Below are positions 1 to 64,000 of a stretch of DNA of 64,000 bases, piece by piece (positions within the stretch are counted from its first letter, which is position 1; the number at the start of each line of letters is the position of its first letter). The translations under genes were made by a program, and so were the position numbers. The notes under the pieces were generated by a model. That model had not been told where the DNA came from. It ran no database searches and worked only from the letters and a program-made list of their open reading frames with translations. Origin of the DNA: Anthoceros angustus (Eukaryota; Plantae; Anthocerotophyta); contig VJWM01000223.1 of the NCBI GenBank assembly GCA_010909165.1, positions 62,001 to 126,000 on the forward strand, read 5' to 3'.

Positions 1-1550
1 ATTGAGTTTGCCACCGCCCTCTGCAGCACAATGGAAAGACGTTGCCGAAAGAAAGCCACTACATAAGGAAAAGGGGAGACCTACCCCATTCTTACAAATA
101 TGGTAAGCCTTAGCACAACCCTTGATAAACTTCAAAAAATCCTTGCCCATGGCCCCATGATTGTCTTGATAGCAAAAGGAATGAACACATAGCCTTCCTG
201 CATGGGGGTGTGCTTGTGAGCCTTGGCAGTCGCACATCCCTCTGCCGCCTAGCCCGGAGGACTGAGGAGGATTGATGATGACATGCTCGTTGACGGTATC
301 CCGAGTAGGATCTGTTACAGCCACATTTGCAACATAGACCTAGTCCCATCTGCTAAAAAATAGATCAGCCTTGAGACACATGTCATCGAACAATGTAAAT
401 GGGCCCTCCCTGAAAGGAAAGAACCACTCTCTTTGGTCATTGAGAACATGACATCTCGGACGGCGTCATGTGTTGCGATACGCTACCCGCCAGTTGGACA
501 GTGAGCTAGGTGGGTTCAATTGTCGTCGAGGAGGGCCCCACAGCTATCAAACATAAGAGAACAAGCCAGAGGTTAGACTAGGCCCGGGTGGAATCTCATC
601 GTGGTAGAAAAAGAGGTCGGTGCGATTCGAAATGATTGGATGCAAGGACGGGCCAAAAGCTAGGAAATGGCTCCCTTTCCTGAGCAAGCGCGGGGACGAC
701 CTTTTGTGGATCGAGGAGTGGAGGAATCCAGGAGAAGAGCCTAATGCGCCTGCCCATACTGCTTCTCCTAGAGAGAGGCTTCAAGCGCCCTCTAACCATC
801 CCCGAGGAACAAGGAAAAGGGAGGCATGACCTCCTTGGCTTGTGCGGATAAGAGGCCCTTAGCCAGCCTTAAGGACACCTAGAGGGAGAAGGGCCCTTCC
901 TCAACGCCTGAGACAAAACCATTTAGCATGCGGATATTCCTAATTCGAAAGCGAGAGCCAAGATAGGAGCAGAGAGAGCCCAGATCCCTAAAAAGACCGC
1001 CGGCGCCGAGGCCTCTATGGCTAGTAGACCTGTGCCGCCAAAAGCGATAGGTAGGGATGCTTGTCGTCGTGCAAGATCCCGACAACGCATTGAAAGGTAC
1101 CTGGGTTGTTGATGTCCCCCAACACCTGTATGACATGTGGATCCCCTAATAGAGAGAGGTTGCCGATGTGAGCCAAATGCTCCTTCAGAGCAGCGTCCAC
1201 GTAATCTTGAATAAAATCCTTACACCCCCCTGAGACCCCTAAAAAGCGGAGTCCAGGCAAAAAAGCAATATGTTGAAGAGAGGGCATAGGTCCTGATAGG
1301 GACCAACCCTGCGCTTCGAAATCTTGACCTTCAAGCCACGACGTGAGAGCTCCCGGGAGAAGAGTTCGAAATCTTCGTTGACCTTATCCCCGGCCCTATG
1401 ATATGCATGTCATCTGCCACTGACGGAAAGAGACATTCCCGCACCAAGGAGGCAAATGTGACATAGCCATGAAGTGCGCCATGGCAAAGAGGGCACCCCT
1501 CATGGGATCCCCCTCGTGCCTATCACGGAGTCAAGCATGTAGTCCACTGA
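1..1550 (-). mobile_element. Degenerate, 5'-truncated CRE-like non-LTR retrotransposon (RT + CCHC knuckle + restriction-like endonuclease)
   Basis: Minus-strand fragments in broken frames. RT motifs: 'RHEGDPMRGALFAMAHF' (~1475-1525) and 'FPSVADDMHIIGP' (~1390-1430). Thumb region: 'GLRFLGVSGGCKDFIQDYVDAALKEHLAHIGNLSLLGDPHV'. Zn knuckle and RLE entry: 'HLAHCPTGG*RIATHDAVRDVMFSM' (~435-515). RLE end: 'FIPFAI' (~170-190). Contains stops and frameshifts. Confidence 0.75.
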
Positions 1551-1560
1551 GGGACATTTA

Positions 1561-1668
1561 TGACAGTAACCGTTTTTGTAATTTCAGATGTAACACTTTG
1601 CTCACAATCATGGATAGTAACCATTTTTGTGATTTGATATGTTAAACTTTGCTCACAGTCATGACAGA
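1561..1668. repeat. Short imperfect tandem duplication (~51-bp unit x2)
   Basis: 'agtaaccgtttttgtaatttcagatgtaacactttgctcacaatcatg' is followed by 'agtaaccatttttgtgatttgatatgttaaactttgctcacagtcatg'. Confidence 0.6.
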
Positions 1669-1950
1669 CAACAGGGGTCATTAGGAAGTAGATGAATTGC
1701 TCCCTAGTGGTGACTAGCCAAGATGCCTTGGATGCACTCGCCGCTTCGTTTCCGAGCTTCCTTCAGCACTTTATCTCAGTTCAGGGTAAGGGGCATTCAC
1801 ATTCGGAGATTGGCACAAGTACAGAGATGATATTTGCCTGGATGTTATGGAAACCTCTCGCATTCGAGGTACATACGTGACAATCTAACTTGAGTTCAGA
1901 CAAACTACGTAACCAGCATTTGTTCCAGCACCATCCGATGCATAACCTAA

Positions 1951-4296
1951 CTAGTCGTCATTTGCTCCAAACTCTGTTGAGTTCCCGTTCCAGTATGCAT
2001 TGCCACCCCGTCGAGGTTCCTCCCCATCATCCTGCAGCGTATGAATATTGCTCCCAGGCCCCCGTCCTACTCCAGCAACCCTGTTTCCGCCCTGTGGAGG
2101 GGAAGTTGCATCTGTGGATAGGTACAACCAGACACCAATTGTCAGTGTGTGTAGAAGAAGACTTCTTCCCTCCCATATGTGTACCTTCCTCTCGAGGGCC
2201 ATCGAGCTACTGTCAAGAGATACATTGATACCTTCAAGAGAAGTGTGACCAGATCCTTCACGGCTAGGAGCTCGGAGGTATGCAAGAGGATTGAAATATG
2301 AGAGAAGCCTCCACAGGATTGATGGCTGGTTTGTTTCAGGTGCTTGGCTTCTGTCACTTGCAGCTGGAGTGCTGGTGGAAGTTTTCCGATACCTGGGAAT
2401 AACCATCAAACCATCACGAGGCCCAAGTTTCAACTCCACCAGGGTCTTATGAAGATCTGTGCAGCGGGCAACAAATTGATCACAAAGTAGTCAGTAGGCC
2501 TGTCAGACCACAACCGCTGCAGGAAAGGAGCACTACATTTCACATCACCACCCTAACCAGGCAAATGCTAGAGATTATGATTACCATTGTCAGAGAAGAC
2601 TTTCACCGGGAAACGAATGGCCAGTTCATAAGGTGTCTCTGTCCATTCCACGTCCACTCTGTCTTTCACCTTCAGCAGAAAGTCGGTATTCTCAAACTCC
2701 TCCTGCATCATTTTCCCATCGGGCAGCCGAATTGCAAGCCAGATCTTGTTGGTTGCTTTGACCCCTGCAATTGTTCTTGAGTCAACGACTCCAAGTCCAG
2801 TGGTACTCCCTGCTTCTTCATAGGAAGAAGCTCTCACTAAGCTCTCTCCGTGAACCTCCCCAGGAAGGACGCTCAAGCCACTTGCAAGTATACTCTGGTC
2901 ACGTCCTAACACAGGTGCTCTTTCCTGAGAATTTGCTTCAGGTAGACTGGAGACCGCTACAGTTGCTGCTTCTGCAGCACAGATCACTTCTAATTTTTCG
3001 GAAGGAGAACCGTCACCAAGGCTTGAGGGCTCGGGGATAGCTGCTGAGTCTGCTCCATGGACACTGGACGATCTACGTCGGTCTTCAATTTCCACATTAG
3101 GTGATGTAGACAAGAGTGTGGAACGAGGTGTCAAATTCACAGAGGAGAGCATTGCCATCATGGCACTTGCGGCAGCAGCACTCCGGAACTGTGGAATTTG
3201 CAACCAAAGACATGCATTTCAACATCTTCATGGGGTTGCACAGAAAGTACAAGCAACCACAGGGAGGAAATGGCCACCTGCAAGGTGCTTTTCGCATCCT
3301 GAACAAGCTTCAAAAACTCCTCTGCTGTCACATGTCCATCTGCAACAGGCCACAGGACACACAACACGTTACTCGCATCCAGTTCACTACTAGAAACGTC
3401 GAAAATGCTCCACGTTTTAGAACCAAGCTCGCGATGCTGTCATGCAACTTGGATGCAACTGTGTATGCTCATCAGCATGCATGCAAAGATCAAACTATTT
3501 CCAACCTTTCTGTCCAATACATGAACCATCGTGCCCGACCAAAGTAATACTCGGAACACCACGGATTGGATCTTGTATGGAGTCAAGGCCACTGCTAATT
3601 CAAAGACATTACACCTGAGCGGAAGATGCAAAGTAAACATCCAAAAGAGCAAGATGGAATGTCATGGGGACGAGCCTCCGCCTGTGACTAGACAAGCAGG
3701 AAAGCAGGAAGGATACATAGGGACGAAAAGCTGTTAGCATCACGGCTGCCCTCTTCTAATCGGAGGGCGATGCATTCCTCCCGCACGCATTTAACAACCT
3801 GCTAGCAAACAATGTCAAGTGCGAATTTACAAGGACGCGCACTCCCAGGACGTGAGACAACTCACAACACCATTCTCACCTCGCTGTCTATCCAAGTTTG
3901 CTCCAACCGTTTGGACAACTCGTCTGATCCTGCAACCAGCATGCATCACAAGCCCCAAACAGTTCAGCACCATGTTCTAGGTAGTCAAGCGTCGGAACCT
4001 CCGCAGGACATAACAGTACCTGCAACGTACACCACAAGGATCTTCTGTCCAAGCTTTGCAGCATCAACAGCATGGGGAATGAGTCCCGTGAAAAACACAG
4101 AGGGTGCAGCCTCGGATTGATTGCTGCTAGCTCCATCCTGCCAAATCAAGTTGCTTAATAAGGCCACAGAAACCACCCCTGTTGCAGAAGCTGCTGAGGC
4201 ACATCGATACCTCCACCGATTGTCAAGTTGCAGAGAAAATAAAAAGTGAAAACTTACCCCGGTGCTGCCATTTGCTCCGCCTGATTCCTCCACCAT
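1951..4296 (-). CDS. Plant UBX-domain protein, UBXN4/PUX11-like (CDC48/p97 adaptor), multi-exon
   Basis: N-terminal 'FFTGLIPHAVDAAKLGQKILVVYVAG'. UBX domain 'IWLAIRLPDGKMMQEEF...ELAIRFPVKVF' continuing in 'ELKLGPRDGLMVIP'. C-terminal 'NAYWNGNSTEFG' motif typical of UBXN4. The start at 4296 is inferred from an in-phase GT-AG intron (~4257-4139). Stop at 1951-1953. Confidence 0.8.
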
Positions 4297-4943
4297 CTCC
4301 GCCGCAGCAAGAGTATGGAACGTTCAGCCCAAGTGGAGAAGACAACGAGGGCAAGCAACCGAAGTGTAGATGAGGCGCAGGAACGTGCACGTTTCCTAGG
4401 TGCAAGGATGTTGAGCTTCTAAATGTAAAGGACGTCGAATTTACTACCAAATTAGGACGGGGAGCTGCAGCCACATTGTCGAGACTGGAGGAAGGAGCGC
4501 TTGCAGCAAACACTTTTTTAGGGTAGAGGTGCTGTAAAGGATTGTCGACTGTATCGCTGGCAAAGTAGCGGCTCGTTGTGGCATCAGGCATGGCAATGTC
4601 CATTCAAGGTGGTTCTCCATCTGGACCTGCTGTTTGAGACTGTGACATGTGGATCCTGTGGCTGCTCTCTTGCTTGCCTGAGATTTTGGAGTTGAGAGCA
4701 GCCCTGGGAGTGATGATGGCAGCTCATACATACCCCGCGACTGCGCTAGGGGCTATGTCGTTGGTAGAAATTGTGATGATCTGCACATGCTAGAGCTGTG
4801 GTGGACGCTAATGTTTGTTCATGTGCACGTACTTGGTGTGGCGGATTGGTGGCTGCGATTTCAACCTCTGAATTGACAGTGTGAGTTACTCCCCCTAGGT
4901 TGAAGGTCGTCCATCCATCGCTGCTTGTAGAGATTGTGGAAAC

Positions 4944-5626
4944 ATGGAGGACTGGGGAGCTTACGCTCGTGCTTGCTTCGGCCCATGCAGGCTCGCGGGT
5001 TTGGCGTTCATGTTTTCTGTGGGCATCCTCATGCAGATTTTGGTAAGAGGCGCGATTTGATATCCATTTTCTGTCTCTGTCAGGCTCTTACCGCGCTAAC
5101 TAGATATGCTTGATCACAGGGTTGCGCTTTGTACGACAATTGGTGGCCCATGCTAACAGGTGCACTGCAGCCTACATGTGATGAATTTACTCAGTTGTTG
5201 CAGGCGGCCTTCTTGTTTGCCTTCAGAATCCCTCACTTTCTGTGTGTTTGCAGCTTTGATGTATGTGATGGTCCCCATGCCGTGTTTATTCTTCGGGGGA
5301 GCCTCGGATACGGACTTCATCAGCGTGGCTGATGGTGGAGAGTAAGTGTCGTTTTGATTGTAAAACATTCTCTGTGTCGATGCCGTGGAAAGCAGGAATG
5401 CATTACAGATGTGTGACGAGACTCGATGATTTTTGGTGGCAGTTGGGCAGACGCCGCCAAATTCCTGACAGGTTTCTCTGCTGTGGGAAGCATAGCCATC
5501 CCGGTCATATTACGGCATGCCGATCTTATTAAAACGGGGGCTATGGTTATTGAGTTGTCCTCCTTTGCTGTGCTTTTGGCCACAATTTTCCTGTACCAGC
5601 GAGTCAGTAGAGAAGAAGAATGGTGA
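4944..5626 (+). CDS. VPS55: Vacuolar protein sorting 55 homologue (OB-RGRP/LEPROT family), 4 exons
   Basis: Spliced exons: MEDWGAYARACFGPCRLAGLAFMFSVGILMQIL | GCALYDNWWPMLT | ALMYVMVPMPCLFFGG... | WADAAKFLTGFSAVGSIAIPVILRHADLI...EEEW*. Confidence 0.92.
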
Positions 5627-5991
5627 CAAGCTGTGCAGTTTTGTATTTTATCACATCACTGTAATATCAAAATGAGGACGTATGTGTGATTAGCAGGTCC
5701 ACAAATTCCTGCGTACCAGCGCCAACCCTCTTGTCCTAACTCTGCAGTGTGTCCTACGAAAACAGCTTCTCCGGGGTGTGCAAGTTTGCTGGTGTTTCAA
5801 ACCGTTTGCACCGTTCCAAGAACTTGGATTCCATAAAAATTTGGAGTCGTGCTTGAGCCTGGAGTTGCTGGTGCAAAACACTTCTCCACAGCCTACAGTC
5901 AAGCAAAGGACAACAATATGTCGCTGAGGACATTTGGATCCGAGATTTGGTAGGAAGAGCAAGCAACAATGTGGTGAGTACACCTACCTAC

Positions 5992-6333
5992 CTAGGAAGC
6001 AGGCGCAGGAGCATCTGTGGAAGCCTCGGATTTGTCTTGTACTTGGACGTCGAGGTCGGAAGTGTCGAGGCCCCAGATAGGAGGCGGCTTGCGCAGCTTG
6101 GGGTAGACGGTCGGACCCTTGCGATTCTTATCGTAGGGGTTGTGCTTCTTGGGACGCGTCTTCACATGATGCGCCGTCGCCTTCTTCTGTGGCCGAGACG
6201 AGCATTCTATCCGGAGGGGGCACGCCGGACTGGAACTGGAGCTGCTGCTGCTGGAGCTTGCACTCGTGGTGGCTGCACTAGGCAGGCGAGTCAGGGAGAG
6301 CGACAAGAGCGAGGAGGCGAGCGCCGTCGCCAT
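5992..6333 (-). CDS. PSRP6: Plastid-specific 50S ribosomal protein 6 (cL38) with Ser-rich transit peptide
   Basis: Ser/Ala-rich N-terminus followed by 'IECSSRPQKKATAHHVKTRPKK...GPTVYP', the PSRP6 signature. Intronless. Confidence 0.9.
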   Translation of the reverse strand: MATALASSLLSLSLTRLPSAATTSASSSSSSSSSSPACPLRIECSSRPQKKATAHHVKTRPKKHNPYDKNRKGPTVYPKLRKPPPIWGLDTSDLDVQVQDKSEASTDAPAPAS

Positions 6334-6829
6334 GCTTGCCGGTCGGTAGAAGTCTCAAATCCACGATAGTGGCCGTCACTCGCTCTCTGAAGCCGGATAA
6401 GATCCAGTGCCGTGCCCTTTATAGAGGCGTAACTGATGGATGTTTATGTGCCGCAAAACTCCACAAATTTTGAGAGTTAATAAATGATTTCAACTTTGTT
6501 CAGCGACAGATCGGTTGTGTATGTTGCATCCTTGCAATGTCTGTAGGCTACCTGTTTGCAAGCACATAGCTAAGAATTATGTTCATGGCTGGTCGAGGAG
6601 GAGCCAAATTGCACACAAGTCCTGCCAGCTTTGAGAGCCCGGTTGGTTTTCAAAATGCCTCCTCAACCAGCCACCTGGCTCGCAAAGCTGGCTGGCTGGG
6701 CTTGTGTGCCACCAAGAAATTCTCGCCTCCTCATCCCGAATTTGTATCCTGTCACCTTGATTTTGTACACCAGGCTGGGCTGAACGAAAGTCTCGCCTGG
6801 GAGCACGGAATTGGGACAGATTGGAGGTG

Positions 6830-9800
6830 ATGCTCGTGCTGCAGCACCAGCAGCTGCAGCTGCTGGCATTTCCGGATTCAGGCAGCGTGGTTCTAAAGCA
6901 GCAGCAAGCGTTACTGGTGCAGCCAAGGTGCAGCTTGGTTACGGGACATGGGTTGTCACGTTGTGCTGGAGGTGCAGGATCCTGTACCACTGCCACTGAA
7001 GGGATTGCTCCACAGGAGCTCTTGTGGCAGCGCTTAGGGATAACGAGGCCAGGACGTGATGTGGGAGTTTGCAGGGAGGAAATGTGTGAAGGGGTTGAAA
7101 GCTTGAGGCAGCGGTGTGAAGAGGGCGCGCTGAAGGAGGCTGTGGAAGCCTTGGTCCTCCTTGTGCAGCGAGGATGTGGTGTGGACAGCTCCCTGCTTTA
7201 TCGTGTTCTGAAAAAGTGCATGGCAGAACAGGACCTTGTTCTCGGAAGGCGTGTTCATGCTCTTGCTGTTGAGAACGGGTATGAATCAGACGCTTTCTTG
7301 GCTAATCACGTCATTGGAATGTATGCTTCTCATAGTAGGTTGGATGAAGCAAGGCAGGCGTTCAGGAAGGTGGCCGTGCCAAATGCCTACATGTGGTCCT
7401 CCATTATATTGGTGCATGCCCGGCACGGACAGCCCTCAGAGGCTATCAAGCTCTATCGGCAGATGCGAGACGCAGCTTTTGAACCGGACAATCATATATA
7501 TGTGGCAGTTCTAAAGGCATGTGCTGCTGCTGAAGATCTGGTTTCTGGCCAGGAGGTCCATGGCCATGTGCTGGGGAGCGGTATTCAGGCTGATGTCTTT
7601 GTTGGCAACAGTCTGGTGATCATGTATGCAAAATGTGGAAGCTTGGATGCTGCTCGCAGAGTCTTTGATGGCTTGTCCACAAGAACCGTGGTGACATGGA
7701 ATGCTATGCTTGGAGGATATGTTCAGCATGGACACTGTGAAGGAGCTTTGCGTCTTTTTTCAGAGATGCCACTGGTTGAAGCCAATCATGTTACATTCAT
7801 GCACCTTCTCCATGCATGTGTCAGTCTGAAAGCTTTGCACCAGGGAAAGCACCTTCATGCACAAATTCGGCAAAATGGACTAACGGCTGATGTTCTCGTG
7901 GGTAATTGCCTGGTGGACATGTATGCGAAGTGTGGGAGTTTGGAGGATGCTCGTAGTGTATTCGACAGCTTGCCCTTCAAGGACATCGTGACATGGAATG
8001 CCATGATCGTGGGTTATGCACAGCAGGGCCTTGGTCGAGAAGCTCTGGCTCTGTATGCACGCATGCAACAGGATGGCATGCCTGCGGCCGATCATGTCAC
8101 ATTCTCATGCCTGTTAAAGGCATGTGCCAGCATGAGAGGCCTCCATCGAGGGAAGCAACTTCATACACAGATTTGTGAACGAGCTCTGGAAGCAACCATG
8201 TCTGTCGGCAGCAGCCTGGTGGACATGTACTGTAAATGCGAGAGCTTAGAAGATGCTCGTAGAGTATTTGACAGATTGCCCACCACCGATGTGGTTACAT
8301 GGAATGCCATGATGGCGGGGTATAATCAACAGGGCCTCAGTCAAGAAGTGTTTGCTTTGTTTGATAAAATGCAACAAGACGCCACAATGCTACCTGATTG
8401 TGTTACCTTTGTGTGCCTTTTGCAAGCATGTGCTAGCATTGGGGCTCTACATGAGGGAACACAGCTTCATGCACACATTCAGCAACGAGGATTGGAAGGT
8501 GATGCAGTTGTTGCCAACTCCTTGGTGAACATGTACGCTAAGTGTGGGAGCTTAGAGGATGCTCGCAGTGTATTTGACAGAATGCGCTCAAGAGATGTTA
8601 TTGCATGGAATACCATGATTGCCGGGTATACACAGGAGGGGCTTACTCATGAAGCTTTGGCTCTTTACATGAGGATACAACTGGAGGGTACAACTCCAGC
8701 AAATCATGTGACATTTGTGTCCGTCTTGAAAGCGTGTACAAGCTTGCAATTTCTGCATCAGGGGAAGCATATCCATGCACAGATTCGTAAACGAGGCCTG
8801 GAAACTGATGTGTCTGTTGGTACCAGCCTGGTGGTTATGTACGCAAAATGTGGGAGCTTAGTCGATGCTCGCGAGGCGTTTGACCGATTGCCCACCAAAA
8901 CCGTGGTGACATGGAATGCCATGATTACTGGATATGCTCAGCATGGGCATGGTCACGAAGCTCTTGAGCTCTATGCAATTATGCAACTGGATGGCATGAC
9001 TCCGGCAGATCAGGTTACATTTATCTCTCTTCTGCAGGCATGTGCTAGCGCAGGAGCTTTGGAGCACGGGAAGCGGCTTCATGCACATATTCGGGAACAA
9101 GGACTGGAAGCTGACCTAGAGATGGGAAACTGCCTGGTGGGCATGTATTCAAAATGTGGGAGCTTAGTGGATGCTCGGCGAGTATTTGATGGATTGCCTG
9201 CAAGAGACGTGGTGACATGGACAAGTATGCTCACAGGGTATGGTCAGCATGGACTTGGTCAAAGAGCTCTGGCTTTGTATGCGGATATGCAAAAGGAAAG
9301 GATCATTGCAGCCAACCATCTGACTTTTGTGTGCCTCCTGAAAGCTTGTGCAAGTGTGGGAGCATTGCACCAGGGAATGGAGCTTCATTCGCAGATTCAT
9401 ACAGCAGGACTAGAAGCTGATGCACTTGTTGGCAACAGCTTGGTGGACATGTACTCAAAATGTGGGAACTTAGGGGAAGCCCGTAGAGTGTTCGACAGAC
9501 TGCCCAAACGAGACCTGGTAACGTGGACAACGATGCTTAATGCGTATGCTGAACACGGTGATGGTGAAATGGCAGTGCAGTGCTTTGAAGAAATGCGTCA
9601 GGAAGGTGTCGCACCCGATGGAACTACTTTCAACTGTCTTCTCGTGGCATGCAGCCATGCAGGCCTTGTGCACGAGGGCCAGCAGTATTTGAAGATAATG
9701 GTGGATGACTATGGCATCGAACCCACAGATTATCACTACAGTTGCATGGTTGATCTCCTTGGCCGCTCAGGCTGCCTGGACGAGGCAGAAGGTCTGTTAC

Positions 9801-10425
9801 AGACAGCGCCGCTTAACAATTACGCTGTGGCATGGACATCCTTGCTGAGTGCCTGCAAGAACCACGGTGATGCAGAGCGTGGGGAGAGATGCTTTGACCA
9901 CCTGGTGAGACTGGAACCCGACAACGCAACTGCCTACATTCTCCTGGGCAACATCTACGCCAATGCAGGCAGATGGAAGGACGTGGACAGGACAGAGAGG
10001 TTGAGGAAGGCCGGGCACGCCATGAAGAAGCCCGCAAAGGCATGCATCGAAGTGAGACATGAAACCCATGAGTTCACCGTCGGGGAAGAGGCGCGACATT
10101 TCCTAAAGCTGACAAACATGAACGCAAGGTTGAAGGAGGAGGGAGGCCACGTTCCGCAAACTGAACTGGTCTTGAAGTCAGTGTCCGAGCAGGAGAAGGA
10201 AGATGCACTGTGCGGACATGCTGAGAAGCTGGCTCTCGCGTACGGGCTCCTGAACACGCCAGACGGCACAACTTTACTGGTCACCAAAACCTTCGTATGT
10301 GCAGCGACTGCCACAGTAGCACCAAGATCATGTCTCGACTCGAGAAGCGAGAGATCGTAGTCAGAGACACTCATAGAATCCACAGTTTCAGAGATGGGGC
10401 TTGCTCATGTGGGGATCGACTCTGA
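6830..10425 (+). CDS. PLS-class PPR protein with E1, E2 and DYW:KP (KPAxA) domain; candidate organellar U-to-C RNA editing factor
   Basis: 26 L/S/P motifs ending P2-L2-S2, then E1, E2, '[10 protein letters not shown]' and '[11 protein letters not shown]'. This copy loses frame at an A-run (~10286). The copy at 13893-14417 shows the intact end '[11 protein letters not shown]...[14 protein letters not shown]'. First ATG at 6830; intronless; corrected stop at 10423-10425. Confidence 0.92.
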
Positions 10426-10590
10426 TGAGGGTGTGGACAATCCTGGAAGCCCAAGGGAACACGAGGTTACCCTATGTCAGCATCGGGGACTGTTGGGAAC
10501 GCTTTCTCCGAGACGCGTGCGCTTTGATAGCAGCCTACAGTGTTGCATTATCATGGCAACATCTCGAAGCGTTGCCGTCCATCAAATCTG

Positions 10591-13500
10591 TCGTGACATG
10601 GACAAGTATGCTCACAGGGTATGGTCAGCATGGGCATGGTCACGAAGCTCTTGAGCTCTATGCAATTATGCAACTGGATGGCATGACTCCGGCAGATCAG
10701 GTTACATTTATCTCTCTTCTGCAGGCATGTGCTAGCGCAGGAGCTTTGGAGCACGGGAAGCGGCTTCATGCACATATTCGGGAACAAGGACTGGAAGCTG
10801 ACCTAGAGATGGGAAACTGCCTGGTGGGCATGTATTCAAAATGTGGGAGCTTAGTGGATGCTCGGCGAGTATTTGATGGATTGCCTGCAAGAGACGTGGT
10901 GACATGGACAAGTATGCTCACAGGGTATGGTCAGCATGGACTTGGTCAAAGAGCTCTGGCTTTGTATGCGGATATGCAAAAGGAAAGGATCATTGCAGCC
11001 AACCATCTGACTTTTGTGTGCCTCCTGAAAGCTTGTGCAAGTGTGGGAGCATTGCACCAGGAATGGAGCTTCATTCGCAGATTCATACAGCAGGACTAGA
11101 AGCTGATGCACTTGTTGGCAACAGCTTGGTGGACATGTACTCAAAATGTGGGAACTTAGGGAAGCCCGTAGAGTGTTCGACAGACTGCCCAAACGAGACC
11201 TGGTAACGTGGACAACGATGCTTAATGCGTATGCTGAACACGGTGATGGTGAAATGGCAGTGCAGTGCTTTGAAGAAATGCGTCAGGAAGGTGTCGCACC
11301 CGATGGAACTACTTTCAACTGTCTTCTCGTGGCATGCAGCCATGCAGGCCTTGTGCACGAGGGCCAGCAGTATTTGAAGATAATGGTGGATGACTATGGC
11401 ATCGAACCCACAGATTATCACTACAGTTGCATGGTTGATCTCCTTGGCCGCTCAGGCTGCCTGGACGAGGCGCACGGCAGGTGGATTCAGATCCGACTCT
11501 CATCTGCTGGCATTGCCAGGCCAAGGTCGGGGACGCCGTGTGCGTCAATTGCCCGCAGAAGCACACCAAGCGGGCCAAGAGGTTACCCTATGTCAGCATC
11601 GGGGACTGTTGGGAACGCTTTCTCCGAGACGCGTGCGCTTTGATAGCAGCCTACAGTGTTGCATTATCATGGCAACATCTACGCCAATGCAGGCAGATGG
11701 AAGGACGTGGACAGGACAGAGAGGTTGAGGAAGGCCGGGCACGCCATGAAGAAGCCCGCAAAGGCATGCATCGAAGTGAGACATGAAACCCATGAGTTCA
11801 CCGTCGGGGAAGAGGCGCGACATTTCCTAAAGCTGACAAACATGAACGCAAGGTTGAAGGAGGAGGGAGGCCACGTTCCGCAAACTGAACTGGTCTTGAA
11901 GTCAGTGTCCGAGCAGGAGAAGGAAGATGCACTGTGCGGACATGCTGAGAAGCTGGCTCTCGCGTACGGGCTCCTGAACACGCCAGACGGCACAACTTTA
12001 CTGGTCACCAAAACCTTCGTATGTGCAGCGACTGCCACAGTAGCACCAAGATCATGTCTCGACTCGAGAAGCGAGAGATCGTAGTCAGAGACACTCATAG
12101 AATCCACAGTTTCAGAGATGGGGCTTGCTCATGGGGATCGACTCTGATGAGGGTGTGGACAATCCTGGAAGCCCAAGGGAACACGAGGTTACCCTATGTC
12201 AGCATCGGGGACTGTTGGGAACGCTTTCTCCGAGACGCGTGCGCTTTGATAGCAGCCTACAGTGTTGCATTATCATGGCAACATCTCGAAGCGTTGCCGT
12301 CCATCAAATCTGTCGTCCTTGGGAAGGGCGCGCCGACTTCCTCGTGTGAGTTCTTCAGCGCGAGACGTTGATAAAACCTTGAAACCTCATGAGGGCGGGA
12401 AACAGTTTGGGTGTTCGGGTCCGAGATGGGATTATCAATTCATCCTCTGTTAAGGGACTTTGTGCTACAGTATGCGAAATCAGCACTATCTACTCCAAGG
12501 GCAGCAATTGGTGAAGCAGTGTGTTTGTGCTGTTTGTTGGGTAGGTTCGAAGTCTAACCGCTGGGGTTACTATCCGACGGTCGAGAAAATGATGCAACAC
12601 GAGAGGCGTGCTGGAAGGGTAGGTTGCCAGGTGGGTCGGAGCCAAGGGGTGGGCGCCGGGCGGTACACGTGTTTACAAGGCCGAAGCTGGAGAGGGAGGG
12701 GAAGAAGGGAAAGCAACTTGAATCAAGAAGAAAGAACGAAGTGATGAGGCCACCTACATGTACCTACCGGCTACCTATTCTACCTACCAACGTACCTACC
12801 CACCAAGCGTACCTGGGCTGGCGCAAAGGTCGCATGTGCCGCAGCTTCTTGGTGCAGGGTAGGTGCAACTGAAGCCCAGCGGGAGCGGGGCATAAGAGGG
12901 TGAGGGACCGAGTCCCGCTTTCCTGTCTGTCCCGCTGCACGTGGCCTGCCTTGCCCGCTCGGCCCTGCCCTGCCCTGCCCTGCTTTGCCCTGGCCCCTGG
13001 CTGGCGCCCGGGCCTGCACTGCTCTGCACATTGTCCCTCGCATTCGCCTGTGTGTCGCAAAGCCACGCTCGTTGCTGTCCGCTGCCATACGAAGAGCAAG
13101 AGCAAGAAGAGCAAGGGAAGACGAGACGGGTGGTGTGAAGGAGAAGAAGGAGAAGAAGACGAGACGCGAATCAATGCGCATGGCGTCTCAGCCGCAGCCG
13201 CAGCCGGAGCCTCAATTGCAAGAAGAAGCAGCGCTGTGCTGGCCGAGGAGCGCGAGACGGCGTGAGGCAGCTCGGGGAGCAGGAGCAGGAGTGGGAGTGG
13301 AAGACGGAAAGGGAGCTCGGGAGGGAGGATGGATGATGCCGTCGCCGGCGCCCGACCGCCGGCTTCCTTCCTCATCGACCTGGACTTGTGGAACAGGTTC
13401 AACTCGGAGCTGCGAGCCGCGTGCCACTGGTGCACCACCACACCACCACGCCTGCGGAGGCCGCCAAGCAGCTGGAGCGCGGGGAGAACCGCGCGACTGG

Positions 13501-13608
13501 ATTTCCCGGAAGGTGAAGAATTCGACGCGTCAATTCGGAGGCCTCTTCATCTGCCCCGCGCCGGACTGCTCCGGTCACACCAACTCAAGGGCGAGCGCCG
13601 CCGCCGCT
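10591..13608 (+). other. Mosaic duplication of the PPR 3' part and downstream sequence (probable assembly chimera)
   Basis: Near-identical pieces of 8938-9786, 15980-16102, 10463-10564, 9947-10590 and 14585-15922 joined at short shared words, with homopolymer deletions. Confidence 0.8.
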
Positions 13609-14417
13609 GGAACTACTTTCAACTGTCTTCTCGTGGCATGCAGCCATGCAGGCCTTGTGCACGAGGGCCAGCAGTATTTGAAGATAATGGTGGATGACTA
13701 TGGCATCGAACCCACAGATTATCACTACAGTTGCATGGTTGATCTCCTTGGCCGCTCAGGCTGCCTGGACGAGGCAGAAGGTCTGTTACAGACAGCGCCG
13801 CTTAACAATTACGCTGTGGCATGGACATCCTTGCTGAGTGCCTGCAAGAACCACGGTGATGCAGAGCGTGGGAGAGATGCTTTGACCACCTGGTGAGACT
13901 GGAACCCGACAACGCAACTGCCTACATTCTCCTGGGCAACATCTACGCCAATGCAGGCAGATGGAAGGACGTGGACAGGACAGAGAGGTTGAGGAAGGCC
14001 GGGCACGCCATGAAGAAGCCCGCAAAGGCATGCATCGAAGTGAGACATGAAACCCATGAGTTCACCGTCGGGGAAGAGAGGCGCGACATTTCCCTAAAGC
14101 TGACAAACATGAACGCAAGGTTGAAGGAGGAGGGAGGCCACGTTCCGCAAACTGAACTGGTCTTGAAGTCAGTGTCCGAGCAGGAGAAGGAAGATGCACT
14201 GTGCGGACATGCTGAGAAGCTGGCTCTCGCGTACGGGCTCCTGAACACGCCAGACGGCACAACTTTACTGGTCACCAAAAACCTTCGTATGTGCAGCGAC
14301 TGCCACAGTAGCACCAAGATCATGTCTCGACTCGAGAAGCGAGAGATCGTAGTCAGAGACACTCATAGAATCCACAGTTTCAGAGATGGGGCTTGCTCAT
14401 GTGGGGATCGACTCTGA
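13609..14417 (+). CDS. Third copy of the PPR C-terminus (L2-S2-E1-E2-DYW:KP) with the intact DYW-type domain; probably the true 3' end of the PPR gene
   Basis: ORF 13893-14417: [10 protein letters not shown]...HAEKLA...CSDCH...CSCGDRL*. One G is missing at ~13870 relative to 9881. Confidence 0.75.
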
Positions 14418-15631
14418 TGAGGGTGTGGACAATCCTGGAAGCCCAAGGGAACACGAGGTTACCCTATGTCAGCATCGGGGACTGTTGGGAACGCTTTCTC
14501 CGAGACGCGTGCGCTTTGATAGCAGCCTACAGTGTTGCATTATCATGGCAACATCTCGAAGCGTTGCCGTCCATCAAATCTGTCGTCCTTGGGAAGGGCG
14601 CGCCGACTTCCTCGTGTGAGTTCTTCAGCGCGAGACGTTGATAAAAACCTTGAAACCTCATGAGGGCGGGAAACAGTTTGGGTGTTCGGGTCCGAGATGG
14701 GATTATCAATTCATCCTCTGTTAAGGGACTTTGTAAGCTACAGTATGCGAAATCAGCACTATCTACTCCAAGGGCAGCAATTGGTGAAGCAGTGTGTTTG
14801 TGCTGTTTGTTGGGTAGGTTCGAAGTCTAACCGCTGGGGTTACTATCCGACGGTCGAGAAAATGATGCAACACGAGAGGCGTGCTGGAAGGGTAGGTTGC
14901 CAGGTGGGTCGGAGCCAAGGGGGTGGGCGCCGGGCGGTACACGTGTTTACAAGGCCGAAGCTGGAGAGGGAGGGGAAGAAAGAAGGGAAAGCAACTTGAA
15001 TCAAGAAGAAAGAACGAAGTGATGAGGCCACCTACATGTACCTACCGGCTACCTATTCTACCTACCAACGTACCTACCCACCAAGCGTACCTGGGCTGGC
15101 GCAAAGGTCGCATGTGCCGCAGCTTCTTGGTGCAGGGTAGGTGCAACCGAAGCCCGAAGCGGGAGCGGGGCATAAGAGGGTGAGGGACCGAGTCCCGCTT
15201 TCCTGTCTGTCCCGCTGCACGTGGCCTGCCTTGCCCGCTCGGCCCTGCCCTGCCCTGCCCTGCTTTGCCCTGGCCCCTGGCCCCTGGCCCCTGGCGCCCG
15301 GGCCTGCACTGCTCTGCACATTGTCCCTCGCATTCGCCTGTGTGTCGCAAAGCCACGCTCGTTGCTGTCCGCTGCCATACGAAGAGCAAGAGCAAGAGCA
15401 AGAAGAGCAAGGGGAAGACGAGACGGGTGGTGTGAAGGAGAAGAAGGAGAAGAAGACGAGACGCGAATCAATGCGCATGGCGTCTCAGCCGCAGCCGCAG
15501 CCGGAGCCTCCAATTGCAAGAAGAAGCAGCGCTGTGCTGGCCGAGGAGCGCGAGACGGCGTGAGGCAGCTCGGGGAGGGAGCAGGAGCGGGAGTGGGAGT
15601 GGAAGACGGAAAGGGAGCTCGGGGAGGGAGG

Positions 15632-16346
15632 ATGGATGATGCCGTCGCCGGCGCCCGACCGCCGGCTTCCTTCCTCATCGACCTGGACTTGTGGAACAGG
15701 TTCAACTCGGAGCTGCGAGCCGCGTGCCACTGGTGCACGCACCACCACACCACCACGCCTGCGGAGGCCGCCAAGCAGCTGGAGCGCGGGGAGAACTGGC
15801 CGCGCGACTGGATTTCCCGGAAGGTGAAGAATTCGACGCGTCAATTCGGAGGCCTCTTCATCTGCCCCGCGCCGGACTGCTCCGGTCACACCAACTCCAA
15901 GGGCGAGCGCCGCCGCCGCTGGTTCTGCCGCTTCTGCATCAACCGGCACCTCGGGGTGGACCTCAAGAACTTCTTTCAGCTGGACGAGGCGCACGGCAGG
16001 TGGATTCAGATCCCGACTCTCATCTGCTGGCATTGCCAGGCCAAGGTCGGGGACGCCGTGTGCGTCAATTGCCCGCAGAAGCACACCAAGCGGGCCAAGA
16101 GGCTGCCGGACGGCCCGCCCGCGCCGCATGTGCCCGTGGCCGTGGCGTACTTGGGAGGCCCTGGAGACACGCATTTTCCGCCATCGCCGGCTCCTGCTGC
16201 CGACGGCAAGCCCGCTCAGCTCCCCGCCGCGGACCTTGCTATTCCGCTGCACGCGCCTTCGCCGCTCTCCGACCTCCGCTTCCTCACTTCTTCGTCCGCA
16301 CCTCAGCAGCAGCAGCAGTCGCGGGGGTTTTTCTCTGAGAAGGCAG
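15632..16346 (+). CDS. Cys-rich zinc-finger exon (ADD-PHD / zf-4CXXC_R1-like) plus Pro/Ala/Gln linker; probable first exon of the downstream M18 paralogue
   Basis: MDDAV...ACHWC-x~40-GGLFICPAPDC-x~14-WFCRFCINRHLG-x~22-LICWHC-x8-CVNC. Followed by a splice-donor region (AAG/GCAG/GTGA) at 16340-16350. Confidence 0.65.
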
Positions 16347-16526
16347 GTGACCACGGGCTTTTGTTGGCGCTTGCAACATCACAAACGCCACACATCGGCT
16401 TGAGAAAGCATCACGTTATGACTTGTCACTTTACCCCTCTGCCTGCCTTCACGTTCCATCTTCCTCACACACCTTCTTCCTCACACCGCTTTTTCTTTTC
16501 CCTTCTCTTGTGTGCTTGGCATCCAG

Positions 16527-18918
16527 GATTTCGTGTGTGGAGAAGCGCCTGTCTCGGTTATACCAAGCTTTATCGACTTTGTAAATAATTCATGCACACC
16601 ATTTCACGCCACTGGTAACACCGATTGTTGTTTCCAACCTCTTGCCAATGTTTTGCTTCCCTTGCTACTGTGCTTACAATCATCATCTCGTGGTATCGGT
16701 CTTCTGCCAGCGGAGGCCAGGAGGCTTTTGATAGGAGTAGGCTTTCAGCAGTTGAGTGAATGTGAAGAGTGGCAACTGCAACCAGGAGGGCGCTACTTCT
16801 TCACTCGGAACATGTCCTCGATATATGCATTTGCTGTGGGCCGAAAGTCAGTGTTCTACCGCCTCTTTTACATGCTCATGGCCCTGCACTTGTAGTTGAT
16901 ACCATTTTGTTTTTACGGCTTTTTTCTAGAGCATAACACATTATGCCCTCTTCCTACTGCTGCTGCAGATTTAAACCAGGCAGCGGATTCCATGTTTTGG
17001 CCGCTCACATGGACAGTCCGTGCTTGAAAGTGAAGCCTGTATCAGCTTCGGCCAAAGGCAGGTTTTTGCATGTGCGTGTCCAGACATATGGAACCGGCTT
17101 ATGGCACACGTGGTTTGACCGAGATCTGAGTATTGCTGGCCGGGTTCTCATTCGAAGAAAAGATGGTGAACTTGCTCACGAGGTGGTTCGGGTCAGGCGT
17201 CCCATTCTGCGCATCCCCACACTCGCTGCCTACTCAGATAGGTTTGTTGTTCACTCCTCTCGATTTGTCATGACATTAGCAGCCTGTCGTGCCCTTACGT
17301 TCAGTCTTAGAATATGCTGGAATGACCTGAAATCGGCAGGGAGAGAGGGTCTCCTGGTGCTACAGCAAATGTAAGTAAAAGGAGTGATGTCTTGGAAGGT
17401 CTGGAGCTCTGGACAAGATCGAACTGGATTCACAGCTCGCCCCTGTTCTAGCGATGCAAATAGAGGCTGAGCTCACTGTATCATGTGAGTCAGAGTCATC
17501 CATACAGGCTGATAATGACAGTGGTCCCAATTATACTACACATGAGGCTCACCATCCAGTTCTGCTCCAGGTGAGCTCTACTATGGCTTACTTCTATGCA
17601 CAGGCAACTTCCAAATGACTTGGTTTCAAACTCATGTGCACCTCAATGACAGGTCTTGGCAGACGAGCTGAAATGCGAGGTGAGCGAAATTGCAGATTTT
17701 GAGCTGAGTGTATATGATACACAACCAAGTTGTGTTGGAGGTGCACGTGATGAATTTGTGTTTTCGGGCAGGCTTGATAACTTAGCCTCCTCCTTTTGTG
17801 CACTTTGGGCTCTGCTGGACACTTGTGCAGACCCTGTTTCATTAGTAGAGGAAAGCTCAGTTCGCATGGTCGCCCTCTTTGACAGTGGGGAGGTAATATG
17901 ATGATCATTGTGCTCGATCTCTGATCTGATGCAGTCGTTTGAATGCGATCGCACTTGTGGTTGATCTGGGGCTGGAAAATTGGCAACCTAACCTTGGATT
18001 GCACGAGATGGATTGCACGAGATGGATTGCACCTAAATCAACAGCGTGTTTGCAGGTTGGTTCAGACGCTGTCCAAAGCCCAGGACCTCAAACAATGTTT
18101 CAGGCCATGAATCGCATAGCGAGATGGCTTGCACGCAGCTCAAGTGGGGAAGGAATTGTTGAACGATCCATTAGGCGTTCATTTATTGGTGAGTGTTATG
18201 GTAGAGAATATCCTGTTGTAAGTCAGCTAAAGTGGATGGATACAAGTGTCATGAAAGAGGGAGCGGTAATTGTGTTAACCTCCTCTATCTGCCTGTCTTG
18301 TTGATTTGCAGTATCTGCGGACATGGCACATGCCTGGCATCCAAGCTACACGACAAACAGTGAAGAGCATCATCATCCAAAACTGCACGAAGGTTTGGTG
18401 ATCAAGCACGATGTCAACCAAAGTCATGCTACGGATGCCATCACTTCATTTCTGTTCAAGGAGCTGGCCAAGCGCAGCTGCATCCCCACACAGGTCTGGA
18501 AGATTGTGGCAGTGCATGTTTCGTTAGCTGAAGCTGCTGAAATTGTTCTCCAATAGTCCGAAGCTGATGACGATGTGGGATGGCTTGATTGGTGGATACA
18601 GAGTTTTCCAGTCATGAGTGATGTGGGGTGCTGCTCGACGGTGGATGCAATCTTGGCTTCAGGATACGGCATCCGTATTGTGGATTGCGGTTTGCCGCAG
18701 CTGTCCATGCACAGGTAAGAGATGTCTGGACACCCTTGTGCATTGTGGTTTTCGGTGTAGACCACACACAATCACAGCTGATAGCTTTCTGCTGTGGGCT
18801 GTGTGTCAGTGTGCGGGAAATGTGTGCATCTGAAGATATAGAGACGGCGGTTCGTCACTTCAAGGCCTTCTTCTCAGACTTCTCTGCTTTGGAGGATCAA
18901 CTGCGGGTCGACATTTAG
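16527..18918 (+). CDS. Aspartyl aminopeptidase (M18/DNPEP) paralogue, predicted catalytically impaired, about 10 exons
   Basis: Exons encode [52 protein letters not shown]|VGS, SADMAHAWHP, LSMHS and VREMC...LRVDI*. Intron positions match the gene at 27757. Confidence 0.88.
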
Positions 18919-19150
18919 AATTATGTTTAGCTCTCTTTGTCTGTGATCATGGCCGAACAAAGCCAGAATGGAAAAACGCTCTGGAGGTGGAAATTTGTAG
19001 GCCACCAGGGCGGAAACTTTGTATGTTCCGGCCAACTCGGCCCTAATATTTGGAGGCAAATGCGGCAGTTGACAAGGCTACTTCCTTCCACTTGTTACCG
19101 CGCTCGGACTAGGAATTGCTGCGGCGCAGAGCTTCGCGACCGCGCCCAGG

Positions 19151-22100
19151 ATGGGTCGGATCAAGCCGCAGGCTTTGCTGCTGCAGAGCAAGCGCAAGAA
19201 GGGGCCTTCCCGGCGCAGCTTCTCCAGCCTAGTGGGCTGCTGCGCAGCAATTGTGCTGCTGATGGGATCGGTGCTGCTTTTCTACAAGCAAGGTGTCATG
19301 AGGTCGGTGGGTTGTCCTCTCCCGCATGTATCGATTCCGATCCTCCCTGCCTTGGATGCATGCCACCAGGTGAGCTAAGACCACTCGTACTTCTGCAGGA
19401 AACGAGATACGTCCTCCGACACGGATTCCATACTGCGGGTAATGCATGCCCGCCAGCTGAAGTGCTCGTGTCAGTGACGTTCCACAGTCATTTGCCTGCC
19501 CTGACTGTCTTGCATCCTGCTGGCCACCAGCTGGGAAGCTCTTGCAGCTCGGTTTTTCACAATCGGAACGTGACATGTTCAGGATTCAACCGCTGACGAG
19601 ACTGGAGTGCTGCCTCGATATGCGGTACTGACTTCCTGCTCCTGCTCCTGCTGCGTTCACATGTCGGCCGCTCGAGCTCGTGTTTATATCTGGTGCTAAT
19701 TGATCAGCTGCCTGTGACGTCGCTCAGATTTTCAATACCAGCAAAGGACTGATCACAGTCGAGCTCTTTGGCCAGCAAGTTCCCCGGACTGTGGAAAATT
19801 TTGTGAGGCTTAGGTATGTCACAGTTGGGGTTACTTCAAATCGGTGTGTTAGTTGCTGCGCGAGGTCGGAATTTTTCTTTGTAGCCGTCACTTGCCGGCA
19901 GGGAGCTGCCCTGCTTGATGCGCCCGGTGGGTCTGCGATGTTCCCCTGCTGAACTCATGTGTCGGGGCATTTGTTCAGTCAGGAAGGCTACTACAACGGG
20001 CTCACGTTTCATAGAGTAATCAAGGACTTCATGATACAAGGTGGGGATCCTAAGGGAGATGGAACAGGTGGAGAATCAATCTACGGACACCCTTTTACGG
20101 ACGAGTTTCATAGCGAGTAAGTGGTTTTGCATTCCGTCCGTTTGAGTCTGAATAGCTTCCCTAGCAGTCATAGTCATTTCGCTCATACTTCTTGGCAGTG
20201 GCGGCCGCCAGTGAGGGTCTTGAGGTTTTCTAAAATCTACTGGAATGTCTGTTGCAGTTTGAAACATGAAGCCTTTACCCTTTCCATGGCAAACGCTGGG
20301 CCTGATACGAATGGGTCCCAGTTTTTATCACTACCACAAGACCGCAGCATCATCTGGACAACAAACATAGTGTTTTCGGTCGGGTTATCGGAGGCCAAGA
20401 CGTCGTTCGGGTAACAGGATGTGGTGGTTTTCAGTTCGCAGTTCTTGGACTCGTCGTCTGTGGTGGCTGTACATAAAACCTTGAGTTGTGTCGTTCCTTC
20501 AGGATATCGAAAGGTGAAGACCAACAAAAGCGAGCGACCTGTGGAGCCAGTATTTATTCATGATATCAAGGCTGTTGACGAGCTTGGATTGTGAAGTATC
20601 TCTTTGTATCACCCTCGTTATCCTGAGTGTTCGACCTTGTTCCATCTCACATGGACCGGCTGCCAAATCTCAGGTGCGTGGATATTTCACCTCATTAGTG
20701 TAGGCAGGAGGGATGTGGTAAGGATTATGTAGGTAGTCAACCAACTAGGTTTTGCTCTGGATGCAGCGGGCCACTGGCTAGGAATTTCGGCCGGTGGCTA
20801 GGAATTTTATCTGTACAAATCATACTATTGAATTTTCTCCATCACATCGTGTCTAGCAGAAACGCAGGACTGTAACTAGCAAACGCAAGAGCAAAGTGAC
20901 ACTAAGTACATCCAGCCTTCGACGGATAAATTTTACAATTTGGCCCTGTATAGGATAGATAATCTACCACCTCACGCAACAAACATTACAGTCGTATGGA
21001 CAATTACAGGGGAGCACATATATAATGGTAATCGTTGTAGAAATAACACCTTCAAGTGAATTTTCAGGTAGTTAGTGAATTTTACTTCATACGCCTTCTT
21101 CATTGTGAGCAACGAGCATAAAGCTACGACAAACAGTGAAGAGCATCATCTGGACAACAAACATAGTGTTTTCGGTGTAGACCACACACTGCACAATTGG
21201 ATTCTTGTCCCACAACCTGCGCTATTTCTATCGACAACATCCCTAATATTTGGAGGCAAATGCGGCAGTTGACAAGGCTACTTCCTTCCACTTGTTACCG
21301 GCGGAGGTGAGACGACCACCTAGAAACTACTAAACTACGAACCCACCAGTGGCCCATCAAGTGCAGGAGTACTGCAGGTTTGCAAAACATAAGGCACGAC
21401 GAAGTATACATGCTTACGTGCAACATGGAAACCGCCCACAGGCCCCATCTCAATCCATATTCCTACTTTGTCAACCTATGGACAGCGTAAACACGATGAC
21501 CACGAGTCCCAAGGCACCGAGTGAATCATACGTGCCCAATGTGCCCAGAACTTGCGCCACAATAGGAAAAGAAAACGAAAACAACTGCTCTACTACCCTC
21601 CTAGAGTCAACCAACTAGGTTTTGCTCTGGATGCAGCGGGCCACTGGCTAGGAATTTTATCTGTACAAATCATACTATTGAATTTTCTCCATCACATCGT
21701 GTCTAGCAGAAACGCAGGACTGTAACTAGCAAACGCAAGAGCAAAGTGACACTAAGTACATCCAGCCTTCGACGGATAAATTTTACAATTTGGCCCTGTA
21801 TAGGATAGATAATCTACCACCTCACGCAACAAACATTACAGTCGTATGGACAATTACAGGGGAGCACATATATAATGGTAATCGTTGTAGAAATAACACC
21901 TTCAAGTGAATTTTCAGGTAGTTAGTGAATTTTACTTCATACGCCTTCTTCATTGTGAGCAACGAGCATAAAGCTACGACTACAAAATCTGTTGCTTTAA
22001 ACATAAAATTTCACGACCACACACTGCACTTGCCGGCAGGAGCTGCCCTGCTTGATGCGCCCGGTGGGTCTGCGATGTTCCCCTGCTGAACTCATGTGTC

Positions 22101-22734
22101 GGGGCATTTGTTCAGTCAGGAAGGCTACTACAACGGGCTCACGTTTCATAGAGTAATCAAGGACTTCATGATACAAGGTGGGGATCCTAAGGGAGATGGA
22201 ACAGGTGGAGAATCAATCTACGGACACCCTTTTACGGACGAGTTTCATAGCGAGTAAGTGGTTTTGCATTCCGTCCGTTTGAGTCTGAATAGCTTCCCTA
22301 GCAGTCATAGTCATTTCGCTCATACTTCTTGGCAGTGGCGGCCGCCAGTGAGGGTCTTGAGGTTTTCTAAAATCTACTGGAATGTCTGTTGCAGTTTGAA
22401 ACATGAAGCCTTTACCCTTTCCATGGCAAACGCTGGGCCTGATACGAATGGGTCCCAGTTTTTTATCACTACCACAAGACCGCAGCATCATCTGGACAAC
22501 AAACATAGTGTTTTCGGTCGGGTTATCGGAGGCCAAGACGTCGTTCGGGTAACAGGATGTGGTGGTTTTCAGTTCGCAGTTCTTGGACTCGTCGTCTGTG
22601 GTGGCTGTACATAAAACCTTGAGTTGTGTCGTTCCCTTCAGGATATCGAAAAGGTGAAGACCAACAAAAGCGAGCGACCTGTGGAGCCAGTATTTATTCA
22701 TGATATCAAGGCTGTTGACGAGCTTGGATTGTGA
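19151..22734 (+). CDS. Cyclophilin-type PPIase, CYP21-3/CYP21-4-like, with N-terminal membrane anchor; 3' exons present twice
   Basis: Start '[21 protein letters not shown]' followed by a hydrophobic segment; '[15 protein letters not shown]' and '[17 protein letters not shown]...[13 protein letters not shown]'. The first 3' copy (stop 20592-20594) has homopolymer frameshifts; the second (stop 22732-22734) is intact. Confidence 0.88.
19890..22028 (+). other. Mosaic duplication of the cyclophilin 3' region and flank (probable assembly chimera)
   Basis: Duplicates 22029-23775, with short patches taken from ~18350, ~18750, ~19040 and ~20348 joined at microhomologies. Confidence 0.8.
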
Positions 22735-23788
22735 AGTATCTCTTTGTATCACCCCTCGTTATCCCGAGTGTTCGACCTTGTTCCATCTCACATGGACCGG
22801 CTGCCAAATCTCAGGTGCGTGGATATTTCACCTCATTAGTGTAGGCAGGAGGGGATGTGGGTAAGGATTATGTAGGTAGTCAACCAACTAGGTTTTGCTC
22901 TGGATGCAGCGGGCCACTGGCTAGGAATTTCGGGCCGGTGGCTAGGAATTTTTATCTGTACAAATCATACTATTGAATTTCTCCATCACATCGTGTCTAG
23001 CAGAAACGCAGGACTGTAACTAGCAAACGCAAGAGCAAAGTGACACTAAGTACATCCAGCCTTCGACGGATAAATTTTACAATTTGGCCCTGTATAGGAT
23101 AGATAATCTACCACCTCACGCAACAAACATTACAGTCGTATGGACAATTACAGCGGGGAGCACATATATAATGGTAATCGTTGTAGAAATAACACCTTCA
23201 AGTGAATTTTCAGGTAGTTAGTGAATTTTACTTCATACGCCTTCTTCATTGTGAGCAACGAGCATAAAGCTACGACTACAAAATCTGTTGCTTTAAACAT
23301 AAAATTTCACGACCACACACTGCACAATTGGATTCTTGTCCCACAACCTGCGCTATTTCTATCGACAACATCCCTAATATTCCTATTACCTATTCTAATG
23401 ATATAAATGTTTGACCACATACCCGCGGGTGCAAAAGCGCATTCGCAGTTTTGTTACCGGCGGAGGTGAGACGACCACCTAGAAACTACTAAACTACGAA
23501 CCCACCAGTGGCCCATCAAGTGCAGGAGTACTGCAGGTTTGCAAAACATAAGGCACGACGAAGTATACATGCTTACGTGCAACATGGAAACCGCCCACAG
23601 GCCCCATCTCAATCCATATTCCTACTTTGTCAACCTATGGACAGCGTAAACACGATGACCACGAGTCCCAAGGCACCGAGTGAATCATACGTGCCCAATG
23701 TGCCCAGAACTTGCGCCACAATAGGAAAAGAAAACGAAAACAACTGCTCTACTACCCTCCTAGAGTCAACCAACTGTAAATCCGTTCC

Positions 23789-25738
23789 TCACAGGGTTTC
23801 TTGAGATCGTCTTACAATCCGACTCACTTTCCGCTTGAACTCCTCCTTTGTCTCCCTCCATTCCTTCTGAGATCGATGACAACGGAATCAGTGAGATTGC
23901 ATTGATTACCAAGAGACCAGCCCTGAAAGTTCAATCTCATTCCCAACCATTGCAGAAAGTAACAAGGATAATCTTAACATATTGGCCACTTACAGCAGCA
24001 TCAATGTTTGCAGGTGATTCATCATTTGGGCTGGAAAGCATGGAAATGATACTGAGCAGTATAGTCTCTACCTGCACAACCACCAGTTCCTAGCATAGTC
24101 AAAATGCTGCAGCGGACAGTGGTAAGGGCTTTGGAAGATCACAAGTTGCCAGTATAGCTGATCCCATACCGTGTGGACTGGTGACCATCTTTCGCTGGCA
24201 AGCTCATACCCGTTTGGGTCATCTCCAGGGGCATGAAGGATAGAGATGCAAACTCGTCCATCCGGATAAACTGGAACACAGATTTTAAGAAACAAGAGGG
24301 ACAACTGAGTCAGCAATGGTTAGAGAGTCTCATGCATTGGATGCAGCATCTCAAACAGGACCAAGATGATGCCCAAGGGCTATCACCACAAGACTATTCC
24401 ATCATGGACTAGTAGGTTCAAACTTCCATACACAGAAAATCTAAGGAGAGTCTCGAAGTTCCTCACAAAACTACGACCTGGTACCTGAGCGTTCACAGCG
24501 CTCTGTTAGTTTACATGAAACAGTAACATGCAAAACTGACCGACGTTGCAGACCAGATGTACAAATAATGGGCAGGGCAGACCATGAGCTGGTGTTACGA
24601 CGGGAAGCGGCATAGCCCCAAAGAGCTGGCAACTTACCATTAGGGTGCCACATATCTGAGGTGAATCTCACTGACGGTGGACTGTTTGGATAATTTGAAG
24701 GAAAACTCATGATCGCATTGAAATACCCGCCCTCACTGCAACCAGGGTACCAAAAAATCCTGGGATAAGAATCTACAACCACCAAAGCATGGCGGAGTCA
24801 AAGAGACTTGCATTGGAGCAAAGAACCGCTTCCAATTCCTCTGACCGTTGCTACGTTACTGAACTGCCTTGCTCTGCACGATGATACTTTGAGACAACTT
24901 TTACAACCTGGAACAACTATCTTGGAAAGGTTAATCCCCAACCTTATGGTACAAGGAGGAGAATGTAGCCACTTACTACAGTGTGTCTGGGGGCCCAATG
25001 ATGGTGACATTCCACTCAAAAACATTTGAATCGTCCACAAGCCCTGCCGAGAAACCGTCCACCGGATTCCTCGAAAGATCTGCAACCATCCCAGGTAATC
25101 TCAACCAAATAAGAATCCAGTGTAGACACACCAATAATCGGTTCACATCAGTTTCCTAGAACTCCTCTTGCAGAGGCTACTGGCTGAATTGCAAAGCTAA
25201 CGCTGATTAAGTTCCATGCACACAAAATGTAGCCACATAGCATTTGCTTATCTTCTAGTACCCTCAACCCCAGCAACCCTAGACAACTGGACTCAAACAC
25301 TCAGCTCACTGTCCCCAAGCCACAACAGATAATGCGGAATAACAAGTAAAGCCCTGCCAGACTGGACAAGTGCCCGGGCAGAGCAAGCAGGGGTGTGACA
25401 AGATCAACCTACCATGGAATCACCTGAATAATGCGCCAGTACTTTACCCATTACTAAAGAAGGGTGGTATTGACCCCAAGGGAAGATGCTCCGCTACACA
25501 TGCGGGGCGGTAGAGAGCACGGCCAGGATCATGTAAGCAAGAGGGTGATGAGAGATGGAACAGGAGTTACGGCTAAGATATTTGTGATGCGGACGATGCA
25601 GCAAATTGTGAGTTAGTCAACAAGAGACCAGCAGGCAGGCATAGGGGAAGGCAGCAGGCAGTGGATCAGAAGAAGCGAAAAGGTTGTTTTACCTTTCAAC
25701 TGTTTGCGCAAGAGGAGGCTGGCCTGGCTTTCCGACAT
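23789..25738 (-). CDS. UBC7: Ubiquitin-conjugating enzyme E2, UBC7/13/14 (UBE2G1) class, multi-exon
   Basis: [15 protein letters not shown]; [32 protein letters not shown]; [34 protein letters not shown] (catalytic Cys plus acidic loop); ends RSQETL*. Confidence 0.93.
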
Positions 25739-26326
25739 GCTGCTTCCGCTTGAACTCTGTGAAGGCTTGCCGACGCGCCTTGGATGGATGAGCACCTGTG
25801 CTGCCGGAGCACAGGCTGGCGGTGATCGAGCTGCGGTGCTAGCGCCCAAGAATTGCACGTGCAGCGTACAGGGATCAGGGTAGGATCCAGGCACGCCACC
25901 GCCTCATGAAATCCTGGTAACACGAACAAGGATGGATCATCAAGCCGCGAGGCAGGGAGGTGGAGAGCGCGGCATGTGCACTCCAGGGGCCTGGGGGAGT
26001 GACGGGCAGGGGCAATGGAGATCCAAGCCTCCAGGGTTGCTTCTCTTCTATCTTCTATTACTTCCATTCTCCATGTACATATGTGCGAGATGCACCGAGA
26101 TACATCCACATGACTTACCTTAATTGTCATCATCAACTCCTGGTTGCTGCTGCCCTAAACTTTACACCCGCATTTTCTAGTCACCCGTTGGCGTTGGTGG
26201 TACCTGGACACAGCTACCCATGTACATATGTGCGCACAGTTTAAAAAAACGTGAAACGGCGGTAGGAGACGTACTTCTGTGCGGAATCGTCTGCTGCTGC
26301 TGCTTCTGCTGCTTCAGCTCGGCGCC

Positions 26327-27329
26327 ATGCCGCAGCGCCACTCCAAGAACAACAACGATCTCGCTTTCTTCACCTACGACGAGCGGAAGAAGCTAGGGTA
26401 TGGCACGCAGCGGGAGCGGCTCGGCAGGGATTCCATCAAGCCCTTCGATGCCTGCTGCATCTGTTTGAAGCCCTTCGTCGAGCCGCTGTGCTGCCTCAAG
26501 GGACATGCCTTCTGCAAGGAGTGCATCTTTCAGTACCTGCTGGCTCAGAAGAAGGACATCAAAAGGTAATGTGTTCGGCGTGCTGACGGGGAGAGTAATC
26601 GATTGATGTTTGTGCGGAATTTGATCTGTTTGTGCTGAACGACGCTTCAGGAAGCTGGCTCTGTTCACAGCACAGCAGAAGGAAGAGCAAGAGCGGGAAG
26701 AGGAGAGGAAGCAGGCGGAGCGGGAGCGGGAATTAGATGCTTTCGACCGTCAGAACAGCAGTGCGGTGCCTCACCATGATAGGAGTAGTGTGTCTAACAA
26801 GATGAATGGCTTCCACGGAGCGAACAGTGTGAAGGTGACCTCGTACGAGGAGGAAGCGCTGAGAACCATGAAGGCCTTCTGGTTGCCGTCCGCCACACCG
26901 GAAGCGCCGGAGAAGGCCCAGGCTCCTCCCACGGATACCGTCTGCCCCGAGGGTAAAGAGAAGATCAAGCTTAAGGAGTTGTTCCCACTTAGGTTTTCGA
27001 TGCCTCCCGCCCGCGGGTCCCCGGAGCAGGATGATTCGGGCAGATTCTGGTGTCCGTCTTGTTCCCTCACCTTCACCAACACGTCCACGCTTGTGGCGCT
27101 TTCGACCTGCGGTCATGTGTTTTGCAAGAAGTGTAGAGATCAGTTTGTGGCCGTGGACAAGCGGTGCATGGTGTGCAACAAGGCTTGCAAAGAGAGGAAC
27201 CTGGTAGAATTGGAGAAGGGTGGAACAGGGTTTGCAGGCCATGGAGATGACCTGGAGGCAAAGACCTTCAAGCACGTAGGCAGCGGAACTGGCATGGGCT
27301 TGGCGAGGCCGACAACTCGGCTGCTATGA
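26327..27329 (+). CDS. CSU1: RING/U-box E3 ligase CSU1 (NOSIP homologue), 2 exons
   Basis: MPQRHSKNNNDLAFFTYDERKKLGYGTQRERLGRDSIKPFDACCIC...; C-terminal RING 'CPSC...CGHVFCKKC...CMVC' and 'GGTGFAGHG'. Intron at ~26566-26650. Confidence 0.93.
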
Positions 27330-27756
27330 CGTCCAGTTGCTACCTGCGCCTAGCCTGACCTTCATCCTGTAGGGTTATGTTACGGTAATAGGAGACGCAG
27401 GAAGAGAAATTGTAGGATGCGTAATTGGCACTGGTTAATACGATGTAAGCGCGTGATTTGGGGACTCGCTCACACGGGCGTTCGCGATGGCGTGTTCGTG
27501 TATGCGACGGCAACCGGAAGGGGCAAAGGAAATGGGCAAGTGGATGTGATACGGGAGATGGAATCTGGGTGCAGCGCCGCAGATCCCGCGTCACCGTGTG
27601 TCAGGCGAGCTGCGCTTGCCCAAGTGAATCTCCTTTTCCGGCAGCCTTTCTCTTAAGGAGCGATGTGAACAGGCTTGGTGGATGGCGCCCGATTACCGTT
27701 CCCGGTCACAGCCCTGAGAAGGGCGAGCGCATTCTGAAGTTTACGACAGCCTTGGG

Positions 27757-30605
27757 ATGGCCCGCTGGTTGCAGCGCTCCAACTGCGCCTCGTTGCAGAG
27801 CAATGTCTTGTCCCCCGCCGGCGTGTTGGACAATCTGGCATCAGCGCGCGTGTGTGGCGGGTGTGACCTGGCCGTCTTTGCGTGCCGATTCCACAGAACG
27901 TCCTCCTTCTCGGGCCTGGGCCTTCATCTTCACCAGGGATCTTCCCCCGTTCCCGCTTCGAGGAAGGCTGTCAAGGTTAGGGCATCTGCGGGCGATCAGT
28001 ACCCCTGTGCCTGCAAGGGGCTGCAGGAATCCAGCTTGTCGCAACCCAATTCTGCGACGAGCTCCTTTGGCGATCGACCCATTATAGCGCTCCGGGCCGC
28101 CTCCGGAGCCACCACCACATCCACAGATTTTTCATTGGATGAGGTAAGACCGGTCTTGGTCTGTTATCGTGCGTGGGTAAGACTTTGCCGTCGCCCGATG
28201 AATCCAATCTGGGGTTTTTGGCCGTCCAGGGTGTGGGAGGTGTTGGCAAGAACGTGGTTGGTGACTTGGTGAACTTCCTGAATGCATCCTGGACACCCTT
28301 TCACGCCACAGGTGGGTAGCTGACTTCAGCCTGTTTTCTGTTTCTGCCAGTGGTGTGCCCAGCTCAACCCAAGCTGCCTTGCTGTTTAGTGAGTTGGACT
28401 CGTTGCTTTGGTTGCAGCGGAGGCAAAGCGCTTGCTCCAGGAAGCTGGGTTTCAGCAGTTGCACGAGGCAGATGAATGGCAAGTCCAACCTGGCGGCCGA
28501 TATTTTTTCACCCGAAACATGTCGTCGATATTTGCGTTCGCCGTTGGTGAAAAGTAGGTGTCTTGTTCATGATTTGGGAAGGATACCGAGTAGTTTTGTT
28601 TGTTTGTGTTGAGTTTTTTTGGCTCTACACCTGCGAAGTGGTGGTGGGAGCCTTAATTGTGCTCCTTGTATTGTCTCAAACAGATACGAGGCTGGAAACG
28701 CATTTCATGTGATAGCAGCACATACGGACAGCCCTTGTCCCAAGTTGAAACCAGTGTCGGCTGCCTCCAAGGCTGGCTTCCTGAATGTAGGTGTTCAAAC
28801 ATACGGAGGTGGTTTGTGGCATACTTGGTTCGACAGGGACCTTAGTGTGGCAGGGCGGGTTATTCTGAGGAGGGCAGGGAAGCGTGTGGAGCAGGAGCTG
28901 GTGAAGGTGGAAAGGCCAATTCTAAGGATCCCGACTCTTGCAATTCATTTGGACAGGTAGTTGCTACGTTTTAAAGGTGAAGTGGTGGTGGCACGTTGGA
29001 AAGGATGAGTGTGGGTTGGGCGTGGGTTAGTAACAGGGACAGCGTTTGTGGTGACATGGAAGATTTCAGGTCAATCAATACAGATGGATTCAAGCCAAAC
29101 CTGGAAAGTCATCTTGCACCGGTGCTGGCCACGCAAATAAGATCAGAGCTGTCCGGGGGGCATGATGAAGGGAACGGTGCAGCATTCAGCGTGAACAAGT
29201 CTCACCACTCGCTCCTGTTGCAGGTACCGATTGCGTTGACGGGTGGTGAGGAAAGCAAGCAAGGCTGCATTTAGAGCTTTGCAAGGAAGGAAAGGAGTAG
29301 GAGTTACAAGGGCGGCTTGTGAATGCAGGTTTTGGCAGAGGAGTTGAAGTGTAGGGTAGAAGAGATAGCGGACTTGGAGCTGAACGTGTGTGACACGCAG
29401 CCGGGTTGCATCGGCGGGGCAAGGAAAGAGTTCATCTTCAGTGGAAGGCTGGACAATCTGGCATCCTCCTTCTGTGCTCTGCGCGCCCTGATAGACACGT
29501 GCAAGTACGACACAGCTTTGGCAGAGGAGAGCTGCATTCGAGCGGTGGCTCTGTTCGACAACGAAGAGGTAGGGGATAGCGGGCGAACGCGGGGCGGGGC
29601 AGGGCGGGCGAGGCGGGGCTGGGCTGGGCTGGGCTGGGCAGGACAGGAGTGGAGTGGAGTGGAATGGAGTGCGGTGGAGTGCGGTGGAGTGGAAGAAGGG
29701 TGAGTAGTTTTCTGAAGGGACGACATGCATGTACGTATGTGCAGGTGGGATCGGAGTCTGCTCAAGGGGCTGGGTCACCGACCATGTTTCAGGCAATGAA
29801 ACGGATCAGCCGACTATTGAGCCGTGGCGTGGAGAGGGAGGGCATTGTGGAGCGGACGATCCGGAAGTCCTTCTTGGGTGAGTAGAAGCCGGGTGGCGGG
29901 GTGATTCGTAATTCGGTGATGTGGATGTGGATGCGGATGTGGATGTGGATGTGGATGGGATGCATGATGCGGGGTTGGTGCGCTGCGGTGCGCAGTGTCG
30001 GCCGACATGGCGCATGCTGTGCATCCCAATTATTGCGAGAGGCATGAGGAACATCACCAGCCGAAGCTGCACGAGGGACTTGTGATCAAGCACAACGCCA
30101 ACCAGCGGTACGCCACAACGGCGGTGACGGCGTTCCTGTTCAAGGAAGTGGCTAGGGCTTGCGGCATCCCGACGCAGGTGAGCATACAGAGGAAGAGACG
30201 GTTCCGTGACCTGGCCCGGGCGGTGGGATGCTGACCGGGTTGTGGACTGGGGTGTGCAGAATTTCGTGGTGCGCAACGACATGGGGTGCGGGTCGACGAT
30301 CGGGCCCATCCTCGCAGCGGGCATGGGCATCCGCACGGTGGACTGTGGCATGCCGCAGCTGTCGATGCACAGGTAGGCAAGCTGCCTGTTATACTCCCTC
30401 CCTCTTGTGGTGGTTGTTGGAGCCATGGCATGGGAAATGCGGTTGGTGCGGGTGATGGGAGCCATGATTTTGGCTGGCTTGCTGCCGCTGCTGCAGTGTG
30501 CGAGAGATGTGCGGCACGGAGGACGTGGACATCGCGTACAGGCACTTCAAGGCATTCTACCGCTTCTTCACTCCCGTAGACCAGCAGCTGCACCTGGACG
30601 CGTAG
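27757..30605 (+). CDS. Aspartyl aminopeptidase (M18/DNPEP), intact active site, long N-terminal extension resembling a plastid transit peptide
   Basis: [39 protein letters not shown]|[33 protein letters not shown] and LSMHS are all present. Stop at 30603-30605. Confidence 0.93.
29580..29960. repeat. Intronic microsatellites (GGGCT, GGAGT pentamers; GGATGT hexamer)
   Basis: Visible at 29580-29700 and 29915-29960, within introns of the aminopeptidase gene. Confidence 0.8.
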
Positions 30606-31285
30606 CGGAGTCCGTGGTCCTGGACTCCTGGACTCCGTGCCCCGGGTATGTCCCCCATGTAACATGTACCATGTATGTCGTGTACACATAGGTCCCGCGG
30701 GAGGGGTTGGGGCGATGGTATTTCATTATTTTCGGGAATGCTATTCACACATTCGATTTGACTGTGGGAAGAGAAAAAGACGCGAGATGTGTATGTATGT
30801 AGATAGAGAGGGAAGGACCTGGGGCCTGGGGCCTGGGGGCCTGGGGCCTGGGGCCAGTGGCCTGGAAAGGCGAGCAGGTGAGCGGGCGAGGCCTGCGGCA
30901 GTGACCTAGAAGCGCGGTGCGCGGCGGGACACGTGCTTGGCCCGCGCGCGTGACGCAGGCTGGCGTGCTTGGGGGAAACGCGGTGCAGTCTCCCGCTCTC
31001 TCTCTACCTTTGCTGTTGCCTTGTGTGTGGCTGCACTGTAGACAGCAGTGTGGGCCCAGGGCAGCGGAGCAATGACAGGGGTCGGAAGCAACGAATCCCG
31101 GGCCGCTCCGGCCTCCTCATCCAGGCCCGCTCTTTCCTTGCACCTTCCTCGGCCTTCTCCTTCTCCTTGGGGTCCTTATAGGAAGGATCCTGCCGGAAGC
31201 TCTTCTCTGCTCCCTGTCCCCGTCGTCCCTGTCCGTGTGTCCCCAAAGCGGCCGCAAACGCCCTGAGCCACACTCCGCGCGCGCC

Positions 31286-33976
31286 ATGGCCGCCGATGGC
31301 CATGTCCCCCCGGCCGATGCTCCCTCCCCGGGTCCCGGTCCGGGTCCGGGTCCGGGTCCGGGCCCGGGCCCGGCCCGCCGCCGCCATCGCCATCGCCTTC
31401 GCCTCCGCCTGCAGCAGCTGGTGGAGAAGGTGGACTGGACTTACGCTGTGCTGTGGGAGCTCTCTCCGGATTTCCGGTACTGCAACCTCGCCACCTCCGA
31501 CTCGCTGTCATGGGTGCTGAGGAGGATTTGGATTCCGTGCATGCCGTTTGCCGCTGCTGCTGCTGCTCCTTCTCCTGCTGCCGCCCTCATGGAAGGGGAG
31601 CGGGCTCCAAGACTTGTAGTTGTAACTAGGCGTGCCTTTGCCTTTGCCTCTGCCTTTGCCGTTGCATCGCAGGAACGTGGTGTGGGGAGACGGGTACTAC
31701 AACGGGCTGCCCTCCTCGCTGCCCATGCCCTGGGCGCAGCGGGCCGCCAGGCGGCAGGTAGTGCAAGAGGTGCAGGAGTCGTGGCCGGGGCTGGCGCAGA
31801 CGCACTTGGGCAGCCTCAGCACCGCCGAGTGGTTTTTCCTCACCACCGCCAACGTCTCCTTCCCCTTGGGAGCTCAGGGGTACGTAACGCTCTCTCTCTC
31901 TCGCTCGCTCTCTCCCTCTCTCGTGTTTTGCGATCAGATCGCATTTGTGCGATGCAATGCAATGCAATGCAATGCGAGTGGTGCAAATGGCTCACACCCG
32001 GTAGCTAGGTTAACGCAGAACGCCAGGGCAGACCATGATGAGCGGGACCTACGACTGGCTGTGCGACGCCGGCGCGCACCAGTCCGACTCCCCGCTCCAC
32101 TTCACCCGCGCCAAGGTGCTCTCAAATCGCCTCTCCTCCTTCCATGCCGTCTTCCCTGTTTGCTCGCCCAAGCTTTCTTCACCTAAACTTTTTGCATCTG
32201 GTGGCGGGGACGGCTCGGGACTATCGCTGGACCGCTACTCCAAACGCTCTATCATGGACAGGCGGCTGGAATGAAGGTGCGGCCCGGACTGAATTCAGCC
32301 TTGCTTTGCAGGCTCTGGGACCAGCCTGGGGCTGCATGATTCTGTAGGCGGGTGCTTGACGATGCTGAGTGCCTGCACTGCAGACTGTGCTGTGGGTTGC
32401 CACCCACGCCGGCGTGGTGGAGATGGGAAGCATCGAAGAGCAGGCGGAGGACGTGTTCGTGGTGGAGCTTGTGAGGGACGCCTTCAGCAGCACCTCCAGC
32501 TCGGGAGCGGCGGCCGCCCCGCCACCGCCACCGCCACCGGCGTTGGAATTGTCGGCCGTGAGCGGCACCACGTTCTGCAGCACGCTCTCGGGCACGGGAG
32601 CGGATTCCGCCTACACATCCCCCTGAGCGGGGACGTGGTGGGGAGCCGTCCACCTCCTCCTTCGGCGACGGCCACCGGAGCCTGGACGAGCAGCTGCAGG
32701 AGCAGATGTCGCAGGACCGGATGAGGCACCACCACCACCATCACCACCACCACCACCAGCAGCAGCGGCTGTGGGCGGCGCCCCACTTCCTGGACGCGGG
32801 CTATGCGGACGGAGATGGAGACGCGGACGCGGACGCCGCATCGGTGTCTGCCTCTGCCTCTGCCTCCAACCACGGACAGCACAGGTTCCAGGAGCTGCAG
32901 CTGGTGCAGCAGGCGTCGCCTCCGCCGTCGCTCAACGGGTCCAGCCTCCTCACCCTGGAGGAGCAGGAGGGGGTGGAGGTGTACCCCCGGGGATGCAATT
33001 GGCGCGATGCGGATGCCGGGCCGTGCGCGTCCGGGTCCGGGTCCGGGTCGGGGTCGGGGTCCCCGCCCGGCCCGCTGGACCAGCTGCAGCTGGAGTGCGT
33101 GGGCGGGAAGCGGGCGCACGAGTGGGACGCCCAGATCGGGGGCCGCAGCAGGAAGCGAGGGCGGTCGGGGAAGAGGAGCAGGGACCCTGCGCCCGGCACC
33201 AGCATCACGCACGATTTCATGGTGGTGAGGAGCTGTGACAAGGAGTGCGCCCTCACCGATTCCAGCAACACCGCTGCTGCTGCCAAGTGGGGGGCTGGAA
33301 GGCTTGTTGCGCATGCAGTTGCAGGGTCGGGGTCGGGACAGGGACCGGGACCATCGTACACCCATGCGCCCAACGGGATGCTGCAGCTCCTGCCGTCCAT
33401 GGAGGAGCAGCTGGATGGGCATCAGCACCACCCGCAGGCGGAGCCGCTGCCGCTGCCGCACCCGGAGTCTGACGAGGCGCTGGCCCTGGCCCTGGCCCCC
33501 GCCCCCGACATGGAGGTGCGGATGGTGGATGCGGACCTGGTGGTGATCAAGCTGCACTCCAGGAACCGCCCGGGCCTCTTCGACGACATCATGTGTGCGC
33601 TGCAGGAGCTCAGAGTCCAGGTGCGGGAAGCCAACATGGGGTCCGTGGTGGGCACGCTGTTGCAGGAGTTCACTGCCAAGGTCGACAACTTTCTCACTCC
33701 CTCTCTGTCTTCTGTCCTCCATCTGCGTGTTTGTTTGTCAACATGTCCGTGCTTCCAACAAGACAGAAGCTGCTGGCCGCTTTCACCTAACACTGCCCTG
33801 CCCTGACTCCCCTTTGCGTGCAGGTGCACATCTCCTTCGCGCAAATGCTCACCACGGAGGTGATCGCAGCTGCTCTCCACCTGGCCGTGGAACGGGGCAA
33901 CAGGCAAAGCTTGTCGCCGCAATCTGTGCCCATCTTCAAGCACATGCCTTCCATGCACTCCATCCAGAGCTTATAG
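31286..33976 (+). CDS. MYC/R-type protein with bHLH-MYC_N and C-terminal ACT-like domains; bHLH domain not recognisable
   Basis: LQQLVEKVDWTYAVLWELS | VVWGDGYYNG...LSTAEWFFL...SFP | TVLWVATHAGVVEMGS. ACT-like region 'MEVRMVDADLVVIKLHSRNRPGLFDDIMCALQELRVQV'. Frame break at C/G runs 32619-32643, probably a sequence error. Stop at 33974-33976. Confidence 0.8.
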
Positions 33977-36900
33977 CTCTGCCTGCAGCTGCCCCGACCT
34001 CCATCTTTTCCGATGCCCTGCAAGGCCATTTCACTCTTGGTCTCCTCTTTTTTGATTACTGCATCTGCGTCGGCGTCGGCCCAGCCATTTGGCATGTGTT
34101 TCCGTTTGCCGTGGGTCAGTCACCAAGCGAGTCGATGGAAGCTAGCTAGCTACCTCTACCTCGCCTTGCGTCACAATGCGCACTGTGTACCAACAACACA
34201 AGAGGAGAGAAATGCTCCCATTTTCCCGGAGGACACGGAACCGGAATCGGAGCCGGAGCCGGAGCCGGAGCCGGAATGTACCTACCTGCCTGCTTTCCGG
34301 CAGCCAGTCTTCCTCCTCTTCCGACAACTTTACAGCAACGGACATTCTCGCTACCTATGTACCTATGTACTTTGACACGATCAAACCTGAATTTGACCCT
34401 GTTTGTATCACAATTTATTATTTTTTATTTCTCAATCTCAGCGTACTTAAGTCTCGCTTCTCTTCTCCCTGCTTTACATTCCCCACCTTGAGCCCCCAAC
34501 ACACTTGGCTAGACTTTTCCAAACAAGTACATGCTTGGCCCTTTCACCAAGCTTCGCATCATATTTTAATCATATTTTATTTTCTTTTGTTTTCCTCACA
34601 AATCGAGACCAACATTTCCAACTTCTTATGTACTATAGGTACGATGTTGTAATTATCCTTTTTTTTCATCTTATTTTTCTATAATTTTATAATAAAAATA
34701 ATATTCATGCAAATAGAACTCACAAATATTGATGGACTTTTTCTCAGCAACCAATTACTTCAAGTTCGGGAGCGTGGGGGCTATTCGTAAAAAGTCAACA
34801 AGCCCTTTCTCTACAAAATCAACAAAGTGTATATTCCCCTGGATAGATTTGTCCCATCATTACTTGTTCAATTAAATGTTTCATATATTCTTATTTTAAA
34901 TAATTAAATAATATACTAATGTATTTAATTTACTAATATCATACATACTATTATTTTCAATGCATCATAAATTAATCACACCCAATTTCAAGTAACTCAC
35001 AATACCAACATACATTGTTAGTGGGAGGGATGATTTCTGATGTTGAATCAAAATTGATAGTGCAGTTTATGAAAGAATACAAATCTTGTGAAAAAACATA
35101 TTGAATCTGTTCACTGTCTCATTACCGTCTTCAGGGCCACCATCACAACTTCCAAGGATGATATGTGATGCCTCCCCCATCTCGAGTGTGTTTTTTCTCA
35201 TCCTCTAACAATGGCCGTGAAGTTTTTTTGGTTTCTGCAATTAATTATTCACTCTTGAAAGTTATTTTTCGTTTTGCAGAGTAATTTTTCTAGTTTAAGG
35301 TATCATTTTTGTTTACAAAGTTTTTTCCTAGTTTAAAATATAGTTTTCTTAGTTTAGAAGCCATGGCTCCAAAATGTCTTCAAGCGAATGCATGCGTCTT
35401 TGGATTTGTTCAAGTCTAGCTTTCCATTGTCTAAATTCATATTTCATATGCAAGCACTTGCTATGCAGGTGGCAACGAGACTAACAAATTTTAGTGCTCT
35501 ATTCACAGTTTAGTTATGTAAGAGTATTACTTAGTTTAGAAACTGAAAAGTAAGTTTAGAAACCAAATTCCACCCCTGAATTGGTCCTCTTTTTACATAT
35601 TAGTTTCCAGAAAGTATTAATTAGTTTTAAAACTGGAACGTTAATTTGAAAACCAGATCCCACCATGGACATGGTCCTCTTTTCACCAATCAGATTTCTA
35701 GAAATCATTAATTAGCTTCAAGTTTAAAAACTAGATTCTAACTTGATCTTATGAATTTTAAGGTTCCACAAAATATGTGGAGGCTGGAATCCAATGCCAC
35801 CAATACTGCGGGATTCGATCTCACAGGAACCCACACAGTCAGAGCATTTCGGATGACGATAATTGCCGCTTGTGTGAGCGAAAAGGCCACCCTGTACTAG
35901 AAAAGACTTAATTTCGCAACCCTAAACCTGGAAAAAAAACAGGAGACCAACAGATGTGAGGAGTGAGGACGGGTCCTCGGCTTAAGGACGGGTCGGGTCG
36001 GGGCGGGGAAAAAGAGAAGCGATGAGAAGGGCTCACGGGTCGGGGAGGGAGGTGACCCTGAGTGGGGCATCCGTAGATGAGGGGACCTGTGCACGGGGTC
36101 TCCCGCCGCGTAGCGGCTCCGTTTTCCGGATTTGCGCCGGCGGCAGGCAGTCCTGCAAGTCTGCTTGTGAAAATATCGAGAAGCAACTTCACTGTTTAGG
36201 TTGCTGCAACTTGCAAGTGGAAGGCGGAGGATGCGGGGAGCAGCAGTGCCTCGCAGCAGGCTGCCCTGTGAGCGGCTATGCCGTCTCGGCCTTGGCGAGT
36301 ACCTAACGCCTGCACCGGTTTTCGACTGAATCATTATTTTAATGCTTTGTATATGAATATATCAGTTGGAAGAAACTGAAAATAGGCTCTTTGGTTTCTG
36401 GAACACGTAGCCTTGTCTTGTGTGCTTCCTTGCACTGGATGTAATGCGCTGACGCCTGGAAGGGAGGAACTTCCTTCAGCTTCTGCTATGTACTATGTTT
36501 TGATGTCGGGTGCTGAATGTCTCGAGAGCAACAATGTTATAAGTGCACGGTTGTGAGGATGTGGAGACTACCTGACTACACTTGCTCAGGTCCATTGGAC
36601 CAGCTTGTTATTGGTGTCATGTTTTGGAAGGTTCTGACATGGAGTGTAAATGTGTGTGCATCTCCACACCAACGTTGAGTCGTTGACCGAGGTACCTGTG
36701 CCGGTGGAATGCTAGGAATATCCAGCCCCGTGAAGTTTCTCGGGCTGCGATTGGTCTGCAGTGGTGCAGAGCGTCAAAAAGAGGATGACAAGAGTGGAAG
36801 GTCGGAAAGTGAGGACTAAAAGGCTGGATGAACAAACGGCGAGGGAAAGGTGAACATGGACCATTTCTCGATTTGTGCGTGTCATCGTTGTCCAGGGCCA

Positions 36901-38502
36901 TGCTGAACATGCGGTGCTCTGGAATCTGCTGCAGCTGGTTTTAGATGGTGCAGGCAGTATAGTCCAAAGAACGTCACGGTGCCAGTTAGGGCGTCGCGCT
37001 CATGTTGGAGGAGGCTATTTCGAGTGTTGAAGAAACCCTGGTGTATGATACTATCCTTAAGGATTACGAATCAGCTGTTCTGGACGAAAGTAGCCTCTAT
37101 TTCCTAAATATAACGCACACGCCATCGCGACCCTCACTGTACAGTTTTGTTCCAGGGGCCCTCTTGTCTCATGCTTCGTCCAGGTCAGTGTGAAGCTCTT
37201 CATGATGTCTGAGGGACGCCTTCGAAGCACATCCAAGCTAGATTTTCCGTTTGTTCATACACTCATGTGGGAGGCAACATTTCACAAAGCACGCCACACC
37301 TGCACCTGACTTCTCTGGCCCCGTGGCCCCGTCATCCAAACTCTAATCAAACATACTTGTGTACATGAAATATGAACTCTGAACTAACTGTTACATCCGA
37401 TTGATACTGGGTACTTGAGAGAGGACACTGGGTACTTGAGTAACAAACCTTGGGTGTACAGCGGGATTCTAGACAAAGATATCTGCCGTCCAGCTGTTTA
37501 CTGATGTCTACTAGAAGGTACGATTACGAGAACTGTACACAACCAAAATCTGAAGACTTACATACAACTAGGGCAACCCTCTCCCTTGCTTCAGAGTCCT
37601 CCTGCTAGTCTGCAAACTACGGACATTTCAAAACTGTGACAGCTCTCCTGCAAAACATGGCTGCCCAGGTTCAACTATCTACCAGGTCTTTTCTCCCTCT
37701 TTGTGGAAATCCGAAGCTGTTCGCCAGCAAAAAACTCTTTTATGGCACTGTCACGATGAAAAGGCATGAAAATAGACAGGTCAGTGAGACGAAAACAAAC
37801 CTGGGAGCGGAAAAGAACTTGCTTCACCTCCAGTCCGATCTGTCATTTTCGCTGCATTTGTCGGTAAGCTACTTGAGGAGGCAGGAGTTCTGTGTGCGTC
37901 CTTCATGTACCCCCTTGTTAAATTACTTTCTCTGGCCAGAAACGAAAGAGTCCTGATATGAGGTGGCATCAGGCTTCTCCTGAGAAGACAAGGCTCACCT
38001 AGTATGCCTAATCCTCGAGAAGCTGGTACAATATTCCAAACCTTTGACGTAAGATGGGCACACTGTCGCTCTTCATATTGTCGTCTTTCAGAGCTGGTGA
38101 AGAACCAAGTGACATGCACTCGAAATGCTCCGGGAACTTCTGTCCAAGCGCTGCAGCTGGCAAACATCACATCCCTGTCAGAAACTTCGGATTTGGGAAT
38201 TACATGAGCCACAAGGCACCACAGGTCCTACCTGCTACTAGCGCTGGAAAGAAAAGCAAGGAGCCATGTAGTATCCTGGCTAGGCAATTGGAGATTGACC
38301 TGAAATACATACATGCATGTGGTGGCATGACACAAACCTAGAGCTTGCTGCTTGCTGGAATGATCCAAATAAGCCGTGGACCAATTGGCGCAGTAACATG
38401 TACATAAGTGCTGAGCCATGACACTGGGAGCCACTGCGTCCTGGATCCCAAGTCCTCAGGTGGTCCGTGAGGTACCCATAACTGGGATTTCTATGATGGC
38501 AG

Positions 38503-41197
38503 CTAGGACAAGTAGAGATGAGAAAGGGCCATGGAGCGCAATGCAGCTCTGCAAGACGCCTGCCGCTGATGCTGCAACTGCGCTTCCTTGCTTAAAAGGA
38601 AGGAGGCACCGAGATGCCGCCCTGTCCCACCTGCTTCTGTGGCACATACCTGCAGCACCAGGGACGTTGTGAAAAGGTCTGCAAGGATGAAGATACAAAT
38701 GGTTCCAAGTTCAAAGCAGACCTCCGGCGACTGATTTGATGATCCCCACAGGTCTGAGAGACATGGCCGTTGCTCCCTCGCAGCCAGCCATCGTTTTTCG
38801 ACTTGCTTTCCAATTATTCTGCGAAGGGCCACAGGTTAGCTCATCGCGCACTCAGGGCTCAGGTGGGAAGGACCGGCAATATCAGCCTCATTGACCTGTC
38901 GCATACCTGGGAGCGACGACACAGGCGTTTGGAACGTCGGAGACTGGACATAGTTGCCGATACTGCCCTGCAGATTCAGGTGGAGCATCGCTCAAGGAGA
39001 TATCCTTCACGCGGGCATTAGGATGCTTATGGAGATCGTGAGACACAGCTGCGCGCAGAGCTGCGACAGGCTGGAAGTGCTCTTTTCCCACATCGGCAAG
39101 CAAGTCGACATACTTGACCGACGCATTCACCTCTGGAAGGCTGAGTCCTGTCGCAGATTCTGGAGCTCTGCCCACGCCCCTACCACCACCGACAAAGCCC
39201 AGTTGGCTGTTTGTAAACCTTGCTTTCTTCCATCTGTCCAGTCCAGAGCTGAACTGGGGTCCGATACTCCTCTGACAGGTCGCTGTGCGTGATGGCGGGT
39301 CCCTCAAGGCCCTCTTGTCCCTGTAGTGCTGAATGTTCGGAGCAAAGTGCTGTCTGGTTTGGTCTCCTCCCCCGGGAAAAGAGGGGTGATCGTATTTCTG
39401 CCGTGGTTGAGAAGCCTTCCCACTGCCAGGTCCGGAAGCTGGCTGTGTACGCTGATAGCTTTCAGGGATATTAGGGTCAACAGATTGCAGGGGAATCCTG
39501 GTTCGACAAGCTTCCCTCCTCGGAACACAGGGAATTTCACACATTGGACCAAGGCCGGTGACATCACCTCCGGGATCCTCCTTGCCGGTCAGATTATTAC
39601 CCCGGTGATACCTTCGCGCACCAGGGCTCTCCTGATCAGTTAAGCTCACCTGCCACTTGTGGGACCGGACAGCCATTCCACTGGTCATGCTTTGGTCAGC
39701 CCATCTTAATTTCCTGCACCCACTTTTGCCATCCTTCTCCTCTCCCCTCATGAAGCCTCTTCCAGAACATTCATGGGCCTGGCCCAGTTGCACAGTGGTC
39801 CCACCTGCGGCCTCCACTTTCTGCTTACGTTGGAATGGCAGCAGATGAGCCTCTGGCCCATCCCACGTGCCTACCAGCAGAATTCCAGCACTGAGCTCCC
39901 AACTCGGGCTTCTTCCGCCTTCCACGCCCTTCTCACAGCTTGGGGGCCGATAGAAGAGGCAAGAGATCAATTTCGATGCCAGCTCAATGCTCGCCAGAGA
40001 AACCCAAGATTCCGTGTCGTAGACCACAATAATGTCTCGACACCTCGGGCGCACGGCCCGGCTGGCACGACCGTAGGATACACCTGCTGCCAGAATACCT
40101 CCGTCGGATCGAAAGCAAAGGCAAACAACTGAAGCAGCGTCCTCAAAATGGACACTCTGCACCAAAACCCACTCACAGAAGGTCTCATCGCACGGGCGCC
40201 TCCAAACCCGAAGCCTCCCGACATCAGACCCCGCTGCAACCAAAGCCTCAACCCCGCAGCCACCCCGGGCAGCTGCAGGGAAGTGGAACGCAAGCGCCGA
40301 CACAGGGCAGTGGAGGGACACAGCAGGCACCGACAGCAGGTGCAAAGAACCAGTATCCGCAACCTCCCACATCTTCACCTCTCCGTTCCCACACCCCACT
40401 GCCACGCCTGCTCTGCCGTAGAACACCAAACTCCCGCGACGGAATTCATCCAAAGACTCGAAACCCCACCGCAAAAACCCTGCAGCATGCCTTGCCACCA
40501 AGGCTCCGTCCAGAAGCCTCCAAATGCACAGCGACCCATCCGCAGCTGCGGACGCCACGGCCACCCCATCGTCCCTCACTGCCACGCAAACCAGCGGAGC
40601 CGAGTGCTGCCCCATGCAAGACACCGTGGATCGCAGAAGAGGCACATCCGGAACAGAAACAGCACCCGAACCGCTGCCACCCGCTGCCCACGCTCCATCC
40701 CCTCCCCTCTCATGCGCACACCACGAGCGAGCCTGAAACCGGCCGAACCGGAGGGGCCGAGGGCTGCCCCCCGGGAGGCGGGCAAGCAGGATGCGCGGGG
40801 AGCTCGCCTGGAAAAACACGATCTCGTTCTGCCTGCCCGGGATGAAGGAGAAGGAGCCCCAGGGGAGGGCTTGCGCTACCAGGCCTGGCCGCGCCTCCAA
40901 GCCATCGTTGCCACAGTGCAGGGGAGCGGACATCCGCCAGTGGGAGCAGTAGGAGAGATGGAGCTGGAACTGCGCACACAGAGACAGGTAAGGCTGGATG
41001 CCTCCACCTCGAGTTTCCAGGGTGTAGGTGCGGAGAATGCCCGAAGCCGTGCACAGGGCCAGGTGGAAGGCGTGATTCGGGTCCCAAATCACGTCTCCGC
41101 CGCTTCTATGTGAGTGCTCGGTTGCACACTCCGGCATCAGGCGAACCAGCTCCAGCTCCGGGCTCGCCATGTTGACGGCGCGGGGGAGTTCGACCAT
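38503..41197 (-). CDS. WD40-repeat protein with long low-complexity C-terminus, function unknown
   Basis: 769-aa ORF with WD-like repeats: 'GQHSAPLVCVAVRDDGVAVASAAADGSLCIWRL', 'AVGCGNGEVKMWEV', 'AAGSDVGRLRVWRR'. Two small 3' exons are inferred (donor ~38906, acceptor ~38819, stop 38503), so the 3' end is uncertain. Confidence 0.65.
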
Positions 41198-41850
41198 TCA
41201 GGCCATCCATCGTTCCCTTGCCGCGTTGCGCAGAAAGAAACATGACCGGCAAGAAGACACTTTCAAATTTGCAAGCGCCACAACGCACTGGAGTCTAATT
41301 TTTACAGTAGCTACCTCTACTTCCATTGATTTACATCCCGCTAGCTCGTTTACACCTAGTCTTAAACCTAGTTAGTTTAGGTAGGTGTAAACAGAAATAG
41401 AACTTCTGTTAACTCCATGTTTAGATATAAATAATAATAAAATTGTAAATATTTAGATATAAATAGAAGTAGACTTAGGTAGCATGTCAAAATAAGAAGT
41501 GATAGGGCCACTTCATATGTACACTCTGACTTGTACAAAATCGACTTCATCGTGCACACTGCAAAACTTAACTCTCTATCAAAACTTAACTCTCAATGAG
41601 AGAATGGCTCAAATTGAGTCGTTTGCACGCTATTCATACTCATGCCCAAAAAACAATCTGTTTTTTTGGCCACTCTTGTGCACTGTGGTTCGCTCCCTTC
41701 TCTCATCGAAAGCTCAAAAGACATAGACATCGATTGCATAGTAGAATCGAGGAAAAAATACACATGGAGTGTCTATGTATGGATGTATCTCTTCCCCTCT
41801 CTTCCGCTATATGTGGTCGGAGTGTGCCCCAATTTTGGTCGTACTGTATA

Positions 41851-41960
41851 TAGACTTGTATAAAAATCCGGGTTGACGAGAACGGCCGGCCAAGAAGTCT
41901 AATTTCGTAGACTTGTATAAAAATCCGCGTTGACGAGAACGGCCAGCCAAGAAGTCGAAA
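41851..41960. repeat. 57-bp tandem duplication
   Basis: 'tagacttgtataaaaatccg(g/c)gttgacgagaacggcc(g/a)gccaagaagtc' at 41851 and 41908. Confidence 0.85.
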
Positions 41961-42062
41961 TTAGAAAATTTTAAGCAGTGTCATATACCATCTAAAGCAG
42001 GACTCTACCTGCCTGCCTTGGATGTTTGAGTTTGGACGGGATTCTGACAGTGACTGAACCTC

Positions 42063-42424
42063 TCAACTAAAATTTGAAATGACTGCTCTTCAATGAAACG
42101 TCTATACCCCAAGCACGCCATGATCACACTATTGTACCCTCGTCTTCTTCTGATCATCCATCTGTTTCAACTAAACTTTGAAATGATTGCTCTTCAATAA
42201 AGCGTCTATACCCAAGCACGCCATGATCACACTATTGTACCCTCGTCTTCTTCTGATCATCTATCTGCTTCAACTAAAATTTGAAATGACTGCTCTTCAA
42301 TAAAGCATCATCAGAAGCTATGCAACATTTCCTTGTAGTTGTCATTGCAAGAAGCTATGCAACGTTCCCTTGTAGTTGTCATTGTAAGAAGCTATGCAAC
42401 GTTCCCTTGTAGTTGTCATTGCAA
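42063..42424. repeat. Adjacent minisatellites (~104-bp x2.3, then 37-bp x3)
   Basis: 'tcaactaaaatttgaaatgactgctcttcaat' at 42063, 42167 and 42270; 'gaagctatgcaac.ttcc.ttgtagttgtcattg' at 42314, 42351 and 42388. Confidence 0.85.
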
Positions 42425-44759
42425 GTAGCACATCTGCTATTTTTAGTGGTGGGACTCTTCCTCCTCCTTTGAGTAATACAGGATTCAAATACTTGAGAAG
42501 AGAGCATTATGCTCTCATTTGTGATACTTTCAAGAGCCGAAAAATTATAGTGTCTTGTTCGGTGGAGCTAAGAAGACCGCATAGGTAGTCATATGCATTT
42601 TCTGTTACCACAGAGTTTGTGACAATGCTTACCGTCCTCAAACGTTTCAGATTTTTTAATCACAAATGGACTCCACCTCTCCAAACGCATTTGGCGTTAC
42701 ATGAATAATTTCAAGAAAGCATGTGTTTGTTCAGCATAATACGAGGGGAGGGTTGCATGCAGGGGCACATATCCAGGGCTCACATTTGGTGAGAATTAAA
42801 TTAGAGAAGATGTGTCCTATTTACGACTGGATACATGCTTTATTTGGCCAGACACCAAATATACAACCCCCTACCGTTCTCGATCATGGATTGCACAATT
42901 ACTTGAGTGAGCAACTTTCAATTCCATTTTTTGGCTACATTCACAATTCCACAATGAGTTTTTCTTGACTCCTTTCCAGATATGTAGCATATCCATGAAT
43001 ATATTTTGTTATGTTTTTTGCTTCAAAAATTCATGTTTTGCTTGAGATAAATAACAAAAACTTACCTATGAAACACAACTTTTACCACGGGAATCAGAAT
43101 TTGCAGTCCCACTTACGATTCAGGATATCTTTGAATGCGGCAGTTGTTGCATCTTCAGCTCAAGTGGTGAATAGCCCCTTCTCTATTCCAAACTATGACA
43201 TCTTAGGGGCGGTAGGTACTTTAGGGTAGACAATCGCAAGGGCTAGCCCCCCTTGGCTTGGGGCTCTCTAGTGGGTTGTTGCCCATGGCCTCGGTGTAGA
43301 TGGGACTTCCCATCTCTGCATATTTTTTGAAGCATCCGTGCTCTCTTATAAATCATATATTTTGATCCACAAGGACATTAAAGGATAAAAATGTATTTTA
43401 ATAATTTTTAAAATATTTTAATAAAATTAAAAACTAGTTATGGCAATTCAAAGGATGCTATATAAGAGTGAACCTAAATACCAAAGGTTTATATATATTT
43501 TGAGTGAACCTAAATACGAAAGGTTTATATATATTTTGTGTGCTTGCTTACATATAAGAACAAAGTCTTCACTTCAACGGGTTGTACTACTAGAGCCTAT
43601 TTTGAAAAGTTTTTTTTTTCTCTCTAAAAATTAAAAAATATTTTGGTGTGGTTTTTTCAACCAAAATAATAATTTTCAAATAAAAGAACAGATCATTCTG
43701 CTTTATTTGCAATGAATGGTTTTTGTACAAGAGAATAATAATAATATGATGCTACTGATAGTATTCATTCAGATTATTGAAAAAATATTTCAACTTTAGT
43801 ACTTCAAGACCCACCTCTCACTCCTACTCAATACTATCTATCACTACATGGGATATAAGGACTTGTACGTTAATTTGGTCTCATGTACCTTAACTTTAGG
43901 CAATTGTGAGAAACGATTCGGCCGTCTTTACTCATCTCTTATGTGCTTATTGGCTTGTCCAACTCCTTGACTGTTTTATGGAGTTTATTATTTGCCTGAC
44001 ATCGTAGTAGGCTTTTTCCATGACTTGGCTTGCCATTAAGCACAAGGCACATGCCATGATGTGGTGTACAACATCCATACACATACCAGCATGGCTTGGC
44101 TCACCATTAAGCACAAGCTACATGCTATGATGTGGTGTATAACATCCATTTACACTAGCTTATTATCATGTGATTACGTTGTTACTGAATGCTTAGCTGA
44201 ATTACATGCAAACTCCACTATTGCTAGGACTTCTTACCATTTGCGTTATCTATCATGGCAATACGGTATGAAAAGATCCTCCATAGTCTACTTGAGCTTC
44301 TCACTTGCTCTAAGTATGGAGAAAGAGGCACTTCTTGAGAAAGAGGCAACTTAGAGGACTTACAACAATTGGTGTAAGATATTATTGGAATGAGGCCATT
44401 ATTGTAAAACTTCTTAACTAGATTTGACGATAAGTTGACATGGAAGAGTGTGTTGATATGGTAGGCTGCCGGTAGACAAAATTATGATGTTGGAGTTATT
44501 GTCTGGATAACGGATGAGGTAAATAGATGAAATTGTAACTAATTCCTGGAAATGATTTATGACAAGAAATATCCGAGATGTGTCGTGTGTGGCAGTGTGC
44601 CTGGTGGGTCGCGTGGAGCGTGGCGTAAATCGCATGATACATAATTCGGTCGCGTGGAGCGTGAAGCCTGGAGCCTGGAGCCGGGACCGGATGGGGAGCA
44701 TCTGTGGCACGTGGCAGGGGTAAAAGGAAAGCGGCGCAGGATACCGGGAATAGCCGGTG

Positions 44760-44848
44760 GCCGGGGCCTGGGGAGGCAGGGGAGCCAGGGGAGGCAGGGG
44801 AGCCAGGGGAGCCAGGGTGAGCCAGGGGACCCAGGGGACCCAGGGCCA
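44760..44848. repeat. 9-bp minisatellite (GGGAGCCAG-like) upstream of the Argonaute gene
   Basis: About nine imperfect ggggagcca/ggggaccca units. Confidence 0.75.
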
Positions 44849-45621
44849 GGCAGACGGCAGTACAAATGAGTAAAAGAAAGGGGAAGGCGGTTGCGGCTCA
44901 TTTATGGGGCGCGTCATGATTGCCGTTTTTGCGTGGGATGCCGTCGTCGCCGTCGCGTAGCTGCTGCCCTGACGGCGCCCGAGGCCCACTGCCGCTTTTA
45001 TGACCCTCCCCTGTACAGTACCCACTCCTATGTATGTACATACACTGTTGTATACATACATACATATATGTATACGCTGCTGGGTGGCGCTAAAAATAGT
45101 AAATCCGCCTGCCGCCCTGGGCCTGCTAATCGTACCTACTGTAATGAGGCGTCAAATGATCACCACTCTTCGATTTTAGCATCCTCGCCTCGCCTTCCGC
45201 GTTGCTGTATATATATGTGGGTAAGTACATCCTGCTCCTCATTACGCCCCCCAACACAACACAGCCACAGCCTGTCCCGGACTCCCGCGGCGTTATACGG
45301 ATTAAAAGGGCAGCCAGCCCGACCCGAACCTCTCCCCGCCTCCCTATTCCTATTCCTATTCCTGATCCCTCTCTCCCCGCTGCTCCTCTGCTGCTGGGCC
45401 TGGGTCTGGGTCTCTTCTCCCCCGCGCCAAAATCCGCGCCTTCCTGCTCCTCCTGCCGTGCCTTGTGCTCTGCGGCTGAGCGCCTCGGAGCTCTCAAGGC
45501 GGCCCTCTCCGCGGCCCTCGCAAGCTGCCGGCGTCCGCACCCGCATGCGCTGGCGTAGCGGTCTCGCGCACTCTCGCTTCTCCTTCTCCTCCTCCTCCTC
45601 CTTCCTGCTGCGCTGCCCGCA

Positions 45622-48600
45622 ATGCCGAGGCGCCGCAGAACCGGCAGGGAAGGGCAGCCGGAGCGGCCGGATGCCCCCGCCTGCCGCTCCCGCTGCTGCA
45701 GCATTCGCCCCGGTGACGGCAGGGGAGGCGGCGGCGGCGGGCCTCACCCGGTGCGCTACCAGCCTCCTCCTGCTCCATCTTCTTCCGGGAGCGTCGTCGC
45801 CGCCAGGGCGCCATTCGTGTCTCGCCCTTCAATGCCGCGGCGCTCCTTACTCCCCGGCGGGAGGCGACCCTACGCAGTTGCACCACCAGCAGCGGCAGCA
45901 GCAGCAGCAGCCTCGCGCGCTGCCGCGGTATGTGCAAATCGGGCCTTCGGCTCCGCCTCCGCCTGCGCCTGCGCCTGCTCTCGCTCGCCATTTCGCGCCG
46001 GCGCCGGAGCCGCCAGTGGAGACAATCACGCAGCTGCAATTGCAGCCCGCGGAGCCTGAGTCCGTGGCACCGCCTCCCGCCTCCAGCCGCGCTCTCAGGT
46101 ACCCCAGGCGGCCCGGAAAGGGAGTTGTCGGCCGCAGGTGCATCGTCAAGGCTAATCACTTCTTCGCCAACCTCCCCGACAAGGACTTGCATCAATACGA
46201 CGTATGCTTCTCTGCTCTTCCTTCCCCGAGCCCGCACATTTTTTTGACTTTTTTTTTTTTGGTGCTAATTTCGCCTGTTGTTGTTGTTGTGGTTGTGGTT
46301 GTCGTGTAGGTTGCAATCGTGCCGGAAGTGGCGTCCCGGGGCGTGAACAGAGCGGTGATCCGGGAGCTTATCAGCGTGTATAATGCGGACATGGGGACCA
46401 GGCTGCCCGTCTACGATGGCCGGAAGAGCCTCTACACGGCCGGCCCGCTGCCGTTTCAGCACAAGGAATTTGAAGTTAGATTGGTGGACGACGCCGAGTC
46501 CGGCACCATGGGCAAAGCGTGAGCCTTCAGCTGCGGGTTCTGCTTGCTTTCGTTTTCTTGCCTCTGTTGGATGCTCTCAGTGTGTGGCATTTTGTGGCCT
46601 GGCAGGCCCCGGGAGAGGCCGTTCAAGGTCACTATCAAGTTTGCGGCCCGGGCAGACCTTCACCACTTGGGAGAGTTCTTGAAGGGGAAGCAGGCGGATG
46701 CACCGCAGGAAGCGCTGCAGGTTTTGGACATTGTCTTGCGGGAGCTTCCCACCACCAGGTGCCCTGCCATTCCCTTCGGCTTCCCTGCCCTTCCCTCCCT
46801 TGCTTTTGTTGCTGCGCTTTTTTTGCTCAAGTAGGTGAGTGCTATCCTGCAAGTACGCCCACACGCGGCGGAGATCCTGCTTCTCTGCTGCTGCTGTTGT
46901 CAGGTTTTTACTAGTACATACGTCTCTGTCTCTGTCTCTCTCTGTCTCTCTCTCTCTCTCTGTCCCCTCCTCATCCTCTCTCTCCCTCTTCCCCCCGCAA
47001 GGAAACGTCAATGTGGTGGATGTCGCGGATGTATTCTCAGCGATGGTGGCTCACATGGCTTCTTCATTCTGCTTCACAGATACACTCCGGTCGGTCGCTC
47101 TTTCTACTCGCCGAATCTCGGTCGCCTGAGTCTCGGAGAAGGACTGGAAGCATGGCGAGGGTTCTACCAAAGTATTCGACCCACCCAAATGGGTCTATCT
47201 CTCAACATTGGTACGCCAAACCACCTCCATTTAATCCTCCAGATGAGTCTAACTTGTGTTGTTTTTACTGGAAGCCATTCCCTGCTCATTACAGTTTGTA
47301 AACTGTTGCTGCAGACATGTCCGCCACGGCCTTTCTGGAATCTCAGCCGGTTGTTCAGTTCGTGGAAAAGCTGTTGGGGAGGGCGCTACAAAATCGGCCT
47401 CTAACTGATGTGGAGCGTGTCAAGGTATGCTTGCGTACACTGTCGGTGTCATCACTGACACCAACTAATTCTCAAGTTTTTGGCGGCGATAACTCCCGAT
47501 GCAACTGCACTGGCCAGATCAAGAAAGCTTTACGAGGGATCAAGGTGGAGGTCACCCACAGGGGACCAATGAGGCGGAAGTATCGCGTCTCGGGCCTGAC
47601 AACTCAAACCACTGCTGATTTGAGGTGCTTCTGCACTTATCTTCTGCAATTTGGTCTCATCCACTGCGAAATGAGCAGTGACATGCACGGATGACTTGAG
47701 TCAACTGAAAGTGCTGTTATGTTGTCCTGTAGGTTCCCTGTGGACCAAGACCAGAATATGATGTCTGTGGCAGACTATTTCTGGCGTACCTACGAGTACA
47801 GACTCGAGAGGCTGAACCTTCCTTGTCTCCAGGTTGGCAACCAACAACGGCCGAATTACCTGCCTATGGAGGTAAGCTACCGTTTGCATCTGGAAGGTAG
47901 ACGTTAGTAGTTCTACTCCACGCTTGTGGTAATGCTATTATTGCCCTGCAGGTTTGCAAAATTGTGGAGGGCCAGCGCTTTTCGAAACGCCTGAATGAAA
48001 AACAGATTACTGCTCTTCTCAGGATCACTTGTCAAAAGCCTTATGATCGTGAGGACGACATTCGGAGAGTATGTCCCTTAAGCAGCGCTTTTCCTTATTG
48101 CCTGCGCTCTGAGGAAATGCAGGGCTGTATATCCTTGCCAAACCTAACCTTGGCGAGTGTGTTCATTTCCCCCAGACCGTGCAACAGAACGATTACGATC
48201 GTGACAGGTTTGCCCAGGAGTTCGGCATCAAAATCAGTAGGGACTTGGCCACTGTTGAGGCACGCATATTGCCGGCTCCATGGGTTAGTATCATTCAGCA
48301 CTTAAGTGATTTCTGCAAGACCTTGTCATCATCTAATTCAAATTGTGAAAATATTGTCGGTGTCCAGCTCACGTACAACGATTCTGGAAAGGAAAAAGAG
48401 TGTCAACCCGCAGTTGGGCAGTGGAACATGTTGAACAAAGTGAGTTATTTTCTCTGCCAGCTGCTTTTTGCACGGGATTTATATTAATGTGTACCTAGCT
48501 CACTAAGTGGCCTTGCGCGTGCGTCCAGAAAATGGTGAACGGGGGCAAAGTGTCACACTGGGCTTGTGTGAATTTTTCACGCAACATCTCTACTGGCGTG

Positions 48601-50938
48601 GCATCTGACTTTTGCAAAAGGCTGGCTGACATGTGTGAAACATCTGGCATGGTGAGCCTCACTAAAAGCTTGCTGTGATTCTGTTTGTGAGAGAATTGCA
48701 AACGGATTGTAAGCCTTGTGATTTTTGTGATCTCTGTGTGGTGCAGCAATTCAGTGGAGAACCTGTGGTGAAGATTGCTGATCCTTCTCGCCCGGACCAG
48801 GTGGAAAGGGCTCTGAAGCAAGTCTGGAAGATGTGCAATGCTAAACTTCCCAGTGGGAAGAACCTGGATCTTTTAATAGCCATTCTTCCAGACCAAAATG
48901 GTGCCTTGTACGGTGTGTGCATCATACCTTGCCAAGTAACCTCGGATTGCCTGGCTGGTGCTGTGCCTGTGTATGTCTGGTGTGTAGCTGTTCCCTGATT
49001 GTGGTACAATCTGGCAGGTGATCTGAAGAGAATATGTGAAACTGACCTTGGAGTCGTTTCACAATGCTGTCTCACTAAGCATGTGTACAAGATGAGCAAA
49101 CAGTATCTGGCAAATGTTGCTTTGAAGATCAATGTGAAGGTGTGTGACGCAAGTTTCCTGATGCTATTTGTAACTTCCAGCTGTGCAAGTGCCGGTCTCA
49201 AGAGTTTGAATTGTGAATACGGACCTCGTTTTCAGGTTGGAGGGCGAAATACTGTTTTAAGGGACGCTCTGGCAAAGAGGTTGCCTATGATTGAGGATAC
49301 TGCTACCATTATCTTTGGAGCAGATGTGACTCATCCACATCCTGGAGAAGATTCCAGTCCATCAATAGCAGCGGTTGGGATGGATCTCCCATATGCTTCG
49401 TTTCAAGGCCTCACTTCTAGGATCGAGTTTCGCTTGACTTTAATTTGTCATGCTTGCGCAGGTCGTTGCTTCACAGGACTGGCCTGAAGTAACTCAGTAT
49501 GCTGGCCTTGTCAGCGCTCAAGCTCACAGGCAGGAGTTAATTCAGGACCTGTACACTGAAAGGACAGATGCCCAACGAGGAGGCGGTGGAATGATTATGT
49601 ATGACAATGTGGTCTGATTGATGCGGCCGCAACATTGGTGGAAGCTGAAGTTGTGTAATGTTGGGATCATAACCTGTGCCTCTGCTGGTGTAGTGACCTC
49701 TTAAAGTCCTTCTATAATCGCACTCGACTGAAACCGCGGCGGATCATCTTCTACAGGTACCTTTTGACGCGCGAGTTTGTAGTGGTCATTTCAAATCACG
49801 GAATACTTAAATACTGTGTTGTCCCTTCAGAGACGGAGTCAGTGAAGGTCAATTTTATCAAGTACTCTTCTTCGAGTTGAATGCCATCCGAAAGGTACAG
49901 CCGACTGTGCATCTGCGTCCATATGCTGTGGATAGTTCCAATTTTATTTCATCTGTTATTGACAACTAAGACTCTTGCGATCAGGCTTGTGCCACCCTTG
50001 AGGAAGGTTATCAGCCTCCTGTCACATTTGTTGTTGTGCAAAAGCGCCATCATACCCGGCTTTTCCCTCATAACTACGACGACAAAAGATCCATGGATAG
50101 AAGTGACAACATCCTTCCAGGTACCATCGTCCTTCATGTCATCCGCTTCACCTGTTGTGCGAGTCGGATGGCGTCTTCTGGTGACTTCGTTGTAACAGAC
50201 GTCGGAACTCTTTCCAGGCACAGTAGTGGATACGCAAATTTGCCATCCTACGGAGTTCGACTTCTATCTGTGCAGTCACGCGGGTATCCAGGTAAGAATT
50301 TATTTGGATCTGTGTGAATTCGCGGACATATCTTCTGGGGGAATTGGGTTGTCATCTGATCCGCGTCTTAACCGAGCAGGGGACCAGTAGGCCTGCTCAC
50401 TATCACGTTCTCTGGGACGAGAACAAGTTCTCCGCCGATACATTGCAGACTTTGACAAACAACCTGTGTTACACGTTAGTATCTCCTTACTGTGTACTTT
50501 CGTGTAGCTGCTCGCTCCTTCAGATCTGTGTGCAAGCACAGCTGTAATTTTGTTGATTCACCCCTGCCATTCCGTTTGCAGATATGCCAGATGTACACGA
50601 TCCGTGTCTATAGGTAAATTCTCTTGTCCTCTTGCAGGTGCTCTATTTCACCGCTTTTGTACCCCTTTCCATTAGTTTGCCATAACTTCTTGGCCCCTGC
50701 TGGGTATGCAGTGCCACCGGCGTATTATGCACATCTCGCAGCTTTCCGAGCTCGCTTTTACTTGGAACCGGACAACTCCGATAGTGGATCCTTCACTAGT
50801 GGGGGAGGAGTGCCTGGAAGGCATGCGAGTACTGAGAGCGGAGGGTCGAGGAATACAACACGGGCAGGTGGACCGTCTGCGATTCGTCCCCTGCCGTCTT
50901 TGAAGGAGAGCATCAAGAGAGTTATGTTCTTTTGCTGA
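45622..50938 (+). CDS. Argonaute, AGO1/5/10 clade, about 20 short introns, intact DEDH slicer tetrad
   Basis: [112 protein letters not shown]. The start 'MPRRRRTG' (like AGO1 MVRKRRT) needs a frame correction in the GC-rich exon 1; an alternative in-frame ATG is at 45671. Confidence 0.93.
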
Positions 50939-51407
50939 TACTTCCGAGATGCAAAACTGCACACCTCGCTATTTTGCACACTATGTGCAAAATAGCGACC
51001 GATGTATATAGGGGCGGTACATAGTAGGGCGGCTTCTATTAACAGGACAAATTTTTTGGACGTACCAGGCATTGAACTTCGGTCATAGGCTAGGATGCTC
51101 GAGACGAAACACTCAAGTGTAGCCATTTGTGTGGGTCGTAAATAAGACCCCGGTCCTTGAATTTGTAGTCCCGCTTCTGAAAGTCTCTTGCCCTTTTCTA
51201 TCACAGTGGAACCTTCATTGGAACCTTTGTTAAGTATCGCCGCACAATTTACTTTTCAGTGGCATGTAGTCTGGAATTGAAAATCTTGCATTCTTCAATA
51301 CAATTTCAGGCCCAGATTTGTCCACAACAGCTTTGCCTTCGCACACAAGCAACATTCTAGCTACACGTCATCTGAAACTAGAGGTTGTTTATTACGCTTT
51401 TGAAAGC

Positions 51408-51693
51408 TTCTGTATTTGCTCTCGTCCACACATTGCTTCCACGACTGCTTGTTTCTGCTATCAAAAGTTTCTGTATTTGCTCTCGTCCACACATTGCTTC
51501 TACGAATGCTTGTTTCTGCCATCAATGGCTTCTGTATTTGCTCTCGTCCACACATTGCTTCTACGAATGCTTGTTTCTGCCATCAATGGCTTCTGTATTT
51601 GCTCTCGTCCACACATTGCTTCTACGAATGCTTGCTTCGGCGATCAAAAGCTTCTATATTTGCTCTCGTCCACACATTGCTTCTACGAATGCT
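51408..51693. repeat. 61-bp minisatellite, ~4.7 copies
   Basis: 'ttctgtatttgctctcgtccacacattgcttctacgaatgcttgtttctgccatcaatggc' at 51408, 51469, 51530, 51591 and 51652. Confidence 0.92.
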
Positions 51694-52099
51694 ACGACTC
51701 CCGTCGTATCGGGACGAATGTTTGCTTATGCTTCTCAAAATCAATACTACGGTACCTAGCGCTCGTTACCAAGCCCTGAAGAGAGCGAATTCTCTCAAAG
51801 TCCACTCCTGACTGATTGCAAGAGTATGCCATCGTGAATCGTACGGTATTTAGCACTCATTACAAAGCCTTGTACAGAAAAAAAAACTTATCAGCGTCCG
51901 CGTCCATAACTTTCTGTACAAAAGTTTTGATTTCTAATCTAAATATATTAACGAGATCTTTTATTACCATTTCCAACTGGTGGTCCGTATGGCATACCAA
52001 AGAGGACATAGGGGATGGGGGCAATTTTTTTCACTCGAAAGCCATACAAGGCCTAGGCATCTTGAGAAATATACCCTAGATTCCAGTACTGATTGTTTT

Positions 52100-53305
52100 C
52101 TCACAGCACATGGTCAAATGTCCGCTTTGGCGCCCTAACCAAGAGCAGCCAAGCACCAAAGGGGACACACACTCTTTCTCCTCGAAACGGGTGTGTGCTT
52201 GAAAATTTTTCTGTCCTTCCAACTTCAAAACAAAGAGCCGGGACACTATGTTTTCAGAGTCTTCCGTCCTACCTTCTGCGATTAAGTTTTCTTCAATGCC
52301 ATCCCATGGCCACCAAACCCTAACCTGGCCGCTGCGTCGGCCGCCCCATCTGGCTGCCTCGCCCCTAATCGCCCCGCCTAGCGTGCGTGCCTCACCCGTA
52401 GCCGCCCCGCCAAGCTGGCTATCCACGCCCCTACCCTAAACCCTGCTCCTACCCTCTGAGGAGATGAACCCTAAAAACGGTCAGGGGGCTTGCCTAAGCC
52501 ACGTGCTGCACCCTAAAGTGGAACATAGTATGCGCACGCGAGAAAAAACACAGTGCGGGAAAAAAGGGAAGTTTCCTTTCTGTGTACTAGTGAGCGCGAA
52601 GTGGCCGCTTTGGTGCGTCTGCTTTGGGCTACCCCATTTGGATCGGGTTACCAAACCGGACACCAAAAAGACGTGCGGTGTGAACAAAAGTTTCGCACGT
52701 GAAAAAAATGCCCCGTCCGCTCTGTCCTCTTTGATATGCCATAGGTCTGTGGGGATGAGGGGACAAGGCACTTTTTTGGCTTGAGAAACTTTTCTTCAAA
52801 CCACAGGGCTTGCTTATGTCCGGTTTGGTAACGAAAGGTAGCCAGGCACTCGCATCATGTGACTGTACCCACACAAATGGAACTCCCTTTTTTTTTCCGT
52901 AATGTGGTTTATTCGTGCACGCGCAACAAGGAAATTTTTTTCAGTCGTTGTGTTCTAGTTTAGGCGTGCACCACGTGGCTGCGGCAAGCCACCGCGGCCA
53001 TTTTGCAGTGGCCGTTTTTAGGGTTCATCTTATAGCAGGGTGGGAGTAGGGTTTAGGACAAGGGCGAGGAACGCACTCTGGGCGGGGCAGCTAGGGGCGA
53101 GGCACGCACTCTGGGCGAAGCGACCAAGGACGAGGTAGGCAGGCGTCGAGGTCTGTCAAACCACAATGGCTCTTTGTTTTCAAGTTGCAAGGATTGAAAC
53201 ATTTTCAATCACACACACGTTTGGAAGAGAAAGTGTGTGTCCCCTTTAGTGCTTGGCCGCTCTTGGTTAGGGTGCCAAAGCGGACATTTCAACATGTGTT
53301 GTGAG
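52100..53305. mobile_element. Non-coding foldback / long inverted-repeat element (~1.2 kb)
   Basis: 52100-52240 is the reverse complement of 53168-53305 (ctcaca.cacatg...aaatgtccgctttggc.ccctaaccaagagc). Internal pairs 52430-52520/52950-53055 and 52645-52720/52755-52832 continue the symmetry to a centre near 52735. No TSD identified. Confidence 0.75.
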
Positions 53306-54619
53306 GGCGCACCTCCGTATAGGAATAGGGCAGACTTTTTCATCTTCACTTTTACATCTACATCTCCAAGGGAGACTACATCGGCATCTATATGTCTATA
53401 TCTCAAGGAAAGTCTATATTTGCATCTCAGGAAAGGATAACCCTCCATCAATGCTTAACCTTTGGGTTGCAAGGGAACAAGATTCTTTTGCCACAAAAGC
53501 ATATCTTGTCTAGCTTTGTATTAAATCTGGCTCAAGCTTACGATTCTTGCAGCACCAAAAGATCATGGATACCCAATACGAACACTCATTAAGTTTTTTC
53601 TATGATTTACAACTCCTTGCAAGATAACATAAAGTTTTTTGCATAGTTCTTTGATCTTTCCATAGTAATAAGGGATAGTGTTTTGTATCTTGGGGGCATC
53701 CATGCGAATTTCGCAGCCATCAGTACTGCTCCTACAATCCCTGATAACTTGCTGAATTATGCCAAGTCGTTAACAATATCTATGATCTGATTTGGACCTT
53801 GAAGTAAACTCTTATGTAACAGGCCAAGTAACGTAACCATAAATCTTGATGAACAAATGCACCACGCACTCCTAAGAATCAAAATATAGTTTACTCACCA
53901 ACACCACATGCTTTGAAAAGCTTGAAGCTTGAAGCCCTAAAACACCTAGTTGTAGTTTAGGAGGAGGTGGTGACCTTCAGTTCGTGGTCTTCATGGTTAA
54001 GAATGGTTTCATAATGTGGACCATGGGAAAACTAAAAAGAGCTAGGCCCATTCTCATATCAGATTTCCACCTAACAATGTCAAGATCTGAAAAATTGCTC
54101 ATCAAGAACTTTTGAATATTTGCTCATCAAGAACTCCTAAAATCAAGCGTTACCAAGCTCTTTTATCCACCACCCATTATCTTGTCTCATAAATGAAAGC
54201 TTAGCAAGGGTGACTTGCTGAAGTTTACAAGTTTACAAAGAATCAAGAGCACCTATCTATGAGAGTTGGAACATTCCCCTACGATGAGATCAATGATTTG
54301 AGAGTTACATTTCTCCCTCTTCCGCTTGCTAACATTTGTGGATGAGTTGCAAAACAGAATTAAGAATCAAACAAAGATTGAGAAGAGCTAGCAAAATTGG
54401 AGATTGTGGCTCCCTGCATGATTGAGAAATCTTAAGAGAATTCAAGCTTGGCATGCTAGGTGGTTGAGAATTCATGATTGCAAGACTTTAGCGCCCACTA
54501 TGGCAATCTACATAGTAATCGCTCATTGAGACGAAAAGCATCGGCGAAGTAATTGCATGATGATTACTCGGAACGTGTTAAAAAAATCAGAGTAATTGAA
54601 GCTAGCGGTTTTCAAACGG

Positions 54620-56497
54620 ATGTTTGAAGTAATTTAATTGACTGTAATATATAATGATCTCCATTATAGAACTTGAGTTGGATGCTTGAAATAATTTAAT
54701 TGACCGTAATATATAATGATCTCGATTATAGAACTTGAGTTGAACAACTCTAAACTGCAACTTTGGAACTGAACAAATAGGCAGCTTCAACCATGACTGC
54801 AGTGAGGCCTTAAGTCTAAACTAAAGAACCTAGTTGATATGTTCATTCGACAAAAAATAATTATTTCTATTTTTCTTAATATATAATTTTTTATATATCT
54901 ATATTTTAAAAAATATAATTAAAATTATGTGTATATATTTGATCTTCTATAAAAATATGCATATTGTTTGAAGTACCTAATTTTAAAAGTCAATGTTACT
55001 TTCCTTTATGACCTAAACCCAAAGCAAACAATCTAATAATCGCCAAATAATACATTATGCAGCAAGTCCCCTAGTAGCTATATCAACTACATACACTTCC
55101 AACTAGTACTTCCAACTAGCAGTTCAACCGAGCCTAATTTTTGGCGTTGTCAAATCCAAACTGTGTAGACAAGTGATTTCTCAAACGATGCGGCTGTTTT
55201 AGACCAAGTCAAAAGTAAACTTCAAATCCAAATTATGTAGATAGGTGGTTCGTCGATACATTGAGCCTAGTTTTAGACCAAATCAAAAATAAACTTCACA
55301 AATTTGAGGGATGATTCTACCGTGGTCATGAACTTCTGACCTCCTCATGATGCTCACGACTTGAAGTTTTCAATTTTATTTTTCTATTCTAAGTTTCCAA
55401 ACGTTTATCCTTGTTCTTTGTCCTTGAGGGAGAGAGTTCTCCTTCTCCCGACCTCAGAATTGTCATGAGCCTTTCATGTTGGACATTTAAATATATGAAG
55501 AAAATGGAAGTTTGTTTAACTCTTAAAGAATGAAGCATGTTTTGCTACTTATGCATATCTAAATACAAAAAAATTATGAAGGTTTGGGCTGAGTTTTTGC
55601 TACTCATGCATATCTAAATACAGAAAATTGGTTTGGGCTGAGTTTTTGCTACTTATGCATATCTAAATACAGAAAATTTCTAAGGTTTGGGCTGAGTTTC
55701 TGCTACTTATGCATATCTAAATACAGAATAATAAGATGATCCTTTTTTCACTCCCACAATTAGACATGCAAGTTGCATTCGCTTATCCTATGCTAAAAAA
55801 GACAAGGATCCTTTCTTCACTCCCACAATTACCATCATGCAAGTTGCATCCGCTCATCCGATCCTAAAAAAGACAAGAACTCAGACATCCATTCCACAAA
55901 TTTCCCACAAATTTCCAATGCTCTATGGTACTTCATGCTCACAATGAGACAAGAGAGCATCTTCACTCGGGGAGGAACATGACAAAGAGTTGGGTTGAGC
56001 AAAATTTATCACGGATTCCGGCAAGGCCATGAACATCCTCATAAAAAACCATTATAATCATTGGAGGTCAAACAATTCGACCATTCACACTAAGGCCATG
56101 CCTATTCCAATTTTCAAACAATTAGCCATTCATACTAAGGCCCTCCCTTCGCATGTAATGGTGACTTGGTTCAAGGCATCTTTCAGGAACCTAGCCTGAT
56201 GCCCATTGTTGGGCATGGAGATGGAGTCCGTTATTTTCTGCTCTAAAACTCCACCGGTTCCTCTGGAAAATGCCAAGCACATACACTATACTCAAAGGTC
56301 CAAGATAAAAATTGATGTAGGAAAAATCCCACATCCCAAAACGCATGACAACCACTTTGAGGAGGTTCGTCCTTTAGGGCTCAATTCCATGAGGTTCGTC
56401 CTTTAGTGCTCAATTTGATGAGGTTCGTCCTTTACTGCTCAATTTGAGGAGGTTCGTCCTTTAGTGCTCAAATTGATGAGTAGTCTCGTCCTTTAGT
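54620..56497. repeat. AT-rich intergenic region with several short tandem arrays
   Basis: ~62-bp x2 (54620-54742); ~55-bp x4 'tttgctacttatgcatatctaaatac' (55540-55728); ~70-bp x2 (55737-55877); ~30-bp x5 'gaggttcgtcctttag.gctcaa' (56359-56497). Confidence 0.8.
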
Positions 56498-56907
56498 GGG
56501 CAGCTTTTATAAAGCCCACGTAAAGTCTGCCGACGTAAAGTCTCAATTCGTGGCTTCCGGACGTTTAGGAGTTGAAGAAATTTTCTGAAGGACCTTGAGG
56601 GTGGCTTGGCTTGTTGAAGCGACAGGAGCGTTTAAAAATGTTGATACCAGCCTTTTTTTCACTAAGAAACGAGTATCGATGGACAAGAGAAACGTAAAGC
56701 TGAAAAGGTAAAAATTCAAGATCCTCATGCCGAAACACACACTAGACATTCGCTTTAGAATTAACATACTATAGAAACTCTAAGCCCTAACAGCGTAGCC
56801 TGGCCAGCTGGGCGAAGGGCCAGTACGCGAATGATCTACATGGCTTCCTTCTTGAGTCCCTCCAGATCACGCAAGAGCCCAAAACTCAAGCGCACATGGA
56901 TGGGGTA

Positions 56908-57414
56908 TCAAACAGTAACGATGAGCCCAGGCAGAGAGCTCCCACCCTGGCCCTTGCACAGCTCACTCTGCCACAAAGTGCGGCAGGAATTGGGCCTGGC
57001 AAGACTGCGGGAAGGCTTGAGGTCGGTCACGGTCACCGCTGTGTTGAAATACTCCCGGAGTTGCGATATTCGGCCGTCTTTCACCGTCCAGATATGAACC
57101 CAGAACACGCCGGGGGAAGGCCCGCTTCCTTCCACAAAGACCTTGTCCTCTCTGGCTCCTACTCGCGCAGGCTGGAAAGAGAAGGTGTCACAGGAGGTGA
57201 CCCCGGTAAGAAGGAGCATCATATGCTGGTGGTCCGGTGGGCCGTGAAACCACCACTCCAAATCTCTGTCGACCAACTCGGTCACACTATCCCCATCCCC
57301 CGCTGCAAGCGCTGCATACAGCGCAAGCACAGACCGAACAGCTGCCTGCTTCCCCAGTGCTGAAGTATTAGGTGTAGCTATCGCAACCGATGCAAACCAC
57401 CACACTGCATTCAC
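56908..57414 (-). CDS. Wound-induced protein WI12/Wun1 family (NTF2-like fold); true start codon not resolved
   Basis: 'VLALYAALAAGD...DLEWWFHGPPDHQHMMLLLTG...FWVHIWTVKDGRISQLREYFNTAVTV...LWQS...SLPGLIVTV*'. Confidence 0.88.
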   Translation of the reverse strand: MNAVWWFASVAIATPNTSALGKQAAVRSVLALYAALAAGDGDSVTELVDRDLEWWFHGPPDHQHMMLLLTGVTSCDTFSFQPARVGAREDKVFVEGSGPSPGVFWVHIWTVKDGRISQLREYFNTAVTVTDLKPSRSLARPNSCRTLWQSELCKGQGGSSLPGLIVTV

Positions 57415-57978
57415 AGCGCAGCACAGAATATGTTAGAGACCACCGCATCCCCAATTACTACCACAAAGCACAACCCACAGTTAAGATCACCTGCTAATCT
57501 GCGGACTAAGCCTTAACTCTGCCTAGGGGGCAACACAGCCTATGAGTCACCACACTGACAAGGAAGTCACAGGTGGCAGCTATGGAATATGGCAAAGCAC
57601 CTTGAAGGGGAGAGCGGAGTCGGAGCGCTGTAGCCTGAAGAAAGAATGAAAGGCTGAATGACAAATGGAGAGGCCAGGCTCACATATATAGTCCCTCGAC
57701 CCTGGTTACCGAAAAGGCAACCAGAGGCTAGGTTACGAACATACACCGTACATATATTGGTTAGAAACATGCGTAGTCGGAAGGGGCACGGAAGTTCGAT
57801 CGGGTAGGTAGACTTCGAAAGTAACTCCTATAACATTTGTACATACGTGGCTTTCCAGGTACAGATCCCAGTTTACAAACGACTCGCGTAAATTCCCTCC
57901 ATACGTACATGCCCTGTATGTATCTAAGTACATACCTAAAATAACATATGTACATACTGCGTGTGCACTAGAAAATTA

Positions 57979-58922
57979 TCATGTGGTTGCCTGCTGGTAC
58001 AACTCCTCATACACCGCATCATCCACCTCGTCGTCAGGGTAACTTTCTTGCTCTTCGTCTTGGCCATCAGTGTCGTCCTGCACGCGGGGGCTGAGGCTGG
58101 GGCCGGCCAAACCTGGAAACAAATCAGCCGCCTCCGCACCTGGAGATGAATCCGAGGCCCGCGATGAGTGACTGCAAACGGATGCCTAATAGACGGCCCA
58201 GGAAGAGCTTGTGGATGCCAGGAAGCACCAACCTTGGGAATCCGGATCTGCGGCTGCCTGGTCTCTCTCCATTTCCGGTGCTGCTTTGTCTCCCCTTTCC
58301 ACCTTCTCTCGCAGCTCCCGAATGCACAGCTGATGTCATCTTGCATGAGCGGCACTCCGATGCAACTCACGCTTCACTTGGAGGCAAAACTGTGATACAT
58401 ACCCGGACTCGTCTTGTGGCTCCAAGCTTCTCCACTTTGTCCACGAATTGGTCGAAGGAGAAGTACGGCAGCAAGCGGGAATGCCAACACATGTAAGCCT
58501 CTAAGAGCTTTTCCAAATCGTCCACCTGCAGATGCAGATCCAGGTCAGATTCTTGGTGTAGAAGAAGCCTACCGACCAGCGGGATTGCAGGTGGAGAGGA
58601 GGAAGCTACTTGCCTCGTGTCCGCGACCTCGAACGTGAACCAGGCGCGGGAAGTGCTGGAGCACGTATCCCAGTCCATCTTCGGAGAGCAGCAGATCGGG
58701 CGTCAAGTTAGGTCGCTTCCGCGGCACCGCTGCCGCTGCCGCTGGTGCGGGGGCAGTGGAGGAAGCGAATTTACCCTTGCCGGGCTGAAAAGAAGCGGCA
58801 GGGCGGTCGGTGGATCCTGATGCGGGGGCGGAGGAAGATGGACAATCCTTGGACCAATGCCCGGGCTTTCCACACTTGAAGCACCCTGTTGGCTGTGCCG
58901 CTTGGTGCTTTTGCCTCTGCAT
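57979..58922 (-). CDS. TIPIN: TIPIN/Swi3/Csm3 replication-fork protection protein with N-terminal CCHC knuckle, 4 exons
   Basis: CFKCGKPGHWSKDC; RKRPNLTPDLLLSEDGLGYV...RGRGHE | VDDLEKLLEAYMCWHSRLLPYFSFDQFVDKVEKLG | LCIRELREK | acidic tail DDEVDDAVYEELYQQATT*. Confidence 0.88.
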
Positions 58923-59003
58923 CGTGCCTGCTTCAGCCTTCAGTTTCTGCCGAAGAGCATCAACTTTCTTCTCGTCTCCATCCGCCCTAAAGCCAGGTAC
59001 GTG

Positions 59004-59011
59004 GCGCCAAA
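59004..59011 (-). promoter_or_regulatory. Candidate E2F site (TTTGGCGC) upstream of TIPIN
   Basis: Matches the TTTSSCGS consensus about 80 bp 5' of the ATG of a replication gene. Confidence 0.5.
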
Positions 59012-59599
59012 ATTCGAAATCTCCTGCCTGTCATCTGACCGTTACGAGGGCGGGAGTTGGCCGGGCATCGTACAGTTGCCAGCTTTACACTTGGTGCCAC
59101 TGGCGTGTAACTTGGTCGGATCACCAGCATTCGTGAAGGCGTCACGCCTCTCCGCCCTGTCCCGCTGCTTCCCGGCTCCCTCCTGCGCGGCGGCCGCCGC
59201 TTCCCAGCAACTCTTGAGAACATTCTTGCAAGCAGGATTGCATCGACACCAGCAACGCTCTTATTATCTTCAGCTCTGTCTACTGTTGGCCACCATCGCC
59301 GCAGCTTTTGATGCCTCACGCCCCGGTCACGTCGTCACAGTGCCACTGTCTTCCAACAGTGTCTTCCCTGTTGCTGATTTTGTCGCGTCGTTCTTCCGGC
59401 ATATTCAGGCTTCACAGGAGGGCTCATTATAGAACCTTGATGTTAATTAAGGTCCTTTGTTGTGGCCAGACACGGGCTTAATCCCTGAATTTGGATGGTG
59501 TATTTAATGGTATTTAGGGCTCGCCCTGGTAGTTATTGGCAGGCAGAATAAATAGGCTCCCGTTCTCTCGACCGTTGGAGGTTCTCTTGGAGTTTGGGG

Positions 59600-60480
59600 G
59601 ATGTATTGCTGGCTGAAGACGAGGCTTGGATATGCAGATGGATCCGAAGTCTACATCCTTTCGCAGGTTGCTTATGACTTGTAGCAATTGTTTAACCAGA
59701 GGGCCTCCAACCTCGCGCTGTGCCAGAGACCTTGATCCCCTCCAGGTCGGAGGTCCTCTGGCTCAACAACTTCTACATGCCACAAATTTGTTCTAGCCAA
59801 ATTTGGTGACGCGGCGCTGGCTGATCTGGACGTGCAGATGGGTTCGGAGCTTATCCAGCAGCAGTTTGCTTGTGGCCTGTAGCAATTGTTTAACCACAGG
59901 ACCTCTAACCTTGAGGTCTGCTGTCCCTGAGACCTAAAGCCTCCGGGTTGGAAGTCCTCTGGCCAAACAACTGCTGCACGACGGCTTGGGTGATCCGTGC
60001 AGATCAGATTTCAATTCTGACTTGTAGCAATTGTTCAACCAGAGGACCTCTAACCTGGAGCTTTGCCAGAGATCTGCGAGTTGGAGGTCCTCTGGCTAAA
60101 CAACTTCTACACGCCAGCTTGGGTGGTGCGCAGCTGGCTGATCTGGAGATGAAGATGGATCTGGAGCCTACTGGCATTCGGAGGTTTGCTGATGATTTGT
60201 CGCAATTGTTTAATTAGAAACCTCCAATCTCGAGCGCTGGTTCGAGGTCCTACCTGCTGTCTACCTGGCAGCTTGAGTGAGGTCTGCTCAGTTCTGTTTC
60301 ATTTGTAGCAACTGTCCAACCCGAATTCTCGAGAACTCGAGCTGACTCTAGCTCTCTTAGATGCCTTTGATCTTGTGGTTTGAGTACCTCGTGCCAAGTA
60401 AAGCTCTTCGACCGTAAAGCCAAGGTCCATGCCACACGCCACCCGGATTTGTTTATGCCTTGTAGCAAATGTATGACCAG
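59600..60480. repeat. Degenerate tandem repeat family (~100-200-bp spacing)
   Basis: Core 'ttgtagcaattgtttaaccagagg.cctc.aacc' recurs at ~59680, 59878, 60022, 60198 and, more weakly, 60304 and 60461; a second core is 'ggaggtcctctggct.aacaacttcta'. Confidence 0.7.
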
Positions 60481-61175
60481 AGCACATCCAATCCGCTTTG
60501 TCAGGAACGAAGAACTACTCCTCAGCCTATACGAAGTATATACGTCCGCTGATGATGCGTTAATATCAACTTGCTCATGAGGAGTCTGATTCAGAGTGGT
60601 AAGTGATTTCCAGGATCCGTTAAACCGGAGCCGAACCCTGCCTTAAGTTGTAGGTCCTCAGACAAAACATGCCTACACACCAGCTTCGTGATGCTCAGCT
60701 AACAGATATTAACTTGGAAGTGGATCTCCCAGCCCCCCCCTCCAGAATTCAACAAGGATAGGTCGGGACAAGCTTTGCCTGCACAGGCAGCTCAGCAGAT
60801 ACCTTCCCATTGGATACTGAAAGACTTTTCCCTTGAAAAGAAACCAGCGAGTAAAACTAGTCGTGATTCTGGCTGCCGTGTTCACAATGCATAGAGAAGT
60901 TGGGGACATTCGAGATTGTCATAGTGCCAGGGTAGGAGGAAAAGTGGCATGTAATTACCGTCATGCCTCCCTCATCTTGTTCTGCCAAGTTCTGAACAAA
61001 AGGTGTTGAGATGGGGTTGCGCATACAACCCCTCACGGATGCACTAGAGGGCCGTGTGTTGATTGCGGCATTCCAGGATCCTACGAGACGAGGTGAATTG
61101 CTGGTGCACATGTGTTGGGCAAGTGGGAAGAGTTCCCTCTCCAAGACCGAGCCTCGAAACTTTTAGATGCTCTGT

Positions 61176-64000
61176 TTACTTGAAAGTCTCGTGAGAGCTC
61201 CACTTCAGAAGTATAGTCTGTTCACGCAAAACCAGATTAGCGAACCCTATTCCTCTGTGAAAAGTTTTCAAGCAAACTGACGAAGCTGCAGGCTTCCAGT
61301 ACGAGATAATAGGACAACGTCTAGGGGTCAGAGATAAAATAACTTCAGACAAAACAGAAATTCAATGAAAGGAGGTCAGTGGAGAACTACCGGGCAAGAT
61401 GTGCTTGCTCTTAAGCACTCATCAAGCTCCTGTGTACAAATGATGAGCTTCACAGCTCTGAACTCTTTGGCAGCGCTTCCTCTGGAGTCACTGAAAGCAA
61501 TAAGCTCTCGCTCCAGTAGATGCTCAAATGCCTACACACAAAGTTAATCATGAGAAGGTGATTTCGCCAGCATCGCACATCTGCAGGTAACAATCAGTAC
61601 ATACTCTTAGAGCAAGCTGTCGTGAATAGACATCACAGGTATTGTGCACCGCACGAAGCTGCTCGTACTCTGCATAGAAGAGATCATCAAGGGAACCCAC
61701 GTGCATAGGTCAGTTGCAGATTCCTCAGTAAACGACGGGGCCAGACACCATCGTGATTTTCCTCATTTGACCAAGCAACTGTCTGCTACAAATTTTGCGT
61801 ACCACTGAAGACTGCCTCAAAATTGTAGGTTTCACGCTCTTTTCTTTCCAGCCTCTTCATAGAAACAAGGAGGTAGAGCTCCAGCACTGACAATCCTGCT
61901 CAGACGACGGCCATTTTGAAAGGCTGTGAAACGCAAACAGACAGGCACAAGTGGAACTCTGGCAATCACATCATGAAAGTTTACCCTCTAAACACCTCAT
62001 TTTGGGTTTGCATCTGAGAGCCGAGCTTGCTGCTACAACATCTTTGGTTGATATAAGGCCCACAGTCCGGTCCATGTTGGAAACAATCCGAAATCTGTTA
62101 AACGCCACATCTTCACTCAAATCGCATCCGTGCAGCTACAGACTAACCAGACAAAAATGAAAGAAGAGTTTCAGCGAATAATTATCCAAACCCGAAACAG
62201 CAGACAAAAACATCACTTACGCAAGATCAAAAATTTGCTGATAGCTCAGATCCATCTCAAAGAAGCGACTTAAAGCAAGCTTCACACCTTTGTCTTCAAG
62301 TACTCTCTAAGAAAGTCAAAGAGGTTTCTAGGGCATGCCTACAACAAATAGCTGGCTTTCAAACGCGAGAGCTTTATCCTGCTCCGTTCAAGTAAACAGC
62401 TCATAACTTGAGGATACTGCAGAATTGAGGTTGAAGACGGCACTGAACTCCGTATGAGGAAAATCCACCCCAACTGGTAGGAGTAAGGACTTACGCAGGT
62501 GCCTGATAGATCACAGGGTGAGAGACATGAGTCAGTTGATGGCCTTGACTGTAGGGATGCAAACGGACCTCAAGCAGCATGACTGAAGACTTCCCCACAT
62601 CGGGGTAGCAAATCACATTTATAAAGTCTTAAATCCCCACCCTAAGGAGGCTTCGAACGTCGGGGGAAACAGAAGCAACTTGCGATGGGAAAACCTAGAT
62701 CGCACTCGTTTCTCCAAGAGCAGATCTGCATCCTGCAAAGAGGCTCCTACACAGTCAATGGTCATGCAGTTCAAAGTCAACGGGCATGCAGTTCAATCAG
62801 TTATCAAGAACAGAAACATGGAGGGCTGGAACACAACGCACCAAGCGGGAGCTTAGACCAACAATTGCAGCTTGACATTCTGGGGACTGCATAGCATCAA
62901 GCAGATTGTAGAGCAGGAATTGCTGAGACCTCTGTGACCAAACGCACATTGGACACAGAGATGATCAGATGGCACATTCGCAATGTGAAATGGTCCAGCT
63001 ACCAAAATCTGTCGAAGTAACAGTAACATGTCAGCAGCATGAGTGTAATGCAAGCACGCCTGACAACTTGCTAAGCTGTTTGATATGTCCGCAGTTCATG
63101 CTCCATGCCAATTTGCAGTCACCCGTCACAATTACCTGCGCAAAGAGGTCAAACTCATCGAGAACGAAGACAACCGCTTTCTGTTCAAGAGCAGAGTCCC
63201 TGCAAAAGCAGGGTTGGCGATGGGAGACCGTAACTATGTTTAGAACAGGCAACACCGGAAGACAAGGTTCTTGGTTCAAGTGCCTCAAAGGAAAAGGAGG
63301 TCTCTGTACCTGAGACTGGCTGATAGGAAGATACGGTTTTCATCAACCGAGGCCTGCACAGACAGACAGTGAGGGCCAGGTATAGCTTAGTCTCCAAGCC
63401 AAGATGTGCAAACAGTGGATACAGACATCCGACAACGAGGGCGTGCATAAACTCGAGTAGACCATCGCCAGCACAACACTGGTACACTTGCAGACACGCT
63501 GCTAACACATAAACACAGGTGAGAATTCGACGATGTGCATACCGAGTTCGAGAAGGACAAGTGGTGTTCCGTGCAAAGCTGCTTGGCTATCTCCTGCATA
63601 GACCACAACTTCAAATGAGGGGTCACAAATGTGGAATGCCGGGTATCTGCCAAAAGCACATGCGTAGGACTTGAAGGAAGACCTTGAATGCGCAACGGTC
63701 ATCGTGATGTAGAAGGCCATTGAGACGGACCTGCAACAGCAACCAGCAAATACGCCGATGAGTGCCGAGGCGATATCCTGGGCGCCAGCCGGAGCAAAAA
63801 AATTCAGCTGCCGCGTGGGGCGAAAGTGAAGAGCAGAGCTTACAACTGAGAAGCGGTCGCTATGTTCCCTCCGGAGATCTCGCAAGACATGCTCCAGCAC
63901 GAAGGATTTGCCACACCCTCGCGGGCCTAGAAGCAGTGCGGAGTTGTTATGACGGTTAAGAACTGTGTCAGTGAGGAGGTCGGTAAGCTGCCTACTGGCG
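61176..64000 (-). CDS. ORC4: Origin recognition complex subunit 4, multi-exon, 5' end outside the window
   Basis: Walker A 'NNSALLLGPRGCGKS'; 'LNGLLHHDDRCAF'; Walker B 'VVFVLDEFDLFAQ'; 'LLYNLLDAMQS'; 'LLEKRVRSRFSHRKL'; C-terminal 'AVKLII...SCP|TILLKWSSHETFK*'. Confidence 0.92.

What the first reader, a model, noticed from the sequence alone, without database searches (positions are those of the whole stretch)
15632..18918. Chromatin-reader-like zinc finger apparently fused to a dead aspartyl aminopeptidase
Seen: an ORF from ATG 15632 with the Cys pattern CHWC...GGLFICPAPDC...FCRFCINRHLG...ICWHC...CVNC, then a Pro/Gln linker, ending ~180 bp before the first conserved exon of an M18 aminopeptidase. 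A GC-type donor (AAG|gcaggt, ~16343) joins in frame to the acceptor at 16526. Established: this spacing resembles the PHD finger of the ATRX/DNMT3 ADD domain (CRWC..GGNLICC..FCKKCILRNLG..WYCYIC) and the CDCA7 zf-4CXXC_R1 domain (CHQC..CRNPDC..FCGPCLRNRYG..WHCPPC), both chromatin/DNA-methylation readers. M18 peptidases are dodecameric cages and I know of none with such a domain. Inference: a duplicated metabolic enzyme may have been co-opted as a multivalent scaffold displaying a histone- or DNA-binding finger.
Basis: partly seen in the sequence, partly recalled or inferred. Interest (0 to 1): 0.8.

Follow-up and report, generated by a model that had tools for sequence, protein, structure and literature searches.

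The report
Zinc finger fused to dead aminopeptidase
A real, spliced plant gene joins an undescribed, very strongly conserved zinc-finger module to an aminopeptidase body that has lost its catalytic residues, and the same fusion is kept in hornwort-like and peat-moss-like genomes, so it probably has a non-enzymatic job that is still unknown.

Summary
The ORF from ATG 15632 carries five Cys pairs. Transcript contigs of two species splice it in frame, through the predicted GC-AG intron (16343-16526), to an M18 aminopeptidase gene. The model is 10 exons and 718 aa.

The M18 half keeps all five metal ligands. It has Gly at the general-base Glu301 position, and the swapped-loop His170 is lost. The same holds in every intact relative I found.

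The fusion, the exon end ...FFSEK and the GC donor recur in five further intact lineages (L011; L001; L002-L004; L015; L016), three of them moss-like, with silent sites saturated and dN/dS of 0.04-0.09. One lineage (L009/L010) shows a decaying M18 half.

The "dead" M18 type forms one group on a tree, which includes Sphagnum-labelled sequences.

The finger matches no Pfam family and no PDB sequence. A profile search of 1.84 billion proteins found only these orthologues and two distant relatives. Two AlphaFold models were too poor to use. The ADD/CDCA7 "chromatin reader" reading therefore remains an untested pattern resemblance.

The scan's index lists this same stretch twice (s1-703622, s1-703681), and nothing on other DNA.

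The parts
15213..15631 (+). 5' leader of the mRNA (first base of the longest cDNA contig to the start codon). It holds an out-of-frame upstream ORF at 15471-15563.
   Evidence: X1 record 2 starts at 15213. The uORF is read from the sequence.
15632..16342 (+). Exon 1, 237 codons: N-terminal helix, Cys-rich finger, basic patch, Pro/Gln-rich linker ending in FFSEK. It holds the only Met codon that can start a full-length M18 body.
   Evidence: cDNA contigs cover it without a break.
15665..16087 (+). Finger module (residues 12-152). Ten Cys at 32, 35, 78, 83, 99, 102, 132, 135, 144 and 147. A 42-residue insert between the first two Cys pairs is near-invariant in the hornwort-like and moss-like copies.
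   Evidence: Alignments A1-A3. dN/dS 0.094 against L011. Cys positions.
16079..16102 (+). Basic patch KHTKRAKR directly after the finger. It looks like a nuclear localisation signal and is kept in all lineages.
   Evidence: The nuclear role is an inference from the K-K/R-x-K/R consensus.
16244..16282 (+). Conserved short motif PLHAPSPLSDLRF inside the otherwise fast-evolving linker.
   Evidence: It aligns with LPLHV-SPVSDLRF, LPMHA-SPVSDFRY and similar in L001, L003, L015 and L016.
16343..16526 (+). GC-AG intron (184 nt) that joins the finger exon to the M18 body in phase 0.
   Evidence: The joint is in X1 and X6. The GC donor after ...GAGAAG and the acceptor GTGCAG|GG are conserved in L001, L003, L015 and L016. 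L011 keeps the GC donor with a different acceptor, CCTCAG|GGG.
16527..16614 (+). M18 exon (DFVCGEAPVSVIPSFIDFVNNSCTPFHAT...). It has no start codon of its own.
16711..16846 (+). M18 exon.
   Evidence: PF02127 E 2.8e-10. Joints.
16969..17241 (+). M18 exon with metal ligand His94 (AAHMD, 17000-17014). The swapped-loop position has Tyr in place of His170 (LAAYSD, 17222-17239).
   Evidence: PF02127 E 6.4e-31. Alignment to 4dyo and 7dde. Residue roles from PMC3472314.
17399..17570 (+). M18 exon, using the more deeply covered acceptor (in frame). An alternative acceptor at 17340 is also seen.
   Evidence: Joints 17241>17399 and 17241>17340. Frame read from the sequence.
17653..17892 (+). M18 exon with Asp264 (GRLDN, 17767-17781), and FDSGE (17878-17892) where active enzymes have D-N/H-E-E. 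Gly replaces the general base Glu301; ligand Glu302 is kept.
   Evidence: PF02127 E 8.3e-20. Alignment to 4dyo. Comparison with 40 relatives.
18056..18188 (+). M18 exon.
   Evidence: Joints. Conserved in relatives.
18312..18493 (+). M18 exon with Asp346 and His349 (SADMAH) and Lys374 (VIKHD). His stands at the Tyr381 position.
   Evidence: Alignment to 4dyo. PF02127 E 2.5e-14.
18602..18714 (+). M18 exon with His440 (LSMH, 18701-18712).
   Evidence: PF02127 E 3.1e-08.
18810..18918 (+). Last coding exon, ending in stop codon TAG at 18916-18918. The 3' UTR runs to at least 19076.
   Evidence: X1 record 3 reaches 19076.

Best explanation
SHOWN. This is one gene. It encodes a 718-residue protein made of three parts: an N-terminal ten-cysteine zinc-finger module of an undescribed family, followed by a basic patch; a disordered-looking Pro/Gln-rich linker; and a complete M18 (aspartyl-aminopeptidase-fold) body. 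The two halves are joined on the mRNA through a conserved GC-AG intron. The M18 exons have no start codon of their own, so the M18 body can only be made as the fusion. The body keeps the H.D.E.D.H ligands of the two-zinc centre and, in most lineages, the Lys374/His349 pocket. In every intact copy it lacks the water-activating Glu301 (now Gly) and the swapped-loop His170. Both halves are under strong purifying selection in hornwort-like and moss-like genomes.

INFERRED. The M18 body no longer cuts peptides. It serves as a zinc-holding, self-assembling core (M18 enzymes form tetrahedral dodecamers), possibly one that still holds acidic N-termini. It carries up to twelve fingers on flexible arms at its surface, as the N-terminal propeptide of yeast Ape1 sits on the surface of its dodecamer. 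The KHTKRAKR patch would take it to the nucleus, and the near-invariant finger would bind a highly conserved partner, either nucleic acid or protein. That partner is not known.
For: - Fusion on RNA: the same 184-nt in-frame joint is seen in cDNA contigs of two organisms, with no contig in the intron.
- Coding capacity: there is a single Met in exon 1 and no ATG in the first M18 exon. The model is 2157 nt with one terminal stop.
- M18 identity: PF02127 matches six exons.
- Catalytic residues: alignments to human DNPEP 4dyo give H94, D264, E302, D346, H440, H349 and K374 kept, E301>G and H170>Y. Residue roles, including loss of activity in His170Phe, come from PMC3472314.
- Same changes elsewhere: D-x-G-E is present and the His170 loop is replaced in L001, L003, L011, L015 and L016.
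- Selection: against L011, dN/dS is 0.039 (M18), 0.094 (finger) and 0.16 (linker). Against L001/L003, dS exceeds 2.6 and the M18 dN/dS is 0.066.
- Splice site: the GC donor after FFSEK is conserved in all five intact lineages, and the phase-0 acceptor GTGCAG|GG in four of them; L011 uses CCTCAG|GGG, also in phase 0.
- Single origin of the dead type: it forms one group with support 99/94 on an 80-residue tree.
- Surface position of an M18 N-terminal extension: PMC4931565.
Against: - Nothing shows the oligomeric state, metal content, lack of activity or location in the cell. All four are inferences from residues and from relatives.
- The finger's fold and ligand are unknown.
- In one lineage (L009/L010) the M18 half has frameshifts and a stop while the finger ORF is still expressed, with the joining intron retained. 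The finger may therefore work without the M18 body, or the gene may be dispensable there.
- The Lys374/His349 pocket is not kept in L015.
- Assembled contigs cannot give isoform proportions or prove a full-length 5'-to-3' molecule.
Confidence: 0.55

Rival explanations
1. The finger is a divergent ADD-type PHD or CDCA7-type zf-4CXXC_R1 domain. It reads histone tails or hemimethylated DNA, and the dead M18 cage displays it multivalently on chromatin.
For: - Pattern resemblance read from the sequence: CHWC, GG-L-F-I-C-x4-C, F-C-x2-C-I-x-R-x-L-G, and C-W-H-C.
- A weak language-model lead to zf-4CXXC_R1 clusters, scores 0.80 and 0.79.
- The basic NLS-like patch.
- Extreme conservation, as expected for a partner such as DNA or histones.
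Against: - No Pfam hit to PF10497, PHD or the ADD models at E<=10.
- No PDB hit with the whole ORF, the core alone or the profile at E<=10.
- Ten conserved Cys, not the eleven of the signature, and 42 residues between the first two pairs (PMC10538959).
- The atlas score is below the level the tool calls usable, and it did not recur with P0014.
- No usable structure model.
Confidence: 0.17
2. The M18 body is still an enzyme, using another base or acting on another substrate. The finger only targets or regulates it.
For: All five metal ligands, plus Lys374 and His349, are kept in the window. dN/dS is very low.
Against: Two separate residues needed for catalysis are missing in every intact lineage: Glu301 and His170. 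His170Phe abolishes human DNPEP activity (PMC3472314). The loop that carried His170 varies freely between lineages.
Confidence: 0.1
3. The N-terminal extension is an assembly or sorting device rather than a nucleic-acid or chromatin binder. It would link cages to each other or to a receptor, as the Ape1 propeptide does, or stand in cis for the zinc finger that binds the M18 enzyme Ape4 in trans in fission yeast (Nbr1 ZZ domain).
For: M18 cages are selective-autophagy cargo. [quoted passage not shown] An Ape4-Nbr1 ZZ complex has been solved (7dde; bioRxiv 10.1101/2021.02.07.430097).
Against: There is no ZZ or other Pfam match. A dead enzyme has no obvious reason to be delivered to the vacuole. 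The conserved basic patch fits nuclear import better.
Confidence: 0.1
4. The fusion mRNA is a by-product. The working product is a finger-only protein made from intron-retaining transcripts, and the M18 part is an untranslated or dying passenger.
For: In the L009/L010 lineage the only RNA contigs (L007, L008) retain this intron and encode a 306-aa finger-only ORF, while the M18 half is broken.
Against: In the window's organism and in X6 only the spliced form was assembled. The M18 exons are intact, with dN/dS of 0.04-0.07 over saturated silent sites, in five lineages. The phase-0 GC-AG junction is conserved.
Confidence: 0.05

Closest known systems
Aspartyl aminopeptidase, peptidase family M18 (human DNPEP, PDB 4dyo; plant and fungal homologues)
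   Same: Full-length M18 fold by Pfam on six exons. The H94/D264/E302/D346/H440 metal ligands and the Lys374/His349 acidic-P1 pocket are kept.
   Different: Gly replaces the general base Glu301. The swapped-loop His170 is lost. Tyr381 is His. A 237-residue finger-plus-linker extension sits in front. The gene belongs to a separate 'dead' group, apart from the canonical D-N-E-E sequences.
Yeast prApe1 (M18) with its N-terminal propeptide
   Same: An M18 body with an N-terminal extension. In Ape1 the extension emanates from the surface of the dodecamer and mediates binding to other molecules (PMC4931565).
   Different: The Ape1 propeptide is a short helix that is later cleaved from an active enzyme. 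Here the extension is a 150-residue zinc finger plus linker on an inactive body.
Fission-yeast Ape4 (M18) bound by the ZZ zinc finger of Nbr1 (PDB 7dde)
   Same: A zinc finger physically paired with an M18 cage.
   Different: There the two are separate natural proteins (the PDB chain is an engineered fusion). The finger is ZZ-type and the enzyme is active. Here the fusion is natural and there is no ZZ match.
CDCA7 zf-4CXXC_R1 (HMZF) domain and the PHD finger of the ATRX/DNMT3 ADD domain
   Same: Order and local spacing of several Cys pairs, and the F-C-x2-C-[IL]-x2-R-x-x-G stretch (read from the sequence; a resemblance only).
   Different: No HMM, PDB or fold support. Ten Cys rather than eleven. 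A 42-residue conserved insert. No GATA-like finger in front, as ADD has.
Dead aminopeptidase folds reused as binding modules (Spt16 N-terminal domain, Ebp1/PA2G4; cited from my own knowledge, not checked here)
   Same: A peptidase fold that has lost catalysis and is kept for binding, in nuclear or RNA-related complexes.
   Different: Those are M24 'pita-bread' folds and are monomeric. This is an M18 cage-type fold with an added zinc finger.

Membership tests
Peptidase family M18 (fold and sequence family) | Match to the Pfam model PF02127 above its gathering score | tested here: met
   Six exons score 33-108 bits against a cut-off of 24.
Peptidase family M18 (fold and sequence family) | H.D.E.D.H ligands of the binuclear zinc centre (His94, Asp264, Glu302, Asp346, His440) | tested here: met
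   All five align with 4dyo. Definition from PMC3472314.
Active M18 aminopeptidase | General base Glu301, which activates the water | tested here: not met
   The window has FDSGE, with Gly at that position. The same D-x-G-E is in 21 of the 22 related sequences of this type (one has Pro), against D-N-E-E (one D-D-E-E) in canonical ones.
Active M18 aminopeptidase | His170 on the loop swapped into the neighbour's active site | tested here: not met
   Tyr in the window (LAAYSD). Other residues stand there in L001, L009, L011, L015 and L016.
Aspartyl-specific M18 (DNPEP type) | Lys374 in the P1 pocket | tested here: met
   VIKHD aligns with VIKVN of 4dyo. In L015 it is not kept (LVLREG).
M18 tetrahedral dodecamer | Assembly of twelve subunits | not testable with these tools
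   The spliced protein has no reference, so it could not be folded or docked. The oligomeric state is inferred from the family only.
zf-4CXXC_R1 (CDCA7 type, PF10497) | Match to the Pfam model | tested here: not met
   No family at E<=1 for the whole exon, nor at E<=10 for the core, two orthologues and two distant homologues.
zf-4CXXC_R1 (CDCA7 type, PF10497) | Eleven signature cysteines in the family's spacing | tested here: not met
   Ten conserved Cys, with 42 residues between pairs 1 and 2. Definition from PMC10538959 and PMC11343034.
zf-4CXXC_R1 (CDCA7 type, PF10497) | The three ICF residues (R274, G294, R304), which define class I | tested here: inconclusive
   No trustworthy alignment to CDCA7 could be made, because no CDCA7 sequence was available by reference.
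ADD domain (ATRX-DNMT3-DNMT3L) | A GATA-like C2C2 finger followed by a PHD finger; match to the ADD or PHD models or to solved ADD chains | tested here: not met
   No Pfam hit. No PDB hit at E<=10 with the ORF, the core or the profile. No Cys pair lies ahead of CHWC.
PHD/ADD/4CXXC fold (structure level) | Cross-braced zinc topology in a model or structure | tested here: inconclusive
   The AlphaFold2 models had mean pLDDT 46.8 and 50.1. Foldseek against the PDB found nothing at E<=0.001.
ZZ zinc finger (Nbr1 type) | Match to the Pfam ZZ model | tested here: not met
   No hit at E<=10.

The most novel reading that the evidence does not exclude
The finger is a very divergent member of the ADD/CDCA7 class of histone or hemimethylated-DNA readers. 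The dead M18 body assembles into a tetrahedral cage that shows twelve copies of it. That would make a bryophyte-specific multivalent chromatin organiser, built from a retired metabolic enzyme and kept since before hornworts and mosses split.
Probability: 0.13. Interest if true: 0.85.

Novelty: new variant of a known kind. Interest (0 to 1): 0.62.

Why it matters
Pseudoenzymes and domain fusions are both known. I found no description of an M18 cage-type aminopeptidase that has lost catalysis and carries a zinc finger (paper search), and the profile search found no protein holding this finger with any known domain.

The gene is old and tightly constrained. Silent sites are saturated between lineages, dN/dS is 0.04-0.09, and even the unusual GC splice donor at the fusion point is kept. 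It therefore does something important in at least hornwort-like and peat-moss-like plants.

The finger is an orphan domain. Its 42-residue insert is near-invariant in the hornwort-like and moss-like copies. That makes it a good target for structure and ligand work.

If the cage reading holds, it would be a natural twelve-armed display scaffold. Transformable hornworts would make it directly testable.

Tried and rejected
- **Pfam.** Scans of the finger ORF, its core, orthologues and distant homologues at E<=1 or E<=10 gave nothing beyond noise such as Ephrin_rec_like and DUF1272.
- **PDB sequence searches.** I searched with the whole ORF, with the core lacking the insert, and with a profile. 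Only chance hits came back.
- **Structure prediction.** Two AlphaFold2 runs, with 8 and 11 aligned sequences, gave pLDDT 46.8 and 50.1, which is too low. Foldseek against the PDB with the better model had a best E of 1.2, which is meaningless. I ran no further search on such a model.
- **Protein atlas by features.** This gave a weak zf-4CXXC_R1 lead at 0.80 and no usable hit for the distant homologue P0014.
- **Word search with P0014.** It found only itself.
- **Second conserved ORF next to P0014/P0016.** No Pfam family.
- **M18 exons near P0014/P0016.** None found.
- **L001 ORF as a long query.** I tried the 329-aa called ORF of L001 to reach full-length M18 proteins. It contains stops, so I dropped it.
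- **Hornwort-only idea.** I first took L001-L004 for hornworts. Nucleotide-level similarity to Sphagnum chromosomes, including non-coding DNA, made me drop that.
- **Canonical GT donor at 16347.** Rejected, because the observed skip is 184 letters, not 180.
- **Literature.** No paper holds both 'hornwort' and 'aspartyl aminopeptidase'.
- The joined (spliced) protein was not searched, folded or docked, because it has no reference. I worked exon by exon and only counted length and stops in a script. No complex prediction was run.
Full report
**1. What is in the sequence**

The + strand ORF from ATG 15632 encodes 237 residues before the proposed donor.

- It has ten cysteines in five pairs: C32/C35 (CHWC), C78/C83 (CPAPDC), C99/C102 (CRFC), C132/C135 (CWHC) and C144/C147 (CVNC).
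- A basic patch, KHTKRAKR (residues 150-157), follows the last pair.
- A Pro/Gln-rich stretch then runs to FFSEK at 16342.
- The only Met in the exon is the first residue.

Downstream lie M18 aminopeptidase exons with good GT-AG borders. Six of them match Pfam PF02127 above its cut-off. The first M18 exon starts at 16527 and has no ATG. The leader holds an out-of-frame upstream ORF at 15471-15563.

**2. Is the fusion real?**

Yes. Assembled contigs of run X1 (identical to the window) and run X6 (a different organism label, about 97% identical) skip every predicted intron, so they are cDNA.

- Both skip 184 letters between 16340 and 16525, with three letters of alignment ambiguity.
- Among the four possible placements, only 16342 | GC...AG | 16527 has splice-site-like ends, and it is in phase 0.
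- X1 record 2 (1628 nt) runs from 15213 through the whole finger exon, across this joint, and on to 17242. Its record coordinates leave no room for extra letters.
- The depth of the bin covering the intron equals exactly the share contributed by the 27 exonic bases in it. No contig therefore lies in the intron.
- Using the GT at 16347 would skip 180 letters, which is not seen.

With the more deeply covered acceptor at 17399, the model has ten coding exons, 2157 nt and 718 codons, with one terminal stop.

Minor joints were also seen:

- An alternative acceptor at 17340. It stays in frame only if a further 17370>17418 joint exists, and two rows of the joints table were not shown.
- A 151-nt skip from 17680 to 17830 that shifts the frame.

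The joined protein has no reference. I therefore searched exon by exon and left out any search, fold or docking of the joined sequence.

**3. The peptidase half is catalytically disabled but otherwise intact**

Alignments of single exons to human DNPEP (4dyo; chain numbering is native +10) give the following:

| Residue in human DNPEP | Role | State in the window |
|---|---|---|
| His94, Asp264, Glu302, Asp346, His440 | metal ligands | all kept |
| Lys374, His349 | P1 pocket | kept |
| Glu301 | general base | Gly (FDSGE) |
| His170 | swapped loop | Tyr (LAAYSD) |
| Tyr381 | P1 pocket | His |

The structure paper gives the roles (PMC3472314). H.D.E.D.H is the strictly conserved metal signature. 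Glu301 activates the water. His170 comes from the neighbouring subunit, is required, and His170Phe is inactive. Lys374 marks acidic specificity. By these criteria the protein should bind metal but not hydrolyse.

**4. Relatives**

*The finger family.* A word search with the finger exon found 13 fragments. A profile search of all 1.84 billion cluster representatives found only the same family plus two distant proteins. These are P0014 (E 1.8e-9) and P0016 (E 1.7e-6), which share 37% identity with the window finger and the same Cys pattern. Both come from one unidentified run and have no M18 nearby.

*Loci fetched.* Fetching the contigs gave these loci.

- **L011.** GC 0.51, short introns, 87-92% identical to the window in most M18 exons (75% in the first). 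It is hornwort-like.
- **L001-L004.** GC 0.40.
- **L015 and L016.** GC 0.43-0.44.
- **L009/L010.** The same sequence from two samples.

*Shared architecture.* All of them have finger, linker and then M18 exons in order. In L001-L004, L009 and L015 the finger is split by an intron after W-I/F-Q, and L016 starts at its second part. That intron is absent in the window and in L011.

*The junction.* In all five intact lineages the linker exon ends ...FFSEK or ...FVSQK, followed by a GC donor:

- AAG|GCAGGT in the window, L001, L003 and L016
- AAG|GCACGC in L011
- AAG|GCATGT in L015

In L001, L003, L015 and L016 the next exon follows GTGCAG|GG in phase 0. L011 uses CCTCAG|GGG, also in phase 0. In L001 and L003 the GT four bases further on would run into a stop, as it does in the window.

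*Peat-moss affinity.* L001 and L003 align at the nucleotide level to Sphagnum chromosomes (L012-L014), at 66-84% identity and including non-coding parts. I therefore take L001-L004 to be peat-moss DNA from metagenomes. The gene is thus not confined to hornworts.

**5. Selection**

| Comparison | Region | dS | dN/dS |
|---|---|---|---|
| window vs L011 | M18 exons | 1.94 | 0.039 |
| window vs L011 | finger | 0.98 | 0.094 |
| window vs L011 | N-terminus plus linker | 2.22 | 0.16 |
| window vs L001/L003 | M18 exons | above 2.6 (saturated) | 0.066 |

The 42 residues between the first two Cys pairs are near-identical in the hornwort-like and moss-like copies. Within the linker, the motifs PLHAxSPxSDLRF and FFSEK, and the basic patch, are also kept.

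**6. Origin of the dead M18**

A word search with the exon that ends in FDSGE returned 40 exon-sized fragments. They fall into two kinds.

- **Dead type.** It reads CALWALLDTC...D-x-G-E (one has Pro) and has 22 sequences, including two labelled Sphagnum fallax and S. troendelagicum.
- **Canonical type.** It reads CALRAL...D-N-E-E.

On an 80-residue tree the dead type is one side of a branch with support 99/94. It lies next to four canonical sequences that are likely the bryophyte enzymes. The tree is short and midpoint-rooted, so it supports a single origin but does not prove it.

**7. A lineage where the gene is breaking down**

L009 and L010 are 99.8% alike and come from two samples. Their state is as follows:

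- frameshifts in two M18 exons
- a stop in the last exon
- changed ligand-region residues (AHTGSPC, SADMVDA)
- Pro at the Glu301 position
- Tyr for finger Cys83
- a one-base frame shift just before the exon end

RNA contigs of that organism (L007, L008) have the finger intron removed. They then run on into the next intron and give a 306-aa finger-only ORF. Either the gene is dying there or it has been reduced to the finger.

Sphagnum chromosomes also hold partial dead copies. These lack finger exon 1 and the M18 exons between the second and the D-x-G-E exon, and are annotated as 122-aa hypothetical proteins.

**8. What the finger is**

This remains open.

- No Pfam family.
- No PDB sequence or profile hit at E<=10.
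- Two AlphaFold2 models with pLDDT 47 and 50.
- Foldseek found nothing.
- The language-model search gave zf-4CXXC_R1 clusters at 0.80 and 0.79, below the level the tool treats as usable. The distant homologue gave nothing.

The family definition asks for eleven signature cysteines and, for class I, three ICF residues (PMC10538959; PMC11343034). Here there are ten Cys, and a 42-residue insert separates the first two pairs.

**9. Most likely working**

*Shown.* One gene, one fusion mRNA, a metal-site-bearing but catalytically stripped M18 body, an orphan zinc finger, and long-term purifying selection on both.

*Inferred.*

- The body still assembles like other M18 proteins, which form tetrahedral dodecamers (PMC3472314).
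- Its N-terminal extensions lie on the outside, as in Ape1 (PMC4931565). Up to twelve fingers would then be displayed on flexible arms.
- The basic patch suggests nuclear import.
- The near-invariance of the finger suggests a very conserved partner.
- The kept Lys374/His349 pocket leaves room for binding acidic N-termini without cutting them.

Rivals are listed separately. The chromatin-reader version is the most interesting of them and is not excluded.

**10. Known or new**

- I found no paper on this gene.
- The closest known things are canonical M18 enzymes, the Ape1 propeptide, the Nbr1 ZZ-Ape4 pair, and dead aminopeptidase folds used as binding modules.
- I rate it a new variant of known kinds (a pseudoenzyme plus a domain fusion) that carries an undescribed finger family.
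- The scan's index holds only this same stretch (s1-703622, s1-703681).

Noticed in passing
L009:600-5800 and L010 (same locus, second sample); RNA contigs L007, L008: In one moss-like lineage the M18 half has two frameshifts and a premature stop, and finger Cys83 is Tyr. The RNA contigs keep the finger-M18 intron, giving a 306-aa finger-only ORF. The gene looks either dying or reduced there.
   Followed up: partly
L012:7300-10500, L013 and L014 (Sphagnum chromosomes): Partial, decayed copies of the dead-M18 gene. They hold linker remnants, two early M18 exons, then directly the D-x-G-E exon and the next one. L013/L014 have a stop in the first M18 exon. They are annotated as 122-aa hypothetical proteins (BDL97_15G059300 in S. 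fallax). Many variants occur in peat metagenomes.
   Followed up: partly
L005:274-1239 and L006:269-1567 (run SRR17405563): Two distant homologues of the finger (37% identity, same Cys pattern) in an unidentified organism. They are not next to M18. Each is followed by a second conserved ORF (FDEAFLTCPDPGGARWSFKVNDHCVILPQV...) with no Pfam family, and they share flanking repeats, which may point to a repeated element.
   Followed up: partly
window:16025 region; L001:6444-6605, L003:5921-6076, L009:994-1564, L015:4696-5222: The finger exon is split by an intron after W-I/F-Q in the moss-like loci. It is continuous in the window and in L011. This is an intron loss or gain between the two groups.
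   Followed up: no
window:17241-17399 and 17680-17830: Alternative splicing is seen in both cDNA sets. There are two acceptors after 17241 (17340 and 17399). A 151-nt internal skip shifts the frame and would remove the Asp264 region.
   Followed up: partly
window:15471-15563 and 15232-15300: The 5' leader holds a 30-codon out-of-frame upstream ORF. It also holds a GCCCTG/GGCCCCT microsatellite-like stretch, which the reads tool skipped as a repeat.
   Followed up: no
window:19081-19450: The next gene downstream is transcribed and spliced (joint 19300>19397 in X1). The ORF from 19151 starts [18 protein letters not shown] and has a hydrophobic stretch.
   Followed up: no
window:19959-20120: An ORF fragment reads [27 protein letters not shown], which looks like a cyclophilin-type peptidyl-prolyl isomerase exon.
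   Followed up: no
window:14400-14814: A transcript contig of X1 covers this stretch just upstream of the finger gene.
   Followed up: no
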